Sequence record: NC_048205.1
Length of the DNA: 64,000 bases
Reading direction: 5' to 3' (one strand)
Source: Escherichia phage vB_Eco_mar004NP2
In this document: piece after piece, positions 1 to 64,000 of the stretch
How positions within the stretch are numbered: position 1 is the first letter of the stretch
How the letters are laid out: every line of letters starts with the position of its first letter
Translations under genes and position numbers: made by a program
Notes under the pieces: model-generated
What the model was told of the DNA's origin: nothing
Databases searched by the model: none
What the model saw: the letters and a program-made list of their open reading frames with translations, nothing else

Positions 1-913
1 AATCTGGCAACCGATCTCTAGATCGAGAGAGTTAATATAATCAACGTTATTAAGAGTCGCCTTAACAATTGTAGCATCATCAATAATTACCGGTTCGAAA
101 TAGCCAACTGGAGTTACTTTACCAGAAACCCCTACCTGCCACTCAACTTTAGTAAGAGTTGTAATCTCGCCTTCTTCATCCTCTTTAATAGCGAATGCTC
201 CACGAGGGAATTTATTAGTCCAGCCTTCTCGGAAGAATTTGTTATTGTCATTAATACGAACAACTTTACCGTCCGTCGGAATCCATTTAAAGAAGGAACG
301 CACATTAACAACTGTTAAGAAGTTCTCATTCTCCAGCCAAAGCATATCTTTTAAATACGCTTCTGTAATACCTACAGATTCAGCAGAACACTGGATACCA
401 TATGCAACGAAGATTAAACCACCTTCCCCGATACGTTGTACGAAATCATCTCTATCCTTGAGGTTAATAGCACCAGAGGCAAAGTTACGTTTATTTTCTA
501 CTTCTTTTGTAATTAGAACTTCACCAGTGATTTGAGTAGGTACTTTTTGGGAAATCTTTTTAGGGATGTTCAGCAATCTTACGTTGCTTGTGACATCATT
601 CCCTAGAATGCCATTACCACGAGTTAATGCTTGAACAAATTCGCCATTAATATATAACAGAGAAATCGCACAACCATCTAACTTATCAGTTTCTACCTGA
701 CCTAATGGGTTAAACGGAGGTTTATCTCCACGATTATAATAAACTTTCTGTAAAGAATACATACGATACAGATGTGGAATATCGCCCTTAGGCCCGATCT
801 CTTCTTCTAACGGAAATCTTTTAATCAGACGATCATATTCTTCGTCAGAGATTAAAGACATTCCCTGGTAATATGCTTCTTGGCAACGTTTAATAAAGTC
901 TTTTACATTAGTC
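1..913 (-). CDS. NAD-dependent DNA ligase, N-terminal adenylation part (truncated by window start)
   Basis: Manual translation of minus strand from ATG at 913: MTNVKDF...TDKLDGCAISLLY contains KxDG adenylation motif; promoter and RBS upstream. Confidence 0.75.
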
Positions 914-946
914 ATTTATTTGTATCTCTCATTAATTTATATAAAT

Positions 947-975
947 ATTATATAACAAAACTGAGTTGAAAGCAA
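947..975 (-). promoter_or_regulatory. T5-type early promoter (minus strand) for ligase gene
   Basis: -35 TTGCTT, 17-bp spacer, -10 TATAAT on minus strand; AT-rich upstream. Confidence 0.6.
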
Positions 976-1002
976 ATACATTTATAAAGAAAAAGCCAAG
1001 AA

Positions 1003-1311
1003 CTAGGCATTCTTGGCTTTGAGTTCTTCAGCTCGTTTCTGTACTTCATGTAAAACCTCAGATTCGCTAAGAATCTGTGTAAACGCATAGAAAAGCTGCG
1101 ATGTTGTTTCTAGGGTGTAAGGAAAAGAGAAGCCAGATTTCGTTGGAAACCATTCATCATTAATATCAAGAAGCCAGTAACGAATACCCATGTATAGATT
1201 CCCACGAAATTCAGATACTGTTAATCTTACTTGTTCTCCCTCCTTCTCCCAGAGTATGATGGACTGGTCATCAACGTGTCCTTCATAGTTTTGATTTACC
1301 TGTTCGCTCAT
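1003..1311 (-). CDS. PC4/YdbC-like ssDNA-binding protein (putative)
   Basis: RLTVSEFRGNLYMGIRYW...KSGFSF resembles PC4 C-terminal domain pattern. Confidence 0.45.
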   Translation of the reverse strand: MSEQVNQNYEGHVDDQSIILWEKEGEQVRLTVSEFRGNLYMGIRYWLLDINDEWFPTKSGFSFPYTLETTSQLFYAFTQILSESEVLHEVQKRAEELKAKNA

Positions 1312-1330
1312 TTACATATCCCAAATACAC

Positions 1331-1351
1331 AAAAAGCCCCATATAGGGGCT
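1331..1351 (-). terminator. rho-independent terminator (minus strand)
   Basis: Hairpin AGCCCC-ATAT-AGGGGCT followed by T-run on minus strand. Confidence 0.6.
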
Positions 1352-1361
1352 AATTGGTTTC

Positions 1362-1658
1362 TTATCGGCCTACTGGAGAAGCACGATCTAACTCTGATTG
1401 GAGGCTAGTCACACGACGGACTTTCTCGACAGGAATAAAACGGAAGCTATCATTAGTACGAGAGAAGACAAGGATCTCATCATCTTTCGCTTTACGAATA
1501 CGTTCACGTTTAATACGCTCAGCCAGATATTTATCTTGGGCTGGATCAAATTCCATCGTACCCTGAAGGTACGTGGTTCCTTTCTGACGAAGTTTCTCGT
1601 AATGAAGATAAAACTCACCAAATTTTTCACATTGTGTGATAATTTCAGCTTTGGTCAT
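1362..1658 (-). CDS. hypothetical protein
   Basis: ORF with AAGGAA RBS upstream; followed by hairpin plus T-run. Confidence 0.55.
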   Translation of the reverse strand: MTKAEIITQCEKFGEFYLHYEKLRQKGTTYLQGTMEFDPAQDKYLAERIKRERIRKAKDDEILVFSRTNDSFRFIPVEKVRRVTSLQSELDRASPVGR

Positions 1659-1694
1659 AACTGTGTTCCTTTTGTTGGTGGATTTATCTAAAAA

Positions 1695-2105
1695 TTACTT
1701 AGTGATAGCTCGGATTGCTTCTGCCAGATGAGCAGCCGCTTTACCGGTCAGTTTGTCGATAATTGCATCATCCAGAAAATCTGGTGCTAAGCCAGCATCA
1801 GAGAATGCTGAACGAAGATCGGCATGAGCTTGGGCTTTGGAAGTACGAGAACCACCAGAAGCTTTTTCTCCAGTAGATGCGCTAGATTTAGAAGCAGAGC
1901 CAGCAGCTTTCTTGATATACACACCTGCTTTAGTTAGCTTCATACGAAAACCGTTCGGAGTTACACCATTTTCCTGGGCAATTTCGCTAACAATTTCCAT
2001 GCTAACACCCGGACGTTCATCCTCTGGGAATTGCTCCATACGAGCAACGTATTCGGAAGACATTTTTTCGAACAGTTCATCAGTCCACTGAGTTGGAGTA
2101 GTCAT
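1695..2105 (-). CDS. hypothetical protein
   Basis: ORF with RBS and T5-type promoter upstream (2163-2191). Confidence 0.6.
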   Translation of the reverse strand: MTTPTQWTDELFEKMSSEYVARMEQFPEDERPGVSMEIVSEIAQENGVTPNGFRMKLTKAGVYIKKAAGSASKSSASTGEKASGGSRTSKAQAHADLRSAFSDAGLAPDFLDDAIIDKLTGKAAAHLAEAIRAITK

Positions 2106-2162
2106 ATTTTATATTTCCTTAATTAATAATTAAACAGAATAGTTCTTTCAAACTATGAGAAT

Positions 2163-2191
2163 ATTATATCAAGAATTATAGGATTAAGCAA
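2163..2191 (-). promoter_or_regulatory. T5-type early promoter (minus strand)
   Basis: -35 TTGCTT / 17 bp / -10 TATAAT. Confidence 0.6.
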
Positions 2192-2211
2192 CTGAAATTT
2201 TTCTGTAATTG

Positions 2212-2475
2212 CTACACATCTAGCTCAACGATCTCCCAATCATCCGCCAGAGCTTCTTCTAGGGTTAGGGAGGAGGTTTTCCATGTTGCGTCTTTTATAT
2301 CGAACTTGGTATACCCATCTTCATTGGGCCACCAGGTAAACTCGACAATATCATTATTATCAACATCTACTTTTATAATGGTAGAGTAATAAGTACGAGC
2401 GTCCCAATTACCCCAGCTATCCCGCTGGAGATATTTTACATCTCCATCTTTAAGCAAATCTGTTAGCTTACTCAC
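2212..2475 (-). CDS. hypothetical protein
   Basis: ORF; likely GTG start at 2475 preceded by AAGGAA; overlaps stop of upstream gene by 8 nt. Confidence 0.45.
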   Translation of the reverse strand: MSKLTDLLKDGDVKYLQRDSWGNWDARTYYSTIIKVDVDNNDIVEFTWWPNEDGYTKFDIKDATWKTSSLTLEEALADDWEIVELDV

Positions 2476-3172
2476 GGCGTTTTCCTTTTTCTTTATCAAG
2501 CTTCAGGGCGGCCTTAACAGCTTCGTTAATCAACGTAATAATTTCTTCACGAGTCCACTTGTACCCTAGAGATTTTACGTCAACCCCTAACTTTTCTAGA
2601 TGCTTAACAGAGGCCAACTCGTAATTCATATAATGGACGTTCTGTTGTTTGCCTTCCGATAGAAGCCATACACGGTAACAACCAACAGGATTATCCATTG
2701 CTTTTTTGATTTCACCGATACACTGGTATCCAGGAACCCAAACAAGCTCACCAACTGCAAATTCTTCTGCTACAGCATCATCAGGAATAATTGGAGGATT
2801 CAATGGATCTACAATATCGTTCAAACGAAGTAGAGCACCATATCGTTCCAGAACAGATTTAACCATTGCTACAGAGCGGTAATTACGATCGGCAATTTCT
2901 TCAAAAGAATCACCAGATAAATACTGCTCAATAACGTTAGCTAACTCAATGCCTTCAATGAGTGTGCCACGTTTCTTTTTCTTCATTTCGGCAACTTGAA
3001 TCTGGCGGTCTTGCCATTCTTCAATCATTCTTTCCATAGTTGGATTAGATGATACGCCGAGCATTTCACATGCTGCTTTCTTAGTACCACCGTTCTCCAG
3101 ATGCTCTATAACCTTTTTAAAGACTTCATCCGGGATTTCATGGATATGTTTCTTTCTACGAGAACCAGCCAT
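2468..3172 (-). CDS. putative HTH DNA-binding protein
   Basis: N-terminal HTH-like segment (GGTKKAACEMLGVS); strong RBS GAGGAG and N25-like promoter upstream. Confidence 0.65.
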   Translation of the reverse strand: MAGSRRKKHIHEIPDEVFKKVIEHLENGGTKKAACEMLGVSSNPTMERMIEEWQDRQIQVAEMKKKKRGTLIEGIELANVIEQYLSGDSFEEIADRNYRSVAMVKSVLERYGALLRLNDIVDPLNPPIIPDDAVAEEFAVGELVWVPGYQCIGEIKKAMDNPVGCYRVWLLSEGKQQNVHYMNYELASVKHLEKLGVDVKSLGYKWTREEIITLINEAVKAALKLDKEKGKRRE

Positions 3173-3203
3173 ATTTAAACTCCTCTCTCAAATTTATGAA
3201 TCT

Positions 3204-3232
3204 ATTATACAGAAATTTTTTGCACTATGCAA
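3204..3232 (-). promoter_or_regulatory. T5-type early promoter (minus strand), N25-like
   Basis: -35 TTGCAT / 17 bp / -10 TATAAT followed by CATAAATTTGAGAGAGGAG leader. Confidence 0.65.
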
Positions 3233-3240
3233 ATAAATTT

Positions 3241-3483
3241 TTACGATTCCTTGAGCAAAGAAGCAAGTTCAGCATAGACTTTATCTAATTCAAAGCCGAT
3301 GCGAAGAGACACGTTTGTTTTCCGTTGTTTAAGTAACCACTCGGATATGTTAGGGATGCCAGCTAATCTAGCAGGAACCACCCTACATAGCTTTTCCGAA
3401 GTATCGTAAACAGGAACTTTACGCTCTTTTACTGGGAACTTCCTTGTTTCCCATTTTTTATTCTTCACTGTCATTTCTAGCAC
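3241..3483 (-). CDS. hypothetical protein
   Basis: ORF overlapping end of upstream gene; weak RBS. Confidence 0.45.
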   Translation of the reverse strand: MLEMTVKNKKWETRKFPVKERKVPVYDTSEKLCRVVPARLAGIPNISEWLLKQRKTNVSLRIGFELDKVYAELASLLKES

Positions 3484-6247
3484 CTAGCTCTGCCATTGCT
3501 TCATCATGCATATGTTTCTCCTCATCAGTCATAAACTTATAAGGAATTGGCATACACTCGATTTTACAATAGGTTCTGTACCAGTCTACAATATTTTCAG
3601 TGTTCATATCCTTACCAATACCCATCATACCAAGATACATTCTAGCATATTTTGGGTTAGCACTCTGACCTGTTTTAAGGAAGAAGTCCTTCTTCTTACC
3701 TTTCAGAGCTTCTATGAATGGTTTGATAGTGACGTTTGAACACTTCTTAATATCTTCCCAAAACATCTCGTGCATTTTATGGAAGAATGCCGCTCGATCA
3801 TTAGGTTTATCCTTGATATATTGTTCAACATGCTCAACTGTTACATCTTTAATAGACTCAAGATGATAATAGCGAACAAGAAGTAGTTTAGCTTCATACG
3901 CATCCGCATGACGTGGAGCACAATAATCAGGAGTTGAATGTAGAATAGCTTTGATTCGCTCTTCCATATATTCTTTCCCTGCACCTTCAATAGTTCCCCA
4001 GCTTTCGCTGAAAATATCAATAGTTGCACCCTGATCAAGCAAGTAATAACGTAAAGTACTAGTATAATTTCTAGATTCCAGCTCTCTACGACGTGCATAT
4101 AATTGCTGTGCTAACTCCAGCCAGCCCTCATCAATATTATATTGTTCAGAACCTGCAGAGAATCCACTCGTAGATTTATCAATAAAATAATAGATATTCT
4201 GAGCACCACGGTCGCGCCTGATTGCTTGAAAACGCATGTTTGGAGCTTGGTTACTGGTTCTAGTAATAACGAATACGTTATCAAAATAGTTAAAGTCAAC
4301 TCCACTCGTTACGGATGGACTACATAATAAGCAATCAATTTGTTGATCAATCAGCTCATTAGTTGTGTAATCCAGAATACGTCTAATATCCACATCAGAC
4401 GTAGAATTTGAGTGGATTTCCTTAACTAACGCACCCGTATTACGACGTAATGCCATACCCTTCTCATTCAGCTCATCAGGGCCACAATCAGATACCAGAA
4501 TAGATTTCTCACCCATCTCTAGAGAAGTCTGAAGTGCAACCCAAATACTGGATTCATCAGGAAACTCATAAGCATGAGCTTTTGACAGCATTTTACGGTG
4601 ATGATTATAAAATGCAACCGGTTTATCAAACTCGATCAAAGAACCATATGCTTCAATTGTTTCTGCACTAATATCACCATCTGATAATATAATGATTTTT
4701 GCAGTTGCAAGAATATCCCGAAGAACCTGAATACATTCACGACGTTGTTTAACAACCGGGGCGAATAATAGGTCGTTCATTACTGCATCACATTCATCGA
4801 TAAAGATTGCATCAATTTGACCAATAAAACTCTTGAACTTATGCAAAGAGTGAATAGTTGTGGACATACGGTCAATAGCACCACGCTTAAAATTAAGCAT
4901 ATCTACAGACTTATCATATTGTCCTGCACTAAATTTCTTAGCATTGGAAGATACCAGTGCTCGAGTATTGGTAATTGCTAAGAAATTACCTTTAATAACT
5001 CCTGAATCTAACCAACGCACAACCGCTGTAGTTTTACCTGTACCTAGACTCGCTTTTACAAAAGTCATATAACCTTCTGGTGGCACAGTATTTAATTTCA
5101 AGAAGTTATCAGTCTCTAAAGAGTTAGTTTCTAGCTTTTTGAGTGGAATACCTTTTAAAACATCCGGTATATCACGTTTAGAATTATTAACAAATGCTTT
5201 TAGAGCCTGTTTACGACCATTATTAAAGTAGTCTTGAATATTACGACTATTATCTTTAGTTGCAATATATTCTGATAAGGCTGGACGGATTTCTTTTTCT
5301 AGCCATGCAAAATCAACACCATCCTCTAAAGCCCTGTGATAGAGTTTAGGAATAATACGTAGATACACTCCATCCTCAGCTTCTTCTAGTTCGCTGATGG
5401 TTTCTTCTACTTTATCAGAGGCAGCTTTTTTACCCTTAATTTGGTCGAGTAAAGAGTAGAACTCTTCTTTAAACTCACCTCTAGTTGTTTCATAGTCAAC
5501 CAGATTATTGGGTAAATTTACTTTAGAACCCTTAACAAATACCAGACGTGAAGCACCCTCCGCTTTAAACGGATCTACTATACCATCGGTAAATAACGGA
5601 TCTGCAAAATAATGGAGCTGTACGGAAGAGTAATAAGCTAAGTCGGCAATATCAAAGCCATACTTTTGTCTACTACTTTCGTTGATAGATGTAAATAAGA
5701 ATTTGATTTGACCCTGAGTTACTTTAACATTAGATTCTAGTATTAAGTGCATTCGGATACCTGGTTTTAGCCCAGCCGAAGACGATGCATGAGCGATAAA
5801 CCCTGCATCAAGAGGAAACATATCCTCACTAATACTATTTAACATTCTAATAATATGTCGAGCCATGCCAACAAGATCAAACTTGTTACAACCACCTGTA
5901 TCTACAATACCATCCACATCCATTGCAATTATATGACTTGGGTTAGATACATTAAAGTTGCCCTTCTTACGTCGCACATTATTTTTAGGTGCAAGACATC
6001 GACCTCGTACCGCAACGATATGAGGGTCAGACGTTAAACGTCTCATAAGAGGAAGCATTTCTACTAGGGTTTGAGGATCAACTTCGTCAATTACATCAAA
6101 CTTGAAGGGCATTGAAGCTGGTTTACCTTCAGGATGCTTTGAGGAAAATCTTTTAGCAAAAAGATAATCTTCTGCTTTAACTTCTCGCCAATTGCCTGTG
6201 GCTAAATCGCGATGAAATCCTGCATGACCTTGTAGGATTGAAAACAC
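3458..6247 (-). CDS. putative replication primase/helicase (P-loop NTPase)
   Basis: Walker A GTGKTT, DECD Walker B-like, helicase-like motifs; track ORF extends to 6325 (TTG) but GTG at 6247 has AGGAG RBS 7 nt upstream. Confidence 0.6.
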   Translation of the reverse strand: MFSILQGHAGFHRDLATGNWREVKAEDYLFAKRFSSKHPEGKPASMPFKFDVIDEVDPQTLVEMLPLMRRLTSDPHIVAVRGRCLAPKNNVRRKKGNFNVSNPSHIIAMDVDGIVDTGGCNKFDLVGMARHIIRMLNSISEDMFPLDAGFIAHASSSAGLKPGIRMHLILESNVKVTQGQIKFLFTSINESSRQKYGFDIADLAYYSSVQLHYFADPLFTDGIVDPFKAEGASRLVFVKGSKVNLPNNLVDYETTRGEFKEEFYSLLDQIKGKKAASDKVEETISELEEAEDGVYLRIIPKLYHRALEDGVDFAWLEKEIRPALSEYIATKDNSRNIQDYFNNGRKQALKAFVNNSKRDIPDVLKGIPLKKLETNSLETDNFLKLNTVPPEGYMTFVKASLGTGKTTAVVRWLDSGVIKGNFLAITNTRALVSSNAKKFSAGQYDKSVDMLNFKRGAIDRMSTTIHSLHKFKSFIGQIDAIFIDECDAVMNDLLFAPVVKQRRECIQVLRDILATAKIIILSDGDISAETIEAYGSLIEFDKPVAFYNHHRKMLSKAHAYEFPDESSIWVALQTSLEMGEKSILVSDCGPDELNEKGMALRRNTGALVKEIHSNSTSDVDIRRILDYTTNELIDQQIDCLLCSPSVTSGVDFNYFDNVFVITRTSNQAPNMRFQAIRRDRGAQNIYYFIDKSTSGFSAGSEQYNIDEGWLELAQQLYARRRELESRNYTSTLRYYLLDQGATIDIFSESWGTIEGAGKEYMEERIKAILHSTPDYCAPRHADAYEAKLLLVRYYHLESIKDVTVEHVEQYIKDKPNDRAAFFHKMHEMFWEDIKKCSNVTIKPFIEALKGKKKDFFLKTGQSANPKYARMYLGMMGIGKDMNTENIVDWYRTYCKIECMPIPYKFMTDEEKHMHDEAMAELGARNDSEE

Positions 6248-6746
6248 AACAATACTCCTGTGTTGGAAATGAAATAAGTTTTCTTTAGGACTATTCAGAA
6301 AGAATAGAACAACTGTTACTGTCAATTTCTCAACAAATTAATCGCAAATACTGAAGTGGGGTGGCAACTTCCACTTTCACGCTGCGCTGCTGCTTTGCTA
6401 TACCGCACAAATCCTTGAGGATGGCCGCTAAGCCAGATTTGCTCACCTAATGCTTCATATACTAGCTCATACTAGATGCAATATAACTTACAGAATCACG
6501 TCTCGGAGTTTTTCACTCCTCCCGTCTCACTTCACAACCACCTCTATCTAGGTTGCTTCGAGGCCTTACCAGGGTTCCTACGGGACGCAGATCGCTAAGT
6601 ATTCTATTAACTATTTGTTTAAAAACTAACACGTAACAGTTAAAACAACCCTTAATGGGGCAGCCTAACTGTTCCGTATCGCGGATTGTAAACAAGAAAA
6701 ATTAGCAAAATCAATTTTTACTAATGTCTCTCAATTCAATATAAAT

Positions 6747-6775
6747 ATTATATCAAGATTTTGAGCACCATGCAA
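6747..6775 (-). promoter_or_regulatory. T5-type early promoter (minus strand) with about 400-nt leader before primase/helicase gene
   Basis: -35 TTGCAT / 17 bp / -10 TATAAT. Confidence 0.55.
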
Positions 6776-6866
6776 GTAAATTTTTCCCAAAGGTGCTATC
6801 AGTGTCTTTGAGTACAGAGAAAACCGAGCCAAAATGACTCGGTAATCAGAGTTCAGCTAGTAAAAA

Positions 6867-7259
6867 TCATTCATCATTTAGGCCTGGAACATAAATCCCA
6901 ACACGGTTTAATTGTTCTTTAGCTTCTTTGAGAATATCTGGAGTGTACTCCCAAATATCATCTTTCACCTGTAAAAGATGGGGCGAACAACCGTCATCAG
7001 GCACACGACATATGGCAAAACCACGTGGATGGAACAAAGAGAAATTTAGGGAAACAATTAAACCCATAGAGGACAATTCATTCCAGTCCATCTCCCATTC
7101 CCCGGCATATCCAGACAGGAAAACGCCAGTGCAGGGATCATCTATTTGCTGCTCTGGAAAAGTGAAGGAGGCTTGCTTTACCCCCAACCAACGTTGTAGC
7201 AGCTTCTCAGCACGCTTCACCAAACTAGGATCAATCTGACGCCAATATACTTGTTCCAT
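6867..7259 (-). CDS. hypothetical protein (paralog of 7269-7697)
   Basis: AAGGAGG RBS; shares W.EL..MGL...LN..LF.P and C-terminal G(I/Y).(V/I)PGL with neighbour. Confidence 0.65.
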   Translation of the reverse strand: MEQVYWRQIDPSLVKRAEKLLQRWLGVKQASFTFPEQQIDDPCTGVFLSGYAGEWEMDWNELSSMGLIVSLNFSLFHPRGFAICRVPDDGCSPHLLQVKDDIWEYTPDILKEAKEQLNRVGIYVPGLNDE

Positions 7260-7268
7260 TCTGCCTCC

Positions 7269-7697
7269 TTAAGCAGTTAAACCTGGGATCATATACCCGA
7301 AACGGCGAAGTTTCTGAATCCCCTCATTCACCTCTTCCGGTGAGTAAGACCAACCATAACGTTCATTAACCTGAAAACCAGGAGATTCACTAGTTTTATA
7401 GTTAACAACTAGGCGATGCTTAGCAGGCATAAACAGCTTATAGTTTAACGCAAAAACTAAGCCCATTTCGTCTAACTCTTTCCAGCCCACAATCTCTTCA
7501 AGACCATCCTCTACCTGCACAATTAAACCAATACAGGGGGCCTCATCAATATCATCCTTAAAAGCAAAGGAGATTTCGTTATTCTCACACCATATTTTCA
7601 AAGAGTTAATAGCCTCATTATACAGGCTAGCTGGGAGAGTACGCCAAAAGTTAACCAAAATTGGGTTAGCTTCTTTAGAGAATACATTATTGAACAT
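7269..7697 (-). CDS. hypothetical protein (paralog of 6867-7259)
   Basis: AAGGTG RBS; paralogous to adjacent ORF. Confidence 0.65.
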   Translation of the reverse strand: MFNNVFSKEANPILVNFWRTLPASLYNEAINSLKIWCENNEISFAFKDDIDEAPCIGLIVQVEDGLEEIVGWKELDEMGLVFALNYKLFMPAKHRLVVNYKTSESPGFQVNERYGWSYSPEEVNEGIQKLRRFGYMIPGLTA

Positions 7698-7699
7698 AT

Positions 7700-8206
7700 T
7701 TACACCTTAAATTGTTGTAAGGATTTACACATTTCAATATCTGGGCTAAATTCTAGCATATAGCTAACAGCTTTTAAATCTTGAAGATTTATCCCAGTCC
7801 TACCGTTGACTATAACCGTTGGATACTGATACATCATAGCACCAGCATCATCAAGCACACACCAATGTTTGAGCTTATGCTTTTCAACGAAACGGAGAAC
7901 AGAATTACCTCTAGATAGCCCACCCCCAGTAAAATCAGTTGTACCAAGAAAACGATCGATAAGACCTAATCCGGTCATAATCTGAACGTTCTCCATCTCA
8001 TTCCTGACAGAGAACCATGAGGATACTCCAACAATCATTATCGGAGAAGGACGAATAAAATCCTGAAAAGCCTTGAGAAGCGGTTTGAAAACCCAGTCAC
8101 TTCCAAAGAAAATCTTTTCATTATCAGGTGCATGATGATGGGAGATGCTCGAATTGAGCACCCCATCAATGTCTAGAAAAATAATTGGAGTATTACTTAT
8201 TTCCAT
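7700..8206 (-). CDS. HAD-superfamily hydrolase/phosphatase (putative)
   Basis: N-terminal IIFLDIDGVLN matches HAD motif I (DxDG); AAGGAA RBS. Confidence 0.55.
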   Translation of the reverse strand: MEISNTPIIFLDIDGVLNSSISHHHAPDNEKIFFGSDWVFKPLLKAFQDFIRPSPIMIVGVSSWFSVRNEMENVQIMTGLGLIDRFLGTTDFTGGGLSRGNSVLRFVEKHKLKHWCVLDDAGAMMYQYPTVIVNGRTGINLQDLKAVSYMLEFSPDIEMCKSLQQFKV

Positions 8207-8296
8207 TTTTGTTCCTTTCTAAGAACGTATCATACTCAACCGTATCAACATATATAACACCAAGTGCCAGACTAAGCTATAAAAATATCCCATTCA

Positions 8297-9115
8297 TTAT
8301 TTCTTGCTTCTCGACACATAAGGTCTACCCTCTAAATGGGCTTCTACACGAGCAATAAAATCAGGGTCATTGAAAGCATCTACCGCACCTTTACTCCAGT
8401 AAGGGATACCACGTTCTTCCAGCTGGTACATCTCACTACGAGTCATACCTTGATAGCCCGGTTCCGCTGCGAGGGCACTATCATAGTAGTTAACAACCAT
8501 AAGTTTCGCAGCAGTCAAATTAAGAACAGGAAATAATTCCCAGTAGAAGTTAATTACTTGGTTAGAGCAACCAACCACAATGATCATATCTTGACTGGTA
8601 ATACCATCAAAAATATTGTACATTTCTGCATACGCTGGAGCATGCTCCCCAAAGAAGATTACATTAGGTTTAACCCATTTATAATCATCTGGATCAATAG
8701 AATTGTACCCTATATCAATAATCCGTTTATTGCTACTATTGTAGCTATCAGCTACAACAACCTCTTTTAAATATCCGTGAATGTGCAGAATGTCACTATG
8801 TGGAACGCCAGCACGCTCAATAAGGTCATCAACGTTGGTAGTCAAGTTTACTACCTGACCTGGATATTGTTTATACCATTCACCAATACGCAAATGTGCA
8901 AGATTGGGTTCAACAGTTTTTAGCTCTTCACGACGTTTGTTGTAAAACATATGGGTTTTATGGTAAAAATTACCACGAAAGGTATGAATATTACATACTT
9001 CTTCTAGATCATAATCATCCCACAGTGCTTTACCACTAGCAGTATCAGTACGAAAAGCTCGTACACCACTTTCAACACTCAAACCCGCACCGCTAATAAT
9101 AATTAATCTACGCAT
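8297..9115 (-). CDS. Sir2-family NAD-dependent deacetylase/ADP-ribosyltransferase-like protein
   Basis: IISGAGLSVESGVRAFR matches Sir2 GAG..ESG..FR motif; start taken at Met 9115 with AGGTGG RBS. Confidence 0.75.
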   Translation of the reverse strand: MRRLIIISGAGLSVESGVRAFRTDTASGKALWDDYDLEEVCNIHTFRGNFYHKTHMFYNKRREELKTVEPNLAHLRIGEWYKQYPGQVVNLTTNVDDLIERAGVPHSDILHIHGYLKEVVVADSYNSSNKRIIDIGYNSIDPDDYKWVKPNVIFFGEHAPAYAEMYNIFDGITSQDMIIVVGCSNQVINFYWELFPVLNLTAAKLMVVNYYDSALAAEPGYQGMTRSEMYQLEERGIPYWSKGAVDAFNDPDFIARVEAHLEGRPYVSRSKK

Positions 9116-9329
9116 TTTCCACCTGTTCTCTGAAGTTTTGCCCAATACTGTCTAATAGCTCAGCTAATTCTTTATTGCCTTTCTCCATTAAGGTATTAGC
9201 AATAACTTCTAGCATATTAGCGCAGGATTCAACACCATCCTTATAGCCAGTTTCCCAATGCTGCATTAATGCGTTTTCCAAAGCGGCATTTAAACCCTTA
9301 TCTGGTAGCATCGGCTTCGAGAATGCCAT
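9108..9329 (-). CDS. hypothetical protein
   Basis: ORF with AGGAG RBS. Confidence 0.55.
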   Translation of the reverse strand: MAFSKPMLPDKGLNAALENALMQHWETGYKDGVESCANMLEVIANTLMEKGNKELAELLDSIGQNFREQVENA

Positions 9330-9501
9330 AAAGTTTCTCCTCTAGTTCCATAACACGATTTTCATAAGAAGCACGCAACTTTTCAATTGCCAGCGCACGC
9401 ACTGTAACCTCATTAGAATTAATAGCTAACTGGGCTAGGTCTTCTGTTTCCATACGTCCGTTGTAAATTAAGCGATATTTAAGATGTTTTACGTTCTTCA
9501 T
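9298..9501 (-). CDS. hypothetical protein
   Basis: ORF with GAGGAA RBS. Confidence 0.55.
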   Translation of the reverse strand: MKNVKHLKYRLIYNGRMETEDLAQLAINSNEVTVRALAIEKLRASYENRVMELEEKLYGILEADATR

Positions 9502-9710
9502 TCTTGTTCCTCAAACATTTCAATTTCTGCACTAGCAATAGAAAGGGCGGGCCCAGATAAGCACAATCCCACCCTAGGATCAATCTTCCCTTCGTCCATC
9601 CAAGTATTTACTAAACATAATTTAGCTATATCCCCACGGAGAATGGAACCATACGCCCCAGAATCCATAATAAAATAGATACGTTCTTTATCTACCTTGT
9701 GAACTCTCAT
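9498..9710 (-). CDS. hypothetical protein
   Basis: ORF with GAGGAG RBS and T5-type promoter upstream. Confidence 0.6.
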   Translation of the reverse strand: MRVHKVDKERIYFIMDSGAYGSILRGDIAKLCLVNTWMDEGKIDPRVGLCLSGPALSIASAEIEMFEEQE

Positions 9711-9738
9711 AGCTTTCTCCTCTCAAATTTATAAATCA

Positions 9739-9767
9739 ATTATACATAAATTTTTGGCTGAAAGCAA
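9739..9767 (-). promoter_or_regulatory. T5-type early promoter (minus strand), N25-like
   Basis: -35 TTGCTT / 17 bp / -10 TATAAT then CATAAATTTGAGAGGAG leader. Confidence 0.65.
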
Positions 9768-9809
9768 ATAAAATAAAAGCCAGGTCGACTAGCAACCCGG
9801 CTGATTAGC

Positions 9810-11684
9810 TTATTTAGCTCGAATATCCTGATGTTTCACCCTGCCCATAACCTCGTGCTGTTTACCAGGGTTAAATGGACGAGCACCTGGATTTCCAAGA
9901 TACCCACAAACTCGGCGAGTTACTTCAAGAGTTTCGGGATCATGATTACCACAGATAGGGCACTTAAACCCATCTTCGGATGCTACTGTTTCACCTAAGA
10001 ATCCACATTTACCGCAAGAATCCACTGGAGTATTAATACCGAAGTAATGAACTTTACTAGCAGCATAATTAATAACCCATTCCAGTGCATCTGGGAATCG
10101 TTTCATATCTGGTAGTTCTACATAGGAAATGCACCCACCAGAAGCAATAGGCGTAAAGTTAGATTCATAATCAAATTTCACATTGGGAGCAACCTTACGT
10201 TCTACATCAAGGTGGTGCGAGTTAGTGTAGTATCCTTTAGACAGAATATCTTCATGCTCCGGGAAATATTCGCGGTCTAGACGACAAAAACGGTCACATA
10301 GGGATTCTGATGGTGTAGCATACAGGCTATAACCTAACTTAGTTTCTTCCTTCTTCTGATCGACTCTATCCCGCATGTACTGCAATACACGCTGAACAAA
10401 CTTGATGCAGGTCTCGGACATTGTGTCTACATCTTTGCCAAACATGAACTGTAGCATTTCATGGCAACCAATATACCCTAGAGATACAGAAGCACGGTTA
10501 TAGAAATGATCGAATACATATTCATCAGGCTCCAAGCGCAGTCCAAAGGCTCCTGACATATAGAGGATGGGCGCAGCTTTAGCTTGGATGTATTTTAAGC
10601 GATCAACTCTCCACTCCAATGCTTTTAACGCTGTATCCACACGTAGCTCAAGCAAATCAAAGAATAGGTCAATATTTCCTTCAGCTTCGATAGCAATTCT
10701 AGGCAAGTTTACAGAAACAACACCTAAGTTATTACGACCGGCAGTTTCACCATCTTCTGTAGCAGCTAGGAATGAACGGCAGCCCATAGAAACTTTATAG
10801 TCTCCAGTAACTTCCACAACCTTATCATAGCTGATATAATCTGGATACATACGTTCAGCAGTACATTTCATAGCTAACTTCTTGATGTCATAATTAACAT
10901 CTCCTGGTTTCATGTTAACGCCATCACGGAGTACAAATACCAGTTTCGGGAAGATAGCTGTACGCTTATTGATACCTAAACCATCCATGCGTACTTTCAG
11001 TATTGCTTTCTGTACTAGACGTGCTTCCCAAGAAGTTCCTAGACCAAAACCAAAGGTAATAAACGGACTCTGACCATTAGAGTTGAACATGGTATTGATT
11101 TCATATTCTAAACCCTGACAAGCGTCATAGACTTCTTTTTCAGTCATCTCCGTAGCCATTACGGATGCTTTGGCTTCATCCTTAGTCCAACGTTTTGCAA
11201 ACGCATGATTTTTGTCATAGGATTTACGAACATAAGGTGCTAATACTTCATCAAGGCGATCTACAGAAGTACCACCATACTGATGGGAGCTAACTTGAGT
11301 GATAATCTGAGCAGTGATAGCCGCCGCAGTAGTGATAGAGTTTGGAGTGCTAATTTCAGCATTACCAACCTTCATACCATTCTTCAACATATCTTCCAGA
11401 GCTACCAGGCAACAGTTAGTCATGCCTAATGCAGCATAATCAGCATCATGGAAATGAATATCCCCAATCATATGAGCATTTCGAATCTGAATTGGCATTT
11501 CTTCTAGAATCAGATACTTACTCAATTCACCTGCAAGCATATCCCTTTGTGTAGGGAAACGTTCTGAGGGTTTATTGGCATTATTAAACAGCAGCTCTTC
11601 ATCTGCTGACCCTTCGATAATCTCTTTGCAGTTTCTAATTAACGCCTGCATTTCTTTATACTTTAGTTCTTCATTGCGATTCAT
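9810..11684 (-). CDS. nrdD: anaerobic ribonucleoside-triphosphate reductase
   Basis: 624 aa; C-terminal glycyl-radical motif RVCGYLG and Cys cluster CGKCG...CPICG; RBS AAGGAG. Confidence 0.9.
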   Translation of the reverse strand: MNRNEELKYKEMQALIRNCKEIIEGSADEELLFNNANKPSERFPTQRDMLAGELSKYLILEEMPIQIRNAHMIGDIHFHDADYAALGMTNCCLVALEDMLKNGMKVGNAEISTPNSITTAAAITAQIITQVSSHQYGGTSVDRLDEVLAPYVRKSYDKNHAFAKRWTKDEAKASVMATEMTEKEVYDACQGLEYEINTMFNSNGQSPFITFGFGLGTSWEARLVQKAILKVRMDGLGINKRTAIFPKLVFVLRDGVNMKPGDVNYDIKKLAMKCTAERMYPDYISYDKVVEVTGDYKVSMGCRSFLAATEDGETAGRNNLGVVSVNLPRIAIEAEGNIDLFFDLLELRVDTALKALEWRVDRLKYIQAKAAPILYMSGAFGLRLEPDEYVFDHFYNRASVSLGYIGCHEMLQFMFGKDVDTMSETCIKFVQRVLQYMRDRVDQKKEETKLGYSLYATPSESLCDRFCRLDREYFPEHEDILSKGYYTNSHHLDVERKVAPNVKFDYESNFTPIASGGCISYVELPDMKRFPDALEWVINYAASKVHYFGINTPVDSCGKCGFLGETVASEDGFKCPICGNHDPETLEVTRRVCGYLGNPGARPFNPGKQHEVMGRVKHQDIRAK

Positions 11685-11713
11685 TATACTCTCCTTCTCT
11701 AACTAAGACTACT

Positions 11714-11742
11714 ATTATAACTCATTCGAGGGCGGATGTCAA
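11714..11742 (-). promoter_or_regulatory. consensus sigma70-type promoter (minus strand) for nrdD
   Basis: -35 TTGACA / 17 bp / -10 TATAAT. Confidence 0.6.
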
Positions 11743-11796
11743 CAATATTTTACTATAAAGTTCTGTAACATGATCTGAGTCAAAAAATTTTATTTG

Positions 11797-11825
11797 CCAA
11801 TCTCTATTAAAAATTGTATAATCAC
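11797..11825 (+). promoter_or_regulatory. promoter (plus strand) upstream of phoH
   Basis: -35 TTGCCA / 17 bp / -10 TATAAT. Confidence 0.5.
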
Positions 11826-11934
11826 GCACTCGTACACGCGATATAAAATGATTATCTAGTATCACACATCTCACGTTAAAAGCAAGCAAATTTTTTATTT
11901 AAATGCAATATCATAGGCTTATTTAAAATTGTAG

Positions 11935-11963
11935 TTGCTTTTTACTGTATATATTGGTATAAT
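11935..11963 (+). promoter_or_regulatory. T5-type early promoter upstream of phoH
   Basis: -35 TTGCTT / 17 bp / -10 TATAAT. Confidence 0.6.
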
Positions 11964-12036
11964 ATATTTGTAAGTTGATAAACAAGATCTTTTTGTTGAT
12001 CCTCTGTTAGCGAAGTACACTATAGGAGTGTTATTT

Positions 12037-12789
12037 ATGGGAAAAGCACGTCAAAAAAGAGAGAACCGCAATGGTTCAAGAAAGCGTGGCAACAAATATG
12101 AGAATAACGTAATTCAGGCTGATTTTTCTAATGATTACGCTAACCCAGTTGCTAAATCCCTAGTAGGTAAAAACCGCGAGCAAAAATCATATATCAATAT
12201 GATCAAGAACAACACAGTGACTGTGGGTATCGGTGAGCCAGGTACTGGTAAAACCTTTATTCCGTCCGTTCTTGCAGCTCAGGAACTCGTAGACATTCAC
12301 TCAGATATTGAGCAAGTGATTCTCGTACGTCCTAATGAACCTCTAGGTAAGTCTCTTGGTATGCTTCCTGGTGATCTGGCGGAAAAGCTAGAGCCTTGGT
12401 TAGAGCCAATAGCTGATGGTATGAAATGGGCCATCGGCGATCATGCCTATAAGGGATATGTCGAACGTCAGAAAATTAAATTTTTGGCTGTCGAACATGC
12501 TCGTGGCAGAACTTTCAACAACTCCTATGTAATTGTCGATGAAGCTCAGAATATTTCCGTTGAGGCAATGATTTGTCTCCTAACTCGTGTAGGGCAAGAC
12601 TGCCGTTTAATTATCTGCGGAGATATAGCTCAGAAAGACATTAAAGGTGACTCAGGTCTAGCACTCCTTATGGAAGTCTATGAGAAATATGAAAATGCCC
12701 CATTCTCAATGATCGAATTGATTGATAACGTTCGTTCTGTTGAGTCTAAAGCATTCTATGATATTTTTAAAGATATGGGAAAGGTGTAA
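12037..12789 (+). CDS. phoH: PhoH-like ATPase
   Basis: P-loop GEPGTGKTF and PhoH-like length; ATG at 12037 follows AGGAG. Confidence 0.85.
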   Translation: MGKARQKRENRNGSRKRGNKYENNVIQADFSNDYANPVAKSLVGKNREQKSYINMIKNNTVTVGIGEPGTGKTFIPSVLAAQELVDIHSDIEQVILVRPNEPLGKSLGMLPGDLAEKLEPWLEPIADGMKWAIGDHAYKGYVERQKIKFLAVEHARGRTFNNSYVIVDEAQNISVEAMICLLTRVGQDCRLIICGDIAQKDIKGDSGLALLMEVYEKYENAPFSMIELIDNVRSVESKAFYDIFKDMGKV

Positions 12790-12790
12790 T

Positions 12791-13033
12791 ATGGGAAACG
12801 TCGTTCATCTGAGCCGTAAAACTAAAATACATCGTACTTCACTGAGTGCTGCTAATATGATTACACGTAAGGAAGGGGAAGAAAGTCCTAAGACAACCCT
12901 AGCGTGGAAAATTGTAACCTCAAATCCAAATAAACCATTCAATTATAACGAGCTGAGCACCTCTATAGATATTCTATTAAAAGAAGTAGCTAGAGCTAAA
13001 GTAATTGAACAAGCTAAAAAGCTAGACTGGTAA
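12791..13033 (+). CDS. hypothetical protein
   Basis: ATG immediately after phoH stop; in-frame part of track ORF 12722-13033. Confidence 0.5.
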   Translation: MGNVVHLSRKTKIHRTSLSAANMITRKEGEESPKTTLAWKIVTSNPNKPFNYNELSTSIDILLKEVARAKVIEQAKKLDW

Positions 13034-13154
13034 TATACAGGGCCTGGGTATGAAAATACTCGGGCCTTTTCTATCAGAAAATTTTATTTGCCTAATGACA
13101 GATAATAAAGTAGAATATTCCTTAAATCCTGATAACTATAAAAAGGAAAGCCAA

Positions 13155-15485
13155 ATGAGCCATCGCATTGAAAAAGTAATTAAACGTGACGGTACTGTAG
13201 AAGACTTTGCTCCTGAAAAACTCAATGGTTGGGCAGAGTATGGTTGCAAAACAGTTGATGTAAGTTGGTCAGCCATTACTATGGCTGCTCAAAAAACTCT
13301 GCCTAAGGGGGTTGTAGATTCCGACACTCTGATGGACGCATTAATTAAAGCTGCTGAAAGTCTTATCAAAGATAACCCAGCATACGATGTGCCAGCAAAG
13401 GAATTACGTCTTGCGCAAATGCGTAAACGCCTTTACGACTCTTTCGAACCACCTTCTCTACGCTTCTTCCATGACCATATGGTTAGCGTAGGTGCATGGG
13501 AAGACATGAGTGCATGGATTACCGATGAGCAGTTCGAAGCTCTGAATCAGGTTATCGACCATGATCGTGACCGTCTTTTTACTAGTGGTGGACTGAAACA
13601 GTTCTTTGATAAGTATTCCCGTCGTAACATAGCCACTGGTGAAATTTATGAAACTCCGCAGTTTGCCTACATGGGTATGGCAATGGCGATGTTATCTCAA
13701 CCTAGCTGGACAATTCTAGATGCAATCGACCTCTACAACGCAATGTCACTCCACAAAATCAACGTTCCTACGCCGCCACTGGTTGGTCTGCGCTCTAGTG
13801 ACCGTGGATTTGCTAGTTGCTGCCTCGTGGATTCCACTGACACGTTGGATTCAATCGACACCGCCGAGCACATCGTCTTCAAAATGGTCGCAGCCAGAGC
13901 GGGAATCGGGTATCATCTTGAAAGCCGATCAATTGCTGATCCGGTGCGAAATGGGGCATTCCCGCATTCCGGAAAACTGCCATATTATCGACACATTGAC
14001 CGCTCAGTAAAGGCCAATACTCAGCAAACTCGTGGTGGTTCTGCCACAGTGTCTTATCCGTACTTCGACCCTGAAATCATTCAATTGATGCAGGTTAAGC
14101 AACAACGTGCTACAGATGAGAATAAAATCGATAAGATGGATTATTCTCTGAGCTTTAACAATCTTTTGTTAAAACGTTATCTTAAAAACGAAGATATTAC
14201 GCTAATGTCATACTTCTATGCTCCAGAAGTTCATGAAGCGTTTTATAGTGATGACGAGGCTAAATTTGAAGAAATCTACGTGGCAGCGGAGAAACGTGTG
14301 GCATCTCTTACAAAGATCGACCACGAAGGAAAAACAGTTCCAGCAGCTCCTAAAGTCTCTGCAAAAGAAATCCTAGATACTTGGCTACGTATCCGAATGG
14401 AAACAGGACGTATGTATGCGCATCACATCGGGGAATCTAATCGTCACGGTAATTTCCTTGATCCGATCCGTATGACAAACCTTTGTGTTGAGATTACTCA
14501 GCCTACACGCCCGTTCCACCATATCACGGAACTGTATAAAACAAAAGAACAACTTGATCAAATGAAGCCGGAGGATATTGGTGAAGTATCTCTGTGTAAC
14601 TTAGGTGGTGTTGTACTTGGACGCATGGAATCTCTGGCTGAGTGGGAAAAAACTTGCTACATCCTCCTGAAATTCGTTGATACAATTATTGAAATCCAGG
14701 ATTATCCGTTCCCAACTATGGAATATACGGCTAAGAAACGTCGTAATGTTGGTATTGGACTGATGAACGCAGCAGGTGCAATGGCAGCAGAAGGTCTGGC
14801 TTATGAAGGTATTGAAGCCCGTAACTGGATTCACCGTGAGGCTGAAAAACTGTCTTACTTCCTGCATAAAGCCTCTGTACGCCTAGCTAAAGAACAGGGT
14901 GCATGTGAGTGGTTTGATCGTACTAAACCATCTAAAGGAATTCTGGTAATCGACACGTACAAGAAAACTGTTGATGAACTGGTATCCGTAGGTCTAGAAA
15001 TGGATTGGGAGTCTCTACGTGCAGATATTCTGAAATATGGTATGCGTAACTCTGTTCTGACTGCTCAGATGCCGGGAGAAAGTTCTTCTGTTCTGTTAGG
15101 TGTTACTAACTCTATTGAACCACCTCGTAAGATTGTATCTATCAAGGGTAGTGCAGTAAATAAAGTAATTGCAATTGCTCCAGGTGCAACCGATTGGGAA
15201 ACGTTAATGAGCTATAAACTGGCCTATGATGTAGATCGTATCGAGTGGATCAAGTGGGTAGCAACTATGCAGAAATTCTTCAGTCAGTCTATCAGTACTA
15301 ATATGTACTATGACTACACCAAGTTTGAGAATGAAATCATTCCTGGCCCAGTAGTAGTTCGTGATTTCATGACTGCTGTTAAGTATGGGTGGAAAACTTG
15401 GTATTATGCTAACTTCAATACCGCAAATGGTGGAGGTGCTGGAGAAGAAGCAGCCGGTTGTGCATCCGGTGGTTGTACTATTTAA
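13155..15485 (+). CDS. nrdA: ribonucleoside-diphosphate reductase large subunit (class Ia)
   Basis: ATP-cone start MSHRIEKVIKRDGTVEDF, catalytic-site C-terminus with CxxC tail; RBS AAGGAAAG before ATG 13155. Confidence 0.9.
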   Translation: MSHRIEKVIKRDGTVEDFAPEKLNGWAEYGCKTVDVSWSAITMAAQKTLPKGVVDSDTLMDALIKAAESLIKDNPAYDVPAKELRLAQMRKRLYDSFEPPSLRFFHDHMVSVGAWEDMSAWITDEQFEALNQVIDHDRDRLFTSGGLKQFFDKYSRRNIATGEIYETPQFAYMGMAMAMLSQPSWTILDAIDLYNAMSLHKINVPTPPLVGLRSSDRGFASCCLVDSTDTLDSIDTAEHIVFKMVAARAGIGYHLESRSIADPVRNGAFPHSGKLPYYRHIDRSVKANTQQTRGGSATVSYPYFDPEIIQLMQVKQQRATDENKIDKMDYSLSFNNLLLKRYLKNEDITLMSYFYAPEVHEAFYSDDEAKFEEIYVAAEKRVASLTKIDHEGKTVPAAPKVSAKEILDTWLRIRMETGRMYAHHIGESNRHGNFLDPIRMTNLCVEITQPTRPFHHITELYKTKEQLDQMKPEDIGEVSLCNLGGVVLGRMESLAEWEKTCYILLKFVDTIIEIQDYPFPTMEYTAKKRRNVGIGLMNAAGAMAAEGLAYEGIEARNWIHREAEKLSYFLHKASVRLAKEQGACEWFDRTKPSKGILVIDTYKKTVDELVSVGLEMDWESLRADILKYGMRNSVLTAQMPGESSSVLLGVTNSIEPPRKIVSIKGSAVNKVIAIAPGATDWETLMSYKLAYDVDRIEWIKWVATMQKFFSQSISTNMYYDYTKFENEIIPGPVVVRDFMTAVKYGWKTWYYANFNTANGGGAGEEAAGCASGGCTI

Positions 15486-15493
15486 TAAAAACA

Positions 15494-15520
15494 AGGAGAT
15501 CTTCGGGTCTCCTTTTTCTT
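15494..15520 (+). terminator. rho-independent terminator after nrdA
   Basis: Hairpin AGGAGATC-TTCG-GGTCTCCT then TTTTTCTTT. Confidence 0.65.
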
Positions 15521-15531
15521 TGAAATTTTAC

Positions 15532-15560
15532 TTGCTAATCGCTACCAGATTTGCTATAAT
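15532..15560 (+). promoter_or_regulatory. T5-type early promoter for nrdB-frd-thyA
   Basis: -35 TTGCTA / 17 bp / -10 TATAAT. Confidence 0.6.
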
Positions 15561-15591
15561 ATTCCTGAAATAGTGAGAAAGAGGAAAATCA

Positions 15592-16737
15592 ATGACTACT
15601 TTACTAAACCTGAATTGGGATCATACTAACGCTGACCTTTTCCTGGGAGATTCTCTCGGTATCGCAGATTATGTACGTGTAGCACATCCAGAACTAGAAC
15701 GTCTGGCACTTCTGCAACGCTCTCAATTTTGGACTGAAACTGAAATTAGTCTGGAAGCAGATAAGAAACAGTGGCCTAATCTCCCGCGTGAAATTCAGGA
15801 AATTACACTCCTGAACTTAGCATGGCAGACTCAAACAGATTCCTTTATCAGTCGTGCCCCTGAAGCAGCTATTATGCCGCTTGTAAGTCGTCCAGAGTTG
15901 GAAGGTATGCTCAAGCAGTGGAGCTACTTCGAAGATCTGCATAGCCGTGCATATAGTAATATTATTCGTAATGTGCTGACTGATCCAGCAGAATTTATTG
16001 ATTCTGTAACCAAAAACCAAGAAGCATTCGCACGCATCGCTGATTCTGTTGAACTATTCGATGAACTGTACCAGTTAGGTCAGTATTTCATCGCAGTACG
16101 CGATCATCGTGGCGACAATACATATCCAGAAACTGAGTTCCCTGAAGTTAAACGTGAAACTCAGGCTAAGCTATTAGATGCTTACTTTGCGATCTATGGT
16201 CTGGAAGCAATGCAGTTTTACGCATCCTTTGCATGTACCTTTGCATTAGCAGAGAACGATATTCTGCAAGGTATTGCTAAAAATCTGCAATTAATCGCTA
16301 AAGATGAAGCTCTGCACACTCAGATGTCCAAAGCAATCATCCAGATTATGTTTCAACAATTTGACAAAGATCTGGTAGATGAAGCAGTGGCTAAAGCACC
16401 AGCACAGCTCCTGAAAACTCTGAAAACTGAAATTGAATGGGGTCATTTCATTTTCAAAGGTCGTAGTCTGATTGGTTTGAACGCAGAACTTCTAGAAGAG
16501 TATCTATATTTTGTGGGGCGTAATGCGTTTATGCACATTGGTGTAGAATGGCCTAGTCATTTACCAGTAATCACCAAAAACCCTATTCCGTGGATCATGA
16601 ACTGGTTGGATACCACTTCTTTACAGCCTGCTCCACAAGAAATCCAGATTGGTGCAGCCTACCGTGTGGGTCAGGTAACTGAGACCTCTACTGATACTCT
16701 GAAAGATCTGGGTAATGAATTTGGAGATTTCTTATGA
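15592..16737 (+). CDS. nrdB: ribonucleoside-diphosphate reductase small subunit
   Basis: 381 aa with di-iron/tyrosyl radical family features; follows nrdA terminator and promoter. Confidence 0.9.
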   Translation: MTTLLNLNWDHTNADLFLGDSLGIADYVRVAHPELERLALLQRSQFWTETEISLEADKKQWPNLPREIQEITLLNLAWQTQTDSFISRAPEAAIMPLVSRPELEGMLKQWSYFEDLHSRAYSNIIRNVLTDPAEFIDSVTKNQEAFARIADSVELFDELYQLGQYFIAVRDHRGDNTYPETEFPEVKRETQAKLLDAYFAIYGLEAMQFYASFACTFALAENDILQGIAKNLQLIAKDEALHTQMSKAIIQIMFQQFDKDLVDEAVAKAPAQLLKTLKTEIEWGHFIFKGRSLIGLNAELLEEYLYFVGRNAFMHIGVEWPSHLPVITKNPIPWIMNWLDTTSLQPAPQEIQIGAAYRVGQVTETSTDTLKDLGNEFGDFL

Positions 16738-17267
16738 TAACGGCATTATATGCAGTTGGGCCGAATGGGGAGTTCGGCCTCCGAGGTAAACTCCCTTGGG
16801 GTTCCTTCAAAGAAGAACTAGATGCTTTCTACTCTCAACTGGACGTGTTGAACCCAGATAACATCATCATTGGTGCGGGTACTTATTTAGCACTTCCAGA
16901 AGTTATTCGGCAACGTATGATTGGAGAATCTGACCTCTTTATTCGTGCGGATCGTCCTCTGCCTGATGATATTAAACATGGTATCTATACCCCAATTTCT
17001 AAGATTGGGGATACATTACCTACGTTCTTAAAAGATCAGCAAACAGTAGTTCTAGGCGGAGCTAATCTTCTCCTAGAAATGTATCAGCATGGACATATAG
17101 AAAGTGCTTTTGTATCTACAATCTTTAGCGAGCAGAAGCTAGAGGCGGATATACACCTAGATAGTATGATACTGGATTATAACTACGAATCCACTCGATT
17201 AGTCTATGCAGTTGGCGCAAACAGTGATAACAGCCTGCGATTTGTACAGGAATTGGTTACTTATTAA
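16734..17267 (+). CDS. frd: dihydrofolate reductase
   Basis: MITALYAVGPNGEFGLRGKLPW typical DHFR N-terminus; overlaps nrdB stop (ATGA). Confidence 0.85.
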   Translation: MITALYAVGPNGEFGLRGKLPWGSFKEELDAFYSQLDVLNPDNIIIGAGTYLALPEVIRQRMIGESDLFIRADRPLPDDIKHGIYTPISKIGDTLPTFLKDQQTVVLGGANLLLEMYQHGHIESAFVSTIFSEQKLEADIHLDSMILDYNYESTRLVYAVGANSDNSLRFVQELVTY

Positions 17268-18106
17268 TGCAACAATACTTAAAAATTTTGACAGATGTAA
17301 TTTTACTAGGTGAACCCCGTAATGACCGTACAGGAACAGGCACAGTTTCAATTTTTGATTCCTATGCTAAATTCGACCTACGTGAGGGGTTTCCGGCTGT
17401 AACTACCAAACGTCTAGCTTGGAAATCCGTAGTAGGAGAACTCTTATGGTTCTTGTCTGGTTCCACAAATCTCCATGATCTACGTGTATTCACATTTGGT
17501 CGTGACGAAGGACAGTGGACCATCTGGACTCCAAATTATGAAGATCAAGCTATAAGTATGGGGTATGATAAGGGTAATCTAGGACCGGTATATGGTAAAC
17601 AGTGGCGTAACTTTGGTGGGCGAGATCAGATTCTAGAACTTATTGAAGGACTCAAGAATAATCCTCATGGCCGCAGACATCTAGTTTCTGCGTGGAACGT
17701 AGCTGAACTTGATAAAATGGCATTACCACCTTGTCACTACGGCTTCCAGTGCTATGTAAGTAACGATGGATACCTAGATCTTAAATGGACACAACGCTCT
17801 GTGGATTGTTTCCTCGGTTTACCTTTCAATATTGCTAGTTATGCTTTATTAACACATATCCTGGCAAAACTGACTGGATTAAAACCTCGCTACCTTATCT
17901 TTAGTGGCGGTGATACTCATATCTATAATGACCATATGGAACAGGTAGAAGAACAGGTAAAACGTAAACCTCGTTCTTTACCAACTCTAGTAATGCCAGA
18001 ATTTGTAGATCTCTACGATTTACTGGAGAATAATACTGCAGCTTGGTCATTCCATTTAGAGGGGTACGATCCTCACCCAGCTCTTAAAGCTAAGATGTCT
18101 TCTTAA
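17267..18106 (+). CDS. thyA: thymidylate synthase
   Basis: Active-site PPCH(Y)GFQCYV motif; 279 aa. Confidence 0.9.
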   Translation: MQQYLKILTDVILLGEPRNDRTGTGTVSIFDSYAKFDLREGFPAVTTKRLAWKSVVGELLWFLSGSTNLHDLRVFTFGRDEGQWTIWTPNYEDQAISMGYDKGNLGPVYGKQWRNFGGRDQILELIEGLKNNPHGRRHLVSAWNVAELDKMALPPCHYGFQCYVSNDGYLDLKWTQRSVDCFLGLPFNIASYALLTHILAKLTGLKPRYLIFSGGDTHIYNDHMEQVEEQVKRKPRSLPTLVMPEFVDLYDLLENNTAAWSFHLEGYDPHPALKAKMSS

Positions 18107-18111
18107 CTCAA

Positions 18112-18135
18112 ATAGCCCTTCGGGGCTATTATATT
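18112..18135 (+). terminator. rho-independent terminator after thyA
   Basis: Hairpin TAGCCC-TTCG-GGGCTA then T-rich tail. Confidence 0.6.
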
Positions 18136-18145
18136 TAAATTTCAT

Positions 18146-18174
18146 TTGCTTACTGAGTGAAATTTAGATATAAT
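18146..18174 (+). promoter_or_regulatory. T5-type early promoter
   Basis: -35 TTGCTT / 17 bp / -10 TATAAT. Confidence 0.6.
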
Positions 18175-18198
18175 ATATTTTATAAATCGGAGACAACT

Positions 18199-18453
18199 AT
18201 GGGACTATTTAAAAAGAAAGTTTATTTAACACAAAGTCAAGAACGTAGGTTCTTAGCTCTGTCTCAGTATTATCACTTACCTTTCGATCATTTTGTAGAA
18301 CGGGCGTTAGAACAATTCCTAGAAAAGGAATTAAAGGCAATTAGACCTGAACCGCCAAGAGTACTAAATGATGCACAGAGAGGTCAACCATGTATTCCTC
18401 CTATGCCGCCAATTCCTCCAGCGACTAGGGTAATTATAGAAGGCGAAAACTAA
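18199..18453 (+). CDS. hypothetical protein
   Basis: Start at internal Met with GGAGA RBS downstream of promoter. Confidence 0.55.
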   Translation: MGLFKKKVYLTQSQERRFLALSQYYHLPFDHFVERALEQFLEKELKAIRPEPPRVLNDAQRGQPCIPPMPPIPPATRVIIEGEN

Positions 18454-18722
18454 TGTCTATTCTTTTATCTGCTTTAGAAGCAAAACAAAATACTATTGCT
18501 GTTATTAAACAGGAAGTACTTAATCTAGAGTCACTTATTGCCGTAGAGATTGATAAAGCAATCAAAGAAAAAGAATTTAACTGCCATATTCAGGGATTAA
18601 CTGAATATTCAGAAAACGCCAGAAACAGCGTTATGCAACGACTCACTAAACTAGGCTACGTCGTAGAAGCTAAGTATGAGCAGCGTGAAGGTTTTTGGCT
18701 TGAAATTGACTGGAGCAAATAA
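18453..18722 (+). CDS. hypothetical protein
   Basis: ORF translationally coupled to neighbours. Confidence 0.55.
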   Translation: MSILLSALEAKQNTIAVIKQEVLNLESLIAVEIDKAIKEKEFNCHIQGLTEYSENARNSVMQRLTKLGYVVEAKYEQREGFWLEIDWSK

Positions 18723-19198
18723 TGTCGGTTTTCCACATTTACACAGATGGTGCTTGTAAGTCTAACCCAGGTCCAGGTGCTTGGGGATTTATTGTCTATG
18801 ATGATAACGATGATCGTTTAGGTTCTAAATCTGGATATAGTCCTAAAACTACAAATAATGAGATGGAACTCACGGCTATTGTAGAGGCTCTACGTTGGTC
18901 AGTTAAAAAAGATAATAGACCAATTGTTATCTATACTGATTCTGCTTATTGCAAAAATGGTATGGAAAGTTGGATGTTTTCTTGGCAAAGGAAAGGCTGG
19001 AAGAAAGCAGATGGTGAAGTTCCTCTTAATCTAGAACTTTGGCAGGAAGCATTTAAATTAACACAGCAGTATATCAACTTTCATAATACTAACCCTACCT
19101 TTATTAAGGTTAAAGGACATTCTGGTATTAGTGGTAATGAAGCTGTAGACGCCTTATGTAACACAGTTATTACTGAAGCTGAAATGGCTGAGATGTGA
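18722..19198 (+). CDS. rnh: ribonuclease H
   Basis: IYTDGAC...NNEMELTAIVEAL...IYTDSAY...GHSG..GNE.VD RNase H1 catalytic pattern. Confidence 0.85.
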   Translation: MSVFHIYTDGACKSNPGPGAWGFIVYDDNDDRLGSKSGYSPKTTNNEMELTAIVEALRWSVKKDNRPIVIYTDSAYCKNGMESWMFSWQRKGWKKADGEVPLNLELWQEAFKLTQQYINFHNTNPTFIKVKGHSGISGNEAVDALCNTVITEAEMAEM

Positions 19199-19219
19199 TA
19201 AATAAATTAAAAAATTTTC

Positions 19220-19248
19220 TTGCTTAAAGCCCTCTAATTTAGTATAAT
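19220..19248 (+). promoter_or_regulatory. T5-type early promoter
   Basis: -35 TTGCTT / 17 bp / -10 TATAAT. Confidence 0.6.
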
Positions 19249-19275
19249 ATTCGTATTGAAAGTGAGGAGGGCTTT

Positions 19276-19554
19276 ATGAGAATTTATAACTCAAATTCAT
19301 TAGGATTTAAACCGTTGAGAAAACGTGCACAATCACCTCGTCAAATAAGAAAGGCTAATATTGGTGAGCCAGAAACACGTCTTCCACCTCCTCCGGAACA
19401 ACGTTTAGTTTATCTGGATGAAGAATTAGCTGAACGCGAAAGAAAAGCTCAAGAAGAGATTGAGCGTAAGAAAATGTGTACTGCTCCAGCATATAATAAA
19501 GGAGCGTATCAATATGTTTCCGATGCAGAACAAGCCAAGATGGTTGGTAGATAA
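19276..19554 (+). CDS. hypothetical protein
   Basis: ORF with GAGGAGG RBS and promoter. Confidence 0.6.
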   Translation: MRIYNSNSLGFKPLRKRAQSPRQIRKANIGEPETRLPPPPEQRLVYLDEELAERERKAQEEIERKKMCTAPAYNKGAYQYVSDAEQAKMVGR

Positions 19555-19570
19555 TTTTTAAAAAATTCAT

Positions 19571-19599
19571 TTGCTAAACGCTTCAAATTCTCGTATAAT
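19571..19599 (+). promoter_or_regulatory. T5-type early promoter
   Basis: -35 TTGCTA / 17 bp / -10 TATAAT. Confidence 0.6.
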
Positions 19600-19637
19600 A
19601 TACTTCATAAATTGATAAACAAAAAGGAAAATAAATA

Positions 19638-20153
19638 ATGGCTAAGCAGAAAAACGCAAAAACTCAAGCAGCCCCGGCAGTTAAAACTTTCCCTCAGACT
19701 GAGGCTAACCGCAAAGCTCGTCTGGAACGCCACCTGCGCAAGCACCCTACTGATGCTCAAGCTGCACAGGCACTGAATCGTCCGGCTCCGATTCGTCAAA
19801 AGCCGAAGGCTAAGAATACCACTCGTTCTGTAGCCCGCCTTGTGACCTATGTACAGGGTTATGGTCACAAATCTGTTCCAGTAGCACTGAGTTTCAATGC
19901 TGGAGCAGAATTGTTCCCTCGTAATGGCATGGCCATGAAAGATTACGAGAAAGCAGTTAACCAGAAACGCAAACCAACGGCAGATGTATTGCGTGATACT
20001 CGTGGACAGTTTGGTTCTGTTAAGCCAAATATCTTCGGTGTAGAGTATAGCAAAGATAATGTTCGTGCTCTGTGTTACGGTGTAGGCATTAAGTTCACGG
20101 GTGATTCTGCTCGTAAATCTGCTAAACCAGCTCGTAAACGTAAAGCGAAGTAA
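19638..20153 (+). CDS. hypothetical basic protein
   Basis: Lys/Arg-rich 171 aa; AAGGAAA RBS; promoter upstream. Confidence 0.6.
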   Translation: MAKQKNAKTQAAPAVKTFPQTEANRKARLERHLRKHPTDAQAAQALNRPAPIRQKPKAKNTTRSVARLVTYVQGYGHKSVPVALSFNAGAELFPRNGMAMKDYEKAVNQKRKPTADVLRDTRGQFGSVKPNIFGVEYSKDNVRALCYGVGIKFTGDSARKSAKPARKRKAK

Positions 20154-20217
20154 TAGATAAATAGGGGCAGAAGCCCCTACAATCTACTAATTCTCTAACT
20201 AATCAAGGATATTTTTT

Positions 20218-20433
20218 ATGTTCTCTAAGAAACCACGTTCCGTTACTGAAATCGTTGCTTCCTTTACCACTATCACTGATGAGCTTCAAGCTCGTATTGA
20301 GGCTGATCAAAAAATTGCGGCGGATATTCAGAAACAGCAGGAAGAACTCGCTTTAAAGTTGGCTGAAACCAACAAGAGTGAAAAATCTGCCCAAACTATT
20401 ATGGAAAATATCCTTAAACTGCTGGGCAAGTGA
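20218..20433 (+). CDS. hypothetical protein
   Basis: ORF with AAGGA RBS. Confidence 0.55.
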   Translation: MFSKKPRSVTEIVASFTTITDELQARIEADQKIAADIQKQQEELALKLAETNKSEKSAQTIMENILKLLGK

Positions 20434-20474
20434 TTTAAATCAGGGGGCGAAAGCCACTCTTATTTGGAGAAACT

Positions 20475-20711
20475 ATGCGTAATTTTGTAGCAAAGAATGA
20501 TTTTAACCGTGCTAGCACTCATAAGTCCGCTAGAGATTATACACGACTTTCTAGTCATGAGGTAATGGACACCTGTTATGAAGAGCTGGAAGGTAGCTGG
20601 AATGAATGGCCCGACTTCTCTATGGAAGAGAACTGGGATGTCAGTGAGGATATGCTTCCTGGCTTTAAAGACCCCAAGAAGTGGGGGTCTATTAAAGAGA
20701 CAGCTCTTTAA
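20475..20711 (+). CDS. hypothetical protein
   Basis: ORF with GGAGA RBS. Confidence 0.55.
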   Translation: MRNFVAKNDFNRASTHKSARDYTRLSSHEVMDTCYEELEGSWNEWPDFSMEENWDVSEDMLPGFKDPKKWGSIKETAL

Positions 20712-20739
20712 TAGTTTTCTACACAGTAAAGGATAAGTT

Positions 20740-21441
20740 ATGAAAGTAAAACCATTTGGTATGCTAGATATTGAATCTCTAGGAACTCCAGGAGATTGTG
20801 GTACTACTCATATCGTAATGCCTTCTTTCGCTTTTGTGGCTATGCATGGGGTTGATAAAGACCCTGATCTAGTATTTGTTACTTTGGATGTGCAGGATCA
20901 GCTTAATTCTGGTGCCAAAGTTACAGCATCTACTCTAGCATTCTGGATGGATCAAGCTAAAAATAGCCCCTCTGCTATCCACATTATGGAAGCTATGAAG
21001 GAACGTAATCCAAAACTGATTGCCTTCCAAAATGGTAAACATCATTGCACTAATAAATTAGGCTCAAACTATGCTGCCTTCTCTATGGCTCAAAATATTA
21101 TGGAGTTGGCTCTAGGCGAAAATGCTTTGTATTATGGCAATGGCCCAGAGTTTGATATGACTATCTACTCTGCAAACACGTTCCATGCTGGAACCAATGA
21201 AGAGGTAGTTCCATGGAAATTCTGGAATTTGGGTAATGTTCGATCTCTTCGTAATCTCTGGATGCAAGCTGGATACAGTTATAAGGCTCTAGAGACCGAA
21301 GGTATTAGCTGGGCAATAGCTAAAATGGAGAAGATGGACACCATTCGTTATGGGATCTATCCGGTTAAGCACGACCCAGCATTCGATGCCCTAGTTGAGA
21401 GTTATTGTGTTGCAGCTATGATCGAAAAAATGAAAATTTGA
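20740..21441 (+). CDS. DnaQ-like 3'-5' exonuclease (DEDDh)
   Basis: Exo motif I FGMLDIESLG and motif III H-x4-D (YPVKHDPAFDALV). Confidence 0.6.
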   Translation: MKVKPFGMLDIESLGTPGDCGTTHIVMPSFAFVAMHGVDKDPDLVFVTLDVQDQLNSGAKVTASTLAFWMDQAKNSPSAIHIMEAMKERNPKLIAFQNGKHHCTNKLGSNYAAFSMAQNIMELALGENALYYGNGPEFDMTIYSANTFHAGTNEEVVPWKFWNLGNVRSLRNLWMQAGYSYKALETEGISWAIAKMEKMDTIRYGIYPVKHDPAFDALVESYCVAAMIEKMKI

Positions 21442-21442
21442 T

Positions 21443-21471
21443 TTGCTTCCGGCTCCAAAATTCTGTATAAT
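21443..21471 (+). promoter_or_regulatory. T5-type early promoter
   Basis: -35 TTGCTT / 17 bp / -10 TATAAT. Confidence 0.6.
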
Positions 21472-21511
21472 ATATTCATAAATTTGAGAAAACAATAAAA
21501 GGAAAACAAAT

Positions 21512-21694
21512 ATGCCAGTATCTAAAAATGTTCGTAAAAATGGTAAGAAAGCTACTCGTAATCTGGGTATCCGTCGTATGGCTGAACGTCAATCAGGTAT
21601 CCAGAAAATCTTTGATCTGCTAAATCGTGCTAATATTAAAATTGATAACAGTAATGATACTGTTCTGCGCACTCTGCTGGCAATTGGTCTGTAA
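21512..21694 (+). CDS. hypothetical protein
   Basis: ORF with AAGGAAA RBS and promoter. Confidence 0.55.
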   Translation: MPVSKNVRKNGKKATRNLGIRRMAERQSGIQKIFDLLNRANIKIDNSNDTVLRTLLAIGL

Positions 21695-21747
21695 TAGACC
21701 AAATTTAAACAAATTCAAATCTCAAACTTCATATAAGGAAGCAAATA

Positions 21748-22386
21748 ATGACTACTCGTATCTCTAAAACTCGCGCTCTAGCAACTATCAAATCTCTGGA
21801 AGCTAAAATCCGTAAAGCTACTGAACAACAGCTTCTGATCGCTGTTGGTGAAGGTAAGGATAAAAATAAGGTTGTAGTTGGCGCTGCAATCGAAGTAGAT
21901 GATTTATCTGAGCGTATTAAGACAGATTTCCAGTCTCTGCTGGATATGATGTCTCAGCGTGATCGTATCAAAGCTGCTCTGATTAAGAGCAATGCGGAAA
22001 CAGTAGTTGAGATTGGCTCTCGTAAGATGACTGTTGCGGAAGCAATTGAAGCTAAGCGTTCTATGGAGCTTAAAGCTCAACTGCTGGCTAACATGCGTAA
22101 GCAGTTCCATGCCGCTACGGTTAAATTTAATACGCAGAAAGCACAGTTTGATGCTAAATATGAGCGTTTGCAGGATAGCATGGCTACCCGCGATAAGAAA
22201 ACTTCCGAAGATGAAGTTAAAATGCAGCTCAACCTGCTGGAACTCAAGAATACTCCATTCTTGATTGATCCGCTGGAACTGGAGAAGCTGATTAAGCAGC
22301 ATGACGAGGAATACCAGGACTTTGCAACAAATGTTGACTTTGTTCTGTCCGAGTCTAACGCCTCTACCTTCATTGAAGTAGAGTAA
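21748..22386 (+). CDS. hypothetical coiled-coil protein
   Basis: 212 aa, RBS AAGGAAG. Confidence 0.6.
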   Translation: MTTRISKTRALATIKSLEAKIRKATEQQLLIAVGEGKDKNKVVVGAAIEVDDLSERIKTDFQSLLDMMSQRDRIKAALIKSNAETVVEIGSRKMTVAEAIEAKRSMELKAQLLANMRKQFHAATVKFNTQKAQFDAKYERLQDSMATRDKKTSEDEVKMQLNLLELKNTPFLIDPLELEKLIKQHDEEYQDFATNVDFVLSESNASTFIEVE

Positions 22387-22769
22387 TAATTTAAAAGCTA
22401 GTAAATCGGTAGACGAAAGCCCAAGCATCTTACCTCGCAGCAGCGGTTGAAATACGAGGTTAAATAAGACCGCTGACCATACTATAAAGTATAATCTATT
22501 GGAGATTATGTTTATTACACCAGCCTTTTAAGCTGACACGTAAGAACAAAGCGTCGTTGATATTACCGACACAACTTCAAAGATCAACATTTAAGTATGA
22601 AAGCTGAAAAGTTTAAAGAACTCAAACTTCTAAACTTCTAAAGCTAAAAGATGCAAAGTATTCGTTGATGATTCAAACCCTAGATCAAAGGTACATGGCT
22701 CATAAGATATGGCCTGTGGCGCCTCTAGGCTGTTTATCGGTTTACTAGTTTCACAATTTAAAAATGTAT

Positions 22770-22798
22770 TTGCTAATCCACTAAATTATATGTATAAT
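22770..22798 (+). promoter_or_regulatory. T5-type early promoter
   Basis: -35 TTGCTA / 17 bp / -10 TATAAT. Confidence 0.6.
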
Positions 22799-22828
22799 AT
22801 ATTTTTAAATTGATGAAACGAGGCTATT

Positions 22829-23146
22829 ATGACTTTTCATATTTTGATTGATGATGTGCGTAATCTTCATGGAATGGACATTATCATTCGAACCCCAGAA
22901 GCCGCTGTAGAGTTTCTGAATAAAACTGATACCACAGGCCATTTCGTTTATATGGATAATGACTTGGCTGTAGATGGTATGGAAGGTTATCAAATTCTTC
23001 GTTTACTCTTAGAATTTGGGCAGAGACCAAAGAAAGTGGTACTAGTAACCTCGAACCCAGTAGCTAAGCAAAATATGCGTAATGATTTGCTTGACTTAGG
23101 GTATAAAGAAAATTCCAATCGTGTTGAATATGATTGGCAGGAGTAA
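22829..23146 (+). CDS. CheY-like receiver (REC) domain protein (putative)
   Basis: ILIDDV...YMDNDL...VDGMEGYQILRLL...VVLVTSNP aligns by eye with receiver-domain fold. Confidence 0.45.
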   Translation: MTFHILIDDVRNLHGMDIIIRTPEAAVEFLNKTDTTGHFVYMDNDLAVDGMEGYQILRLLLEFGQRPKKVVLVTSNPVAKQNMRNDLLDLGYKENSNRVEYDWQE

Positions 23147-23151
23147 AAAGA

Positions 23152-23601
23152 ATGAAGGCAGCTTTGCTTTTAGTAGCTGCCCTTACCTTCAGCTTTAGTA
23201 GTCAGGCATCGCACGATGCAAAAGAAATAGATTGCATTGCTAAAAATATCTATTTCGAAAGTCGTGGTGAGGGCATAAAGGGAATGACGGCGATTGCACA
23301 TGTTACTAAAAACCGTGTAAACTCCGGTAAATTCCCAGATTCCTACTGTAAAGTAGTATATCAGTCTAACCAGTTCTCTTGGGTATCTAAGAGACCAAAA
23401 GTTGATAAAACTGATGAGGCTTGGCAAACCGCCAAGAATTTAGCTAGAGTGATATACTACGTTGATTTACCACAAGATCCTACACATGGAGCACTATACT
23501 TCCATAGTGGTAAAGATAAACCTTACTGGACAAAGAAGTTTAAGAAAACAACTAAGATTAAGGGACATACGTTTTATAAACCTGTTGTCACTAAAACTTA
23601 A
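23152..23601 (+). CDS. secreted cell-wall hydrolase, SleB-like
   Basis: Signal peptide then NIYFESRGEG...AHVTKNRV..GKFPDSYCKVVYQSNQFSW pattern; start at ATG 23152 with AGGAG. Confidence 0.65.
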   Translation: MKAALLLVAALTFSFSSQASHDAKEIDCIAKNIYFESRGEGIKGMTAIAHVTKNRVNSGKFPDSYCKVVYQSNQFSWVSKRPKVDKTDEAWQTAKNLARVIYYVDLPQDPTHGALYFHSGKDKPYWTKKFKKTTKIKGHTFYKPVVTKT

Positions 23602-23609
23602 AAATTTAC

Positions 23610-23638
23610 TTGCTTAAATACTTAAATTTCCGTATAAT
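23610..23638 (+). promoter_or_regulatory. T5-type early promoter
   Basis: -35 TTGCTT / 17 bp / -10 TATAAT. Confidence 0.6.
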
Positions 23639-23669
23639 ACTTCCATAAATTAATGAGAGGAAGCGAAAT

Positions 23670-23840
23670 ATGAAATCAGTTGTAATTATTGGTGTTAACA
23701 CTCGCGGTATTCGTACTACGAAAACTGTTAAAACTTCTAACGTTGCTGAGATCACTACGAACCCTAAAAAGTTTGATTTCGCCAAAGTCTCAGCAGTTAT
23801 GACAGAACGATCTTTTAACCAAGCGTTAGGAATGAAATAA
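23670..23840 (+). CDS. small hypothetical protein (56 aa)
   Basis: Unlisted short ORF with GAGAGGAAG RBS directly after promoter; stop overlaps next ATG. Confidence 0.45.
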   Translation: MKSVVIIGVNTRGIRTTKTVKTSNVAEITTNPKKFDFAKVSAVMTERSFNQALGMK

Positions 23841-24283
23841 TGGAAGAGAATATTTTAGATGTTTTGCGTAGAGCTTTGCAGGATTCTAAGTTTAATGGTT
23901 CTGATAAAGAAGTCGCTAAAAGCTATCAGACCATAATCGGGGATCTTCAGCGTATTAATAAAGATTTCATCACTTCTGAACAATTTGTGTCTTATCTCAA
24001 AGCTCAACTAAAAAGCATTAACCAGATGAAAGCTAAACTTCATGGTCAAGATCTTGATAGTTATAGCTTGCAGTCCGCTCAGTATGAATACATTCTAAAT
24101 AAGTGGTTGCAGGAGTATCTGCCTCCTCAGTTATCTGATACTGAGATTCGTAAATACTTTGCAGAATTAGTTAAGCTAAACCCTGGAATTACAAAAGGTA
24201 TGCTAATGAAAGCGATTAAGGAAGAATTTCCTGGGCGTTATGATGGTGGTACTGCTGCTCAGATTGCTGGCGAATTTAATTAA
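23840..24283 (+). CDS. GatB/YqeY-domain protein (putative)
   Basis: C-terminal G..KGMLMKAIKEEFPGRYDGGTAAQIA resembles YqeY motif. Confidence 0.5.
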   Translation: MEENILDVLRRALQDSKFNGSDKEVAKSYQTIIGDLQRINKDFITSEQFVSYLKAQLKSINQMKAKLHGQDLDSYSLQSAQYEYILNKWLQEYLPPQLSDTEIRKYFAELVKLNPGITKGMLMKAIKEEFPGRYDGGTAAQIAGEFN

Positions 24284-24291
24284 AAATTTAT

Positions 24292-24320
24292 TTGCTAAAT
24301 GCTTATAAATTCTGTATAAT
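24292..24320 (+). promoter_or_regulatory. T5-type early promoter driving about 900 nt without an ORF
   Basis: -35 TTGCTA / 17 bp / -10 TATAAT. Confidence 0.6.
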
Positions 24321-24558
24321 ATATTCATAAATTAGAGAACAGCGAGCCGATTACGCTGAACTTGTCTTAATGTAAGATGCGTCAAGCACTAAGATTCGTT
24401 GAATAGAGTCGGTGGGTTAGTTGTAAAACTAGTACACAGGGGGCGGCAATCCCGGTTAGTGGCTAGAACGTGTAAAATGAGGCGTCTGAAACCTCTCCCC
24501 TAAACTCTTCTCTAATTTATAAATAGTGGGGTGTGGAAATCACTTATGTAGTAACACT

Positions 24559-24630
24559 GCCGTCCTAGTATAATTGGTATTATCAAGCCGTAACTGGTGG
24601 AAGATGTAGGTTCGAATCCTACGGTCGGTA
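24559..24630 (+). pseudogene. tRNA-like element lacking a foldable anticodon arm (possible tRNA pseudogene)
   Basis: Acceptor-like pairing GCCGTCC/GGTCGGT and perfect T-arm GTAGG-TTCGAAT-CCTAC but no anticodon stem; no CCA. Confidence 0.3.
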
Positions 24631-25132
24631 AGAACTGGATAACTGATGCTTTTAACGTAAAAGCTTCCGAGGTTAGTTGCGCACTGCCTAAACCACGCGG
24701 TAGTTGGTTCCAGACTAACCAACCAGTCTGCTGAATAGTTTTATTACGATTTAACTATGCCCAGGCTAAAGAAGAACTTTAGAAGGTATTCTAGGGTAGT
24801 GAAGTTCTTTCTCCATATCGGAGTAGTTTTTCAAGCTATCCACAAAGTGGGAAATGCTGACATGAGAGATGTCACTAATGGTGCACAATAGCACAGGTAA
24901 TTCGCGATAACTCCTGTTGAGTAGCAGCAAAAGGTGGGAAGTCATGACCCCAAGCCTAACCGAGTCCTCAATATACCGCAGGACATAACCACTAAGTCAC
25001 CCTGACTTAAACTGGAAAATAATAGACGTTACCGTATTTTGTCTTGAAATACTTAATGAGTGAGACTTATGACTCTCCCGGTATCGTCTGTATTTTTAAG
25101 AGTTTTTACGAGAGTTCTTAAAAATACTTAAA

Positions 25133-25207
25133 CGGGGTGTAGTCTAAGGGATAGGCAGGAGTCTTCTAAATTCCTTTATGCAGGTTCGAATCCTGTCACC
25201 TCGGCCA
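25133..25207 (+). tRNA. tRNA-Arg (anticodon TCT)
   Basis: Hand-folded: acceptor CGGGGTG/CACCTCG, AC loop CTTCTAA, T-loop TTCGAAT, encoded CCA. Confidence 0.7.
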
Positions 25208-25241
25208 ATTTTATTAACTGTAACTAAAACAAAGGAAATAT

Positions 25242-26189
25242 ATGTTTAATACTAAAAATATGAAAGAACTAACTTCTGAGCAGAAAGTAATTCGTACTAT
25301 TAAACGTTGGGGGATTGGTGCTGTAGTTGGTTTAGCAGGTTTAATCCTAGCTTTTAATTCATATACTATTGTTTCTGATGGTACGGTTAAAACCCAAACA
25401 TTTCTTGGTAAAGTAGATCCTAACCCAGTATTACCTGGTTTCCATCCTGTAAACCCATTTGCATCTTTCGATACTTTTAGTACAAAAGATATTGCTGTAA
25501 AATTAGATAAACTTCAGGTTCCTAGCCAGGATAAGTTTAAATCCACTGTTGACCTGACTGTTATGTTGCAGTTTGATGGTTCTAAGGCACCGATTAACCG
25601 TATTAATGCAGGTACTCAGGATCAAGCATTAGACAAATATGTAACTGAAAAATTACTGTCTACTATTCGTGAGTTTGGTAAGTCTGTACCTAAAGCACAA
25701 GATTTATTTGATGCTAAAATTCAGGCTCAATTGCAAACTGCAATTCAACAGGAAGTTGAAGAGTATGCACGCCCATATGGCTACACAGTTAAGCAGGTGT
25801 TTCTTCAGGATATTACTTTGCCACCAGTAATCATGGAACAGGTACAGAATACCAAAGTTCGTGAAGAGCAAGTTAATGCTGCAAAAGCTGAACTGGCTCG
25901 CGTTGAACAAGAAGCTCAGCAGAAAGTTAAACAAGCAGAAGCAGACCGTGAAGCTCGTAATAACCAAGCTATTGCTAACGAACGCGACGCAGATGCTAAA
26001 CTGTACGCAGCTAAGAAAGAAGCTGAAGCTAACGCCGCGCTGCAACGTACCATTACTCCTGAGATGATTCGCTGGAAGCAACTAGAAGTTGAAATGATTC
26101 GTGCTCAGAAGTATCAAGGTGGTGTACCGCAGACTGTGGTTGGCACTGGTTACGATGGCCAGATGATTATGGATATGCGTAATAAGTAA
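25242..26189 (+). CDS. SPFH/band-7 (HflC/prohibitin-like) membrane protein
   Basis: N-terminal TM helix plus coiled-coil Ala/Glu/Lys-rich C-terminus; AAGGAAA RBS. Confidence 0.55.
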   Translation: MFNTKNMKELTSEQKVIRTIKRWGIGAVVGLAGLILAFNSYTIVSDGTVKTQTFLGKVDPNPVLPGFHPVNPFASFDTFSTKDIAVKLDKLQVPSQDKFKSTVDLTVMLQFDGSKAPINRINAGTQDQALDKYVTEKLLSTIREFGKSVPKAQDLFDAKIQAQLQTAIQQEVEEYARPYGYTVKQVFLQDITLPPVIMEQVQNTKVREEQVNAAKAELARVEQEAQQKVKQAEADREARNNQAIANERDADAKLYAAKKEAEANAALQRTITPEMIRWKQLEVEMIRAQKYQGGVPQTVVGTGYDGQMIMDMRNK

Positions 26190-26213
26190 TATCCACGCGT
26201 AATATTCGAAGTA

Positions 26214-26248
26214 AGCCCTGTGTTTCCTGGAGAGCGCAGGGCTTTTCT
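26214..26248 (+). terminator. rho-independent terminator after SPFH gene
   Basis: Hairpin GCCCTG...CAGGGC followed by TTTTCTG. Confidence 0.6.
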
Positions 26249-26286
26249 GTATAATGTATTTATACAACTAACTAGGGGATCAAATA

Positions 26287-26805
26287 ATGACTGTTGATGA
26301 ACTAACAGAACATCTCTTATCTAGAGGGTTTGATACAGATAAATATCACTGCTGGCTAAGCCCAGAAGGATGGCTAACAGTCCCATTGTATGACTTCTCT
26401 GGGATGTTGAGAGGCTATCAGACTTATAATCCTTCTGCTCCAAAAGGTCATGGTAAACGCCCCTTTGAAGCTAGATATTTTACTTATTCTACTACACAGT
26501 GTGTATGGGGACTAGAAACTCTCAATGGAGACGAAAAAGTAGTATTGATTGCTGAATCTGTATTTAAGGCAGTTGCGTTACATAACGCTGGTTATCCAGC
26601 CCTGGCAATGTTGGGTTCTTCCCCCGGAAAAGCGTTGTTAAAGCAATTGAAATTACTACCTTTTAAATTGGTAGCTGTTGGGGATAATGATCCTGCTGGT
26701 GAAAAATTTGCTAGACAATTAAATGGATTTGTTTCTCCTGTAGATGTGGATGAGATGTCTACCGAAAACTTGAAAAATTTTCTTGCTATGAAGCTAAATT
26801 TCTAA
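26287..26805 (+). CDS. Toprim-domain protein (putative)
   Basis: VVLIAESVFKA and VAVGDNDPAGEKFA resemble Toprim E and DxD motifs. Confidence 0.45.
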   Translation: MTVDELTEHLLSRGFDTDKYHCWLSPEGWLTVPLYDFSGMLRGYQTYNPSAPKGHGKRPFEARYFTYSTTQCVWGLETLNGDEKVVLIAESVFKAVALHNAGYPALAMLGSSPGKALLKQLKLLPFKLVAVGDNDPAGEKFARQLNGFVSPVDVDEMSTENLKNFLAMKLNF

Positions 26806-26811
26806 TATAAT
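26783..26811 (+). promoter_or_regulatory. T5-type promoter driving tRNA-Ser/tRNA-CAT
   Basis: -35 TTGCTA / 17 bp / -10 TATAAT. Confidence 0.55.
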
Positions 26812-26826
26812 ATATTTATAAATTCG

Positions 26827-26914
26827 GAAGAATAGCATAACGGTATTGCAGCAGATTGCTAATCTGTCGGTTTGAAATATAGCCTTGTGGGTTCGATTCC
26901 CACTTCTTCCGCCA
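26827..26914 (+). tRNA. tRNA-Ser (anticodon GCT), type II
   Basis: Acceptor GGAAGAA/TTCTTCC, AC loop TTGCTAA, long variable arm, CCA encoded. Confidence 0.7.
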
Positions 26915-26920
26915 AATTCT

Positions 26921-26998
26921 GGTTCTCAAGCTCATATGGTATGAGCACCCGGCTCATAACCGGAAGGTACGTAGGTTCGAATCCTCGGGGAGCCACCA
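26921..26998 (+). tRNA. tRNA with CAT anticodon (Met, fMet or Ile2)
   Basis: AC loop CTCATAA; acceptor with two G-U pairs; T-stem imperfect. Confidence 0.5.
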
Positions 26999-27214
26999 AC
27001 TTAATTAGGGGATTACAAGTGGAATTATACATAGTTTATGTTGTGTTTATTCAAGATAGAGAATACCCTGATGAATATAAAAAAGGATATAGGTTAGCCA
27101 GAGCTACTTCTGAAGCCCAAGCTATGGATAAAGTGGCAGATTATATGCTTACAGTAGAAAACGTACACTACATCGACTACCTTGAAGCCTCAAAAGTAAT
27201 TGACTAAACTACAC

Positions 27215-27291
27215 GGGGGTGTAATCGAATTGGCATAGGTACTGGACTTAAAATTCAGGTTTTGTGGGTTCGAATCCCACCACCCCTACCA
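27215..27291 (+). tRNA. tRNA-Leu-like, anticodon TAA, type-I length
   Basis: AC stem CTGGA/TTCAG, loop CTTAAAA; Leu-type D-arm (3 bp stem, GAATTGGCATA loop); 5-nt variable loop; A73; CCA. Confidence 0.5.
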
Positions 27292-27466
27292 AATTAAGGA
27301 AATAAGATGTATAGACACCCACCTCCGCCAACACGTCGTTCTAGAGAAGTTATCCTCATGGAATTGACTAAAAACTTCAAGGCAACTCTTGAGGATAGAG
27401 ATTTAGGCACGGATGAAGACATTGATTTTATTTGTAGACTATTAAAGATGAAACTGGAGAAACAAC

Positions 27467-27673
27467 ATGGCTAATCCTGAAATTACCATGCAACGATTCA
27501 TGGCTAAAGGCATGATAGCTGAGGCAGGAATTGAACAAGAAGTAAAAAGTTATTACGAACAGATTAAGGGTATTGTAGACTCGGCTAAAAACACCGGAGA
27601 AAAAGAACATGGTGCGGCAATTATGGCTATAACTCTTATTAGTCTAGACTTGGCCGAAGAATCTGGAGTTTAG
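27467..27673 (+). CDS. hypothetical protein
   Basis: ORF with GGAG RBS. Confidence 0.5.
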   Translation: MANPEITMQRFMAKGMIAEAGIEQEVKSYYEQIKGIVDSAKNTGEKEHGAAIMAITLISLDLAEESGV

Positions 27674-27703
27674 CTCCTCCAAACAGAATTTTTAAAAATG
27701 TAC

Positions 27704-27733
27704 TTGCCTTTTGCCTTAAATTTCTGATATAAT
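27704..27733 (+). promoter_or_regulatory. T5-type early promoter
   Basis: -35 TTGCCT / 18 bp / -10 TATAAT. Confidence 0.5.
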
Positions 27734-27763
27734 AATTATATAAATTGATGGAGGAGTTAACGA

Positions 27764-28039
27764 ATGCAAAATCGTGTTGTAGCAACTGGTATTGAAAGTG
27801 CAATCTGTAAATCCTGGGAAGGCTGGGAAGGTGAGATTGAATGGCTTTATTTCTATGATGTAGAACTTCTACCGGAAGTTAAAGCTAAATGTATTGAAGC
27901 TGGCATGGCTCCAGATGCAAAAGCTGATATTGATATTTTAATGTCTGAACTTAAAGGTCGTGTAGTTACCGTTAGTAATGAGGGCGAAGAAGTTTTCGAA
28001 CTTCCGTTTTCCTTAACTGTCACTCCTAAGTTCGACTAA
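27764..28039 (+). CDS. hypothetical protein
   Basis: ORF with GGAGGAG RBS and promoter. Confidence 0.6.
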   Translation: MQNRVVATGIESAICKSWEGWEGEIEWLYFYDVELLPEVKAKCIEAGMAPDAKADIDILMSELKGRVVTVSNEGEEVFELPFSLTVTPKFD

Positions 28040-28075
28040 CTAATACAGCACTGAGCAAGTTCTTTAAAATTTGAC

Positions 28076-28104
28076 TTGCTCAGTGCCTTAAAACTTGATA
28101 TAAT
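28076..28104 (+). promoter_or_regulatory. T5-type promoter driving the tRNA-Tyr/Glu/Trp/Phe block
   Basis: -35 TTGCTC / 17 bp / -10 TATAAT. Confidence 0.55.
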
Positions 28105-28121
28105 AGTTATCTAATTCGGAA

Positions 28122-28170
28122 ACATATTTAAAAGTGTTTAAACTAGTATTTGAATACTTTTAAATATGTT
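28122..28170 (+). other. 15-bp-stem palindrome immediately upstream of and overlapping the tRNA-Tyr 5' end
   Basis: AACATATTTAAAAGT ... ACTTTTAAATATGTT perfect inverted repeat. Confidence 0.6.
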
Positions 28171-28258
28171 GGATTAGTATCGTAGAGGTAGCGAAGCAGA
28201 CTGTAAATCTGCCGACTCGGAAGGGTCTCGGGTGGTTCGACTCCATCATCCAACACCA
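28168..28258 (+). tRNA. tRNA-Tyr (anticodon GTA), type II
   Basis: Acceptor GTTGGAT/ATCCAAC, AC loop CTGTAAA, long variable arm, CCA. Confidence 0.7.
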
Positions 28259-28265
28259 AATTTAA

Positions 28266-28342
28266 GTCCTGTTAGACAAACTGGTAAAGTCACTACCCTT
28301 TCAAGGTAGGGTTTGCGGGTTCGATCCCCGCACAGGACCCCA
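28266..28342 (+). tRNA. tRNA-Glu (anticodon TTC)
   Basis: Acceptor GTCCTGT/ACAGGAC, AC stem CTACC/GGTAG loop CTTTCAA, T-loop TTCGATC. Confidence 0.7.
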
Positions 28343-28351
28343 ATTAATAAT

Positions 28352-28422
28352 TGGGGTACGCATAGGTTGCAAATGGGCCTCCAAAACCCATGAAAAGGTT
28401 TCGAATACCTTTACCCCTGCCA
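28352..28422 (+). tRNA. tRNA-Trp (anticodon CCA), short D-arm
   Basis: AC loop CTCCAAA, perfect T-arm AAGGT/ACCTT, 3' end CCCCTGCCA; U1-U72 mismatch and short D region. Confidence 0.5.
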
Positions 28423-28428
28423 AAATTT

Positions 28429-28503
28429 GCACCTTTAGCTGAGATGGATTAGCGCTTGCCTGAAGAGCTTGAGAGGTTCGTTCGATACGAACAGGGTGCA
28501 CCA
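28429..28503 (+). tRNA. tRNA-Phe (anticodon GAA), tentative
   Basis: Acceptor GCACCTT/AGGGTGC, D-arm GCTG/TAGC, AC loop CTGAAGA with weak stem, T-arm GTTCG/CGAAC. Confidence 0.5.
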
Positions 28504-28520
28504 AATTGAAGGAGATGCTG

Positions 28521-28790
28521 ATGCATCCTGAAAACTTCTTTATTTACTGCGCGGATAAGTCGCTGAAACGTAGAATTAACAAAGTCTATCATTATCGTGT
28601 TAGTCAACAGCCTTATGTATACGCTTTTGACGGTGATCACATTTCATTAGAACAATTATCTTGTGATTACATGATATTGAAGAACTTTGACGAGACGAAG
28701 ATCTCAAGCGTTCACAATCGACAGAATCCATTAACGTGGAAATATAAGAAAAAGAAAGGCATCAAATTCTTAAAAAATGTAGTTGCTTAG
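28521..28790 (+). CDS. hypothetical protein
   Basis: ATG 6 nt after AAGGAG; begins right after tRNA-Phe. Confidence 0.5.
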   Translation: MHPENFFIYCADKSLKRRINKVYHYRVSQQPYVYAFDGDHISLEQLSCDYMILKNFDETKISSVHNRQNPLTWKYKKKKGIKFLKNVVA

Positions 28791-28811
28791 TTTCCAAAAG
28801 TTCTGTATAAT
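28783..28811 (+). promoter_or_regulatory. T5-type early promoter
   Basis: -35 TTGCTT / 17 bp / -10 TATAAT. Confidence 0.6.
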
Positions 28812-28840
28812 AAATACATAAATTGAACTGGAGAAGCAAC

Positions 28841-29059
28841 ATGACAGAACAAGAATTGAATGAACGTAAGCTAGTAATGCTTCGCTTACTAAATATTTTC
28901 TCTGGTATGGACGGTGGTGGTGATTTCTTAAGACTTAAGGTATTTACAGAAACTGCCGAAGGTGATGCAATCTCTAGAGTTATTAGGAACATGGGAAGCC
29001 TGCTAGATGTGGCTGGAGTAGCTACTCAATACACCTTAGATAATCCTACTGGAGAATAA
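28841..29059 (+). CDS. hypothetical protein
   Basis: ATG at 28841 with GGAGAAG RBS and promoter. Confidence 0.55.
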   Translation: MTEQELNERKLVMLRLLNIFSGMDGGGDFLRLKVFTETAEGDAISRVIRNMGSLLDVAGVATQYTLDNPTGE

Positions 29060-29251
29060 ATGAGAAGATTAGTTAGATTTAAGTGTTGTAGTTCTGAACA
29101 TATTTTCACACATCTTCGTGAATTTAAAATGTGTGATTGTGGTAAATCAGGCTATGACTCTGGAAATGGGTTCTACACCCGTACTCTAGGGAACTTCAAT
29201 GATTTAGAATTTGAAGATCTCGAAAAACAAGATAAACCGACCGTTGGCTGA
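29060..29251 (+). CDS. hypothetical Cys-rich protein
   Basis: CC...CDC motif; 3' end overlaps tRNA-Cys. Confidence 0.45.
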   Translation: MRRLVRFKCCSSEHIFTHLREFKMCDCGKSGYDSGNGFYTRTLGNFNDLEFEDLEKQDKPTVG

Positions 29252-29313
29252 ATGGCTTAGGCGAAGGATTGCAAATCCTTTTTATGTGAGTTCAAATCTC
29301 ATGCGGTCGTCCA
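29238..29313 (+). tRNA. tRNA-Cys (anticodon GCA)
   Basis: AC stem AAGGA/TCCTT loop TTGCAAA; T-loop TTCAAAT; CCA; overlaps 3' end of upstream ORF. Confidence 0.7.
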
Positions 29314-29334
29314 AATTACTAAAGGAAAGAAGTA

Positions 29335-29853
29335 GTGCATACAAAAGTTTTTGATAGTTTGGTAAAGAAAGGCGTTGTTACTAACGAGCCCTTCTATATA
29401 ACCGCAGAACTAATCCAGAGATTTATGGAAGAATATATAAATCTTTCAGGAACCAATGGTAATACCAAAAAGAATACAAATACTATGTATTCGAGAAAAC
29501 TTGCTGCACTTTCCTTTATAAAGTTTAAGCAGGAAAATAAACTTCCTATTTCTGAAGGTTTTGTATACTGTATTAGTAATCCTGCATGGAAAAATCAGTA
29601 TAAAATAGGTATGAGTCAAAATCCAAAAGAGAGATTAGCTCAATATCAGACTTATTCCCCTTATAGGGATTATAAGTTAGAGCATTGGTCTTTTTGGTTT
29701 GACAAACGAAAAGGTGAAAAACTAATTCACCAGTATTTCAAAGATTTAAAAGAACATGAGTGGTTTAGTATAAATTCTAGGGATCTTAGTAAATATCTAG
29801 AACGTATTAACTCTAGTTCTGACTTATATGGTTCCTTAGCTCTAATTGGTTAG
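29335..29853 (+). CDS. T5orf172-domain protein
   Basis: 172 aa; GFVYCISNPAWKNQYKIGMSQNPKERL matches the T5orf172 family signature as recalled; GTG start after AAAGGAAAG; 3' end overlaps next tRNA. Confidence 0.6.
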   Translation: MHTKVFDSLVKKGVVTNEPFYITAELIQRFMEEYINLSGTNGNTKKNTNTMYSRKLAALSFIKFKQENKLPISEGFVYCISNPAWKNQYKIGMSQNPKERLAQYQTYSPYRDYKLEHWSFWFDKRKGEKLIHQYFKDLKEHEWFSINSRDLSKYLERINSSSDLYGSLALIG

Positions 29854-29908
29854 AGCGGCATCTTGTTAAGTTGAGGGTTGCTGGATTCGAATCCAGCAGG
29901 AACCGCCA
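29830..29908 (+). tRNA. tRNA-Asn (anticodon GTT), tentative
   Basis: Acceptor GGTTCCT/AGGAACC, D-arm GCTC/GAGC; weak AC stem; T-loop one nt longer than canonical. Confidence 0.45.
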
Positions 29909-30010
29909 AATTCTGTGTAGAGTTAAGTAAACCGGTAGCCAACCAGCTATCATTGCTGACATCGAATTCAGCCATAGATACCATTTTCGTTAATAACTGA
30001 GGAAACAAGC

Positions 30011-30196
30011 ATGTCCAAGAATGTAATTGCGCAGCTAGAAGTTCATCGTGATAGCACTATCAACAATATTGAAGTTGAGAAGAAATACATAGAAGAACTT
30101 AAACATGATATACTGGTAAGTCTCAACCGTCTTAATGTACGAAAAGAGTTTCTTAAAGAACTTAATGCAGCTATTGAAAAACTCAAAGCTGAGTAA
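30011..30196 (+). CDS. hypothetical protein
   Basis: ORF with GAGGAAA RBS. Confidence 0.5.
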   Translation: MSKNVIAQLEVHRDSTINNIEVEKKYIEELKHDILVSLNRLNVRKEFLKELNAAIEKLKAE

Positions 30197-30205
30197 ATGA
30201 ATTAT

Positions 30206-30282
30206 GCGACCGGGGCTGGCTTGGTAATGGTACTCCCCTGTCACGGGAGAGAATGTGGGTTCAAATCCCATCGGTCGCGCCA
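30206..30282 (+). tRNA. tRNA-Asp (anticodon GTC)
   Basis: Acceptor GCGACCG/CGGTCGC, AC stem CTCCC/GGGAG loop CTGTCAC, T-loop TTCAAAT. Confidence 0.75.
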
Positions 30283-30299
30283 AATAAGGTAGGTTAGCT

Positions 30300-30458
30300 A
30301 TGGAACGTAGGGAGTTTACTCCAGAAGAGATAGAGCAGATAAAAGAATCTGCTATGAAAAATGCTAGAATATCTCTGTCACTGGAAGGTATCATTATTAG
30401 TGATGTAAACTTTGAAAAAATCAAAGCCATAGCTGATGAACTGGAAAAAGTAATTTAA
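30300..30458 (+). CDS. small hypothetical protein (52 aa)
   Basis: Unlisted ORF MERREFTPEEIEQIK... with AAGGTAGG RBS between two tRNAs. Confidence 0.4.
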   Translation: MERREFTPEEIEQIKESAMKNARISLSLEGIIISDVNFEKIKAIADELEKVI

Positions 30459-30459
30459 T

Positions 30460-30535
30460 ACATCCATAGCTCAATGGTTAGAGCTACCGCCTCTTAAGCG
30501 GAGGGTTCTAGGTTCAAGTCCTAGTGGGTGTACCA
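30460..30535 (+). tRNA. tRNA-Lys (anticodon CTT)
   Basis: D-arm GCTC/GAGC, AC loop CTCTTAA, T-arm CTAGG/CCTAG. Confidence 0.6.
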
Positions 30536-30561
30536 AATTAAACTAGCACGAGAAATATGCT

Positions 30562-30909
30562 ATGATTAATGCTAAAGAAGAATTGTTACTTGCCCTAAAG
30601 AATACTAATTCTGAAGTTAAGTGTATTAAGATAGAATTCGGTTATTATGGGGATAAAGAAGTTTGGGTATTACCCGTAGGTTATACAGAAAAAGATATTG
30701 AAGATTTTCTAGATAATCTAGACTTTAAATATGATTCTGGTTTCGGCGGACAATTGCTTTATGGTAACGTATGGTTTACCGATGGAACTTGGTTAGAACG
30801 TGGTGAATATGATGGTTCTGAATGGTGGGAATATAAGACTACACCAGCAATCCCAGAAGAATGCCGAACAATTAATGGTGAAGTAGATCGTACTTTACTA
30901 TTAAATTAA
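30562..30909 (+). CDS. hypothetical protein
   Basis: 115-aa ORF, weak RBS. Confidence 0.5.
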   Translation: MINAKEELLLALKNTNSEVKCIKIEFGYYGDKEVWVLPVGYTEKDIEDFLDNLDFKYDSGFGGQLLYGNVWFTDGTWLERGEYDGSEWWEYKTTPAIPEECRTINGEVDRTLLLN

Positions 30910-31031
30910 CAAAATTTCAGTGCAGAACACGGAGCTAGCAATTCGGAAGTGCTGACTCATGATAAGCTGCCTATGTACTTGCGAAGCGGTCGTGTCCAAG
31001 ACTCGGACTCTTGCACTGAAAACAATCAAAC

Positions 31032-31152
31032 ATTCTAGCGTGGTTGATGGGGAAACCAGCTTGGCGAGGGCAGAAGCTCGTTCGATTCGAGTGAAAGAAT
31101 GGTTCTCGTAAGTCCGCACAAGTGATAACAGGTTCGAGTCCTGTCTAGAATG
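31032..31152 (+). ncRNA. 121-nt tRNA-like structured RNA (extra arms between acceptor and T-arm)
   Basis: Perfect 7-bp acceptor ATTCTAG/CTAGAAT, D-like hairpin TGGTT/AACCA, perfect T-arm ACAGG-TTCGAGT-CCTGT, internal extra hairpins. Confidence 0.3.
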
Positions 31153-31301
31153 ACACTATAAAGTTTACTTATTATGTAGGTTCCGATAGACCGGCGGGTC
31201 TATTCTAGCATTTAAGAGAGGTCTCGCAAACTTCTTTGTCAGCCGTGGGGTTGGTAGCCTCCAGGTGGCCTACACAATAAGTAAATTTATTAAAAATTCA
31301 T

Positions 31302-31330
31302 TTGCTATTCTGCTTTATTATCTGTATAAT
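31302..31330 (+). promoter_or_regulatory. T5-type early promoter
   Basis: -35 TTGCTA / 17 bp / -10 TATAAT. Confidence 0.6.
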
Positions 31331-31362
31331 ATATTTTATAAAGTGAAGAGAAGGAAAGCAAA

Positions 31363-31521
31363 ATGAAACACAAGATAGCTCAAGTTTTTATGGCATTATG
31401 GTGTATACCAATAGCTATAACAGCATTTAATCTAGATACTTTTACTATAGAAGAAAAATGTATCGGATTAGTTAGCGGTTTTAGTATGCTGGGCTTATCT
31501 TTGCTGTGGTTAAAGAAATAA
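31363..31521 (+). CDS. small hydrophobic protein (52 aa)
   Basis: Unlisted ORF MKHKIAQVFMALWCIPIAI... with strong RBS after promoter. Confidence 0.45.
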   Translation: MKHKIAQVFMALWCIPIAITAFNLDTFTIEEKCIGLVSGFSMLGLSLLWLKK

Positions 31522-31525
31522 TATT

Positions 31526-31603
31526 CTCCGTGTAGCTCAGTTTGGCCAGAGCGTTTCGTTTGGGGCGATAGGGTCGGGGGTTCAAATCCTCCCACGGAGA
31601 CCA
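31526..31603 (+). tRNA. tRNA-Pro (anticodon TGG)
   Basis: Acceptor CTCCGTG/CACGGAG, AC loop TTTGGGG, T-loop TTCAAAT. Confidence 0.7.
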
Positions 31604-31609
31604 AACAAT

Positions 31610-31687
31610 TGCGGGTTAGATCTCTGGTAGAGATCGCTAGTCTCATAAGCTAGAAAGAGGTAGGTTCGATTCCTGCACCCGCTTCCA
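31610..31687 (+). tRNA. tRNA with CAT anticodon (Met, fMet or Ile2)
   Basis: D-arm GATC/GATC, AC stem CTAGT/GCTAG loop CTCATAA; U1-U72 mismatch. Confidence 0.6.
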
Positions 31688-31707
31688 CTTTAATAGAGGA
31701 TTTCGAA

Positions 31708-31875
31708 ATGAAAGTATTTCGATTAGTAGTAAGTGACAAACGTTTAGGTAAGAATACCTCAAAATCCTTACTTGCTCATTATGGAAAAGATGATAAAGAA
31801 GTAATGGCGGAGTTTGGGATTAATCACCCTTACTTGAAAGTTCACTCTATTAAAGAAGTATATAATGGTTACTAA
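31708..31875 (+). CDS. small hypothetical protein (55 aa)
   Basis: Unlisted ORF with AGAGGA RBS between tRNAs. Confidence 0.4.
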   Translation: MKVFRLVVSDKRLGKNTSKSLLAHYGKDDKEVMAEFGINHPYLKVHSIKEVYNGY

Positions 31876-31876
31876 T

Positions 31877-31955
31877 AGATCGCTAGCTCAATAGGTTTAG
31901 TAGCATCCGACTTTTAATCGGAAGGTTCTGGGTTCGAGTCCCAGGCGATCTACCA
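31877..31955 (+). tRNA. tRNA-Lys (anticodon TTT)
   Basis: Acceptor AGATCGC/GCGATCT, AC stem TCCGA/TCGGA loop CTTTTAA, T-arm CTGGG/CCCAG. Confidence 0.75.
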
Positions 31956-31973
31956 ATTTCAAGAAAAACGCAG

Positions 31974-32002
31974 TTGCTTGATACTTAATTTCTTGTTATA
32001 AT
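31974..32002 (+). promoter_or_regulatory. T5-type early promoter followed by hairpin and untranslated segment
   Basis: -35 TTGCTT / 17 bp / -10 TATAAT. Confidence 0.6.
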
Positions 32003-32240
32003 ATTTATATAAATTGATGAGGATTTCTCCTCATCATAGTTCACTAAGGTATTAGCTCGACCTAGGACTGGCTGCCAAAAAGCACGATCCCTACGATTCG
32101 GGAGGAGTTCTAGATTAGTCCACTAGATTCAGCGGCAACTGAATAGTGTATTGGGTTTGCGAGATGACGCGGTTCCTTCCGCTCGAAGCGAAGGTGCTGT
32201 AGTTACGCCGAGCTAATAGCCTTAGTAAACTAAAGAATTT

Positions 32241-32319
32241 GGGGGATGGGTCTGCTAGGGGTGGACACCTCGCTTGCACCGAGGACATCAGAACGATTCG
32301 AATTCGTTATCCTCCACCA
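32241..32319 (+). tRNA. tRNA-Ala (anticodon TGC)
   Basis: AC stem CCTCG/CGAGG loop CTTGCAC; G3-U70 pair present; 7-nt variable loop. Confidence 0.6.
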
Positions 32320-32324
32320 AATAC

Positions 32325-32401
32325 GCGTGATTGATGGAATTGGCATACATACCGTCCTTAGAAGTCGGGTTTTGAGGGTTCGAATCCCTTGTCACGCACC
32401 A
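32325..32401 (+). tRNA. tRNA-Leu-like, anticodon TAG, type-I length
   Basis: AC loop CTTAGAA; Leu-type D-arm ATG/CAT with GAATTGGCATA loop; short variable loop; A73. Confidence 0.5.
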
Positions 32402-32526
32402 AATTTGATGGTCAGAGTAAATTAAACCTACTATCTCGGTTGAGCTGTTTTAATGGGTTCGAATCCCAGCGAGGCGTAACTGCCTGGTGTGATAGAGGCA
32501 TCATTCCACTAACATTGGAAAAACTA

Positions 32527-32757
32527 ATGAAACGAAAATTAAAAAAGTCTTATATAATTAAGATAAATAAGCTACGAAGTAGGGCAAAAGGATGGCCACT
32601 TCGAATATTAATTGCGGATAACCATACTAGATACCATGCGGAACAACGTCATTACAAACAGTGGGAGTCATACTGCCGCTCAAAAGCAGGTCGTTTAGAT
32701 GGATCTTATGAGTTTCTATTTGGTAAGAAGCCTACTAGAGTAGCTTTAGGTAATTAA
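32527..32757 (+). CDS. hypothetical basic protein
   Basis: In-frame ATG within track ORF 32389-32757, downstream of tRNA-like fragment. Confidence 0.45.
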   Translation: MKRKLKKSYIIKINKLRSRAKGWPLRILIADNHTRYHAEQRHYKQWESYCRSKAGRLDGSYEFLFGKKPTRVALGN

Positions 32758-32762
32758 TACTT

Positions 32763-32853
32763 GGAAGAGCAAATCGAATTGGCGACGAAAACCGCTTGGA
32801 AAGTGGCTGACTGGTAAAACGGCTTGAGAGTTCAAATCTCTCCTCTTCCGCCA
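32763..32853 (+). tRNA. tRNA-Ser (anticodon GGA), type II
   Basis: Acceptor GGAAGAG/CTCTTCC, AC loop TTGGAAA, long variable arm, T-arm GAGAG/CTCTC. Confidence 0.65.
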
Positions 32854-32865
32854 AACAATTTATAT

Positions 32866-32960
32866 GGTAGGTCAATCCAACGGCTGGCGCTGGACTCCGA
32901 CTTGAAATCGGTTGATCGTAGTGATACGGTGTAAGGGTTCGATCCCCTTACCTACCTCCA
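32866..32960 (+). tRNA. tRNA-Ser (anticodon TGA), type II
   Basis: Perfect acceptor GGTAGGT/ACCTACC, AC loop CTTGAAA, long variable arm. Confidence 0.65.
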
Positions 32961-32965
32961 AATCT

Positions 32966-33096
32966 TGGAATATGCCGGAATTGGTAGACGGGACTGCCGA
33001 ATAGGTTTACTAGGAACATCCACTCCTAGAAATATACCTTAAAAGCGGTTGAGTTAAATGGTCTAACTCATGAAGGTTCAAGCCCTTCTATTCCTT
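32966..33096 (+). pseudogene. tRNA-Leu-like gene (type II) interrupted by about 40 nt in the anticodon loop
   Basis: Acceptor GGAATA/TATTCC, Leu D-arm GCCGGAATTGGTAGACGGG, AC stem ACTGC/GCGGT enclosing 47 nt ending CTTAAAA, hairpin variable arm, T-arm GAAGG-TTCAAGC-CCTTC; no CCA, U73. Confidence 0.3.
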
Positions 33097-33210
33097 GATA
33101 CATCAATGGCTCAAAGTGTAACGGTGCTATTTGATGCTCTTGGAAAGACTTTCCCGACATGCGTTCGGGGGTAAGCTTCTGAGGCTAGAATAGAAGAGTT
33201 TCTGAGAGCC

Positions 33211-33330
33211 GCCACAATTGAAAATTCGTACTCGTCTTGAGCTGCGTGCAATAGGAGATAACTTGATTAGTATTCTAGAACATGCTAATTGAGGATGGTT
33301 TCGCTAACCCTGCGAGTTTTCAATTGTGGC
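33211..33330 (+). other. 18-bp inverted repeat whose 3' arm overlaps the tRNA-His 5' end
   Basis: GCCACAATTGAAAATTCG (33211-33228) vs CGAGTTTTCAATTGTGGC (33313-33330), 17/18 complementary. Confidence 0.55.
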
Positions 33331-33403
33331 TATATCATAATTGGTTAATGATCCTGATTGTGAATCAGGCCTATGTGGATTCGAATTCCACTAGCCACCC
33401 CCA
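33326..33403 (+). tRNA. tRNA-His (anticodon GTG)
   Basis: Acceptor GTGGCTA/TAGCCAC, D-arm TCAT/ATGA, AC stem CCTGA/TCAGG loop TTGTGAA; C-rich 3' tail. Confidence 0.7.
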
Positions 33404-33428
33404 AATTAACTTAAATAGGAAATAAAAT

Positions 33429-33623
33429 ATGGCTGATTTCTGCAAACAATGCTCCATTGATATGTGGGGCAGAGATACTGGTGATCTTTCTGGGCTGATT
33501 ACAGAAGCCGAAGTCAAAGAAGGTTATGGTGCAGTTGTGGTTTGTGAAGGATGCGGAGTCATTCGAGTAGATCATGAGGGTAAGCGCCTTGAAGAACCTG
33601 AGCCAGTTACCCTATTTCCCTAA
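33429..33623 (+). CDS. hypothetical zinc-ribbon-like protein
   Basis: CxxC...CxxC pairs; RBS AGGAAA. Confidence 0.5.
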   Translation: MADFCKQCSIDMWGRDTGDLSGLITEAEVKEGYGAVVVCEGCGVIRVDHEGKRLEEPEPVTLFP

Positions 33624-33636
33624 AGTAAAGAATTAT

Positions 33637-33712
33637 TGGGATGTAGATCAATTGGCAGATCGTCGGCCTCTGACTCCGAAGGTTCCACGTTCGATCCGTG
33701 GCATCCCAGCCA
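33637..33712 (+). tRNA. tRNA-Gln (anticodon CTG)
   Basis: Acceptor TGGGATG/CATCCCA, D-arm GATC/GATC, AC loop CTCTGAC, T-arm CCACG/CGTGG. Confidence 0.65.
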
Positions 33713-33718
33713 AATACT

Positions 33719-33794
33719 TGGAGAGTAGTGTAACGGTTAGCACAACGGCCTTTGACTCCGTTAATGGTAGGTTCGATTCCTCCTTCTCCAGCCA
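33719..33794 (+). tRNA. tRNA-Gln (anticodon TTG)
   Basis: Acceptor TGGAGAG/TTCTCCA, AC loop CTTTGAC, T-loop TTCGATT. Confidence 0.7.
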
Positions 33795-33801
33795 AATTAA
33801 T

Positions 33802-33876
33802 GCGTGATTAGTTCAGTGGCTAGAATAACTGGCTTCCAACCAGTAGACACGAGTTCGACTCTCGTATCCCGCACCA
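33802..33876 (+). tRNA. tRNA-Gly (anticodon TCC)
   Basis: AC stem ACTGG/CCAGT loop CTTCCAA, T-arm ACGAG/CTCGT. Confidence 0.7.
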
Positions 33877-33890
33877 AATAAGGAAACACT

Positions 33891-34142
33891 ATGCACGTTT
33901 TTGAGTTTCGTAATAAAAGTACTGATAAGCGAGTTATCATTATTGGAGAAACATATCGAGCATATGAACAAACTGATGGCTCTGTTATCTTGAATGATGA
34001 GAAAGGAGGTTTTAGCTTTTATCCAGAAGAACCTTATGAAGAGTTTCGAAAACAATTTAACCTAGACTGGAGAAAGCATTTAAACACTGTTGCTTCATCT
34101 GTAGTATTGCCAACTACCAGTACTGTACTCTCTAATGGCTGA
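33891..34142 (+). CDS. hypothetical protein
   Basis: ORF with AAGGAAA RBS. Confidence 0.55.
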   Translation: MHVFEFRNKSTDKRVIIIGETYRAYEQTDGSVILNDEKGGFSFYPEEPYEEFRKQFNLDWRKHLNTVASSVVLPTTSTVLSNG

Positions 34143-34309
34143 CAACCTAAAAGTAAAGATTGATAAACAAAAGAAACGTGTAGAAGTAGAGATTGGTGAA
34201 GAACGTGTTGGCTTTACTTTTGAATTTCTACAGCAAATGGCAATGGCAGTTATGACTGATAAGTCTCCTGTTATTGAAAAAGAAATCCCGTTGAAATAAC
34301 GGGATCATC

Positions 34310-34384
34310 GCTCCTAAAGCATTGCTGGCGATGCAGTTGCCTTGTAAGCATCTGAACCGGGTTCGATTCCTGGTGGGAGCACCA
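34310..34384 (+). tRNA. tRNA-Thr (anticodon TGT)
   Basis: D-arm GCAT/ATGC, AC loop CTTGTAA, T-loop TTCGATT. Confidence 0.7.
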
Positions 34385-34399
34385 AATTTAAAAATTCAT

Positions 34400-34428
34400 T
34401 TGCCTTCTCTCTTATTTATTGTTATAAT
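34400..34428 (+). promoter_or_regulatory. T5-type early promoter
   Basis: -35 TTGCCT / 17 bp / -10 TATAAT. Confidence 0.55.
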
Positions 34429-34458
34429 ATTTATATAAATTAATGAGAGGGAAACCAA

Positions 34459-34749
34459 ATGAAACGTTATCTTTCTATTGTATTCCAAACTGGTGGTCAA
34501 AGATATACCTATGAATTTCCATCTTCTTGGAAAATCAAAGAAGGTGATCAAGTAGTAGTGTTAACACCGCGTGAAGGGTATAAAGTAGTAATGGTTAAAC
34601 AAGTATTCCCAAAAGATCATGAACCAGCTAAAGGCATTCGCTATAAGATGATTCATGGTGTGGTCCGTCAAGTACCACGAACTGAGGTAGAAGTAGATAA
34701 GACTGGAGAAACTAAATTCCATTATACTTCTTACTTAGATAGTGTGTGA
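34459..34749 (+). CDS. hypothetical protein
   Basis: ORF with GAGAGGG RBS and promoter. Confidence 0.55.
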   Translation: MKRYLSIVFQTGGQRYTYEFPSSWKIKEGDQVVVLTPREGYKVVMVKQVFPKDHEPAKGIRYKMIHGVVRQVPRTEVEVDKTGETKFHYTSYLDSV

Positions 34750-34764
34750 TGTAAATATTCTAAT

Positions 34765-34841
34765 ACTTCGGTAGCTTAGCGATCTAAAGCACCCGGCTGA
34801 TAACCGAGAGATCGGGGGTTTAAATCCCTCCCGGAGTACCA
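34765..34841 (+). tRNA. tRNA-Ile (anticodon GAT)
   Basis: D-arm GCTT/AAGC, AC loop CTGATAA, T-loop TTTAAAT. Confidence 0.7.
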
Positions 34842-34937
34842 AATTTAGGAATTAAGACTATGCGTCCAGGAAAGTTTAAAAAAGCTAATTGGTCTAAAGA
34901 GTATAAAGAATACTTACTTAGTCTAGTAAAACATAAC

Positions 34938-35013
34938 AGTTAGTTGGCAGAGTGGTTATGCACCTCCTTCATACGGAGCGACTACAGTGGTTCAAATCCA
35001 CTACTAACTACCA
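34938..35013 (+). tRNA. tRNA with CAT anticodon (Met, fMet or Ile2)
   Basis: Perfect acceptor AGTTAGT/ACTAACT, AC loop TTCATAC, T-arm AGTGG/CCACT. Confidence 0.6.
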
Positions 35014-35050
35014 TTAAAATAGCTAGAGATAGCTAAATTTAGGAGCAGCT

Positions 35051-35245
35051 ATGTTAACAATTAAAATAATGTCAGCCAAGAATGGTGAACATATCCATAC
35101 AGGCAAAAGCGTAAGCTTTAATCCTAGAAATAAGAGATTGGCTATAGTTGGAGTAGATCAAGCCATCTTTTTAAAAGAAGATGAAGTAGCATACGTCATG
35201 AACCAAACTGGTAAGACAGTTTCCGTATACTATGGAAAAGTATAA
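35051..35245 (+). CDS. hypothetical protein
   Basis: ORF with AGGAG RBS. Confidence 0.5.
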   Translation: MLTIKIMSAKNGEHIHTGKSVSFNPRNKRLAIVGVDQAIFLKEDEVAYVMNQTGKTVSVYYGKV

Positions 35246-35287
35246 AGAATAAAGAGCTGAGCCAAATTCTAGCATCGTGGAGATCTA

Positions 35288-35656
35288 ATGAAAGCATATC
35301 AAAATCTTAAGTCTGGCGTAATTAATCTTGTTCATGATAATCAGATTATTCAACTGTACTCTAAAAATGGCGAACTTAAACAAAAAGTTCTGGTTGAGGA
35401 TCTAGAGGGTATTACACCCCATTTTGACCCCGAGTCCTTTCGTGAAGTCAAGGTGGAAGTCGCCCCTCAAATTGAAGGTGGTCAGCACCTAAATGTCAAT
35501 GTGTTAAGTCGTGATCAGCTTTTGGATGCACAGAAACATCCTGAAAAATACCCTCAATTAACTATCCGTGTTTCAGGGTACGCTGTGCGTTTTAACGCAC
35601 TGACGCGTGAACAGCAGAACGACGTTATTAGTCGTACATTTACTCAGGCGATGTAA
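35288..35656 (+). CDS. grcA: autonomous glycyl radical cofactor (GrcA/YfiD-like)
   Basis: [12 protein letters not shown]...[37 protein letters not shown] closely matches GrcA including RVSGY glycyl-radical motif. Confidence 0.85.
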
Positions 35657-35737
35657 TGGGGCTTGGATACGGTTTCTACGAACTACGTAAGGTAGTCGAG
35701 CAAACTCCATTTATCTCCCAAGTTTTAGGAGAAATGT

Positions 35738-36052
35738 GTGGATCGAGCATTAAGACGTCATCACCGGCAACGTGTAAAGAACAACCGCAAGAAGTATTGG
35801 ACAGTCTTCCCACATGAAGAAAGCCCTAAACGGTTAGGTATTATCACTACTACTCCTTGTATCTGTTCTTGTTGGATGTGCGGGAATCCTCGCAAATACT
35901 TTAAGAATAGTAAAGCAGGGATGAAAACCTCGGAGATTAGGAAAATGGAAGCAATGATTACGGATATTTCAAATGATGAATTTGATGGCTTTGTAGGATT
36001 CGGAGAAGGAATTAGCTCAGGCTGTTTCGAAGATGTACGCCCCGATTTGTAA
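35738..36052 (+). CDS. hypothetical Cys-rich protein
   Basis: GTG start after GGAG; followed by intrinsic terminator. Confidence 0.5.
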   Translation: MDRALRRHHRQRVKNNRKKYWTVFPHEESPKRLGIITTTPCICSCWMCGNPRKYFKNSKAGMKTSEIRKMEAMITDISNDEFDGFVGFGEGISSGCFEDVRPDL

Positions 36053-36063
36053 TTAATAACAAA

Positions 36064-36096
36064 CCCCAGCTATTGAATAGGTAGTCTGGGGTTTTT
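36064..36096 (+). terminator. rho-independent terminator
   Basis: Hairpin CCCCAG...CTGGGG followed by TTTTT. Confidence 0.7.
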
Positions 36097-36173
36097 CTGT
36101 ATACAGGTAGATAATTTATGTATAATAAAATTCATCCACATTAGGTTAATTTAAAAAACTTAATGGAGGTAAT

Positions 36174-36521
36174 ATGAGCCGTACTTATCGTAAACAATCT
36201 GGTGATCAGTGGTGGAAGTCTAAAGAACAATTCTCTCAAGAATATTCTTTCATCAAAGAAAATGGCTACTGGATTCGTGTTATTTATGCCAAATCTTGGG
36301 ACGACATCAAAAAAGAAATGAAGGAAGCAACCATTCGTAATGAGAAAAAGGATGGTTATAACTGGAATTCTGTTAGTAAGAATGTTAAGTGGCATTCTAA
36401 TAAAATGGTTCGTCAAGGGAATCGTCAAGAACTCCACCGCGTGATGAAAGATCCAGAAAATTACGACTATAATCGCGATCATGACATGCGTAAGCGTGGA
36501 TTATGGTGGTGCTACGACTAA
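36174..36521 (+). CDS. hypothetical protein
   Basis: ORF with GGAGG RBS. Confidence 0.55.
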   Translation: MSRTYRKQSGDQWWKSKEQFSQEYSFIKENGYWIRVIYAKSWDDIKKEMKEATIRNEKKDGYNWNSVSKNVKWHSNKMVRQGNRQELHRVMKDPENYDYNRDHDMRKRGLWWCYD

Positions 36522-36538
36522 TTTCTGAAATAATTCAT

Positions 36539-36567
36539 TTGCTAAACCTCTCTTTTCTTGTTATAAT
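36539..36567 (+). promoter_or_regulatory. T5-type early promoter
   Basis: -35 TTGCTA / 17 bp / -10 TATAAT. Confidence 0.6.
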
Positions 36568-36597
36568 ATATTTATAAATTGATGGGAGAGGTTTGAA

Positions 36598-36879
36598 ATG
36601 AAAACTCGTCTAGACTGTGCTATCCACGTTGTCGAGCATAGTGTTGTTGGAACCTGTATGTCTTACCATGAGGCAGGTCGCTTAATTAAAGAACGTGTGG
36701 CAGATGTATGTGGATTGAAGATTACTGCTGAGGAAGCTGATGATCTTTTAGGCCAAGCACTTGAGAAAACCGAAATATTCCTCTGTGATTCTTGTTCTTG
36801 GTGGTGTGAAGCTCACGAACATTCCTTCAATGATTATGATGTATGCCGTGACTGTAATGAGGAAGATACTGATGAATAA
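36598..36879 (+). CDS. hypothetical Cys-rich protein
   Basis: ORF with RBS and promoter. Confidence 0.55.
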   Translation: MKTRLDCAIHVVEHSVVGTCMSYHEAGRLIKERVADVCGLKITAEEADDLLGQALEKTEIFLCDSCSWWCEAHEHSFNDYDVCRDCNEEDTDE

Positions 36880-37171
36880 GTTTATTATTGCATTGATGGT
36901 TTCGGCAGTTAGTTTCGGTTCTCTAGCATCTACCAAAGTTTTTATGAAAAATGGCAATGTTAAAGTACAACAGAACGGCATTATTACCGAGTATGGTAAA
37001 GTTCGTGATGTTAAGGAACGTAACGGCAAAGTAGAAATATATACTAATAAAAACTTCTCTACTCCGGCTGTTACTGTTAGCAAACGTGGTGAGATAACTA
37101 CTCAACGTACTAATAGCTCTAGTTCTTTTACTTGTCGTTATGATTGCGACTTTGAAGGTGAAGATGAATAA
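36872..37171 (+). CDS. secreted small protein (signal peptide)
   Basis: MNKFIIALMVSAVSFGSLAS signal-like N-terminus; overlaps upstream stop. Confidence 0.5.
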   Translation: MNKFIIALMVSAVSFGSLASTKVFMKNGNVKVQQNGIITEYGKVRDVKERNGKVEIYTNKNFSTPAVTVSKRGEITTQRTNSSSSFTCRYDCDFEGEDE

Positions 37172-37559
37172 TTTAGACCCTAGAATTAAATTTGCAATTA
37201 CAGAAATCCAAGATCAAATTGATGAGGACTTCACTGTTTGGTCAAGGTCTGGTAATGGAGAATATTGCCAGCTTTATAGCATGAAAATGGGTATCTCAAT
37301 TGAGCTTAATATCAACTCTGAAGGTAGAGTAGAAGCCCAACCTATGTTTAGTATTCCAGGCTTCTCTGGATTTGTTGCAGGTATGAAATTGTGTCTACCA
37401 AATAACCATCTTCATCGAGTTATTTGTCAACTAGAGACTATTAAACACTTCTTACCAGAAGATAACATTAATGACCACTACCATGAAGTAGTAGCAGCTC
37501 ATATGATGAAAGAATGCAAACGTCGGAGAGAAGAACGTGAAAAAGCTAAACATCAATAG
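37164..37559 (+). CDS. hypothetical protein
   Basis: Internal ATG of track ORF 37140-37559 with GAAGGTGAAG RBS. Confidence 0.5.
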   Translation: MNNLDPRIKFAITEIQDQIDEDFTVWSRSGNGEYCQLYSMKMGISIELNINSEGRVEAQPMFSIPGFSGFVAGMKLCLPNNHLHRVICQLETIKHFLPEDNINDHYHEVVAAHMMKECKRRREEREKAKHQ

Positions 37560-37833
37560 CACAGTGCAGATTCCAGCAACTAAGGATATTTTAACATTCC
37601 TACGTAGTGAAAACACTCAGTTTTGGCACGACTATATTCAGGAAAATAAAAATAATCCAGATATAGTGGCTTTTGCCAAAACCCGTATTGGGGAATACAA
37701 AGATCCAGAAATTAAAGATGGCATGATTACTATGCAGTTATGGATAGCTATGAAAACATTTGGACCTACTATGAGTTTAGGATTTGCCCCTCTGTTTACT
37801 GATATTCTAATTAAGGAAAAGGATCTGAAATGA
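37537..37833 (+). CDS. hypothetical protein
   Basis: GTG start after GGAGAGAAG. Confidence 0.45.
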   Translation: MKKLNINSTVQIPATKDILTFLRSENTQFWHDYIQENKNNPDIVAFAKTRIGEYKDPEIKDGMITMQLWIAMKTFGPTMSLGFAPLFTDILIKEKDLK

Positions 37834-38114
37834 TTATCTCTCCATTTGCTCTTTGGTTCGTCATTGGGTCTATAGTTGCTATTTACAGCTTGATTGATGA
37901 TCTGTATATCTCTAAGAACAAAGATGTACTTTTATATGTTATACATAAAACACGTCCACTAGATCTAGCACCTCTTGACGATAAAACACTATTAAGATGT
38001 GGTATGTCTGTGCTATTTATTATGGATATTCTGCTAGGACCAGCATCTGTATTTTTCTATTACCGAAAAACTCGTAATATGAAAAAATTTAAAGCAGAAA
38101 TGCAGAATAATTAA
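37830..38114 (+). CDS. hypothetical membrane protein
   Basis: Hydrophobic helices; AAGGAAAAGG RBS. Confidence 0.5.
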   Translation: MIISPFALWFVIGSIVAIYSLIDDLYISKNKDVLLYVIHKTRPLDLAPLDDKTLLRCGMSVLFIMDILLGPASVFFYYRKTRNMKKFKAEMQNN

Positions 38115-38224
38115 AGAACTCGCGTAGGACCGAGTTGCGTCACCTGCAACTGTTACGGATAAGGGAGTCGTGCCCCTTAGTGCGGTAAGTGGTGAGTTGG
38201 TCGCTGACCTTAACTGGAGATGAT

Positions 38225-38569
38225 ATGACTATAGTATTAATTCTTGTTACCACTTGGTTTTTAATTGGTGCTGGGTATGCAGTAGCTGTACTTAGACATT
38301 TGGACGAATATTCTGCTGAATGGTTCATCAAATACCTTCGTATCGACAACAAGGAACATGAATTTAAAGATGAAAAGCAGAAAAAGGCAGTAGAGAAAAT
38401 GACAGCCAAAGAATGTTTATTCTACATGCGTATTATAGGATTCTTTGGGTTATTAATTGCTGGCCCAATTGGTTCTACTATTGCTCCGTACAAAGAAACA
38501 GTTGCTGACATCAAATTATGGAGAAATGCAGGGGTACTACGCAAAGCTAGAGAAACTAATATTACATAA
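38225..38569 (+). CDS. hypothetical membrane protein
   Basis: ATG at 38225 after GGAG; TM helices. Confidence 0.5.
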   Translation: MTIVLILVTTWFLIGAGYAVAVLRHLDEYSAEWFIKYLRIDNKEHEFKDEKQKKAVEKMTAKECLFYMRIIGFFGLLIAGPIGSTIAPYKETVADIKLWRNAGVLRKARETNIT

Positions 38570-38663
38570 GATTGACACTAAGTCAACTTACTAGCAAAAG
38601 CAAATAATGACAAAGCCCAGCCTGCACTTTTGCGACTGGGCTATTTTTGTAATAAAATTTTAG

Positions 38664-38692
38664 TTGCATAGATGCCCAAACTTTTGTATAAT
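38664..38692 (+). promoter_or_regulatory. T5-type early promoter
   Basis: -35 TTGCAT / 17 bp / -10 TATAAT. Confidence 0.55.
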
Positions 38693-38723
38693 ATACTCAT
38701 AGATTGAGGCAATAGGATTAAAT

Positions 38724-39422
38724 ATGAGAATCATTTCTAAATTCGCAGATGTGTATGATTTGCAGAACAGTTTGTTTGATCCCGATCGTGTTTGGGAGCG
38801 TAAAACTGAAGAGTTACTAGTTAAGGTAACTGATGATGCAGAAAAGAACATTGTGCATACTCGCCAAGTATTTCGTGAGGGTTCACTATCTTTCCGTGGT
38901 GACTTCGAATACTTCGTAAACCCACTGTTTATTGCAGGTGAAGTTTACTGGCTACACGAGCTGTACTGCTGGCACCCAGCATTTAGTTTCAAAACGTTCA
39001 ACCTCGACACTATGTTCGATAAAATGGAAGAGATGGGATTGCATGCTCGCTCCTACTTAATGGATAAGAGTCGTGGAGATGTTCGTGAAACAATGCGTGA
39101 TTTGCTCGTTGAAGCAAAACCTAAAGCAGAACGTATCTTGTCCGAACTGCGTGTACCGATTGCATATGTGAAAGGTATTAAGAAGAACGATAACGATGAT
39201 GTTCGTAACTTCGTGATTCAGACTAACATTCGTTTCCATCAGTCAGGTATTCCGTGGCAGGAAATTGAAAGTAACTTATACCGTTTACACCAGATGATCG
39301 AGCAATATATCTGGGGCGTATTAGGAACCGGTGAACCAGATACTATTACCACTTCCGATAAGGATCGCTTAGCTGCATATGGATTTGATATTGTTACTTC
39401 TTTTAGGAATATGAAAAGATGA
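38724..39422 (+). CDS. hypothetical protein
   Basis: 232-aa ORF downstream of promoter. Confidence 0.6.
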   Translation: MRIISKFADVYDLQNSLFDPDRVWERKTEELLVKVTDDAEKNIVHTRQVFREGSLSFRGDFEYFVNPLFIAGEVYWLHELYCWHPAFSFKTFNLDTMFDKMEEMGLHARSYLMDKSRGDVRETMRDLLVEAKPKAERILSELRVPIAYVKGIKKNDNDDVRNFVIQTNIRFHQSGIPWQEIESNLYRLHQMIEQYIWGVLGTGEPDTITTSDKDRLAAYGFDIVTSFRNMKR

Positions 39423-39916
39423 TCAGTAAGGAAGAGCTAAGAAGGATGTTCGATTACCGAGATGATGGTAATCTTATCTGGAAACCCAGGGAAGGGGACG
39501 AACACTTTAATAAGATATTCGCCGGAACAGTAGCAGGATCTAGACAAAGTACAGGACATAGAGTAGTTGAGCTGTATAATGGTTCCCTAGCTATAGGTAC
39601 ACATAGATTAATCTATGCATGGCATACTGGAGAATGGCCAGAAATAGTTGACCATAAGGATAAAGACTCAACTAATGATAGGTTTGAGAACCTAAGACCT
39701 GCTACAAGATCTGATAACGCTTGTAATCAAAAAGTAAGAAGCGACAACCATTTAGGCGTTAAAAATATTCATAGAAAAACAAATGGGACTTACCAAGTAA
39801 GAATCACTAAACATGGTAAGCAAGTTTCGAAAACACTTAAGAGTTTGGAAGAGGCCATAGAATGGAGAGACGCCAAACTTAAAGAACTCCACGGTGAGTT
39901 TGCGAGTACAGGCTGA
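39419..39916 (+). CDS. HNH homing endonuclease (HNH + AP2-like domain)
   Basis: VDHKDKDSTNDRFENLRPATRSDN HNH motif; AP2-like GVKNIHRK..GTYQVRI segment. Confidence 0.7.
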   Translation: MISKEELRRMFDYRDDGNLIWKPREGDEHFNKIFAGTVAGSRQSTGHRVVELYNGSLAIGTHRLIYAWHTGEWPEIVDHKDKDSTNDRFENLRPATRSDNACNQKVRSDNHLGVKNIHRKTNGTYQVRITKHGKQVSKTLKSLEEAIEWRDAKLKELHGEFASTG

Positions 39917-40359
39917 TGTGGAAATGGTTTGTAGACTTAGTTTGGGATAATAAGATGTATATCCTGGGAGCAGGTCTAGCGATAGGCATCGGATTCGGTG
40001 CTTATCACTTAGTTAATAAGGTTGAGACTCTAGCAGGTGATCTTGCAGCAGCTACTAAAAAGATCTCTTCTCTAGAAACCTCCCTTAATAATGTGAGGGC
40101 TGAGAGTGAACTTCGTGAGACTCGAATGAATCAGTATTTCACAATGAATAATGTTTCGCAAGCAGATCTAGACAAGAAAATTAATCAGCTTGATAAAGCA
40201 CTTAGTCGTCAAGATATTATAGCTGCAAAGCCTGGATTGGTTACATTAATTGCTAAAAAGCAGAGTAAGGAGTTCGAGGAAAGATTAGCATGTTTAACTG
40301 GAAACTTGGAATACTGCTCGCAGCCGCAATCACAATCACAGGCTGTGCACAAGAAATAA
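39916..40359 (+). CDS. putative i-spanin-like protein (N-terminal TM, coiled-coil)
   Basis: TM helix YILGAGLAIGIGFGAY then coiled-coil; 3' end overlaps next ORF. Confidence 0.4.
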   Translation: MWKWFVDLVWDNKMYILGAGLAIGIGFGAYHLVNKVETLAGDLAAATKKISSLETSLNNVRAESELRETRMNQYFTMNNVSQADLDKKINQLDKALSRQDIIAAKPGLVTLIAKKQSKEFEERLACLTGNLEYCSQPQSQSQAVHKK

Positions 40360-40643
40360 AGCCAGAACCTACCCATGAACTACCAACAGCTCATGTGGAC
40401 TGGCCTAAAGGACTTCAACCTTGTAGCTTTGATTTCAAATTTGAAAAGAAATTAGCTACAAACGGTGAAGATGGTGTAGTAGTAGTCGTACCATATAAAG
40501 ATTGGAATATGTTGGCAAAATGCCGCGAGGCAGAATATTCATATATCTCACGACTGACAAGTATGGTTTGCTTCTACCGCCAAGATTTGCAAGAAAAACG
40601 TTGTTTAGTATATTATCCACCAATTAACAATAGGAAAGATTAA
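40290..40643 (+). CDS. putative lipoprotein (o-spanin-like)
   Basis: Lipobox LAAAITITGC; start embedded in 3' end of previous ORF. Confidence 0.4.
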   Translation: MFNWKLGILLAAAITITGCAQEIKPEPTHELPTAHVDWPKGLQPCSFDFKFEKKLATNGEDGVVVVVPYKDWNMLAKCREAEYSYISRLTSMVCFYRQDLQEKRCLVYYPPINNRKD

Positions 40644-41395
40644 TGTCAGTATTAGTCGGTTTACATGGTGAAGCTGGTTCGGGAAAAGATACCGTTGCAA
40701 AATTAATTATCGATTGGTGTAATGACACGTATCCAACGTGTTTACCCCGTCGTTACAGTTTTGCCAAGCCCGTTTATGAACTTGCATCTGTAATCCTCGG
40801 TGTAACTCCAGAGTTTCTAGGAGAGCGCAGGGGAAAAGAGATTGACCAATGGTTTACGGTCACACAATCTCAATTGGAGCGAGCTAGAGACGTATGGTTT
40901 AAATACGGTATCGATAAGTTTGAAGACTTCTCGTACGTTTGGCCGATTTTTGAGGAAAAATATCTTAATCCTCAACAACTTATCTCAGAGAATAAAGAAG
41001 ACGGACTTTATAGTTTATTTATTTCTCCGAGAAAAATGTTACAGCTCGTAGGGACAGAGCTAGGAAGGCAGCTGGTACATGAACGCATTTGGCTCATAAT
41101 TCTGGAGCAATCCATCGCTAAAGACGACCCAGATGTCGCCGTAATAACAGATGTGAGATTCCCCAATGAAGGAGAGCTACTCAGAGAAACAAACCATTTA
41201 GATATGGATTCTTTGATAGTAAATGTAGTACCAGCTGAGCAGAAGTTCACTATTAAATCAGATCATCCATCTGAAAGTGGTATTCCTGCAAAATATATTA
41301 CTCACGAATTAGTTAATAAATTCGATGGTATCAATAACCTTAAACTAGAAGTTTATAACTTCTGTGACTTAGAGCTAGAACCACTAGTTGGATAA
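40643..41395 (+). CDS. dnk: deoxynucleoside monophosphate kinase
   Basis: P-loop GLHGEAGSGKDT; 250 aa as in T5-type dNMP kinase. Confidence 0.65.
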   Translation: MSVLVGLHGEAGSGKDTVAKLIIDWCNDTYPTCLPRRYSFAKPVYELASVILGVTPEFLGERRGKEIDQWFTVTQSQLERARDVWFKYGIDKFEDFSYVWPIFEEKYLNPQQLISENKEDGLYSLFISPRKMLQLVGTELGRQLVHERIWLIILEQSIAKDDPDVAVITDVRFPNEGELLRETNHLDMDSLIVNVVPAEQKFTIKSDHPSESGIPAKYITHELVNKFDGINNLKLEVYNFCDLELEPLVG

Positions 41396-41407
41396 TCAAG
41401 GATCGCT

Positions 41408-42007
41408 ATGACTAATAAAAAAGAAGAAAAGACTAACCTGTTTCACTCCATTCGCCAATCTAATGAGTATACCTTTTTCTTTGATGAAGAACTCGGTCCG
41501 CCGGATGAATACCGTGATTTATCAATGGTACTTATGCAAGCAAATGAGGACGACGAAATTAATCTGATGATTAATGGTCCAGGTGGTTATGTTGATACTG
41601 CTGCACAGTTATCTAACTTAATTGCTAATTGCCGTGGAACAGTTATAGGACATCTGGTTGGTCCTAGTGCTTCTGCTTACTGCACAATTTTCCTATCCTG
41701 TCATGGATGGGTAGTACATCCACATGCTACGCTAATGGGACACACGTTCTCTGGCGGATTCTGTGAGAAAGGTCAAGAAATCAAGAAAGCCTATGAATCT
41801 TACAACAAGTTCGTAGAAGATATGATGCTAGATGTCTACTATCCGTTCTTCTCAATAGATGAAATAGACGAGATGGTAAAAGACAACAAAAATATCTATC
41901 TAGATAGCAAGGAAATCCATAAGCGTATTGAAATCTTGGCGAAATATAGATCTGAGCAATATAATAAAATGCAGTTAACTCAATCTGAGGAGCACAACGA
42001 AGAGTAA
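41408..42007 (+). CDS. ClpP-like serine protease (putative)
   Basis: INGPGGYV and GPSASAYC...HPHATLMGH resemble ClpP INSPGG / AAS..G / MIHQ blocks. Confidence 0.55.
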   Translation: MTNKKEEKTNLFHSIRQSNEYTFFFDEELGPPDEYRDLSMVLMQANEDDEINLMINGPGGYVDTAAQLSNLIANCRGTVIGHLVGPSASAYCTIFLSCHGWVVHPHATLMGHTFSGGFCEKGQEIKKAYESYNKFVEDMMLDVYYPFFSIDEIDEMVKDNKNIYLDSKEIHKRIEILAKYRSEQYNKMQLTQSEEHNEE

Positions 42008-42026
42008 GTAATTTTAAGCCAGGGTT

Positions 42027-42057
42027 AAGTACCCTGGCTTTTCTTTTATCTAAAATT
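42027..42057 (+). terminator. rho-independent terminator after ClpP-like gene
   Basis: Hairpin AGCCAGGGT-TAAGT-ACCCTGGCT then TTTCTTTT. Confidence 0.7.
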
Positions 42058-42109
42058 CTTCTTGACAACGACATAATTTTATGCTCCAAGTGTAACATTT
42101 AAAAACCCA

Positions 42110-42138
42110 TTGAAATTTTCCTCCAAAATTAGTATAAT
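42110..42138 (+). promoter_or_regulatory. promoter upstream of holin-endolysin
   Basis: -35 TTGAAA / 17 bp / -10 TATAAT. Confidence 0.5.
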
Positions 42139-42163
42139 GGTACTGGTTAGAGGAGGTTACAAA

Positions 42164-42820
42164 TTGGAAAAGTTCTTACAATTATTAACAGTACTGCTCC
42201 AAGAAGCGAAAGACCCAGCATCGCTTCTTAAACGTCTGCTAACTATCTTAGTTGCTGTCATTATTTTCTTATTTGTTAGTAATACTAGTGAAGTAATGTC
42301 ATTCTTAAAGACTTTTTCCACGTCTGCAGTTTTACAGGATTTACAAACCCAGAGGATAGATAACTTCCCTAATGTGGCGAGGGAAAAGAGCATGGTTCTC
42401 TTCTCTCAGACGGGTGCAGATGCTGTTTTTGTAGTCAAGTATAAACCAGATGCTATCAATGATTATTCCAATATTATTGCATGGGAAAGTAATGCGCAAT
42501 TAGATAGGGCTGACTTGGCCGATAAAGCGGTAAATAAAACGTCTGAATTATACAGACGTCATTTAGAGGGCTTTAACTACGCATCGGATTTAAGTGTAAG
42601 AGTAAATAAATATATGGGGTTAAATATACCTGCGTTTAAAAACGTTACTTTTAATTACATATACACTTGTCCATACTTCAATCTAAAAAATATCTATGCT
42701 GGGTACATTGGTATTGCTTGGAAAGATAATCCGGTAGATACAGCTGATTCTGAACAGTTCAAGGAATATTTAGCAAAGCTCTGTTCCCCACAACAGAGAT
42801 CTTTAGGTAGGTCAATATGA
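42164..42820 (+). CDS. holin (T5-type, putative)
   Basis: TTG start 7 nt after AGGAGG; single TM LLTILVAVIIFLFV; immediately upstream of endolysin. Confidence 0.55.
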   Translation: MEKFLQLLTVLLQEAKDPASLLKRLLTILVAVIIFLFVSNTSEVMSFLKTFSTSAVLQDLQTQRIDNFPNVAREKSMVLFSQTGADAVFVVKYKPDAINDYSNIIAWESNAQLDRADLADKAVNKTSELYRRHLEGFNYASDLSVRVNKYMGLNIPAFKNVTFNYIYTCPYFNLKNIYAGYIGIAWKDNPVDTADSEQFKEYLAKLCSPQQRSLGRSI

Positions 42821-43230
42821 GTTTTAAATTTGGTAAAAATAGCGAAAAACAATTAGCTACCGTTAAGCCCGAGCTACAAAAAGTAGCTCGTAGGGCTTTA
42901 GAATTATCTCCGTATGATTTCACAATCGTGCAAGGTATTCGTACAGTAGCACAAAGTGCCCAGAACATTGCTAATGGTACTTCATTTCTAAAAGATCCTA
43001 GTAAAAGCAAACATATTACTGGGGATGCTATTGATTTTGCTCCATATATTAATGGCAAAATTGATTGGAATGACTTAGAAGCATTTTGGGCGGTTAAAAA
43101 GGCTTTTGAACAAGCTGGTAAAGAACTAGGCATTAAACTTCGTTTTGGTGCTGATTGGAATGCTTCAGGAGACTATCACGATGAAATAAAACGTGGTACC
43201 TATGATGGCGGTCATGTCGAACTAGTTTAA
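42817..43230 (+). CDS. endolysin, L-alanyl-D-glutamate peptidase (peptidase M15)
   Basis: 137 aa; HITGDAIDF and DGGHVE zinc-ligand motifs; terminator follows. Confidence 0.85.
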   Translation: MSFKFGKNSEKQLATVKPELQKVARRALELSPYDFTIVQGIRTVAQSAQNIANGTSFLKDPSKSKHITGDAIDFAPYINGKIDWNDLEAFWAVKKAFEQAGKELGIKLRFGADWNASGDYHDEIKRGTYDGGHVELV

Positions 43231-43240
43231 TTAATAACTG

Positions 43241-43265
43241 AGGCGGGAATATTCCCGCCTTTTTA
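43241..43265 (+). terminator. rho-independent terminator after endolysin
   Basis: Hairpin GGCGGGAAT-ATTCCCGCC then TTTTT. Confidence 0.7.
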
Positions 43266-43307
43266 GGCAAAGGGGGCTTTAATAATTTTTGAAGATAGGA
43301 GAAAGCC

Positions 43308-43724
43308 ATGTTTGCAGAACTATTCACTATGATGCTGCTAGGTATCTGGAAAATAAGTCTAGTAGTATTCGTTTTAATGATAGTCTTTACTATCATTGCA
43401 TTAACTACCCGAAATAGCTTATTAATAAAGGTTATTCACGGACTAGAGTATATAATTATGGGTTCATTCGGCGTTTGTAAATGCAATTGCCATAGAGATA
43501 CGAAATATTGTTGGTTATGGATGGAACTAGAGAATCCCATATCCATAGCTTTGGCTGTTTCATTCGGTATGATTCTTATGGCCCTTACTCTAGCATTAAT
43601 ACCTTTAATGTTAGCTGGGGGAGTTACAGCGTATTTCACCCTTTTCTCCCCGATACTTATGTACTCAATTTACCCAATAACTATGTATCTAGTTAGGAAA
43701 AGATTTATACATGCAGTAGATTAA
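43308..43724 (+). CDS. hypothetical polytopic membrane protein
   Basis: Multiple hydrophobic helices; AGGAGAAAG RBS. Confidence 0.55.
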   Translation: MFAELFTMMLLGIWKISLVVFVLMIVFTIIALTTRNSLLIKVIHGLEYIIMGSFGVCKCNCHRDTKYCWLWMELENPISIALAVSFGMILMALTLALIPLMLAGGVTAYFTLFSPILMYSIYPITMYLVRKRFIHAVD

Positions 43725-43737
43725 GATAAAAAAGTAG

Positions 43738-43766
43738 TTGACTTTTAGCCCTAGTTATTATATAAT
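43738..43766 (+). promoter_or_regulatory. T5-type early promoter
   Basis: -35 TTGACT / 17 bp / -10 TATAAT. Confidence 0.6.
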
Positions 43767-43799
43767 ATATACATAAATTAGTTAAGAGAGGTATATATT

Positions 43800-44231
43800 A
43801 TGTCTGATCGTTTCTACACTCAAATGGCGGAACATTTTCGTATACCACATTACGAGCTAAACATTGCACTCCGTGATCATGACTCTCCTGAGTACAAAAA
43901 GCTCGAAAAGAAAGCGGAAAAATCTATTGATACAAAGGTAGGTGCATCTATGTCTAAGGGCAAAAAGTTAACTCGTCTTGATCTTAATAAAATTTTAACT
44001 GAACTTTTGGGTACTGATATTGAAGGTGCTAAATTACCACTTCTTGTACTAGAGACTATGATTAAAAAGGTCAAAAATAAAGAATATAAGAAGGTAGAAG
44101 TCCCAGAGGGCAGATTAAAGGCTCCTTATCAGGAAGCATTAACCGAGTGTTTGGGTGTAAATCTTGATCTGAGCACCGCAACCGTAAAAACTATGAAAAA
44201 CTTCTTAGAGGCCATTAATAACTATGAGTAA
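43800..44231 (+). CDS. hypothetical protein
   Basis: ORF with GAGAGG RBS and promoter. Confidence 0.6.
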   Translation: MSDRFYTQMAEHFRIPHYELNIALRDHDSPEYKKLEKKAEKSIDTKVGASMSKGKKLTRLDLNKILTELLGTDIEGAKLPLLVLETMIKKVKNKEYKKVEVPEGRLKAPYQEALTECLGVNLDLSTATVKTMKNFLEAINNYE

Positions 44232-44514
44232 ATTAGTCTATCTATTAAAAGGTTCCACCTGTAACCCGTGTAAACTTTTCGAGCCAGTATTTGATAAAGT
44301 AGTCAGTGACTATAATTTGGAAATCCATAAAGAGACTGATAATACAGAATTAATGCAGAAATTTGGTGTGCGCCAAGTTCCTGTAGTAGTTCTGGCGGAT
44401 CGCTTACCTAATGGTCGAGTAGAAGCTAATCATATTCTGATTGGACGTCAGCTTCGTAAAGAAACTATGCACGAAGCTATTAAAAATTTCCTGGATGATA
44501 ATCCAGAGGACTAA
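44224..44514 (+). CDS. thioredoxin/NrdH-glutaredoxin-like protein
   Basis: CNPC redox motif and VRQVPVVV beta-strand similar to NrdH. Confidence 0.5.
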   Translation: MSKLVYLLKGSTCNPCKLFEPVFDKVVSDYNLEIHKETDNTELMQKFGVRQVPVVVLADRLPNGRVEANHILIGRQLRKETMHEAIKNFLDDNPED

Positions 44515-44520
44515 TAAACA

Positions 44521-44555
44521 AAGCCTGATCTTAGCTGATCAGGCTTTTATTTTAC
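44521..44555 (+). terminator. rho-independent terminator
   Basis: Hairpin AAGCCTGATC-TTAG-CTGATCAGGCTT then T-run. Confidence 0.7.
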
Positions 44556-44584
44556 TTGCTTTTTGCTAAAAATTTTGGTATAAT
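44556..44584 (+). promoter_or_regulatory. T5-type early promoter
   Basis: -35 TTGCTT / 17 bp / -10 TATAAT. Confidence 0.6.
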
Positions 44585-44641
44585 ACTTATATAAATTGAT
44601 GAAAAGGCTATCTACACACTACAAGAAATAGGGGTATTCCA

Positions 44642-45019
44642 ATGAACTATGCATATCTAATTATTAATAATAACGTAGTTTGTGGTACTCGCGCCGTTGA
44701 GATGGGTATTACAGAAGAAAAGTATAAGTCACTTCCAGAAAAGGAACAACAATATTATGTTGAAGAAGCTGCTTGGGAATATGCTGATGTTTATCCCGAA
44801 CAGCGTGAAGATCGCGTTACTATTGTTGTCTCTTTGGGGCTGGTTGGCTGTGATACCGAAGTTGATACAGACCTAGAGACTTTAGAAGAGTGGGGAGAAT
44901 TAGACATTTCAGCTAAAAACTCTTTAATCCGTGAGGCTTTTTGGGAAGCAGTTGACTGCCATGTTGTCTTTGAGCCTAACGATGAGGAAGCTGAGAAGCA
45001 TACTAACCACTGGGGATAA
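44642..45019 (+). CDS. hypothetical acidic protein
   Basis: ORF with RBS and promoter. Confidence 0.55.
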   Translation: MNYAYLIINNNVVCGTRAVEMGITEEKYKSLPEKEQQYYVEEAAWEYADVYPEQREDRVTIVVSLGLVGCDTEVDTDLETLEEWGELDISAKNSLIREAFWEAVDCHVVFEPNDEEAEKHTNHWG

Positions 45020-45023
45020 TTAA

Positions 45024-45269
45024 ATGTTAGCGGAACAAGCAAAACGTTTAGCTAGGATAAATAGAGCTGCAATTCTTAAGAGCAGAAAGAAACCATATAA
45101 GTATGTTAAAAAGAGAATAGTTTCTTCTGTGGAGATTGGAGGTTCTTTTGTACAGTTTAATCGTGATGAAATTAGTTATGAAGCTATAAAAGCCCTCTAT
45201 AAAGAGGGTTATACTCTCCAACTATCTAATGAGTATGGCACAACTATTTTAACTGTTATTTGGGAATAA
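45024..45269 (+). CDS. hypothetical protein
   Basis: 81-aa ORF. Confidence 0.5.
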   Translation: MLAEQAKRLARINRAAILKSRKKPYKYVKKRIVSSVEIGGSFVQFNRDEISYEAIKALYKEGYTLQLSNEYGTTILTVIWE

Positions 45270-45271
45270 TT

Positions 45272-46135
45272 ATGAAAAAAGAATTTAATGTACATAAAAC
45301 TCTAGTAGTGCCAGATGATGCCAACTTGTTTTTCGTTGGTGATATTCATGGATGCAATGATTTGCTGGAAGATGCGTTGAAATTAGCTGGGTATAATAGC
45401 AAGAAAGATTGCGTAGTATGTGTTGGTGACTTAATTGACCGGGGCACACAAAACTTACAAGTTTTAGCTAAATTCTTATATAATCCACGTTTTTGTAGCG
45501 TTCGTGGAAATCATGACCAGTTTATGATTGTAGGAGATTGGGCTAACTGGATGTATAATGGAGGTATGTGGGCTATGAATGAGCTGGACGCAGATACCAT
45601 TAAAAATATTGCCGAAGACATGGCTGAAAAACTTCCAGTATTTATGACTGTGCTGCATCGTGGCAAGAAGTATGGTGTTGTTCATGGTGGTGTACCTTTT
45701 ACATACAAAGAATGTGGTAACGAAGTAGAAACTCCAGTATGGGATAACCTTATTGCACAAGTAGAAGCAGCTAAGGAAGACCCACATGACCATCCTGGAT
45801 ACCATGTTGAACCATATTTATGGGATCGAGATGTAATACAAGAAATAGGCTTCCATTTGTCCAAAAATGGTGAGGAACACCCGTATTTCCAGCGTTATTC
45901 TGGGTTTAAAGAAAAATACATGGTAGAAATACCTCCAGTTAGTGGGGTAGACTTTGTGTTTCATGGGCATACTGGAGTACCTTACCCTATTTTACACCAA
46001 AATCGTGTTTACTTAGATACTGGCGGTGTTTTCAACGGGCAGTTGACGGTTGCGCAAGTTAATGATGAAACTGGCAAAATCACAACATTTACCACGCTTC
46101 GCGAAGATAGCTGTGGCATACAGAGGATTCTTTAA
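45272..46135 (+). CDS. Ser/Thr protein phosphatase-like metallophosphatase
   Basis: GDIHG, GDLIDRG, GNHD calcineurin-like motifs. Confidence 0.7.
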   Translation: MKKEFNVHKTLVVPDDANLFFVGDIHGCNDLLEDALKLAGYNSKKDCVVCVGDLIDRGTQNLQVLAKFLYNPRFCSVRGNHDQFMIVGDWANWMYNGGMWAMNELDADTIKNIAEDMAEKLPVFMTVLHRGKKYGVVHGGVPFTYKECGNEVETPVWDNLIAQVEAAKEDPHDHPGYHVEPYLWDRDVIQEIGFHLSKNGEEHPYFQRYSGFKEKYMVEIPPVSGVDFVFHGHTGVPYPILHQNRVYLDTGGVFNGQLTVAQVNDETGKITTFTTLREDSCGIQRIL

Positions 46136-46656
46136 TGAAAGTCTGCTTTTGGAGCGATCTACACTTAGGACATGCAAATATTACTAAATTCAGACCAATC
46201 TTCTCTACTATGGAAGAGCATGATGAATTTATTATGGATACTATTACATCCATGAAAGATAAGCGTACAGTATTTTATATTTTAGGGGATGCATTTGTAT
46301 CTAGAAATGGTTTGGAGAAATTCGAAAAACTCTTTAGTAATGTTAGAACTACATTAGTTTTGGGGAACCACGACTTAGAACGAGAAGGGTTATCTTTCAA
46401 AGACTTAGTGGGAGTTGTAGATAACGTACAATCCCTAGTTAAGTATAAAAACTTTTGGCTTTCCCATGCTCCAGTACATCCAGAAGAGTTAAGGGGCAAG
46501 AAGAACTTACATGGGCATACTCACTTTGAGTTAATGGGGGACCCTCGTTATATTAACGTTTGTGTAGAGTATGCAAAATCACCAGTACGCCTGGAAGACA
46601 TCATGAATGGTAAGTACACTTCTCATGATAAAACTAGCTGGATGTTAAATGTCTAA
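46135..46656 (+). CDS. calcineurin-like metallophosphoesterase
   Basis: DLHLGH, GNHD, HGHTH motifs. Confidence 0.6.
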   Translation: MKVCFWSDLHLGHANITKFRPIFSTMEEHDEFIMDTITSMKDKRTVFYILGDAFVSRNGLEKFEKLFSNVRTTLVLGNHDLEREGLSFKDLVGVVDNVQSLVKYKNFWLSHAPVHPEELRGKKNLHGHTHFELMGDPRYINVCVEYAKSPVRLEDIMNGKYTSHDKTSWMLNV

Positions 46657-46764
46657 GTATATAGCTGAGGTTATTATTAAACGAATTATACAGGCGATAG
46701 CAATACTTATAATCATTTGTATTGCTATTGGCACAGGATTAGGCATTTTAATTGAAAGTTTTAT

Positions 46765-46793
46765 TTGCTAAAATGCCTAAGTTTCTGTATAAT
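46765..46793 (+). promoter_or_regulatory. T5-type early promoter
   Basis: -35 TTGCTA / 17 bp / -10 TATAAT. Confidence 0.6.
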
Positions 46794-46823
46794 TACTTTA
46801 TAAATTGATGAGAAGGAATCAAA

Positions 46824-47255
46824 ATGAACAAAGTTGATAAAGCTCTAGTTTTCACAGCAGCAGATAAGTTTGAACAAGTTAAGGCAACTTTCCGAACCTT
46901 GTTCCAGTCTTACGTTCAGGATAAGTCTAATCCTATCTCTGAACGTTTGATGGTCTGGGAATGTCATGCATGCAATGCCTTATTAATTGCTGATTATCGT
47001 AGCGATATAGATAAAGATCTGTGCGAAATTCTTATCGCTGAGGAGGCAGAACGTTATCAGTTAATCTCTTTCCAAGATTTGGCAGAGCATATCATTCCCG
47101 ATGATCTTTGGGATAAATACTATGGTGATCCTGAAGATGAAGGAATGACTCCAGAAGCATGCATTGAGCTGATCTGCAAAGATCATCCTGAAATTGCAGA
47201 GAAATTTGAAAAAGTTTTTGCTTCTGAGTTCTCCGGCGTTGTTAACGATTGGTAA
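46824..47255 (+). CDS. hypothetical protein
   Basis: ORF with GAGAAGGAA RBS and promoter. Confidence 0.6.
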   Translation: MNKVDKALVFTAADKFEQVKATFRTLFQSYVQDKSNPISERLMVWECHACNALLIADYRSDIDKDLCEILIAEEAERYQLISFQDLAEHIIPDDLWDKYYGDPEDEGMTPEACIELICKDHPEIAEKFEKVFASEFSGVVNDW

Positions 47256-47272
47256 GTAATTAAAAAATTCAG

Positions 47273-47301
47273 TTGCTTTAAGCCTTAAAATTCTGTATAA
47301 T
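47273..47301 (+). promoter_or_regulatory. T5-type early promoter
   Basis: -35 TTGCTT / 17 bp / -10 TATAAT. Confidence 0.6.
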
Positions 47302-47333
47302 AAGTTCATAAATTAATGAGAGAGGAAATTCTA

Positions 47334-47585
47334 ATGGAAAACATGACTAAAAATGAAATGGCTAACGTTCTGGCAATTCTCCTCGACATGCAGGGTTTTG
47401 AAGGCCAGCTCATGAAGATGTCTATTCCGGCAATGAAAAAGATGTACGATTCCCTGAATAAGAATGCTATGGCGTTCAACCTTGCAAAACAAGAAGCACG
47501 TTTTGCTAAAGAGCATCAGGCAACTGCCGAACGTCGTGCAGCATCTTTTGAGCGTGAAGTTAAGCAACTGAAAGGTAAGAAATAA
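47334..47585 (+). CDS. hypothetical protein
   Basis: Second ATG of track ORF, 8 nt after GAGAGAGG. Confidence 0.55.
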   Translation: MENMTKNEMANVLAILLDMQGFEGQLMKMSIPAMKKMYDSLNKNAMAFNLAKQEARFAKEHQATAERRAASFEREVKQLKGKK

Positions 47586-47749
47586 TGGAAAGAATATCCA
47601 TTTTTATGCTATCACTCCTTTTAGGAGTGTTAATATATAGTATAGTTTCTCTTCACACACGTTTAGCAGAACTAGACAATTCTATCCACGAGTTAAATGT
47701 GGAGTTGTGTAAACTAGTTCCAAACAATGAAAAATGTAAGGATATTTAA
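47585..47749 (+). CDS. small membrane protein (54 aa)
   Basis: Unlisted ORF MERISIFMLSLLLGVLIY...; start overlaps upstream stop. Confidence 0.4.
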   Translation: MERISIFMLSLLLGVLIYSIVSLHTRLAELDNSIHELNVELCKLVPNNEKCKDI

Positions 47750-48030
47750 TGTTGATTGAAATTCTTATTGGGTTACTAGTTCTTACTACACTAGTAGCGA
47801 TTGGTGGAGTTATTGGGATTGTGAATGCACGAAAAAACATGGAAAGTATGCTTAGTACTAATGATGGACTACACCACCGTTTGCTAGAGCAAGAGCAAGA
47901 TATTGAATTAGCACAAAGACGCTCGGATATTCTTAAGGAAAAACTAAATAGTATAGAAGCAATAGTTGGGAATAATAAATTACCGGCTAAAGTAATGCGT
48001 ACACAGATAATCACGGAGATTAAAAAATGA
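47749..48030 (+). CDS. hypothetical membrane protein
   Basis: N-terminal TM helix; coupled starts. Confidence 0.5.
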   Translation: MLIEILIGLLVLTTLVAIGGVIGIVNARKNMESMLSTNDGLHHRLLEQEQDIELAQRRSDILKEKLNSIEAIVGNNKLPAKVMRTQIITEIKK

Positions 48031-48272
48031 TGATGTTTATTCTAGCATTTTATCTAATCGTGGTGGGAGTTCTAGTTACTAAGTACCATACATGGGCACC
48101 AAAGAATGTAGTTAAGGTAGCACTATTTGTTATTCCAGTCCCACTTATTATACTTTCTATGTTACTGGTGATGTTAATTGGTAAAGTGACGAAGACCGAT
48201 ATTAAACGCATTGCTGATGAATTGCAACAGTCTTGTGATATGGTAGAGGATATTCTTAAAGATGAAGCTTAA
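48027..48272 (+). CDS. hypothetical membrane protein
   Basis: Two TM helices; GGAGA RBS. Confidence 0.5.
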   Translation: MMMFILAFYLIVVGVLVTKYHTWAPKNVVKVALFVIPVPLIILSMLLVMLIGKVTKTDIKRIADELQQSCDMVEDILKDEA

Positions 48273-48588
48273 TTTTAATGAATTAAATACCTTACATGAG
48301 ATACTACAGTTTGTGAATAATAATATTAGCATTCCAGATGACACGCTAGAAGTTCTCATGTTAATCGAGAAAAAGGTAGGAATTGAAATTGAGGATTCTT
48401 GGAAACCACTTTCTGTATTAACACCACTTAATATGAAAGTGATAGTTAAAAATATTGATACTGGTGAAGAGTGTGAAATGATTCGTAAAGAACTAGCTGA
48501 TAGCTATTCACCAAAGTCTGTAGTAATGTACCATGATGATACCGCTAAGACTCTACAGACAGCTAATTATGTATGGCGTCTCCCATGA
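48262..48588 (+). CDS. hypothetical protein
   Basis: 108-aa ORF. Confidence 0.5.
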   Translation: MKLNFNELNTLHEILQFVNNNISIPDDTLEVLMLIEKKVGIEIEDSWKPLSVLTPLNMKVIVKNIDTGEECEMIRKELADSYSPKSVVMYHDDTAKTLQTANYVWRLP

Positions 48589-48687
48589 TTGATTTAGTAC
48601 CAATTACTGCGGGGCTAATAGCACTATTAGTGCTCGCAGTTTTCATTATTGTGGAGCAGGCCAAAGTAATAAGGAGACTTAAAAACA

Positions 48688-48888
48688 ATGGTAAAACGTC
48701 TTGTTTATCAGGCACCAAAGATTGTAACTGAGTATTTTGTATTACTGCCTCAGATTGTATTTCTAACAGCATTATTTAATATACTTTTTCGACATCTAGG
48801 AATAACGGAAAATATCTTCTACACTTCTGGGCTACTTCCTTTTATGTACGAAGGCATCATCGTGGCAATTAACGGAGTTCGTAAATGA
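48688..48888 (+). CDS. hypothetical membrane protein
   Basis: AAGGAG RBS. Confidence 0.5.
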   Translation: MVKRLVYQAPKIVTEYFVLLPQIVFLTALFNILFRHLGITENIFYTSGLLPFMYEGIIVAINGVRK

Positions 48889-49346
48889 CAGCACTACAAC
48901 AACTACAGAATTACTGGTTTGATAACCAATTTAACGATCTCTTCATCCAGTTGTTTGTCGAAACGAACGGACGCTTCAACTACCGATTCTTTAATAAGTT
49001 TCACGAAACAAAATTCTCGCATACAGAAATTAATGCAGCAATCCAAGACCTAACTGGTTCTAAAGTAATTCAGTATCGTGAAGTAGACTTCACACCAGAT
49101 TGTTTTGGGTTTGAATTGTTTAAGAAAGCGTATAAATTTGGTAAGTTTGAGGATGCTCGTCAATGGGTTCATGATTTCTGGTACAACACCGATATTGTCC
49201 CTAGTCGCGTGCTGATTCTTAACTGGATTGCTAAGCAACATCCACCTAAAACGCAATCATCCTTCTTACCGACTGACACAGGAAACCTCTACCATGACAG
49301 AAAAGAAAAACCCATTATTGGAGCAGATGAAGGAGTGGGAGAGTAA
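48885..49346 (+). CDS. hypothetical protein
   Basis: 153-aa ORF with GGAG RBS. Confidence 0.55.
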   Translation: MTALQQLQNYWFDNQFNDLFIQLFVETNGRFNYRFFNKFHETKFSHTEINAAIQDLTGSKVIQYREVDFTPDCFGFELFKKAYKFGKFEDARQWVHDFWYNTDIVPSRVLILNWIAKQHPPKTQSSFLPTDTGNLYHDRKEKPIIGADEGVGE

Positions 49347-49665
49347 TATTGAAACTGGTCTAATAGACGGTGAAGATATTGTCAACTCCATGCTAGAAGT
49401 AACAGTAGATAATATTAATCCTATTTTGGCTGGAGAAACCTCAGATCTTATAGGACTCTCTAGCACATTTGATTCTTTGGCTAAATTAGCTTTAGACGAT
49501 GAAGATATAACCAAAGAAGATCTCGCTACAGCTATGAATATGGCTATTAATGCTTACATCGGTAAACGTACTGATGAACTTGGTAAACAGATCAATAAGC
49601 GTGATGCTACGCTAGGTCTTATGGAAACGGCCACTATGTTAAGAAGTGGTAAACAACTTCATTAA
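49294..49665 (+). CDS. hypothetical protein
   Basis: Internal ATG of track ORF 49228-49665; start uncertain (49294 or 49330). Confidence 0.45.
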   Translation: MTEKKNPLLEQMKEWESNIETGLIDGEDIVNSMLEVTVDNINPILAGETSDLIGLSSTFDSLAKLALDDEDITKEDLATAMNMAINAYIGKRTDELGKQINKRDATLGLMETATMLRSGKQLH

Positions 49666-49672
49666 TTTTAGG

Positions 49673-49709
49673 AGGCCAGGACTTAGTTGTTCTGGCCTTT
49701 TATGTTTTC
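49673..49709 (+). terminator. rho-independent terminator
   Basis: Hairpin AGGCCAGGA...TCTGGCCT then TTTTATGTTTT. Confidence 0.65.
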
Positions 49710-49721
49710 AAGGAACTTCAA

Positions 49722-49925
49722 ATGCAAGTATATGTCCTTACTAGAGATATAAATGAGTATAATCAGGATGGTGAGTATTTTGTAAAAGTATTCGCTGAAA
49801 AGCCAAGTAAACAACAATTATTAGATGCGGGGGTACCCGAAGACCAGGCTAAGTGTATACTACAAGATAAAGAGTTTACCGGGGATGCTTACGAATGTTT
49901 CTACCTTAACTGTGAGACTATTTAA
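49722..49925 (+). CDS. hypothetical protein
   Basis: ORF after terminator; AAGGAA RBS. Confidence 0.5.
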   Translation: MQVYVLTRDINEYNQDGEYFVKVFAEKPSKQQLLDAGVPEDQAKCILQDKEFTGDAYECFYLNCETI

Positions 49926-49926
49926 T

Positions 49927-50373
49927 ATGAGAGAGAAAGTAAATGAATTATTAATCGAGGAAGCTAACAACTTTCCAATAAATAGGTTCATCAAATCGGA
50001 TGGATCTATTAATAGAACTAAAATTAAGCAGCTACATCCCGACTTCCAACAAGAAGCACTAAACCTTATATTTATCAAGAAAGCTGTTGCAGCTCATGGA
50101 GCTTTCTTCGGGTATGAGCGTGTAAATTATAAGACAATGCAACAGCAAGTTGAGATCTATTGTCCAGATCACGATGGTTATTACTGGCAAACTGCTAGAT
50201 CTCATTTAGAAGGTCATGGATGTCGACTGTGCGCACACAAGGTTGTGCAGCGTGTCACGGATTATGGAACTTATACCGTACCAGCATGTTACCATAAATT
50301 TGTAATTGACGATAATCATATAGTTTGGTATAATAAGTTTTCAAAGCTAAGAATGGAGATAAGTAGTGAGTAG
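49927..50373 (+). CDS. hypothetical Cys/His-rich protein
   Basis: In-frame ATG of track ORF 49825-50373. Confidence 0.5.
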   Translation: MREKVNELLIEEANNFPINRFIKSDGSINRTKIKQLHPDFQQEALNLIFIKKAVAAHGAFFGYERVNYKTMQQQVEIYCPDHDGYYWQTARSHLEGHGCRLCAHKVVQRVTDYGTYTVPACYHKFVIDDNHIVWYNKFSKLRMEISSE

Positions 50374-50656
50374 CTATATTGTATGGTCAAACCCACTAGC
50401 AGCACTTAGTAACAAACTATTTAAAACAACGTGGGGGTATAATGAAATAGACTTAGGTAGTCGCCCAATACCAAACAAACACCCCTTAGTTCCAGAGCTG
50501 TATAAGGTAGTGATAAATGGCACGGAGTATTTGGTTGATAAATTTGACAGAAAACGTTTACTAGAGGGTATCTACGATAATTCTACATCGATAAATGAAT
50601 TAGTAGAACATGCCCAAATATACGATAAGAGCTGGATGTTAATATGGAGATCATAG
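50366..50656 (+). CDS. hypothetical protein
   Basis: GTG start after GGAGA. Confidence 0.45.
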   Translation: MSSYIVWSNPLAALSNKLFKTTWGYNEIDLGSRPIPNKHPLVPELYKVVINGTEYLVDKFDRKRLLEGIYDNSTSINELVEHAQIYDKSWMLIWRS

Positions 50657-50877
50657 TAATTATTTTAGCAGTTATGTTATTTATTGTAACATTTGTATCG
50701 TTTGCTATTATGCGCAGAGCTATAGAACTAGCGGAAGATATAACAAAATTACGCGGTGAGTTGGCTGCTCTTAAACTACAACGTGAAGCCCTCAAGCTAT
50801 TTGTAGCTCAAGGTAGCGTAGAGCATACAGCAGAAGACTTCATCATATATCTCAAACGTTACATGGGAGTTAAATAA
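50644..50877 (+). CDS. hypothetical membrane protein
   Basis: TM helix then coiled-coil. Confidence 0.45.
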   Translation: MEIIVIILAVMLFIVTFVSFAIMRRAIELAEDITKLRGELAALKLQREALKLFVAQGSVEHTAEDFIIYLKRYMGVK

Positions 50878-51062
50878 TGGAAACTCTTTTTCTTTTAATG
50901 CTCGTAGGTTCCTTGCTAGTTATATTAGCACTTCTACTGATCTGCAATATTCTTAATAATAAGAATCTAGAGCTAAAGTGTGAGAACCAAATCCTTAACC
51001 GTGAACTTAAACAATATAATCTAGCAGCCCATAAACTGTTAGACAAACTGGAGAATAAATAA
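50877..51062 (+). CDS. hypothetical membrane protein
   Basis: TM helix; GGGAG RBS. Confidence 0.45.
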   Translation: METLFLLMLVGSLLVILALLLICNILNNKNLELKCENQILNRELKQYNLAAHKLLDKLENK

Positions 51063-51664
51063 TGTTTACACAACAACCTATTCAAGTAGTACCAGACCAT
51101 GAACTGAACACATGGGATTATAGCCTTAAAGATTTAACTGCTACTGTACAATTCAAATCTATGAAGCTAACATTTGCACACACTGACCTTAGAGCCTGTA
51201 AAGATCTTGAAGGTAAGCTCGAAGATGCTCGTAGGATTTTTGGCACGGCTCGCATCCCGGCTGATAACCTGATTAATGCACTAATCGATGCGGGATACAA
51301 ACTCGTGAAGACTGAGGTGAACCGCCCCAATACTCCAGTGACTATTAGAGACCCGTGGCAGTCAGGGCCAAATACAATGTGGAACAGCCCTAAAATAACG
51401 TCGGATTTGCACAATGTTCCTTGTGGGGGTGTGGTAAGTAGTACGAAGTCATATAAGTTTGGTGAAGATTATGGGCCTTCTGTACAGTTAAAGCATACCC
51501 AAGAAGCTCTTGAATCTGACATGAAAAGCGTAGCGCCTGCGGATACTGAAGGTTTTAGAAGTCCCATCTATGTTACTCACTTTAATAATCTTAGACCTGG
51601 GAGTATAAATGATACTATCCTTGAGGCGTTGGGAGCTGCTCTTAATGAGAGTAAAAAGGATTAA
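51062..51664 (+). CDS. hypothetical protein
   Basis: 200-aa ORF with GGAGA RBS. Confidence 0.55.
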   Translation: MFTQQPIQVVPDHELNTWDYSLKDLTATVQFKSMKLTFAHTDLRACKDLEGKLEDARRIFGTARIPADNLINALIDAGYKLVKTEVNRPNTPVTIRDPWQSGPNTMWNSPKITSDLHNVPCGGVVSSTKSYKFGEDYGPSVQLKHTQEALESDMKSVAPADTEGFRSPIYVTHFNNLRPGSINDTILEALGAALNESKKD

Positions 51665-51744
51665 TAATTTCCTAATACATGAGCCTCTACGGAGGCTCTA
51701 AAATAAAAAGAAGGTCATCCAGACCTTAAAAACGGGAGATAATA

Positions 51745-52629
51745 ATGTATAACTTTAAAGATAAACTAAGACAAAATGCTGGTAAAACAAAACCTAAAGA
51801 GAATAATAATGTTCCTAATGCCAAAGTATTACCATTTCCAGAACTGTCTCAAGAAGAAAAAGATAAGTTAGCATTTATGTTTGATGCTCTTCTAGGGCTA
51901 AGTGGACGTTTATATTCCTCACTCAATATTAATGAGAAACGTCTAGTAGAGATGTTCTGTAAACGTTACCAAGTTACTTCAAAGGGCAATTCTTATAAAG
52001 AAGGTGAAAAAGCATTTACAGTCTTAAAGATTAGCGCATATGCACATCGTTTCTTAGTTTATGGATTGCAAATGGAATACTTCACCATCCCATCATTTAG
52101 CTCTTTCCATATCTTTGAAGATGAACGAATGAATATTGATGATCTCTATGGGGATACGTACAAATACTCAGGAAGTCCATTCCACGATGCATTAAGGAGC
52201 TACCCTACTAGTTACTTACCAGTTAGGGCATCTCAAGGTAAAGCTAGCGTTTTTGCTGTTTACTCAGGATCTAAAGCATCGGATCTAGAAACTTATATAT
52301 TTAAAGAGCGTAAATCTGTACTTCCAGATGAAGCATTGTATAGCAATCCATTGCTTCCAGAAAAAGAACCAGAGAAAATTGATGTAACCCCACCAATCCC
52401 ATCTGATTCTCAATATTTAATTTATGAGAAACAAGTTAAGTTATCCCTAGAAATTGGGTTAGTTACACCGCTTGCTGCAGCGTTCATAAATAGATACCTA
52501 GAAATCCCAGATGAGTTCCACCAACGTTATAATACGAATATTCAGATAACGGATGAATTAATTGCGTTAGCAAAAGATACACCTACTGACACTGAGGCGT
52601 ATCAAAAAGCATACCAAGAGTTATTATAA
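51745..52629 (+). CDS. hypothetical protein
   Basis: 294-aa ORF with GGGAGA RBS; last gene before repeat region. Confidence 0.6.
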   Translation: MYNFKDKLRQNAGKTKPKENNNVPNAKVLPFPELSQEEKDKLAFMFDALLGLSGRLYSSLNINEKRLVEMFCKRYQVTSKGNSYKEGEKAFTVLKISAYAHRFLVYGLQMEYFTIPSFSSFHIFEDERMNIDDLYGDTYKYSGSPFHDALRSYPTSYLPVRASQGKASVFAVYSGSKASDLETYIFKERKSVLPDEALYSNPLLPEKEPEKIDVTPPIPSDSQYLIYEKQVKLSLEIGLVTPLAAAFINRYLEIPDEFHQRYNTNIQITDELIALAKDTPTDTEAYQKAYQELL

Positions 52630-53162
52630 TATTCTGCATGTCTCGGTGCACAATACCTGTACCGAGACTCAAATACAAACTCTCGTTGACAGATAGCTAA
52701 ATGTATGTTATCATAACTCTATGAGTTAATAGAATTAACCATTTAGAGTTGCCACACAGAAGGTGTGGTGGTTCAGTAATTTAAAATTACTAACTTGTAG
52801 CGGAGGATACGGAGCGACAGGACAAGTTAATAAGTAATTTAATATAAATTGCTAGAAACATCACGAGACCTTCTGGCGGGGGCAAAGCTCTATATGAGAA
52901 CCCTGGGGGATCTTATATTTAAAATAAAAGTAAAACTTTTGACCATATAATTTACATTCAAGATGATACACCTGTTGCCGCTCATCTGCTAGGATGGCAC
53001 AACACTTTCTTCTAGACTCCTAAGTTTCTAGGAAAACTCTTACACTCTAGGGCAGTTTCTCTCCAACGTTACATATCCTAGGCCGGTTTAATACAGGGCG
53101 GTTATTGGGAGGGCGGTTATTTCTAGAAGACATTTTTCCAAAACACATTTCCAGAAATTACT

Positions 53163-53764
53163 GTCGGATTCGCACATTGTGTTTCTAGAAATTTATGGTC
53201 GGATTTGCACAATTGCCTAAGTTTTCATGGACACATAATCTCCTGAAAATGGCAGCATTATTTCGGGCCGAAGGCCCATGATTGCCTGAGTTTTTAGAGC
53301 CACAAGAATTTTCACTTGTCAAGCTATTTTGCCACCTTTAGCAAATAAAATTTTACTTTATCTCCACTAATCTCAAATTAACCCAAATCTTCTCAACTCT
53401 TCCCCCAAAAACGCAGCAAATCAGGCGTTGCACGCCACCCATGCTGCTCCTCCAGTTTCTCCACTTATTTTCTCTCGCTCTCTCATCTTCTCCTCAAACC
53501 TATACAATCACACACCCTCCAATCGAAGTCACAAAAATCTTGTCGGATTCGCACATCTTAATCCTAGAAAAACCGTGTCGGATTTGCACATATCCCACAG
53601 GATTCGAACGCAGTTCGAGATTGCTGGAGTTTTTGGGAAAATTCATTGTCGGATTTGCACACTATAAAAATTTTTGGGGTCGGATTTGCACACTACCAAA
53701 AATTGTCGGATTCGCACATACACGCCCGCGCGTAATCCATGGTGGCAAATGTCGGATTTGCACA
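53163..53764. repeat. array of 8 dispersed direct repeats (T/G)GTCGGATT(C/T)GCACA
   Basis: Copies at 53163, 53198, 53541, 53576, 53647, 53678, 53704, 53750 with irregular spacing; iteron-like. Confidence 0.8.
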
Positions 53765-53766
53765 AA

Positions 53767-54000
53767 AGCGCAGGGCAATTGCCCTGCGCTAAATACGAAT
53801 GATAATGAGAATCATTCGTATTTAAAAAGCGGAATAAGAATGATAATAGTTCTCATTTAGAAAGTGAAATGAGAATCAATCTCATTTAAGAAAGGGAATG
53901 AGAACTATTCAAAAAATGAAATGATTCTCATTTAAAAAATGGAATGATTATCGGTTAGATAGTGAAATGCGAATGATAATGATTCTCATTTAAGAATGGA
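53767..54000. repeat. cluster of palindromic repeats (GCGCAGGGCAATTGCCCTGCGC and repeated AATGAGAATCATTCTCATT-type units)
   Basis: Perfect 22-bp palindrome at 53767-53788, then at least 6 copies of an inverted-repeat unit; related copy near 54320. Confidence 0.75.
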
Positions 54001-54083
54001 AGCGAGAAACACTATTATTTAAGTTACCCACAGACTTATTAACAGCACGATTTGATTTGACAGAATCCTAGCCATTTTGAGGC

Positions 54084-54128
54084 GTTATCAACAGACTTAT
54101 CCACAGCTTATCCTACTGTATAAATATA
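54084..54128. promoter_or_regulatory. DnaA-box cluster and left arm of inverted repeat
   Basis: TTATCCACA at 54097-54105 plus near-match TTATCAACA; segment is reverse complement of 57608-57649. Confidence 0.6.
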
Positions 54129-54389
54129 CAGTATTCCTACGCAGTGAATAATTCTAATATAGCGTTAAAACGTCCTAAATCGCATTCTAACGCGCTTAAT
54201 TTTGATGGGGATACTAAAACAAGGGCAAAATTGGAGGAGGCTTAAAAATTAGTTAGCTTGCTAACGATCACACAAGGCGACACGTAACACCCTAATCATT
54301 AGCAGGCTAACCATCACGGGCGCGGTTAAATGAGAATCACTCTCATTTGAGAATTGGGGGCACTCCCTGGTAGTTGCGCCCCGTTATTA

Positions 54390-54584
54390 TTAGTCTGGTA
54401 GTCGATGCGTGATCTTTTCCTCCTCCCCGTAGGAATCCACCAAATGCTGATAATAACCATCGTGATCATAAATCACTTTATCATACTCGCCACGCTCGAC
54501 CGCTTGTCGGTTTTCCGGCGTATCGGGCACGTAAAAAACATCAACCATTGTACTGATTTTGGTTACAACAATTTTATTGCTCAT
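54390..54584 (-). CDS. hypothetical protein (pre-early-region operon)
   Basis: Start at Met 54584 with AGGGG RBS; track ORF uses TTG at 54614. Confidence 0.45.
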   Translation of the reverse strand: MSNKIVVTKISTMVDVFYVPDTPENRQAVERGEYDKVIYDHDGYYQHLVDSYGEEEKITHRLPD

Positions 54585-54686
54585 AATAACCCCTAGTAAA
54601 TATATTTTTGCCAATAGTGGCGAACGTTATCGCCACCAGCGGAATCATTTGCAGCCTCAACATTACCCGCGAAAATATATATAATC

Positions 54687-55031
54687 TCATTGCGCCACCT
54701 TTCGAAACGCTGTTTCAATACTATCCGCAGTGGATTGAATATACGCGCCTTTCATTATCAGGCGCTCGGTGCATATCTTGCGAAAAATATTAATAAAATC
54801 ATCTTCATTTTCTGCAATTAACGCCTCACCCATGACCTGAACGTCGCAAGATGCAAAGGTCAAAAATTGAAACGCTAGTTCACGGGCAACGACCGCATTG
54901 ATTTTATAATGCGCCTTGCCTTCATAAATATTAATAACGCCCTTATAAGCTGGGGAAAGCTGATTTAAGTAGTTTGCTAGTAATGCCGGACGGCAATTAG
55001 CAACAAAACGATTGCCTTCATAAATTACCAT
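54687..55031 (-). CDS. hypothetical protein (pre-early-region operon)
   Basis: Start at Met 55031 with GGGGAG RBS. Confidence 0.5.
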   Translation of the reverse strand: MVIYEGNRFVANCRPALLANYLNQLSPAYKGVINIYEGKAHYKINAVVARELAFQFLTFASCDVQVMGEALIAENEDDFINIFRKICTERLIMKGAYIQSTADSIETAFRKVAQ

Positions 55032-55032
55032 T

Positions 55033-55245
55033 TTATAGCACTCCCCGAAACGCAGCGTAAAAGGTGGCAAAATGTTTAACTGTTTCAGCTATCACGTTGC
55101 CCCGTTTATCGAATTTTTTCTCGGTAACACGGAAGGCGTTTTTATTTCGCGCTACATATTCAATTTTACAATCTTCCCGCTCGAACGTGTTAACGTCCAC
55201 CAGCTTAAAGCCTTTTGAACGTGCAAGGGAAACGTTACGAATCAT
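55033..55245 (-). CDS. hypothetical protein (pre-early-region operon)
   Basis: AAGGAG RBS 7 nt upstream. Confidence 0.55.
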   Translation of the reverse strand: MIRNVSLARSKGFKLVDVNTFEREDCKIEYVARNKNAFRVTEKKFDKRGNVIAETVKHFATFYAAFRGVL

Positions 55246-55247
55246 TT

Positions 55248-55397
55248 TTATTCTCCTTTACTAGTCATGCAGCCCAGCAGATAAGAAAATACAGCGATAC
55301 CCGCACCAATAATAACCGCGTGAACGCCGAAAGCTATTGCAAAAAGTGATAAAATAGCGCCCAAGATACCTGCTAGAATAGCTCGAAAAATAACCAT
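55248..55397 (-). CDS. small membrane protein (49 aa)
   Basis: Unlisted hydrophobic ORF MVIFRAILAGILGAILSLFAIAF... with AGGAGG RBS. Confidence 0.4.
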   Translation of the reverse strand: MVIFRAILAGILGAILSLFAIAFGVHAVIIGAGIAVFSYLLGCMTSKGE

Positions 55398-55446
55398 TTG
55401 TGATAGCCTCCTAGTTATCGGGGGATATTATATCCCCCGTTATTAA

Positions 55447-55677
55447 TTACATTAAAACAATTTTTGCAGCTTGTTTTTTGGTGCAATGTTCCGCCTTCAG
55501 GGTATCCAGCAAAAAGCCAGCCGTTTGCTGATCGATTTTATCGGCGTTATATAGTTCCTGAATGGTATTATAGGTTTTAGCAATACCGAACTCCTGCACC
55601 ATTTCATAGATGACAGCACGATTAGATACCCAGCCTTGCGCGGTAAACAGATGACTAGCAGAAGAATAAGCAACCAT
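55447..55677 (-). CDS. hypothetical protein (pre-early-region operon)
   Basis: Start at Met 55677, GGAGG RBS 6 nt upstream. Confidence 0.5.
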   Translation of the reverse strand: MVAYSSASHLFTAQGWVSNRAVIYEMVQEFGIAKTYNTIQELYNADKIDQQTAGFLLDTLKAEHCTKKQAAKIVLM

Positions 55678-55783
55678 TTTAAGCCTCCAAATTTTTGGGA
55701 AAATTTTCAACCGTCCTTAAACGGTGTAAAGGCATTATAACAAAAAAGGCCACCAATTATGGCGACCTTTACAAAACTTTACA

Positions 55784-56278
55784 TTAAACTACTTGTAATG
55801 TTTCAATATTGAAACATCGTTTCAATTCGTCATGCAAAACAGCGTATTCATCCCATCGGGTACTATCAGGGATATAAACAAGCTGTTTTAGTCGGTTTGC
55901 GTATATTACCGCTTTATTTCCGATTATTTCAGCGCCACCATATTTAATAATTAATTTCATGACGGAATTAATAGGATCGCCGCCGTTTACATATGTGCCG
56001 GATTTACTTAATTGATAATGATAAAGGCTTGCATATACATTATCATTCTCATACCATTCGCCCGTTTCCTCATCTTCATAGCCATCGCTACCAAAACGAG
56101 AAGCATTATCAACAGCCATTTCATGAGCGAAAGCGTCGAGATCCGTACCAGCAGGAACAAAATATTCCTCAGTATTCCCTTCACCGCAATAGCCAGTATG
56201 ACAATCGACCAAAATGATCATATCATGTTTAGCCTTGCTCACTTCCCCTAGCGAAAACCCATATTTTTCCTCAGCCAT
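55784..56278 (-). CDS. hypothetical protein (pre-early-region operon)
   Basis: 164 aa, AGGAGG RBS. Confidence 0.6.
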   Translation of the reverse strand: MAEEKYGFSLGEVSKAKHDMIILVDCHTGYCGEGNTEEYFVPAGTDLDAFAHEMAVDNASRFGSDGYEDEETGEWYENDNVYASLYHYQLSKSGTYVNGGDPINSVMKLIIKYGGAEIIGNKAVIYANRLKQLVYIPDSTRWDEYAVLHDELKRCFNIETLQVV

Positions 56279-56343
56279 TTATTAGCCTCCTATTAATTAA
56301 TAAGGGAATAGTAAAGCGGGGAAACAATCCCCGCTAAATATTA

Positions 56344-57336
56344 TTACTCGCTTTCGGTGCTAGTGGTAAAAGTAGAAATATCGATACCTTTCACCATTTC
56401 ATCAATCATTTCAGCGATGTTAAAACTTTGCACCATTTCTAGCATTGCCGCTTCCATAGCTGCGCCTGCTACCGCTTTCGCTTTCTGGTTATTCGGGGCG
56501 TACTGGTCAACCGCTACGCTCAGCAGGTTAGCAATAACTACCCGACCAATCGGCGTATCAATATAACCTTTAATCATAAACGGCGCTTTTTTAGCCGCTA
56601 CTTTCGTGATTTGAGTCAATGCAATTTTGCCAGCTTCCAGTTTTGCAGCATTTACAACAGCGGATTTATTAGCGGCAACGATATTAGCGATCTTGGTCAT
56701 GGTATTATTTCCTTTGTTTTCAGTAGTTTGAGTGTTAACGCTTTGAGTGTTAGAATTTACAGCATGTTTTTCCGTGTTGTCAATAGGCTGATCTTCCTCC
56801 TTCCAGAAAGAAAAGCCCGCGCTTTCAATATCCCCATCATATACATAAGGGTACACTTCCGACGGTAACAAAAAATTACCGTTATCATCAAAGGCCATTA
56901 CAGCCGCGAAACGATACCCGTCACAATCCGACCGATTCCAGCCAACTGATAAATAACGCCAAAATGAATCAAGAAAATTTTCAATATCATAAAGATCATT
57001 GGGGTTGGCTTCATAATTTTCTATTGAAAAAACTTCTAAGCCTGCCCCAGTATCATAGGCTTTTACTGTGCTACCTTTTACGATTATGAAATCAGTATCC
57101 GGCCCTCGACTAGTGAGCAATTGATAATCTTGATTATATAAAACAAGCGTTGCCCCTTGTTTATATAACGGTAGAAAACTATTCATATCATAGGCATCGA
57201 AATCACCAAAAAAGTTTTGGTGAATAGTTTCAGCCTTGTTAATAAAATGTTTAATGCTGGTTGTTCTGCTACCGTCCAGCAGGTTACGCAGCGCACCTTT
57301 TAAGACGGTTGCGTTATCTGGTTTATATAGCCTCAT
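56344..57336 (-). CDS. hypothetical protein (pre-early-region operon)
   Basis: 330 aa, GAGGGAGG RBS; first gene of minus-strand operon. Confidence 0.6.
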   Translation of the reverse strand: MRLYKPDNATVLKGALRNLLDGSRTTSIKHFINKAETIHQNFFGDFDAYDMNSFLPLYKQGATLVLYNQDYQLLTSRGPDTDFIIVKGSTVKAYDTGAGLEVFSIENYEANPNDLYDIENFLDSFWRYLSVGWNRSDCDGYRFAAVMAFDDNGNFLLPSEVYPYVYDGDIESAGFSFWKEEDQPIDNTEKHAVNSNTQSVNTQTTENKGNNTMTKIANIVAANKSAVVNAAKLEAGKIALTQITKVAAKKAPFMIKGYIDTPIGRVVIANLLSVAVDQYAPNNQKAKAVAGAAMEAAMLEMVQSFNIAEMIDEMVKGIDISTFTTSTESE

Positions 57337-57607
57337 TTGTTGGCCTCCCTCGTTAATCGGTGAGTGAATGATAAAGGCAATTTTCTAGCATAGGCAAATA
57401 TTATTTTACCTTTTTATTTTCCTTGCCTAGCGCCTAGTTTTATGCTAACCGCGCAGCGGTACAGTAAAGAGCAAAACACGGTGAAGCCACCAGGGCGACG
57501 GGTGAAGGCTTCACTTTAATATTACCCCACCGCATTTAGCTCGTTAGAAAGCGTTTTAGGCCGCCTAAAATTGATTGCAGTTGTTAACACTACCTTTTTA
57601 CCCTGTA

Positions 57608-57710
57608 TATTTATACAGTAGGATAACATGTGGATAAGTCTGTGGATAAGTCCTTATATCGTCGCCTATCGTGTCAAATCATTTTGTGCTGTTAATAAAC
57701 TTGTGGATAA
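57608..57710. promoter_or_regulatory. DnaA-box cluster and right arm of inverted repeat
   Basis: TGTGGATAA at 57629, 57641, 57702; CTGTATATTTATACAGTAGGATAA mirrors 54.1 kb copy. Confidence 0.6.
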
Positions 57711-57993
57711 CTTAAATGATAGTGGTTCTCACTTAGGACGATAGTTTCTTATAGTTATTATTTCTATCGGTTACGATTTCTTATAATTATTATTTCTCAT
57801 TAATTTATAAGTATATTATATATCATGAAATAGTTAGTTGGCTAATGAGATTTTCCGTGATTAATAGTCTGCTAACAGTTCCGGCTGTTACAATCCACCA
57901 GCATGATTATCATCCTAGCAACTATTAGTCTGCTATCTTTCCGATGCATACTAACAAATAAAAGTCAATTAATTTATTTCATAAAATAAGTAG

Positions 57994-58069
57994 TTATCCA
58001 CTGGAAAATAAAAGTCAAGTGGATAACTAGGAAAATTTCATTTTTGCTTTTGGGGATAAGTTATCAACA
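57994..58069. promoter_or_regulatory. additional DnaA-box-like sites
   Basis: TTATCCACT, AGTGGATAA, TTATCAACA near-consensus boxes. Confidence 0.45.
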
Positions 58070-58482
58070 AGGCTAGAATGCGCCTAAAACGCCCTATAAC
58101 GCGATGAAGTTTTTAGCCATGCCATTGCATTGCCTACCCTCGTTTATCGCTACCACGAGCTTTTTAGTTTTTGTCAAGTAGGGCAAGGCAAATATAAATG
58201 AAAAAATTACTTGCCAACCTGCTGGGTTTTATGGTATTCGCGCGCCCGTTTCCTTTAATTTTAGTGCGCCGCGCCCAGGTCGCCGCACGGTGTCCGGTGG
58301 CATTTTGTCTTTACGTTTCTTTACAAAAATAAGGTTGCGCCATTTTTACTATTTGCTATTATTTATCTCGTAGGGCGGCAATGACGAACTACACGGCGGG
58401 AAGTTTACCGCCGCGCTCTTTAAAAATTGGGTACATCTTAAAGTCTATCGGCGGTAAACTTATATTATAAGGAATCGCAGAT

Positions 58483-58686
58483 ATGAAACAAACTTTATTG
58501 ATCACTGGTAAACCAGCTAAAAAATTAGATGGTACTACTAAAAAATTGTTGACAATAGCCCAGCAATCCGTAAAATACCGATTTGCTCAGTACAAGAAAG
58601 GCCGCCAGCAGGGTTTAGAAATGATCTGGCGTAATATTATGATCGACCTGAAAGAAAATCATAAAAAACTGCAAAAAACAGTTTGA
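58483..58686 (+). CDS. hypothetical basic protein
   Basis: 67-aa ORF with AAGGAA RBS. Confidence 0.5.
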   Translation: MKQTLLITGKPAKKLDGTTKKLLTIAQQSVKYRFAQYKKGRQQGLEMIWRNIMIDLKENHKKLQKTV

Positions 58687-58916
58687 CACCCTAGCCGATA
58701 GGCTTTAAGATGTACCCAGTTCGATGAGAGCGATAACTTGATACAATTTGACGGTTAGGTGATTCCCCATAAATCATCCTGCCCCCTAACTGGGATATAG
58801 CAGCCTGCGTGGAGTTCCTTAAATTGATTATAGCGGTGAGCGGATTGTTGCTTATTACCTGCTACTTTCTAGCAGGTAATGCGGAACAATCCCCTAAATA
58901 ACTTGGAGTTTATACT

Positions 58917-59168
58917 ATGCAAAACGTTATTACCGCGCCTAAAATTGGTCAATCCGTTTTTATTCCTTTCGTTACTAAAACGGATGAACTAACCGGAAAA
59001 GCCGAACGTATTAAAGGTGCGGCGCTTATGCCGTTTGATACAATCGACGCGGTATACGCTGAAAATGAACGTAGTAACAACGGCAAAACCGTTTTTAGCG
59101 TTCGCGTTAAATCCGGCGACGTTGTAAAGGTTGTACAGCGTAACGAAAAATGGGAAGCTGTAGCGTAA
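58917..59168 (+). CDS. hypothetical protein
   Basis: TGGAGTTTAT RBS context; hairpin follows. Confidence 0.55.
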   Translation: MQNVITAPKIGQSVFIPFVTKTDELTGKAERIKGAALMPFDTIDAVYAENERSNNGKTVFSVRVKSGDVVKVVQRNEKWEAVA

Positions 59169-59264
59169 TAGTGTTACTTTTATATCCCCCAGTAGTTCGG
59201 GGGATATAACGATTAACATTATGTTAATCTTATCCCTTAAATTAAACTAATAGGAGTTTTTACC

Positions 59265-59672
59265 ATGACTAACGTTAAAACCGCAAAATTTGCTTGGAAT
59301 GAAGAAAACACTCAAAAAGCTGTTTCTATGTACCAGCAGTTAATTAATGAAAACGGTTTAGATTTCGCAAATAGCGACGGTTTAAAAGAGATTGCAAAAG
59401 CAGTGGGCGCGTCTTCTCCCGTGTCTGTTCGCTCAAAATTGACCAGCGCAAAAGCGTATCAGAAAAGCGATAAGCCTCGCAAAGTTGGCGGCGGTAGCTC
59501 AATCCGCAAAGCTCACTATGTACGCGTTATCGCTAAACATGCTATTGATTCCGGCATTATTAAAGACGCCGACGATCTGGCAAGTCTGGAAAGTGCAAAA
59601 CTTGAAACGCTGGACGCCGTAGCGCAACTGTTAGGCGTTGCCGATGAAGTAAAACAGGCCGCAGGTGAATAA
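59265..59672 (+). CDS. hypothetical protein
   Basis: AGGAGTTTTT RBS context. Confidence 0.55.
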   Translation: MTNVKTAKFAWNEENTQKAVSMYQQLINENGLDFANSDGLKEIAKAVGASSPVSVRSKLTSAKAYQKSDKPRKVGGGSSIRKAHYVRVIAKHAIDSGIIKDADDLASLESAKLETLDAVAQLLGVADEVKQAAGE

Positions 59673-59728
59673 ATTTAATTAGTGGGGAATATTCCCCACT
59701 ATAATTTCCCTTTGACTGGAGTTTTAAA

Positions 59729-59926
59729 ATGATCTTTTACCCCACTGAATCGTTAATTTTAGGCTTATTTATTATGGCGGCCTCGTTATTATTCGCTTAT
59801 TTTCAAAATGATTTAGACTCATATTATTTTAAACGTAAGTCTAAATTGGCAAAGCGTTTAGGTCTGATTTGTTTTATTGCCGCCATTGCTTGTGGTGTTA
59901 GTTCTAGCCTTATGCCTTTAAATTAA
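59729..59926 (+). CDS. hypothetical membrane protein
   Basis: Two TM helices; TGGAGTTTTA RBS. Confidence 0.5.
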   Translation: MIFYPTESLILGLFIMAASLLFAYFQNDLDSYYFKRKSKLAKRLGLICFIAAIACGVSSSLMPLN

Positions 59927-60023
59927 TGTTGCAAATTATAACGCCTATTATTCAAGGCGTTATATTTGGCAATATTTGCCAATAACAAACGTTTTTTAAT
60001 CCCTTTAATGGAGTTTTATTAAT

Positions 60024-61688
60024 ATGATTATTTCCGCAGAAAAACAAACCGTTATCCTGAAAATGGCCGCTGACTTTAATTTCTATGGTAAACGTCTGCG
60101 CGCTACTAAACTGGAGGTCTGCGACGATATATCAAAAGCGGTCTACGATACAACAAAACACTCGACCGCTATCTGCGACTGGTTGGAAGCAAATAAACCA
60201 GCTAAACCGAAAGCGGCGAAAGTAGCAAAAGCCATTAAAAACGATGAGCGTCCAGAAGCGGCGGGGATTGTTTCTAGCACGGTTGAGCAATGGGAAGTAA
60301 AGCAGGGTAAACGCTTTATTATTACGTCGATTCAGAATAATACTTTCCCGCATAAAAACTTTTTAGCCTCATTGGAGCAATTTGCTAAATATATCGGCGC
60401 TGATTTGCTGGTTAGCAAGTTTATTTATAACAAAAACGGTTTTCAAAATGGCGAGGGTGCAGAAGGAATAAAATATGATTCCGCATTTGACAAATATATC
60501 TGCAATAAAAACGTGTTTTTAAATAACCGCCGTTTTGCTTTCATGGCTGAAATTAACGTTTTGCCAACCGCAGATTATCCGCTTTCTGGATTCGCTGAAA
60601 CTGCAACGGCGCTTAATCTGGAAGGTCTGGCAATTGGTCACGCTAAAATTACCGCTGAAAGCGTGCCAGCTTTAAAAGGTGAAGTAGTGCGCCGTATGTA
60701 CTCAACCGGAACGGCAACGCTCAAAAACTACATTCAGCAGAAAGCAGGACAAAAGGCCGAGGCGCTGCATAACTTCGGTGCGCTAATTGTCGAGTTCGAC
60801 GAGGACGGGGAATTTTTTGTACGCCAGCTCGAAACGATGGACGAAAGCGGGGTATTTTATGATCTGAATGTGTGCGCTACTCCTGCCGGATGCTATGAGA
60901 CATCGGGGCATGTTTTAGGCTTGCAATACGGCGATATTCACGCAGAAAAACTAGATGATGATTGTGCCGTTGCGTCATGGGCTGGCGAAAATAGCTTGCT
61001 TGATATTCTCAAGCCTAAATATCAGTTTATCCATGACGTGCATGATTTTACATCACGCAACCATCACAACCGCGCATCCGGTGTATTCCTAGCAAAACAA
61101 TACGCCGCCGGACGTGATAAGGTATTAGATGATCTTATCGATACGGGGCGCGTGCTGGAATCAATGGAACGTGATTTCTCGCAAACAATCATTGTTGAAT
61201 CTAATCACGATTTGGCGCTATCCCGTTGGCTTGATGATCGTAATGCTAACATTAAAGACGATCCAGCAAACGCGGAACTATATCACCGCCTAAATGCCGC
61301 GATTTATGGAGCTATTGCAGAAAAAGACGATACTTTCAACGTGCTAGATTATGCGCTGCGCAAGGTTGCAGGTTGTGAGTTTAACGCCATTTTTCTAACT
61401 ACTGACCAATCTTTCAAGATTGCAGGCATTGAATGCGGCGTACACGGTCACAACGGCATTAACGGCAGCCGTGGCAATCCTAAACAATTTAAGAAATTGG
61501 GCAAATTAAACACCGGACACACTCACACCGCCAGCATTTATGGCGGCGTGTATACCGCTGGCGTAGCTGGTAGTCTGGACATGGGTTACAACGTTGGCGC
61601 GTCAAGCTGGACGCAAACGCATTTAATTACCTATGCAAACGGTCAGCGCACTTTGATTGACTTTAAAAACGGTAAATTCTTTGCGTAA
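60024..61688 (+). CDS. A1-like pre-early protein, calcineurin-like metallophosphoesterase
   Basis: 554 aa; GDIHAE, ESNHD, VHGHNG, GHTHTASIY phosphoesterase motifs; size matches T5 A1 (about 556 aa, from memory). Confidence 0.65.
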   Translation: MIISAEKQTVILKMAADFNFYGKRLRATKLEVCDDISKAVYDTTKHSTAICDWLEANKPAKPKAAKVAKAIKNDERPEAAGIVSSTVEQWEVKQGKRFIITSIQNNTFPHKNFLASLEQFAKYIGADLLVSKFIYNKNGFQNGEGAEGIKYDSAFDKYICNKNVFLNNRRFAFMAEINVLPTADYPLSGFAETATALNLEGLAIGHAKITAESVPALKGEVVRRMYSTGTATLKNYIQQKAGQKAEALHNFGALIVEFDEDGEFFVRQLETMDESGVFYDLNVCATPAGCYETSGHVLGLQYGDIHAEKLDDDCAVASWAGENSLLDILKPKYQFIHDVHDFTSRNHHNRASGVFLAKQYAAGRDKVLDDLIDTGRVLESMERDFSQTIIVESNHDLALSRWLDDRNANIKDDPANAELYHRLNAAIYGAIAEKDDTFNVLDYALRKVAGCEFNAIFLTTDQSFKIAGIECGVHGHNGINGSRGNPKQFKKLGKLNTGHTHTASIYGGVYTAGVAGSLDMGYNVGASSWTQTHLITYANGQRTLIDFKNGKFFA

Positions 61689-61744
61689 ATAATTAATCCC
61701 CTAGCGGCTTGAAATATAGCCGCTATTACAGGAGCTAAATTAGA

Positions 61745-62002
61745 ATGAAAGTTACATTACCCAAAACGCTAGACGAAAAAGCATTTATTTCACCGGATGA
61801 AATGGAATCCGATAAAGTTTACAGCTTCGGGCCTATTCTAGCCGCCAAAACTAATACTGATGGGATTATTACGGTCGATTATCGTGATAATGATATTGTA
61901 CCCTTTGACGATGATGGTGCTTTTTATGAGTGGCTAAGCGATAATAATTTACCCGTAAACGGTGAATTAACGCCGTACCAGATGCAGATTATTATCAAAT
62001 AA
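61745..62002 (+). CDS. hypothetical protein
   Basis: 85-aa ORF with AGGAG RBS. Confidence 0.5.
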   Translation: MKVTLPKTLDEKAFISPDEMESDKVYSFGPILAAKTNTDGIITVDYRDNDIVPFDDDGAFYEWLSDNNLPVNGELTPYQMQIIIK

Positions 62003-62040
62003 ATTAAATCCATTATTAAACTAATTGGAGTTTTATAAAC

Positions 62041-62433
62041 ATGAAAAAGCAAAATATTCCATTTGACCGCGCTCAATCCTCAATTGTTCTGGTTTATTCT
62101 AATGGTGAGCGTTACCACGTCGAGGCGGGGCACGTTATTGATGAATTGCTAGATTTCAATGACGCTTTGCAGGTTACAACATTTGCATATATGCAAGGCA
62201 AACTAACTAGCCATATTAAAGCAAAAGGCGTTTATGTTGACACGGTGAAACAAGAAACGATTATCATCGACGCAGTAAAATCCGGTCTAACCTTTGCAGT
62301 TGTCGCGCCTTGCCCCGCTTGCCTTGATGATCAATTGATTTCTGCAAAAGTATATACTTGTGCGGGGATTCGTTCCCATGTATCAGGTGAGGATGTTAGT
62401 TTTATCGCCGATGCGTTGGCTTATGGTCTTTAA
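62041..62433 (+). CDS. hypothetical pre-early protein (possibly A2-like)
   Basis: 130 aa next to A1-like gene; TGGAGTTTTA RBS; assignment by position and size only. Confidence 0.4.
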   Translation: MKKQNIPFDRAQSSIVLVYSNGERYHVEAGHVIDELLDFNDALQVTTFAYMQGKLTSHIKAKGVYVDTVKQETIIIDAVKSGLTFAVVAPCPACLDDQLISAKVYTCAGIRSHVSGEDVSFIADALAYGL

Positions 62434-62512
62434 TAGTTAATTTATTATTACCCGCTTATAAATAGCGGGTAATGCTGAATTAATCTAATCCCTTAAATGG
62501 AGAACGTAACAA

Positions 62513-63247
62513 ATGAATAAAGCTATCATGAATCTTTCCCGCAGCTTCCCGCATATTTCCCGCGTCATGATTTGGGATTTAGACGGCACTATCATTAATT
62601 CTTTCCATCGTGTAGCACCCTGCTTTGATAGCGAGGGCAATTTAGATTTAAATAAGTATAAAAATGAAGCGTGTAAACACCATTTAATAATGCAAGATAC
62701 TTTATTGCCATTGGTTGAATATATGCGCCAGTGCATGAATGACGCAAATACTTTAAACATTATTTGCACCGCTCGACTGATGAGTAAGTCGGACTATTAT
62801 TTCTTGCGTAAACAAGGGTTGCGCGGTCGTGGTAATAGTAATATCCGCGTATTTTCCCGCGATACACTACACAAATATTTTAAAGCTGATAAGGTTAGCG
62901 AAATATACCACAGCAAAGACGCAGTATATAAATCTTATTATTTTGAATTATTTAAACAGTTATATCCTAACGCTGATTTTACAATGATTGATGATCATAA
63001 AGGCGTGCTATCAGCGGCAGCGTCATACGGATTTAAAACGCTGGACGCACAAGCCGTTAATGATATTCTATCAATCGGCGTGGCATTGATAGGTGAAACC
63101 TTTATTGATGAATCTCTCGACGATGATAATGATTATCAATTCCTAGCTGACCGTTTAAAATTATGCTGGGAAGGTATGACCGAGGAAGAACGCGCAGAAT
63201 ATAGTTGCAGTCCTCAACAATATATTGAGAAATTAAAAGTTGCCTAA
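62513..63247 (+). CDS. dmp: HAD-family 5'-deoxyribonucleotidase (dmp-like)
   Basis: RVMIWDLDGTIIN HAD motif I; 244 aa; pre-early location. Confidence 0.6.
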   Translation: MNKAIMNLSRSFPHISRVMIWDLDGTIINSFHRVAPCFDSEGNLDLNKYKNEACKHHLIMQDTLLPLVEYMRQCMNDANTLNIICTARLMSKSDYYFLRKQGLRGRGNSNIRVFSRDTLHKYFKADKVSEIYHSKDAVYKSYYFELFKQLYPNADFTMIDDHKGVLSAAASYGFKTLDAQAVNDILSIGVALIGETFIDESLDDDNDYQFLADRLKLCWEGMTEEERAEYSCSPQQYIEKLKVA

Positions 63248-63399
63248 CAATTAAAGTTGAAATAGTCACGGTGTGTAATGATACCATGCCGTGACTATTA
63301 GCCTGCTAAGTACCGGGCGGTAATGAGACTCATTCTCATCTGGGGGGCCACTGGACACACCCACGCGTACGTAATCCAAAGAAATTGGCAAAAGTCAAA

Positions 63400-63645
63400 T
63401 TAGCGCATAGAAGGGTCATCAAACCTGTATTCTGGTCTGAACTCACGGAATCTCTTCCGCGACGCCCGAGATCCATCCGACCACTCCCGCTCAAACTCCG
63501 CACGTTTCTCGTCAAACTTCCGCTCCCTTTCCGCAATCTCCCGCGTCACTCCCGCAATATATTTACGATGCTTATTGATTGCCGCAGTCGTCCCGAAAAC
63601 TCCCGTGAGTATCCCGATAATAAAAGCAATTACAATACTAAACAT
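63400..63645 (-). CDS. hypothetical membrane/coiled-coil protein
   Basis: N-terminal TM helix, Arg/Glu-rich tail; GAGAGGG RBS. Confidence 0.5.
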   Translation of the reverse strand: MFSIVIAFIIGILTGVFGTTAAINKHRKYIAGVTREIAERERKFDEKRAEFEREWSDGSRASRKRFREFRPEYRFDDPSMR

Positions 63646-63832
63646 CTAATTCCCTCTCAATTTGCAGAATACGGGTACTATCACAGCGTTGAAGCTCTAC
63701 TAATTTTTCTAGTGCAAATTGTTGCTGCTTTACCTGGGCCTCTAGAGTTTTTAGGCGAACATACGCGGTATAAGAAACAATGAAAATTGCCCAGATTAAT
63801 ATTACTATTAATGTAGCTGCCACTTCCATCAT
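63638..63832 (-). CDS. hypothetical membrane/coiled-coil protein
   Basis: TM helix plus coiled coil; GGAGA RBS. Confidence 0.5.
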   Translation of the reverse strand: MMEVAATLIVILIWAIFIVSYTAYVRLKTLEAQVKQQQFALEKLVELQRCDSTRILQIERELDV

Positions 63833-64000
63833 TTACGTTTCTCCAGCAATAAAGTTTCAATTCTAGCTAAGTGATTATCTAAAATACATTGCCCAATAAT
63901 CACAATCCCTAATAGTGCAATAATTACCCATTCCATTAAATCCACCCCGCCATAGCTGCTAACCAAAAACCTACGAAAATAAAGAATAGGAGAGTTCCGA

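What the first reader, a model, noticed from the sequence alone, without database searches (positions are those of the whole stretch)
30910..31292. Structured non-coding region with a 121-nt tRNA-like element
No ORF occupies 380 nt. Within it, 31032-31152 has a perfect 7-bp acceptor-type pairing, a D-like hairpin and a perfect T-arm but extra internal hairpins, and a second T-arm-like motif sits at 31076-31092. A further stem (TGTAGG...CCTACA) spans 31176-31275. This looks like a tRNA-derived or tRNA-mimicking RNA rather than a standard tRNA.
Basis: seen in the sequence. Interest (0 to 1): 0.5.

Follow-up and report, generated by a model that had tools for sequence, protein, structure and literature searches.

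The report
Phage T5 stable RNAs RNA2 and RNAIV
The region holds the already catalogued phage T5 small stable RNAs RNA2 and RNAIV; RNA2 is a tRNA whose anticodon loop is replaced by a conserved 55-base folded module, a design shared by many unrelated phages and still without a known function.

Summary
The window is a T5-like phage (100% identical to Salmonella phage EH4). The curated T5 record AY543070 annotates this spot as rna2 ("tRNA-like stable RNA with unknown functions", window 31031-31155), rnaIV ("stable RNA with unknown functions", 31174-31276) and promoter P13a.

RNA2 has a complete tRNA frame: a 7-bp acceptor stem, a D arm, a 5-bp anticodon stem, a short variable loop and a T arm. 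A 55-nt insert replaces the anticodon loop.

Pattern scans and a covariance model found 43 distinct homologues. They occur in Demerecviridae, in Acinetobacter phages (one of them, phage 133, a T4-type Tevenvirinae), and in uncultured phage contigs up to 570 kb. They are almost always inside same-strand tRNA arrays.

Covariation supports every helix (92.9% paired against 60% in shuffles). It also resolves the insert as a three-way junction with a T-loop hairpin, a small YGG-loop hairpin and a GGGY:RUCC helix.

The family is absent from Rfam 15 and unannotated outside T5. It cannot decode, and unlike 21 of 23 neighbouring tRNAs it lacks an encoded CCA. The most likely role is a tRNA-processed, non-decoding scaffold that presents a binding module; that function is inferred, not shown.

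The parts
31032..31152 (+). RNA2: tRNA-framed stable RNA, from acceptor position 1 to the discriminator. The T5 annotation spans 31031-31155, adding C-1 and the 3' ACA.
   Evidence: 96.8% identical over 125 nt to T5 rna2. Covariance model R1 scores it 152.8 bits. Covariation on 43 homologues.
31032..31038 (+). Acceptor stem, 5' strand (ATTCTAG). Pairs with 31145-31151.
   Evidence: All 7 pairs change on both sides across the family, with 93.8% of cells paired. Klebsiella phage Sugarland has a fully swapped stem, UACGGGG/UCCCGUA.
31041..31058 (+). D arm (TGGTT-GATGGGGA-AACCA) with the GG of a D loop.
   Evidence: 4 of 4 D-stem pairs covary.
31059..31063 (+). Anticodon-stem equivalent, 5' strand (GCTTG). 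Pairs with CAAGT at 31119-31123. This is not the pairing in the MFE fold.
   Evidence: 5 of 5 pairs covary, 96.7% paired. Examples: CCCAU/AUGGG in L009 and GCCUG/CAGGU in Sugarland.
31064..31118 (+). 55-nt insert replacing the anticodon loop. It folds as a three-way junction module.
   Evidence: 23 of 55 insert positions are at least 95% conserved, against 6 of 66 frame positions. Part of this reflects how members were collected. Anatomy.
31068..31071 (+). GGGC, 5' strand of insert helix P_i0. Pairs with GTCC at 31112-31115 (G-C, G-C, G.U, C-G).
   Evidence: The fourth pair is UA in 20, CG in 8 and mostly U.U in 15 sequences. C always goes with G (T5-likes, L099, L125/L048, L088).
31073..31074 (+). 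G and A continuing P_i0 beyond a 1x4 internal loop. G31073 pairs with C31107 and A31074 with T31106.
   Evidence: Pair 53:107 is AU 14, UA 12, GC 8. G:C is swapped to C:G in Proteus phage PM135, GGGUAC...GGUAA.
31076..31092 (+). Inner T-arm-like hairpin (GCTCG-TTCGATT-CGAGT).
   Evidence: Three stem pairs each show four pair types, for example UA 13, AU 9, CG 9, GC 9.
31097..31105 (+). Small hairpin GAA-TGG-TTC: a 3-bp stem and a YGG triloop. The GG is a candidate partner of the inner T loop.
   Evidence: The middle pair is AU 21, UA 12, CG 4. This helix was not in the model used to align. The tertiary contact is inference.
31107..31118 (+). CGTAA-GTCC-GCA. C pairs with G31073, GTAA is a 4-nt bulge, GTCC pairs with GGGC, and GCA is single-stranded and abuts the anticodon stem.
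   Evidence: The invariance is partly due to the retrieval pattern. BLAST-found members keep it (KEY, Slocum) or vary it (PM135, W16).
31128..31144 (+). T arm (ACAGG-TTCGAGT-CCTGT).
   Evidence: 4 of 5 pairs covary, 99.1% paired.
31145..31155 (+). Acceptor 3' strand CTAGAAT, discriminator G, then ACA where neighbouring tRNAs have CCA.
   Evidence: 21 of 23 tRNAs in the window are followed by CCA, usually CCAAAT. RNA2 is followed by ACA.
31174..31276 (+). RNAIV: a 103-nt stable RNA. A closing stem (31175-31182 with 31267-31274) encloses three hairpins (31185-31204, 31215-31237, 31242-31266).
   Evidence: 96.1% identical over 103 nt to T5 rnaIV. Fold. The consensus fold is kept in 12 variants, but only 3 pairs have a change on both sides.
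31161..31288 (+). 13-bp A/U-rich duplex (31161-31173 with 31276-31288) that brackets RNAIV. Candidate double-strand processing site.
   Evidence: MFE fold of 31160-31292, z = -5.66, with 0 of 200 shuffles folding as well. Invariant in 12 variants. The processing role is inference.
31302..31330 (+). Promoter P13a (TTGCTA, 17-nt spacer, TATAAT). It starts the next transcription unit and marks the downstream limit of the RNA2/RNAIV unit.
   Evidence: T5 annotates promoter P13a at the equivalent of 31283-31357. The consensus scan gives 10 of 12 matches.
30910..31030 (+). 120-nt non-coding leader between the T5.067 homologue and RNA2, with a 12-bp long-range stem (30915-30926 with 31009-31021). Not annotated in T5; belonging to the RNA2 unit is uncertain.
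   Evidence: At least 97.5% identical in 31 T5-like loci. Absent from Epseptimavirus relatives. Fold z = -1.84. Sequences are too similar to test covariation.

Best explanation
The region carries two already catalogued phage T5 genes for small stable RNAs, rna2 (window 31031-31155) and rnaIV (31174-31276). They lie at the end of a transcription unit inside the tRNA gene cluster, just upstream of promoter P13a.

RNA2 is a tRNA-derived RNA that does not decode. It keeps the whole tRNA frame: acceptor stem, D arm, 5-bp anticodon stem, short variable loop and T arm. The anticodon loop is replaced by a conserved 55-nt three-way-junction module.

The module has three helices. One is GGGY:RUCC, continued past a GUAA bulge by two more pairs. 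One is a hairpin with a canonical T loop (UUCGAUU). One is a 3-bp hairpin with a YGG triloop.

How it most likely works:
- It is transcribed with the neighbouring tRNAs (shown by context).
- It is cut out and stabilised by the tRNA-processing machinery because it looks like a tRNA (inferred; consistent with T5's label 'stable RNA').
- It cannot read codons (shown: there is no anticodon loop).
- The tRNA body therefore acts as a processing and stability scaffold that displays the conserved module. The module most plausibly binds or titrates a factor that normally inspects the anticodon end of tRNAs, such as a host tRNA-targeting nuclease or modification enzyme, or another universal translation or RNA-processing component.

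My probabilities: about 0.95 that this is the T5 RNA2/RNAIV orthologue pair; about 0.8 that RNA2 is a functional non-decoding tRNA-framed RNA; about 0.3 for the decoy or binding-platform role specifically.

RNAIV is a separate cloverleaf-shaped 103-nt RNA found only in T5-like phages. It is bracketed by a 13-bp duplex that probably guides its excision. Its function is unknown.
For: Identity:
- The window is 100% identical to Salmonella phage EH4 over the 966-nt query spanning this region (30560-31525).
- The region is 97.4% identical over 387 nt to T5 AY543070. That record annotates rna2, rnaIV and promoter P13a between T5.067 and T5.066, whose homologues flank the region here.

Family:
- A motif scan plus covariance model R1 gave 43 distinct full-length homologues. 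They come from IMG/VR, metagenomes and two MAG contigs.
- BLAST added isolates from Providencia, Proteus, Serratia, Erwinia, Pectobacterium, Klebsiella and Acinetobacter phages.

Structure:
- 92.9% of cells are paired against 60% in shuffles. Covariation is 0.772 against 0.168, with 0 of 500 shuffles as high; slid controls give 0.06-0.13. Every tRNA-frame helix and the inner hairpin covary.
- Three insert helices that were not in the alignment model also covary: 53:107, 95:105 and 50:114.
- PM135, which was found by BLAST and not by the pattern, swaps G52:C109 to C:G.
- The Rfam tRNA model scores relatives L122 and L099 at 50.6 and 47.9 bits (threshold 29), with 51- and 56-nt insertions in place of the anticodon loop.

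The module is the selected part:
- 23 of 55 insert positions are at least 95% conserved, against 6 of 66 frame positions. Mean identity of the window copy to the 35 aligned members outside the T5-like/Epseptimavirus group (Markadamsvirinae) is 0.67 for the insert and 0.46 for the frame.

Context:
- 38 of 43 members have a tRNA within 2 kb. All 169 neighbouring tRNAs are on the same strand, and many lie only 4-11 nt away.

Not a translating tRNA:
- There is no 7-nt anticodon loop.
- ACA stands where 21 of 23 neighbouring tRNAs have CCA. CCA is encoded in few members and the discriminator varies.

Phage-restricted:
- Only 2 of 29 pattern hits in 185,579 species genomes are real, and both sit in tRNA arrays on MAG contigs.

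No linked protein:
- No protein family recurs within 4 kb in 32 diverse loci. This fits a universal or host partner.
Against: - No experiment or transcript data were available here. 'Stable RNA' rests on the wording of the T5 GenBank annotation.
- The binding partner is unknown and nothing in the data names one.
- Invariance of GTTCRATTC and CGTAANTCCGCA is partly an artefact, because members were retrieved with that pattern. A BLAST-found Acinetobacter member (W16) departs from GGGY, UCC and GCA.
- Single-sequence folding of RNA2 is not significant (z = -1.0).
- The alignment was fitted to the model for five of the eight helices, which leans the counts towards that structure.
- The GGGY:RUCC helix has 15 of 43 non-standard cells at its fourth pair.
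- ARAGORN in intron mode reads 10 of 43 members as tRNA-Arg(CCG) with an intron, so a decoding role after processing is not formally excluded.
- RNAIV's structure is supported by energy only.
Confidence: 0.6

Rival explanations
1. RNA2 is an intron-containing tRNA gene, read as tRNA-Arg(CCG). The roughly 48-nt segment from the end of the anticodon-stem 5' strand to CGUAA would be removed. That would leave R-U-CCG-C-A as the anticodon loop and a working tRNA for CGG codons.
For:
- The 'intron' GGGY pairs with the would-be positions 32-35, as introns pair with the anticodon region in spliced pre-tRNAs (established knowledge). The arrangement of a helix, an internal loop, a 4-bp helix and a 4-nt bulge loosely recalls a bulge-helix-bulge motif.
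- No tRNA-Arg(CCG) was seen among the tRNAs flanking 16 loci or in the window.
Against: - T5 annotates a 125-nt stable RNA, that is, the unspliced length.
- The 'intron' is the most conserved part and the frame the least. That is the reverse of protein-spliced introns.
- The would-be loop has C at position 37, which is a purine in functional tRNAs (established knowledge).
- The D loops of most members lack A20, the main ArgRS identity element, and the discriminator varies.
- ARAGORN finds nothing in the T5-like copies and gives other, inconsistent anticodons in 8 members.
- At 55 nt the insert is far too short for a group I intron, and no Rfam intron or ribozyme family matches.
- No splicing endonuclease of the archaeal type is known in bacteria or these phages (own knowledge; not tested here).
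- CCA is not encoded, although the neighbouring tRNAs encode it.
Confidence: 0.1
2. The RNAs have no function of their own in trans. They would be cis-acting structural punctuation of the polycistronic tRNA-cluster transcript. As tRNA-like and long-duplex elements, they would recruit RNase P, RNase III or RNase E to separate and stabilise neighbouring tRNAs or mRNAs, and persist only as by-products.
For: - They sit between an ORF and the next promoter, inside same-strand tRNA arrays.
- RNAIV is bracketed by a 13-bp duplex.
- A tRNA frame is a natural RNase P substrate (established knowledge).
Against: Punctuation needs only an acceptor/T-arm mimic. It does not explain a sequence-conserved 55-nt three-way junction kept across Demerecviridae, Acinetobacter phages and uncultured phage contigs of 155-570 kb, while the frame drifts. 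Many members lie 4-11 nt from ordinary tRNAs, which already supply processing sites.
Confidence: 0.1
3. RNA2 is a decaying pseudo-tRNA: a tRNA gene disrupted by an insertion and drifting without function.
For: - It is not recognised by ARAGORN or by Rfam in the window.
- It lacks an anticodon loop and an encoded CCA.
- Some members have imperfect acceptor stems (for example the TrudiRoth U.U mismatch) or degraded frames (L013, 133).
Against: There are 43 distinct homologues in very distant phages with compensatory changes in every helix, and the inserted part is the most conserved. Drift would destroy pairing. The curated T5 record labels it a stable RNA.
Confidence: 0.04
4. RNA2 is a miniature tmRNA-like or other ribosome-directed RNA. 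It would be charged at its acceptor end and enter the ribosome, with the insert acting as a short template or as a mimic of a ribosomal RNA or tRNA elbow.
For: - It has a tRNA-like acceptor and T arm plus an internal extra domain.
- A short frame ending in the conserved UAA of CGUAA can be read in some members (by eye).
- The insert helix begins G-C, G-C, G.U, like an alanine acceptor stem.
Against: - ARAGORN finds no tmRNA in the window. Rfam tmRNA gives no match in the window at E up to 10 and only 17-nt T-loop matches in relatives.
- The true acceptor stem has no G3:U70; here it is U3-A70.
- It has a D stem and an anticodon stem, unlike tmRNA.
- The putative frame is not conserved in length or sequence across members.
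- CCA is mostly not encoded.
Confidence: 0.03
5. The region is protein-coding. One of the short ORFs (72 aa on the minus strand at 30901-31119, or 50 aa on the plus strand at 30959-31111) would be a real gene, as some GenBank records annotate.
For: Mechanical ORFs exist. Several phage records place 'hypothetical protein' over the homologous stretch, for example Serratia phage Slocum on the opposite strand.
Against: The curated T5 record has no CDS here. Substitutions across the family are paired compensatory changes in helices, with length variation in loops. That is incompatible with a conserved reading frame. The ORFs are not conserved in relatives, where the element directly abuts tRNAs.
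Confidence: 0.02

Closest known systems
Bacteriophage T5 RNA2 (gene rna2, misc_RNA 32959-33083 of GenBank AY543070)
   Same: Orthologue. It is 96.8% identical over 125 nt. It sits in the same position between the T5.067 and T5.066 homologues, on the same strand as the tRNA cluster.
   Different: Only a few substitutions, for example A31058 where T5 has... the D-stem closing pair varies, and T5 has a U3.G70 wobble where the window has U3-A70. The T5 record gives no structure beyond 'tRNA-like' and no function.
Bacteriophage T5 RNAIV (gene rnaIV, misc_RNA 32838-32940 of AY543070)
   Same: Orthologue. It is 96.1% identical over 103 nt and lies immediately downstream of RNA2 and upstream of promoter P13a.
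   Different: Nothing substantive. Its function is unknown in T5 as well. In Epseptimavirus and related phages a tRNA-Gly or a homing-endonuclease ORF is inserted between RNA2 and RNAIV.
Canonical tRNA (Rfam RF00005)
   Same: It has a 7-bp acceptor stem, a D arm with GG, a 5-bp anticodon stem, a 4-5-nt variable loop and a T arm with a TPsiC-type loop, all covarying. Relatives L122 and L099 pass the RF00005 gathering score. It lies in tRNA arrays.
   Different: The 7-nt anticodon loop is replaced by 45-57 nt of conserved structure. The window copy is not detected by RF00005 or ARAGORN. CCA is not encoded here, although neighbours encode it. The discriminator varies.
Phage T4 species 1 and species 2 stable RNAs (rnaC, rnaD)
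   Same: They are small stable RNAs of unknown function at the edge of a phage tRNA cluster, on the same strand as the tRNAs.
   Different: They are not homologous. Model R1 matches only ordinary tRNAs in the T4 region, and their sequences lack the insert motifs. An RNA2-type element is nevertheless present in the T4-type Acinetobacter phage 133.
Intron-containing tRNA genes (archaeal/eukaryal bulge-helix-bulge introns; bacterial group I introns in tRNA)
   Same: Extra sequence lies within the anticodon loop region and pairs with loop nucleotides. ARAGORN in intron mode accepts some members.
   Different: The insert is the conserved part. The full-length RNA is the stable species according to the T5 annotation. 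No canonical 3-nt/4-bp/3-nt bulge-helix-bulge is present. The residual loop would have C37. The insert is far smaller than any group I intron.
Engineered 'tRNA scaffold' RNAs (a foreign RNA inserted in the anticodon stem of a tRNA to gain processing and stability; own knowledge, Ponchon and Dardel 2007)
   Same: The design principle is the same: an intact tRNA body carries a structured RNA in place of the anticodon loop.
   Different: That system is artificial. Here the arrangement is natural, ancient and confined to phages. That the scaffold effect applies here is inference.
Other tRNA mimics: tmRNA, bacterial Y-RNA-like YrlA, plant-virus tRNA-like structures
   Same: They use tRNA-like acceptor/T-arm geometry in an RNA that does not act as an ordinary adaptor.
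   Different: tmRNA lacks D and anticodon stems and carries a tag ORF. YrlA is topologically permuted and partners with Ro60. Viral tRNA-like structures are 3' ends of RNA genomes. None of these Rfam families matches the window. In relatives there are only sub-threshold fragments.

Membership tests
T5 RNA2 (rna2) | Sequence orthology to the annotated T5 gene | tested here: met
   96.8% identity over all 125 nt. 97.4% over the 387-nt region.
T5 RNA2 (rna2) | Same genomic position and strand (between T5.067 and P13a/T5.066, in the tRNA cluster) | tested here: met
   The T5 features map collinearly with a constant offset of 29410. The flanking ORFs 30562-30909 and 31363-31521 correspond to T5.067 and T5.066.
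T5 RNA2 (rna2) | Accumulates as a stable RNA of about 125 nt in infected cells | not testable with these tools
   Only the wording of the GenBank annotation is available. No T5 small-RNA paper was found in the searchable library.
T5 RNAIV (rnaIV) | Sequence orthology and position directly downstream of rna2 | tested here: met
   96.1% over 103 nt at 31174-31276.
tRNA (Rfam RF00005 / ARAGORN) | Cloverleaf frame: 7-bp acceptor stem, D arm, 5-bp anticodon stem, T arm with T loop | tested here: met
   All four stems are present in the window copy and covary in 43 homologues.
tRNA (Rfam RF00005 / ARAGORN) | 7-nt anticodon loop with U33 and a purine at 37 | tested here: not met
   55 nt lie between the anticodon-stem strands. 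The only candidate loop, R-U-CCG-C-A, has C37 and is base-paired to GGGY.
tRNA (Rfam RF00005 / ARAGORN) | Detection above the family threshold | tested here: not met
   The window copy has no RF00005 match at the gathering score or at E up to 10, and no ARAGORN call. Relatives L122 and L099 do pass, at 50.6 and 47.9 bits, with the loop replaced by 51-56 nt.
tRNA (Rfam RF00005 / ARAGORN) | 3' CCA end, encoded as in the other tRNAs of this phage | tested here: not met
   ACA follows the discriminator. 21 of 23 tRNAs in the window have CCA.
tmRNA | Detection by ARAGORN or Rfam RF00023; tag reading frame; G3:U70 in the acceptor stem | tested here: not met
   There is no ARAGORN tmRNA and no RF00023 match in the window. 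The acceptor has U3-A70. No conserved frame is present.
Bulge-helix-bulge tRNA intron | Two 3-nt bulges on opposite strands separated by a 4-bp helix, at a splice position that restores a normal anticodon loop | tested here: not met
   A 4-bp helix (GGGY:RUCC) is present. It is flanked by a 4x3 internal loop and a 1x4 loop rather than by 3-nt bulges, and the restored loop would have C37.
Bulge-helix-bulge tRNA intron | Spliced product exists in vivo | not testable with these tools
   This needs RNA sequencing. The T5 annotation gives the unspliced length.
Group I intron in a tRNA gene | Catalytic core (P3-P9) of roughly 200 nt or more; Rfam Intron_gpI match | tested here: not met
   The insert is 55 nt. 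No Rfam match is found in the window at E up to 10 or in ten relatives at E up to 1.
YrlA / bacterial Y RNA | Rfam RF02553 match; Ro60-binding helix | tested here: not met
   There is no match in the window. One relative, L099, has a sub-threshold match (23.8 against 69 bits) that overlaps only the 3' end of its RNA2-like element and extends into the neighbouring tRNA.
T4 rnaC / rnaD stable RNAs | Homology in sequence and structure | tested here: not met
   Model R1 finds only tRNA-Ser and tRNA-Leu in the T4 tRNA region and nothing at rnaC or rnaD.

The most novel reading that the evidence does not exclude
T5 RNA2 would be the long-overlooked founding member of a widespread, phage-restricted class of tRNA-scaffolded RNAs, so far unannotated outside T5. 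In this class a conserved three-way-junction module (a T-loop hairpin, a YGG hairpin and a GGGY:RUCC helix with a GUAA bulge) replaces the anticodon loop and carries a specific trans-acting function. Candidate functions are a decoy or inhibitor of a tRNA-directed host factor or defence nuclease, or a new kind of self-contained processing element. Other tRNA-framed RNAs with different long inserts in the same phage tRNA arrays (L013, L009, L105, L135; T5 RNA2H) suggest that phages use tRNA bodies as general carriers for functional RNA modules.
Probability: 0.35. Interest if true: 0.7.

Novelty: already known. Interest (0 to 1): 0.42.

Why it matters
For this scan the finding is a rediscovery. 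The element is catalogued in the reference T5 genome, so it should not be counted as new.

It still marks an open problem. The function of the T5 stable RNAs is given as unknown even in the curated reference record, and no paper on them turned up in the literature searches run here. Three results here bear on that:
- RNA2 is not a T5 oddity. It belongs to a family spread across very different tRNA-rich phages, from 100-kb Demerecviridae to contigs of 570 kb.
- The conserved part is the insert, not the tRNA body.
- There is now a covariation-backed secondary-structure model that says which nucleotides to mutate.

The family is missing from Rfam 15. It is unannotated, or mis-annotated as protein, in hundreds of phage records, so a family model would improve phage annotation at once.

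tRNA-targeting defences such as PARIS, retron Eco7 and Schlafen nucleases are now known to act on T5-type phages. A conserved non-decoding tRNA mimic in those same phages is therefore a reasonable candidate for a counter-measure. That link is speculation until tested.

Tried and rejected
1. Rfam at gathering and permissive thresholds on the window found no family in 30800-31400. The two hits at E of about 3-4 (pan, sRNA162) are noise in the A/T-rich promoter region.
2. ARAGORN in standard mode found neither a tRNA nor a tmRNA there.
3. The MFE fold pairs GCUUG with UAAGU and CGAGGGC with GGUUCUCG. I rejected it because the family covaries for GCUUG:CAAGU instead, and because the 5' CGA varies while its proposed partner does not.
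4. MAFFT alignments of divergent members misplace stems by 1-2 columns. I replaced them with a covariance-model alignment.
5. I looked for a conserved neighbouring protein gene within 4 kb in 32 diverse loci and found none.
6. I considered homology to T4 rnaC/rnaD and rejected it.
7. I considered a resemblance of the insert to the 23S rRNA L11-binding (GTPase-associated) region, the sarcin-ricin loop and the 16S 3' end. This was from memory only. The shared strings fall in variable parts or in a different topology, so I did not pursue it.
8. I considered a short coding frame ending at the UAA of CGUAA. It is not conserved.
They yielded one extra variant, L284. BLAST-derived members served as the independent check instead.
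10. Seven full-text literature searches found no paper on T5 RNA2/RNAIV or on this RNA family. The T5 sequencing literature I would expect to describe these RNAs (from memory, 1980s work) was not found in the searchable library.
11. The genome-contig scan gave 27 of 29 hits that are chance matches in coding DNA.
Full report
**What the window is, and what is annotated at the site.** A 966-nt query around the finding is 100% identical to Salmonella phage EH4. It matches about 500 T5-like phage records. The 391-nt finding matches T5 AY543070 at 97.4% over 387 nt, and that record lists 'rna2: RNA2 | rnaIV: RNAIV | promoter' under the match.

The annotated T5 stretch reads as follows:
- CDS T5.067.
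- misc_RNA rna2, 'tRNA-like stable RNA with unknown functions', 125 nt.
- misc_RNA rnaIV, 'stable RNA with unknown functions', 103 nt.
- Promoter P13a.
- CDS T5.066, then tRNA-Pro, tRNA-fMet and further tRNAs.

The mapping to the window is collinear. By BLAST, rna2 is window 31031-31155 (96.8%) and rnaIV is 31174-31276 (96.1%). The flanking ORFs 30562-30909 and 31363-31521 are the T5.067 and T5.066 homologues.

**Check of the observation.** All described pairings are present within 1-2 nt of the stated coordinates. ARAGORN finds 21 tRNAs in the window and Rfam finds 23, but neither finds anything at 30910-31292. A permissive Rfam scan gives only noise. Single-sequence folding is weak evidence: z = -1.0 for the 121 nt and -2.5 for the 383 nt. 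The case for structure is comparative and is set out below.

**A family, not a T5 oddity.** BLAST already showed partial matches outside the T5 genus, in Pectobacterium phage My1, Klebsiella phage Sugarland and the T4-type Acinetobacter phage 133. In phage 133 the element sits between tRNA-Gly and tRNA-Cys.

From these I derived the pattern GTTCRATTC-N(10-32)-CGTAANTCCGCA and scanned three collections:
- IMG/VR: 47 loci, including contigs of 155-363 kb.
- Metagenomes: 96 loci reported, including a 570-kb contig.
- One genome per species: 29 loci.

A covariance model built from five T5-like copies (R1) then separated real members from chance hits. Full-length matches of 112-131 nt occur in dozens of phage loci. 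Only 2 of the 29 genome hits are real, and both lie in tRNA arrays on MAG contigs of 330 and 167 kb.

Further BLAST searches show the element in Providencia, Proteus, Serratia and Erwinia Demerecviridae and in other Acinetobacter phages. It is never annotated there, or it is covered by a spurious 'hypothetical protein'.

**Structure.** The model-based alignment A4 holds 43 distinct sequences. Many have textbook tRNA frames. L122, for example, reads AUGCGUA-UA-GCUC-AGUUGGUA-GAGC-G-CUCUG[...]CAGAG-AGGUC-AUAGG-UUCAAGU-CCUAU-UGCGCAU-C. The Rfam tRNA model itself scores L122 and L099 at 50.6 and 47.9 bits (threshold 29), with 51 and 56 nt replacing the anticodon loop.

Counting pairs on A4 gives these results:
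- 92.9% of 1449 cells are standard pairs, against 60.0% in shuffles.
- 479 cells change on both sides, against 138 in shuffles.
- The covariation score is 0.772 against 0.168, with 0 of 500 shuffles as high. It is 0.06-0.13 when partners are slid by 1-3 columns.
- All pairs of the acceptor, D and anticodon stems covary, as do 4 of 5 in the T stem and 4 of 5 in the inner hairpin.

The conserved anticodon-stem pairing in the window is GCUUG (31059-31063) with CAAGU (31119-31123). It is not the pairing chosen by the MFE fold.

**Anatomy of the insert (31064-31118).** I parsed the unaligned segments and ran an all-against-all column scan. These showed three further helices that were not in the model, so the alignment is not biased towards them.

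1. GGGY (31068-31071) pairs with RUCC (31112-31115). The first three pairs are fixed as G-C, G-C, G.U. The fourth is U-A in 20 sequences, C-G in 8 (in four separate lineages) and mostly U.U in 15.
2. Past a 1x4 internal loop (one nucleotide opposite GUAA), G31073 pairs with C31107 and A31074 with U31106. The second of these pairs is AU 14, UA 12, GC 8. The first, invariant in A4, is swapped to C:G in Proteus phage PM135 (GGGUAC...GGUAA), a member found by BLAST and not by the pattern.
3. A 3-bp hairpin (31097-31105) carries a YGG triloop. Its middle pair is AU 21, UA 12, CG 4.

Together with the inner hairpin (31076-31092), whose loop UUCGAUU is a canonical T loop, the insert is a three-way junction. 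By analogy with the D-loop/T-loop contact of tRNA, the GG of the triloop is a natural partner for the inner T loop. That would give the RNA a second 'elbow' at the anticodon end. This tertiary contact is inference.

Some members (L164, L134) carry an extra hairpin in the junction. This fits a modular junction.

**Which part is under selection.** In A4, 23 of 55 insert positions are at least 95% conserved, against 6 of 66 frame positions, and all six lie in the true T arm: five in its loop plus the adjoining last pair of the 5' stem strand. Mean identity of the window copy to the 35 aligned members outside the T5-like/Epseptimavirus group (Markadamsvirinae) is 0.67 in the insert and 0.46 in the frame.

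There is a caveat. 21 of the conserved insert positions were required by my retrieval pattern, so their invariance is partly built in. Independent positions (GGG, G31073) and BLAST-derived members (KEY, Slocum, PM135, Proteus phage 1) confirm the pattern. Acinetobacter phage W16 departs from it at GGGY, UCC and GCA.

**Context.** 38 of 43 members have a tRNA within 2 kb and 32 have one within 500 nt. All 169 neighbouring tRNAs are on the same strand. Spacings of 4-11 nt to the next tRNA are common. No protein family recurs within 4 kb in 32 diverse loci.

In this window 21 of 23 tRNAs are followed by CCA, usually CCAAAT. RNA2 is followed by ACA. Across the family CCA is encoded in only a few members and the discriminator varies.

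**What it is and how it probably works.**

Shown:
- It is the T5 RNA2 orthologue.
- It is a tRNA-framed RNA with the anticodon loop replaced by a conserved structured module.
- It is embedded in tRNA transcription units.
- It is confined to phages.
- It has no anticodon loop, so it cannot decode as it stands.

Taken from the T5 record: it accumulates as a stable RNA of the unspliced length.

Inferred:
- Because it retains the full tRNA frame, it is excised by RNase P and 3' trimming like its neighbours, and it is protected like a tRNA.
- The body thus serves as a processing and stability scaffold, the same principle as engineered tRNA scaffolds (own knowledge).
- The module is the functional end.
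- Since no linked phage protein is seen and the hosts are very diverse, the partner is likely a universal or host component that recognises the anticodon end of tRNAs.

I put about 0.3 on a decoy or binding-platform role. tRNA-cleaving defences are known to act on T5-type phages, which makes this attractive but unproven.

**Main rival.** The main rival is an intron-containing tRNA-Arg(CCG). ARAGORN in intron mode gives this reading for 10 of 43 members. The GGGY:RUCC helix resembles intron-anticodon pairing. No tRNA-Arg(CCG) was seen nearby.

Against it:
- The stable species in T5 is full length.
- The 'intron' is the conserved part.
- The loop would have C37.
- Most D loops lack the arginine identity base A20, and discriminators vary.
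- The T5-like copies are not called at all.
- No ribozyme or intron family matches.

I give it about 0.1. The other rivals (pure processing punctuation, a dead pseudo-tRNA, a tmRNA-like RNA, coding ORFs) are weaker still, for the reasons listed with each.

**RNAIV and the leader.** RNAIV folds as a closing stem (31175-31182 with 31267-31274) around three hairpins. It is bracketed by a 13-bp A/U-rich duplex (31161-31173 with 31276-31288). With that duplex the fold has z = -5.66.

Homologues exist only in T5-like phages, at 82-100% identity. The consensus fold is kept, but only 3 of 49 pairs show a change on both sides. The structure therefore rests on energy and conservation, not covariation. 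The duplex is a plausible RNase III-type excision signal (inference).

The first 120 nt (30910-31030) form a long-range 12-bp stem and are at least 97.5% conserved among T5-like phages. They are absent from Epseptimavirus and are unannotated in T5. What they are remains open.

What appears not to be on record is the family. It is absent from Rfam 15, unannotated in the isolate records listed in the BLAST outputs other than T5, and not found in seven full-text literature searches. The T5 papers I would expect to describe these RNAs (from memory, 1980s work) were not found in the searchable library, so earlier structural descriptions of RNA2 cannot be excluded.

Interest is moderate. It is a rediscovery, but of an RNA whose function is still unknown, now with a broad phylogenetic distribution and a testable structure.

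Noticed in passing
window 30910-31030: A 120-nt non-coding stretch between the T5.067 homologue and RNA2, with a 12-bp long-range stem (30915-30926 with 31009-31021). It is at least 97.5% identical in 31 T5-like loci, absent from Epseptimavirus relatives, and not annotated in T5. My1 has a shorter analogous stem-loop sharing CGGACTCT.
   Followed up: partly
window 31161-31173 with 31276-31288: A 13-bp A/U-rich duplex lies just outside the annotated ends of RNAIV (z = -5.66 with it, -1.69 without). It looks like a double-strand-specific processing site.
   Followed up: partly
window 32050-32221 and 29911-29983: These are the counterparts of two further T5 misc_RNAs. RNA2H is 172 nt, with a 9-bp terminal stem and an internal T-arm-like hairpin. 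RNA3 is 73 nt and annotated 'putative tRNA-like RNA'. They are 98.3% and 98.6% identical to T5. Neither was analysed further.
   Followed up: no
window 32763-32850: An 88-nt element with a 7-bp acceptor-type stem and a perfect T arm (GAGAG-TTCAAAT-CTCTC). ARAGORN does not call it and Rfam does not reach its gathering score. It gives a weak R1 hit of 14.5 bits. The surrounding 32400-33300 has no called tRNA.
   Followed up: no
window 24559-24630, 26921-26995, 29830-29905: Three tRNAs reach the Rfam gathering score but are missed by ARAGORN. In T5, the 29830-29905 position corresponds to the annotated tRNA-Asn.
   Followed up: no
L013 8798-8910; L009 8968-9094; L105 1367-1490; L135 5111-5225: Other RNAs of 113-127 nt in phage tRNA arrays have a tRNA acceptor stem and T arm but different long internal inserts. 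L135 has an inner UUCGAUU hairpin but lacks the CGUAA-UCCGCA motif. This suggests that tRNA-framed carriers of other modules exist.
   Followed up: partly
L005 733-806 (TrudiRoth), L003 1139-1209 (My1), L007 445-819 (OSY-STA), L006 about 590-940 (OSYSP): The spacer between RNA2 and RNAIV is an insertion hot spot. Epseptimavirus and My1 carry a tRNA-Gly plus about 190 nt there, OSY-STA carries an HNH endonuclease ORF, and OSYSP carries a roughly 350-nt insert with a small ORF.
   Followed up: partly
L413 161-277 and 296-437 (Acinetobacter phage vB_AbaSt_W16): A divergent RNA2-type element (AGGCUG...CGUAAGACCAUA) lies 19 nt upstream of a gene annotated 'RF-1 domain peptide chain release factor'.
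   Followed up: no
L412 92-271 (Serratia phage Slocum) and records H56, H57, H112, H122: GenBank records place 'hypothetical protein' CDSs over the RNA2-type element. In Slocum the CDS is on the opposite strand. These are probably annotation artefacts.
   Followed up: partly
window 31032-31152 against L122 and L099: The Rfam tRNA model accepts some family members as tRNAs with a 51-56-nt insertion but misses the T5-type copies. Automated pipelines will therefore annotate the family inconsistently.
   Followed up: yes

What the first reader, a model, noticed from the sequence alone, without database searches (positions are those of the whole stretch)
32966..33096. Possible type-II tRNA-Leu interrupted by a 40-nt insertion in the anticodon loop
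A Leu-type D-arm (GCCGGAATTGGTAGACGGG), a hairpin variable arm, a perfect T-arm and a 6-bp acceptor pairing are all present, but the anticodon stem (ACTGC/GCGGT) encloses 47 nt instead of 7. Removing 32998-33037, which contains the hairpin CTAGGA-ACATCCAC-TCCTAG, would leave a canonical CTTAAAA loop (anticodon TAA). This could be a small intron-like or mobile insertion, or a decayed pseudogene; it lacks A73 and an encoded CCA.
Basis: inference. Interest (0 to 1): 0.6.

Follow-up and report, generated by a model that had tools for sequence, protein, structure and literature searches.

The report
T5-family tRNA-like RNA1 gene
This is the gene for "RNA1", a tRNA-shaped small RNA of unknown function found in the tRNA cluster of T5-like phages; its apparent 40-base "insertion" is a conserved, base-paired extension of the anticodon arm, not an intron or gene decay, and the feature is already annotated in T5 and BF23.

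Summary
ARAGORN with intron search calls tRNA-Leu(taa) i(33,40) at exactly 32966-33096; default ARAGORN and the Rfam tRNA model miss it. The window is Salmonella phage EH4, a T5-like phage.

The same element is already annotated as misc_RNA "rna1 / RNA1, tRNA-like RNA with unknown functions" (144-145 nt). This annotation is in T5 st0 (AY692264), BF23 (AJ604530) and phage 5 (AJ604531), upstream of RNAI, RNAIII and tRNA-His.

About 490 phage genomes carry it (Markadamsvirinae, Sugarlandvirus, Hongcheonvirus). I found no copy without the 40 nt.

The extra arm is under RNA-level selection:
- 14 of 35 pairs show compensatory changes, six of them inside the "insertion".
- The apical loop ACAUCCAC and the variable loop are essentially invariant.
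- All tRNA tertiary-contact bases are invariant.

The leftover "anticodon loop" is not conserved. In-silico splicing gives Leu(UAA), Phe(AAA) or Val(AAC) depending on the phage. The discriminator is U in every copy. No CCA is encoded, whereas nearly all real tRNAs in the window encode it.

Best reading: a non-decoding, tRNA-scaffolded small RNA whose long arm is the working part. Its function is still unknown. Already known; modest interest.

The parts
32964..33107 (+). RNA1 gene (144 nt) as delimited in T5/BF23/phage 5 GenBank records, transferred to the window by alignment
   Evidence: misc_RNA rna1 'tRNA-like RNA with unknown functions' in AJ604530, AJ604531 and AY692264. Coordinates mapped through alignment A3. 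Covariance model R1 scores 161.6 bits at 32964-33101.
32966..33096 (+). tRNA-like cloverleaf as called by ARAGORN with intron search: tRNA-Leu(taa) i(33,40)
32967..32972 (+). Acceptor-like helix, 5' strand GGAATA. It pairs with 33089-33094. Flanking UU/UU and C32964-G33097 may extend the helix.
   Evidence: Four of the 6 pairs show compensatory changes; 97.9% of cells paired.
32975..32991 (+). D arm (3-bp stem CCG/CGG; loop GAATTGGTAGA with G18 G19), Leu type
   Evidence: Invariant in 24 sequences, together with U8, A14, A15 and A21.
32993..32997 (+). P1, 5' strand of the anticodon-stem equivalent (ACTGC). It pairs with 33045-33049 (GCGGT).
   Evidence: Three of the 5 pairs show compensatory changes.
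32998..33044 (+). It comprises A-rich internal loop 32998-33002/33040-33044, helix P2 33003-33006/33036-33039, a second internal loop, and helix P3 33010-33015/33024-33029.
   Evidence: P2 has 2 and P3 has 4 pairs with compensatory changes. 22 of 48 columns are invariant. The thermodynamic centroid fold reproduces it.
33016..33023 (+). Apical loop ACATCCAC. The closing G-C and A-U pairs never vary.
   Evidence: 6 of 8 columns are invariant and all are at least 90% conserved across Markadamsvirinae, Sugarlandvirus and Hongcheonvirus.
33051..33069 (+). Class II variable arm (6-bp stem, 7-nt loop AATGGTC)
   Evidence: The loop is 7/7 invariant and the stem is 100% paired with one covarying pair.
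33072..33088 (+). T arm GAAGG-TTCAAGC-CCTTC (T54, T55, C56 and A58 present)
   Evidence: 100% paired; tertiary-contact bases invariant.
33089..33094 (+). Acceptor-like helix, 3' strand TATTCC
33095..33107 (+). 3' tail TTGATACATCAAT: discriminator-position U, no CCA, ending where RNAI begins
   Evidence: U at this position in all 24 sequences. CCA follows the discriminator in nearly all of the 23 Rfam-level tRNAs of the window (22 of 23 by my reading) but not here.

Best explanation
The locus is the RNA1 gene of T5-like phages. It encodes a non-decoding, tRNA-shaped small RNA.

Shown:
- It has a complete class II (Leu-type) tRNA core.
- Its anticodon arm is replaced by a conserved, irregular helix about 40 nt longer, capped by an invariant 8-nt loop.
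- It sits inside the early polycistronic tRNA transcription unit, directly upstream of RNAI, RNAIII and tRNA-His.

Inferred:
- The L-shaped core acts as a scaffold. It lets the host tRNA-processing and surveillance machinery (RNase P, RNase E, 3' exonucleases) cut the RNA out and keep it stable, as engineered 'tRNA scaffolds' do.
- The long arm and the invariant variable loop are the working surfaces. They bind a partner, most plausibly a host or phage protein that normally handles tRNA, so the RNA would act as a mimic or decoy.
- It is not aminoacylated and does not read codons.
- It probably arose from a tRNA-Leu(UAA) gene, whose loop sequence CUUAAAA survives as a relic only in the T5/EH4 sequence class.

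The partner and the biological role are unknown.
For: Identity:
- The window is 100% identical to Salmonella phage EH4.
- The element is 94.5% identical to T5 over 146 nt.
- It aligns without gaps to the annotated rna1 of BF23 and phage 5, in the same order: tRNA-Ser, RNA1, RNAI, RNAIII, tRNA-His.

Selection on the RNA:
- 491-496 phage records carry it, and 485 of 491 cover at least 80% of a query that includes the extension.
- All 40 copies recovered among the fetched loci contain the extension.
- 97.9% of cells are paired and 14 of 35 pairs change on both sides, including 2 in P2 and 4 in P3. No shuffle out of 500 reaches this, and slid controls give 2-3.
- The apical and variable loops are invariant. 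U8, A14, A15, G18, G19, A21, U48, T54, T55, C56 and A58 are invariant.

Not a decoder:
- In-silico splicing gives Leu(taa), Phe(aaa) or Val(aac), with different 'intron' positions in orthologues.
- In DU_PP_V the internal loop is largely paired, which leaves no anticodon-like loop.
- U73 is present in all 24 sequences, whereas A73 is the crucial E. coli leucine determinant (PMC9976931).
- No CCA is encoded, although nearly all genuine tRNAs of the window encode it.
- The phage already has canonical tRNA-Leu(UAA) and tRNA-Leu(UAG) genes with A73 and CCA.

Other points:
- There is no ORF longer than 34 aa across it.
- No promoter-like site lies between a P13b-like site near 31978-32005 and the locus.
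- RNA1 occurs without RNAI/RNAIII in Sugarlandvirus, so it works independently of them.
Against: - No expression, end-mapping or binding data were available here.
- The GenBank notes call RNAI and RNAIII 'stable RNA' but call RNA1 only 'tRNA-like RNA'. Its ends may therefore be predicted rather than measured.
- The scaffold and decoy roles are inference from anatomy. No partner was identified.
- Loop complementarity searches gave nothing above chance.
- No Rfam family matches the arm.
- The T5/EH4 class keeps a perfect CUUAAAA loop after removal of 40 nt, and ARAGORN can splice every class in silico, so processing into a tRNA is not formally excluded.
- The tRNA region of T5 is known to tolerate deletions (cited in PMC12483538), so any role is conditional.
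Confidence: 0.8

Rival explanations
1. An intron-containing tRNA-Leu(UAA). The 40 nt are removed after transcription, for example by an endonuclease plus host RtcB ligase, to give a working 91-nt class II tRNA-Leu.
For: ARAGORN -i calls exactly this. Removing 32998-33037 leaves the canonical loop CUUAAAA, and default ARAGORN then calls tRNA-Leu(taa). One GenBank record (JLBYU40) annotates it this way.
Against: - The spliced 'anticodon' is UAA only in the T5/EH4 class. Orthologues give AAA (Phe) or AAC (Val) on the same Leu-type body, with the 'intron' at position 33, 35, 36, 37 or 39. A34 anticodons of this kind are essentially unused in bacteria (general knowledge).
- All 24 sequences have U73, not the A73 needed for leucylation, and none encodes CCA.
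- At 40 nt the arm is far too small for a group I intron, and it has no bulge-helix-bulge geometry.
- I found no intron-less allele among about 490 genomes.
- The 'intron' loop is invariant and its stems covary, which suggests the arm itself is the functional part.
- A canonical tRNA-Leu(UAA) gene already exists at 27215-27291.
Confidence: 0.05
2. A structural punctuation mark only. The tRNA-like fold exists to direct RNase P/RNase E cleavage of the polycistronic transcript, for example to release RNAI and neighbouring tRNAs, and the RNA has no function after excision.
For: It lies in a tightly packed tRNA/small-RNA operon and abuts RNAI. tRNA-like punctuation is an established processing principle (general knowledge).
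Against: - A processing signal needs only the acceptor/T-arm and elbow. It does not explain invariant apical and variable loops or a covarying 40-nt arm.
- RNA1 is retained in Sugarlandvirus without RNAI/RNAIII, in a different flank.
- Neighbouring tRNAs and RNAI have their own acceptor stems and CCA.
Confidence: 0.1
3. A decayed tRNA-Leu pseudogene drifting neutrally.
For: It has no CCA, no A73 and a T-T mismatch at position 1:72. Default detectors reject it. It is left unannotated in most genomes.
Against: Helices keep 97.9% pairing with 14 compensated pairs across three virus lineages, and loops and all tertiary-contact bases are invariant. Flanking non-structured sequence diverges far more.
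Confidence: 0.03
4. A recent mobile or repeat insertion into a working tRNA gene.
For: The extra segment contains a near-perfect inverted repeat (CTAGGA...TCCTAG). The T5 tRNA region is rich in homing endonuclease genes.
Against: It is single-copy in the window. It is absent from 5,426 E. coli genomes and from 185,579 species genomes beyond chance hits. It is present at the same site, in diverged and compensated form, in all lineages. No uninterrupted allele was found.
Confidence: 0.01
5. A shorter 69-nt tRNA at 33028-33096. This corresponds to the sub-threshold Rfam alignment, the ARAGORN low-stringency call 'tRNA-Stop(tta)', and the 'tRNA-TERM' annotation in one record.
For: Rfam tRNA scores 21.6 bits, E = 0.097. 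ARAGORN at -ps70 calls tRNA-Stop. One GenBank record, JN-S202001, has a tRNA-TERM feature somewhere under the 701-nt query; I did not check that it lies on this element.
Against: The score is below the gathering threshold of 29 bits. The alternative acceptor helix is paired in only 54.8% of cells, the same as shuffled (54.3%) and slid controls.
Confidence: 0.01

Closest known systems
rna1 / RNA1 of bacteriophages T5 (AY692264), BF23 (AJ604530) and phage 5 (AJ604531), annotated 'tRNA-like RNA with unknown functions'
   Same: It is the same gene. It is 94.5% identical to T5 over 146 nt, it aligns without gaps to BF23, and the neighbours are the same (tRNA-Ser upstream; RNAI, RNAIII and tRNA-His downstream).
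   Different: Nothing material. EH4 lacks the small ORF trn2.14 that precedes RNA1 in T5 and BF23, and the EH4 record leaves the gene unannotated.
Bacterial class II tRNA-Leu
   Same: The D arm GGAAUUGGUAGAC is Leu type. The 3-bp D stem, A15-U48, G18G19, long variable arm, T loop and acceptor/T coaxial stack are all present and invariant.
   Different: - The anticodon arm is about 40 nt longer, with no conserved 7-nt loop or U33.
- U73 replaces A73, there is no CCA, and position 1:72 is U-U.
- The Rfam tRNA model does not reach threshold.
- The phage's own real tRNA-Leu genes are 77 nt with a short variable loop.
Phage T4 species 1 RNA (rnaC), a stable RNA of unknown function in the T4 tRNA cluster
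   Same: Both are small non-tRNA RNAs encoded in a phage tRNA cluster. Both have a canonical T arm and a Leu(UAA)-like pseudo-tRNA module (ARAGORN -i calls tRNA-Leu(taa) i(29,5) in the 3' 94 nt of rnaC). The function of both is unknown.
   Different: The architecture differs: rnaC carries a 45-nt 5' extension rather than an extended anticodon arm. The RNA1 covariance model detects no similarity. Homology is not shown.
Engineered 'tRNA scaffold' RNAs: foreign hairpins grafted into the anticodon stem for stable expression in E. coli (Ponchon and Dardel; from my own knowledge, not checked here)
   Same: The design is the same: an intact tRNA core with a payload helix replacing the anticodon loop. 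This explains how such an RNA can be processed and remain stable.
   Different: The engineered RNAs are artificial. RNA1 is natural and also lacks CCA. The analogy concerns how it works, not family membership.
Interrupted tRNA genes: the cyanobacterial/plastid tRNA-Leu(UAA) group I intron and archaeal bulge-helix-bulge introns
   Same: There is extra sequence inside the anticodon arm of a Leu(UAA)-like gene.
   Different: - Group I introns are over 200 nt, sit between positions 34 and 35, and have a catalytic core.
- BHB introns need a 3-4-3 bulge-helix-bulge motif and a splicing endonuclease.
- Here the segment is 40 nt, at position 32/33 in this phage and elsewhere in relatives.
- No Rfam intron or ribozyme hit was found and the mature anticodon is not conserved.
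tRNA-like modules of tmRNA and bacterial Y-RNA-like YrlA
   Same: These are non-decoding RNAs that borrow tRNA shape (from my own knowledge).
   Different: tmRNA keeps an aminoacylatable CCA end and lacks a full D arm. YrlA is circularly rearranged, with its ends on the anticodon side. There is no Rfam match to either beyond bare T-arm hits of about 10 bits.

Membership tests
T5-family RNA1 (rna1 misc_RNA of T5/BF23/phage 5) | Sequence homology to the annotated rna1 | tested here: met
   It is 94.5% identical to T5 and aligns without gaps to BF23 and phage 5 rna1. The covariance model built on the family scores 161.6 bits.
T5-family RNA1 (rna1 misc_RNA of T5/BF23/phage 5) | Position in the tRNA cluster: after tRNA-Ser(UGA), before RNAI, RNAIII and tRNA-His | tested here: met
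T5-family RNA1 (rna1 misc_RNA of T5/BF23/phage 5) | Expressed as a discrete RNA of about 144 nt | not testable with these tools
   Only the GenBank annotation is available. No transcript data are held here.
Canonical elongator tRNA (Rfam RF00005) | Reaches the family's curated score | tested here: not met
   No hit at the gathering score. The best sub-threshold alignment scores 21.6 bits against a threshold of 29, and it uses a helix that is not conserved.
Canonical elongator tRNA (Rfam RF00005) | L-shape core: acceptor, D and T arms, and tertiary bases U8, A14, G18, G19, T54, T55, C56, A58 | tested here: met
   All are present and invariant in 24 sequences, and the helices covary.
Canonical elongator tRNA (Rfam RF00005) | 5-bp anticodon stem closing a 7-nt loop with U33 and a conserved anticodon | tested here: not met
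   The stem encloses 47-48 nt. The residual loop reads UAAAA, CAUAAA, GAAAAC or GACGG in orthologues, and ARAGORN assigns Leu, Phe or Val.
Canonical elongator tRNA (Rfam RF00005) | 3' CCA, which is encoded in this phage's tRNAs | tested here: not met
   The sequence after the acceptor is TTGATAC. Nearly all of the 23 Rfam-level tRNAs in the window encode CCA.
tRNA-Leu (bacterial leucine identity) | Discriminator A73 | tested here: not met
   U at the discriminator position in all 24 sequences. A73 is crucial in E. coli (PMC9976931).
tRNA-Leu (bacterial leucine identity) | Leu-type D loop and tertiary framework (A15-U48, G18G19, 3-bp D stem) | tested here: met
Intron-containing tRNA (group I or bulge-helix-bulge type) | Recognisable intron machinery: a group I core of over 200 nt, or a 3-4-3 BHB motif at both junctions | tested here: not met
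   The segment is 40 nt. No Rfam intron or ribozyme hit at E <= 10. The covariation-supported structure has symmetric 5x5/5x6 and 4x7 internal loops, not a BHB.
Intron-containing tRNA (group I or bulge-helix-bulge type) | The same mature anticodon and junction in orthologues, and intron-less alleles exist | tested here: not met
Intron-containing tRNA (group I or bulge-helix-bulge type) | A spliced product is detectable | not testable with these tools
   This needs RNA from infected cells.
Mobile element / repeat insertion | Additional copies, or an empty target site | tested here: not met
   It is single-copy. No E. coli match. Hits in species genomes are at chance level and fail the profile. 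No empty site was found.

The most novel reading that the evidence does not exclude
RNA1 is a natural 'tRNA scaffold' effector. The phage uses an authentic tRNA core to have the host process and stabilise the RNA. The invariant ACAUCCAC hairpin and variable loop then capture a specific host factor, for example a tRNA-directed defence nuclease, toxin or tRNA-handling enzyme. RNA1 would then be an RNA-based counter-defence or host-takeover device, alongside the decoding tRNAs that T5 already uses against PARIS and Retron-Eco7.
Probability: 0.2. Interest if true: 0.65.

Novelty: already known. Interest (0 to 1): 0.3.

Why it matters
The feature itself has been annotated in T5, BF23 and phage 5 since 2004, so it is not a discovery.

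It does have practical value. More than 400 deposited T5-like genomes leave it unannotated or label it inconsistently, for example tRNA-Leu and tRNA-Phe, and possibly the tRNA-TERM feature in one record. That inflates or distorts phage tRNA counts.

The comparative result here gives a concrete handle on a small RNA whose function has never been explained. The arm covaries, two loops are invariant, and there is no conserved anticodon, no A73 and no CCA. T5 tRNA-region products are currently being linked to escape from tRNA-targeting defences, which makes the question timely.

Tried and rejected
1. Searched for an uninterrupted allele with a pattern that does not depend on the insertion (variable arm plus T arm). 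There were 26 IMG/VR loci, all carrying the insertion, and 0 hits in 185,579 species genomes.
2. An apical-loop pattern in species genomes gave 11 hits. That is about the number expected by chance, and all fail the RNA1 profile.
3. My relaxed pattern GGTANACGG...AAYATCCRC on IMG/VR and metagenomes was too loose.
4. Looked for a more distant homologue in Proteus phage PM135 (Novosibvirus). There is none in 18 kb around its tRNA-His, only ordinary tRNAs.
5. Tested homology to T4 rnaC/rnaD with the covariance model: none.
6. Looked for targets complementary to the apical loop. GTGGATGT does not occur on the + strand of the window, and the counts equal chance. The 7-nt matches to 23S rRNA that I recalled from memory are at chance level and were dropped.
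7. The arm has no kink-turn, tetraloop-receptor or T-loop motif by inspection, and no Rfam family at E <= 10.
8. BLAST of the arm and of the in-silico spliced RNA against E. coli genomes found no match.
9. Five literature searches found no paper in the held library that discusses RNA1. The evidence that it is 'known' rests on GenBank annotations.
10. The alternative 69-nt tRNA reading was rejected by covariation.

Full report
**Observation**

- a Leu-type D arm at 32974-32992;
- the stem ACTGC/GCGGT (32993-32997 / 33045-33049) enclosing 47 nt;
- the hairpin CTAGGA-ACATCCAC-TCCTAG (33010-33029);
- a hairpin variable arm (33051-33069);
- a perfect T arm (33072-33088);
- a 6-bp acceptor helix (32967-32972 / 33089-33094);
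- T at the discriminator position and no CCA.

Default ARAGORN finds 21 tRNAs in the window and Rfam finds 23 tRNA hits at gathering score. Neither reports this locus. ARAGORN with intron search calls tRNA-Leu(taa) i(33,40) at exactly 32966-33096, the only such call in 64 kb. After deleting 32998-33037, default ARAGORN calls a 91-nt class II tRNA-Leu(taa).

**Where the window comes from, and what the locus is called**

The region is 100% identical to Salmonella phage EH4 (OR413345), a T5-like member of the Demerecviridae. The 146-nt candidate matches 491 phage records, and most carry no annotation at the site.

Three records from one laboratory annotate it as misc_RNA "rna1 / RNA1", 144-145 nt:
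- BF23 tRNA region (AJ604530);
- phage 5 tRNA region (AJ604531);
- T5 st0 (AY692264).

In all three, RNA1 is followed by RNAI (107 nt) and RNAIII (106 nt), which AJ604530 and AJ604531 note as "stable RNA with unknown functions", and then by tRNA-His.

Alignment A3 transfers these features to the window:
- RNA1 at 32964-33107;
- RNAI at 33108-33214;
- RNAIII at 33219-33324;
- tRNA-His from 33325/33326.

Other depositors labelled the same element tRNA-Leu(taa) (JLBYU40) or tRNA-Phe (JLBYU43). A tRNA-TERM feature in JN-S202001 may be a third label for it. It lies somewhere under the 701-nt query, and I did not check its exact position. The feature is therefore real and already known as an RNA gene of unknown function.

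**Is the 40-nt segment an insertion?**

Homologues occur in three lineages:
- Markadamsvirinae (Tequintavirus, Epseptimavirus);
- Sugarlandvirus (Klebsiella phages);
- Hongcheonvirus (Pectobacterium phage DU_PP_V, subfamily Mccorquodalevirinae).

Evidence that the segment is always present:
- A pattern built only from the variable arm and T arm, and so blind to the insertion, recovered 26 IMG/VR loci. All of them contain the segment.
- With a Klebsiella-phage query that spans the segment, 485 of 491 records cover at least 80% of the query.
- The same insertion-blind pattern has no match in 185,579 bacterial and archaeal species genomes.
- The segment is single-copy in the window and has no match in 5,426 complete E. 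coli genomes.

I found no empty site and no second copy. That argues against a mobile element or a recent insertion.

**Selection on structure**

I aligned 24 distinct sequences (A4) and scored the cloverleaf with the extended arm.
- 97.9% of 840 cells form standard pairs, against 88.3% in shuffles and 41-51% in slid controls.
- 14 of 35 pairs change on both sides. No shuffle out of 500 reaches this, and slid controls give 2-3.
- Compensatory pairs lie in the acceptor helix (4), the anticodon-stem equivalent P1 (3), and the two helices inside the "insertion", P2 (2) and P3 (4).
- The apical loop ACAUCCAC is at least 90% conserved in every column, and the 7-nt variable loop is invariant.
- U8, A14, A15, G18, G19, A21, U48, T54, T55, C56 and A58 are invariant. 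These are the bases that build the tRNA L-shape.
- The thermodynamic centroid of the EH4 sequence reproduces this fold.

A decaying pseudogene would not look like this.

**Is it a decoder after splicing?**

Four observations say no.
- The sequence between P2 and P1 reads UAAAA in the T5/EH4 class. It reads CAUAAA in a second class, GAAAAC in a third (including Klebsiella phages) and GACGG in DU_PP_V, where the internal loop is largely paired.
- ARAGORN -i "splices" the 24 orthologues into Leu(taa) i(33,40), Phe(aaa) i(35, 36 or 37; 41) or Val(aac) i(39,40), all on the same Leu-type body. The call is an artefact of an A-rich internal loop.
- All 24 sequences have U at position 73, whereas A73 is the crucial leucine determinant in E. 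coli (PMC9976931).
- No CCA is encoded, while nearly all of the 23 Rfam-level tRNAs in the window carry CCA right after the discriminator.

The phage also has canonical tRNA-Leu(UAA) and tRNA-Leu(UAG) genes, with A73 and CCA. At 40 nt the segment is too small for a group I intron, it has no bulge-helix-bulge geometry, and it matches no Rfam family at E <= 10. The alternative 69-nt tRNA suggested by the sub-threshold Rfam alignment (21.6 bits) fails covariation: 54.8% paired, the same as shuffled.

**Most likely mechanism**

Shown:
- RNA1 is a conserved structured RNA with an authentic class II tRNA core and a long, irregular arm. From the core outward the arm is: P1; a 5x5 or 5x6 A-rich internal loop; P2; a 4x7 internal loop; P3; and an invariant 8-nt loop.
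- It lies in a polycistronic tRNA/small-RNA unit. There is no promoter-like site of its own and no ORF longer than 34 aa.
- It occurs without RNAI/RNAIII in Sugarlandvirus.

Inferred:
- The tRNA core serves as a processing and stability scaffold. This is what engineered tRNA scaffolds exploit (my own knowledge).
- The arm and the variable loop are binding surfaces for an unknown partner, plausibly a tRNA-handling host or phage protein.
- The perfect CUUAAAA in the T5/EH4 class is best read as a relic of descent from a tRNA-Leu(UAA) gene.

I put 0.8 on "non-decoding tRNA-like RNA with a functional extended arm", and about 0.2 on the specific decoy or effector role.

**Comparison and novelty**

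The element is a member of the T5 RNA1 family: the homology and synteny tests are met. It is tRNA-like but fails the tRNA tests on anticodon loop, CCA, A73 and curated score.

The nearest analogue outside the family is T4 species 1 RNA (rnaC). Its 3' 94 nt are also called a Leu(taa)-like pseudo-tRNA by ARAGORN -i. The architecture differs, and the RNA1 covariance model finds no similarity.

I found no homologue in 18 kb of the tRNA region of Proteus phage PM135. No paper in the held library discusses RNA1.

**Verdict**

The feature is already known and its function is still open. Interest is modest (0.3).

Noticed in passing
window 33108-33214 and 33219-33324: These are RNAI (107 nt) and RNAIII (106 nt), the 'stable RNAs with unknown functions' of T5/BF23, unannotated in EH4. 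RNAI has an acceptor-like 5-bp terminal stem (GGCUC/GAGCC) followed by G-CCA, so it too ends like a tRNA. Both are partly conserved in Pectobacterium phage DU_PP_V.
   Followed up: partly
window 33210-33331: GCCACAAUUGAAAAUUCGUA pairs perfectly with UACGAGUUUUCAAUUGUGGC. This forms a duplex of about 20 bp that ties the 3' end of RNAI, all of RNAIII and the 5' acceptor strand of tRNA-His together in the precursor. It looks like an RNase III-type processing helix.
   Followed up: no
window 32050-32221: This is a homologue (96% identity) of 'RNA 2H', a fourth stable RNA of unknown function (172 nt) annotated in BF23 and phage 5. It lies downstream of a P13b-like promoter site at 31978-32005.
   Followed up: no
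window 32762-32853 and 32866-32960: Two class II tRNA-Ser genes (GGA and UGA, both with encoded CCA) are missed by default ARAGORN and by the Rfam tRNA model at gathering score. They are found only at lowered ARAGORN stringency. The second scores 38.3 bits as tRNA-Sec, which is sub-threshold. They are flagged as pseudo in T5 AY587007 but as real tRNA-Ser in BF23 and phage 5, and the BF23 note says tRNA-Ser2 cannot be converted into an amber suppressor.
   Followed up: partly
window 27215-27291 and 32325-32401: The phage's genuine tRNA-Leu(UAA) and tRNA-Leu(UAG) are only 77 nt, with a 5-nt variable loop. They are class I-shaped leucine tRNAs, whereas RNA1 keeps the long class II variable arm.
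   Followed up: no
window 24559-24630: Rfam calls a tRNA here (35.5 bits) that ARAGORN does not. Unlike nearly all the other tRNAs in the cluster, it is not followed by CCA.
   Followed up: no
window 33392-33402: The tRNA-His 3' end reads GCCACCCCCA in EH4 (five C) but GCCACCCCA in BF23 and phage 5. This is either a homopolymer-length difference or a sequencing error just before the CCA end.
   Followed up: no
L272 (phage T4 NC_000866) 2909-3047, minus strand: T4 species 1 RNA (rnaC) contains a canonical T arm (CCGGGTTCGAATCCCGG) and a 94-nt 3' module that ARAGORN -i calls tRNA-Leu(taa) i(29,5), preceded by a 45-nt 5' hairpin. It is a possible functional analogue of T5 RNA1.
   Followed up: partly
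L008-L010, L018 (Klebsiella Sugarlandvirus phages): In these phages the acceptor-like helix of RNA1 can be extended to about 13 pairs with one G-G mismatch (CGCGUUGAUGCCG / CGGGGUUAGCGUG). It is followed by a GC-rich hairpin GUGGGG-N9-CCCCAC. This suggests that the mature RNA there has a closed, non-aminoacylatable end.
   Followed up: no
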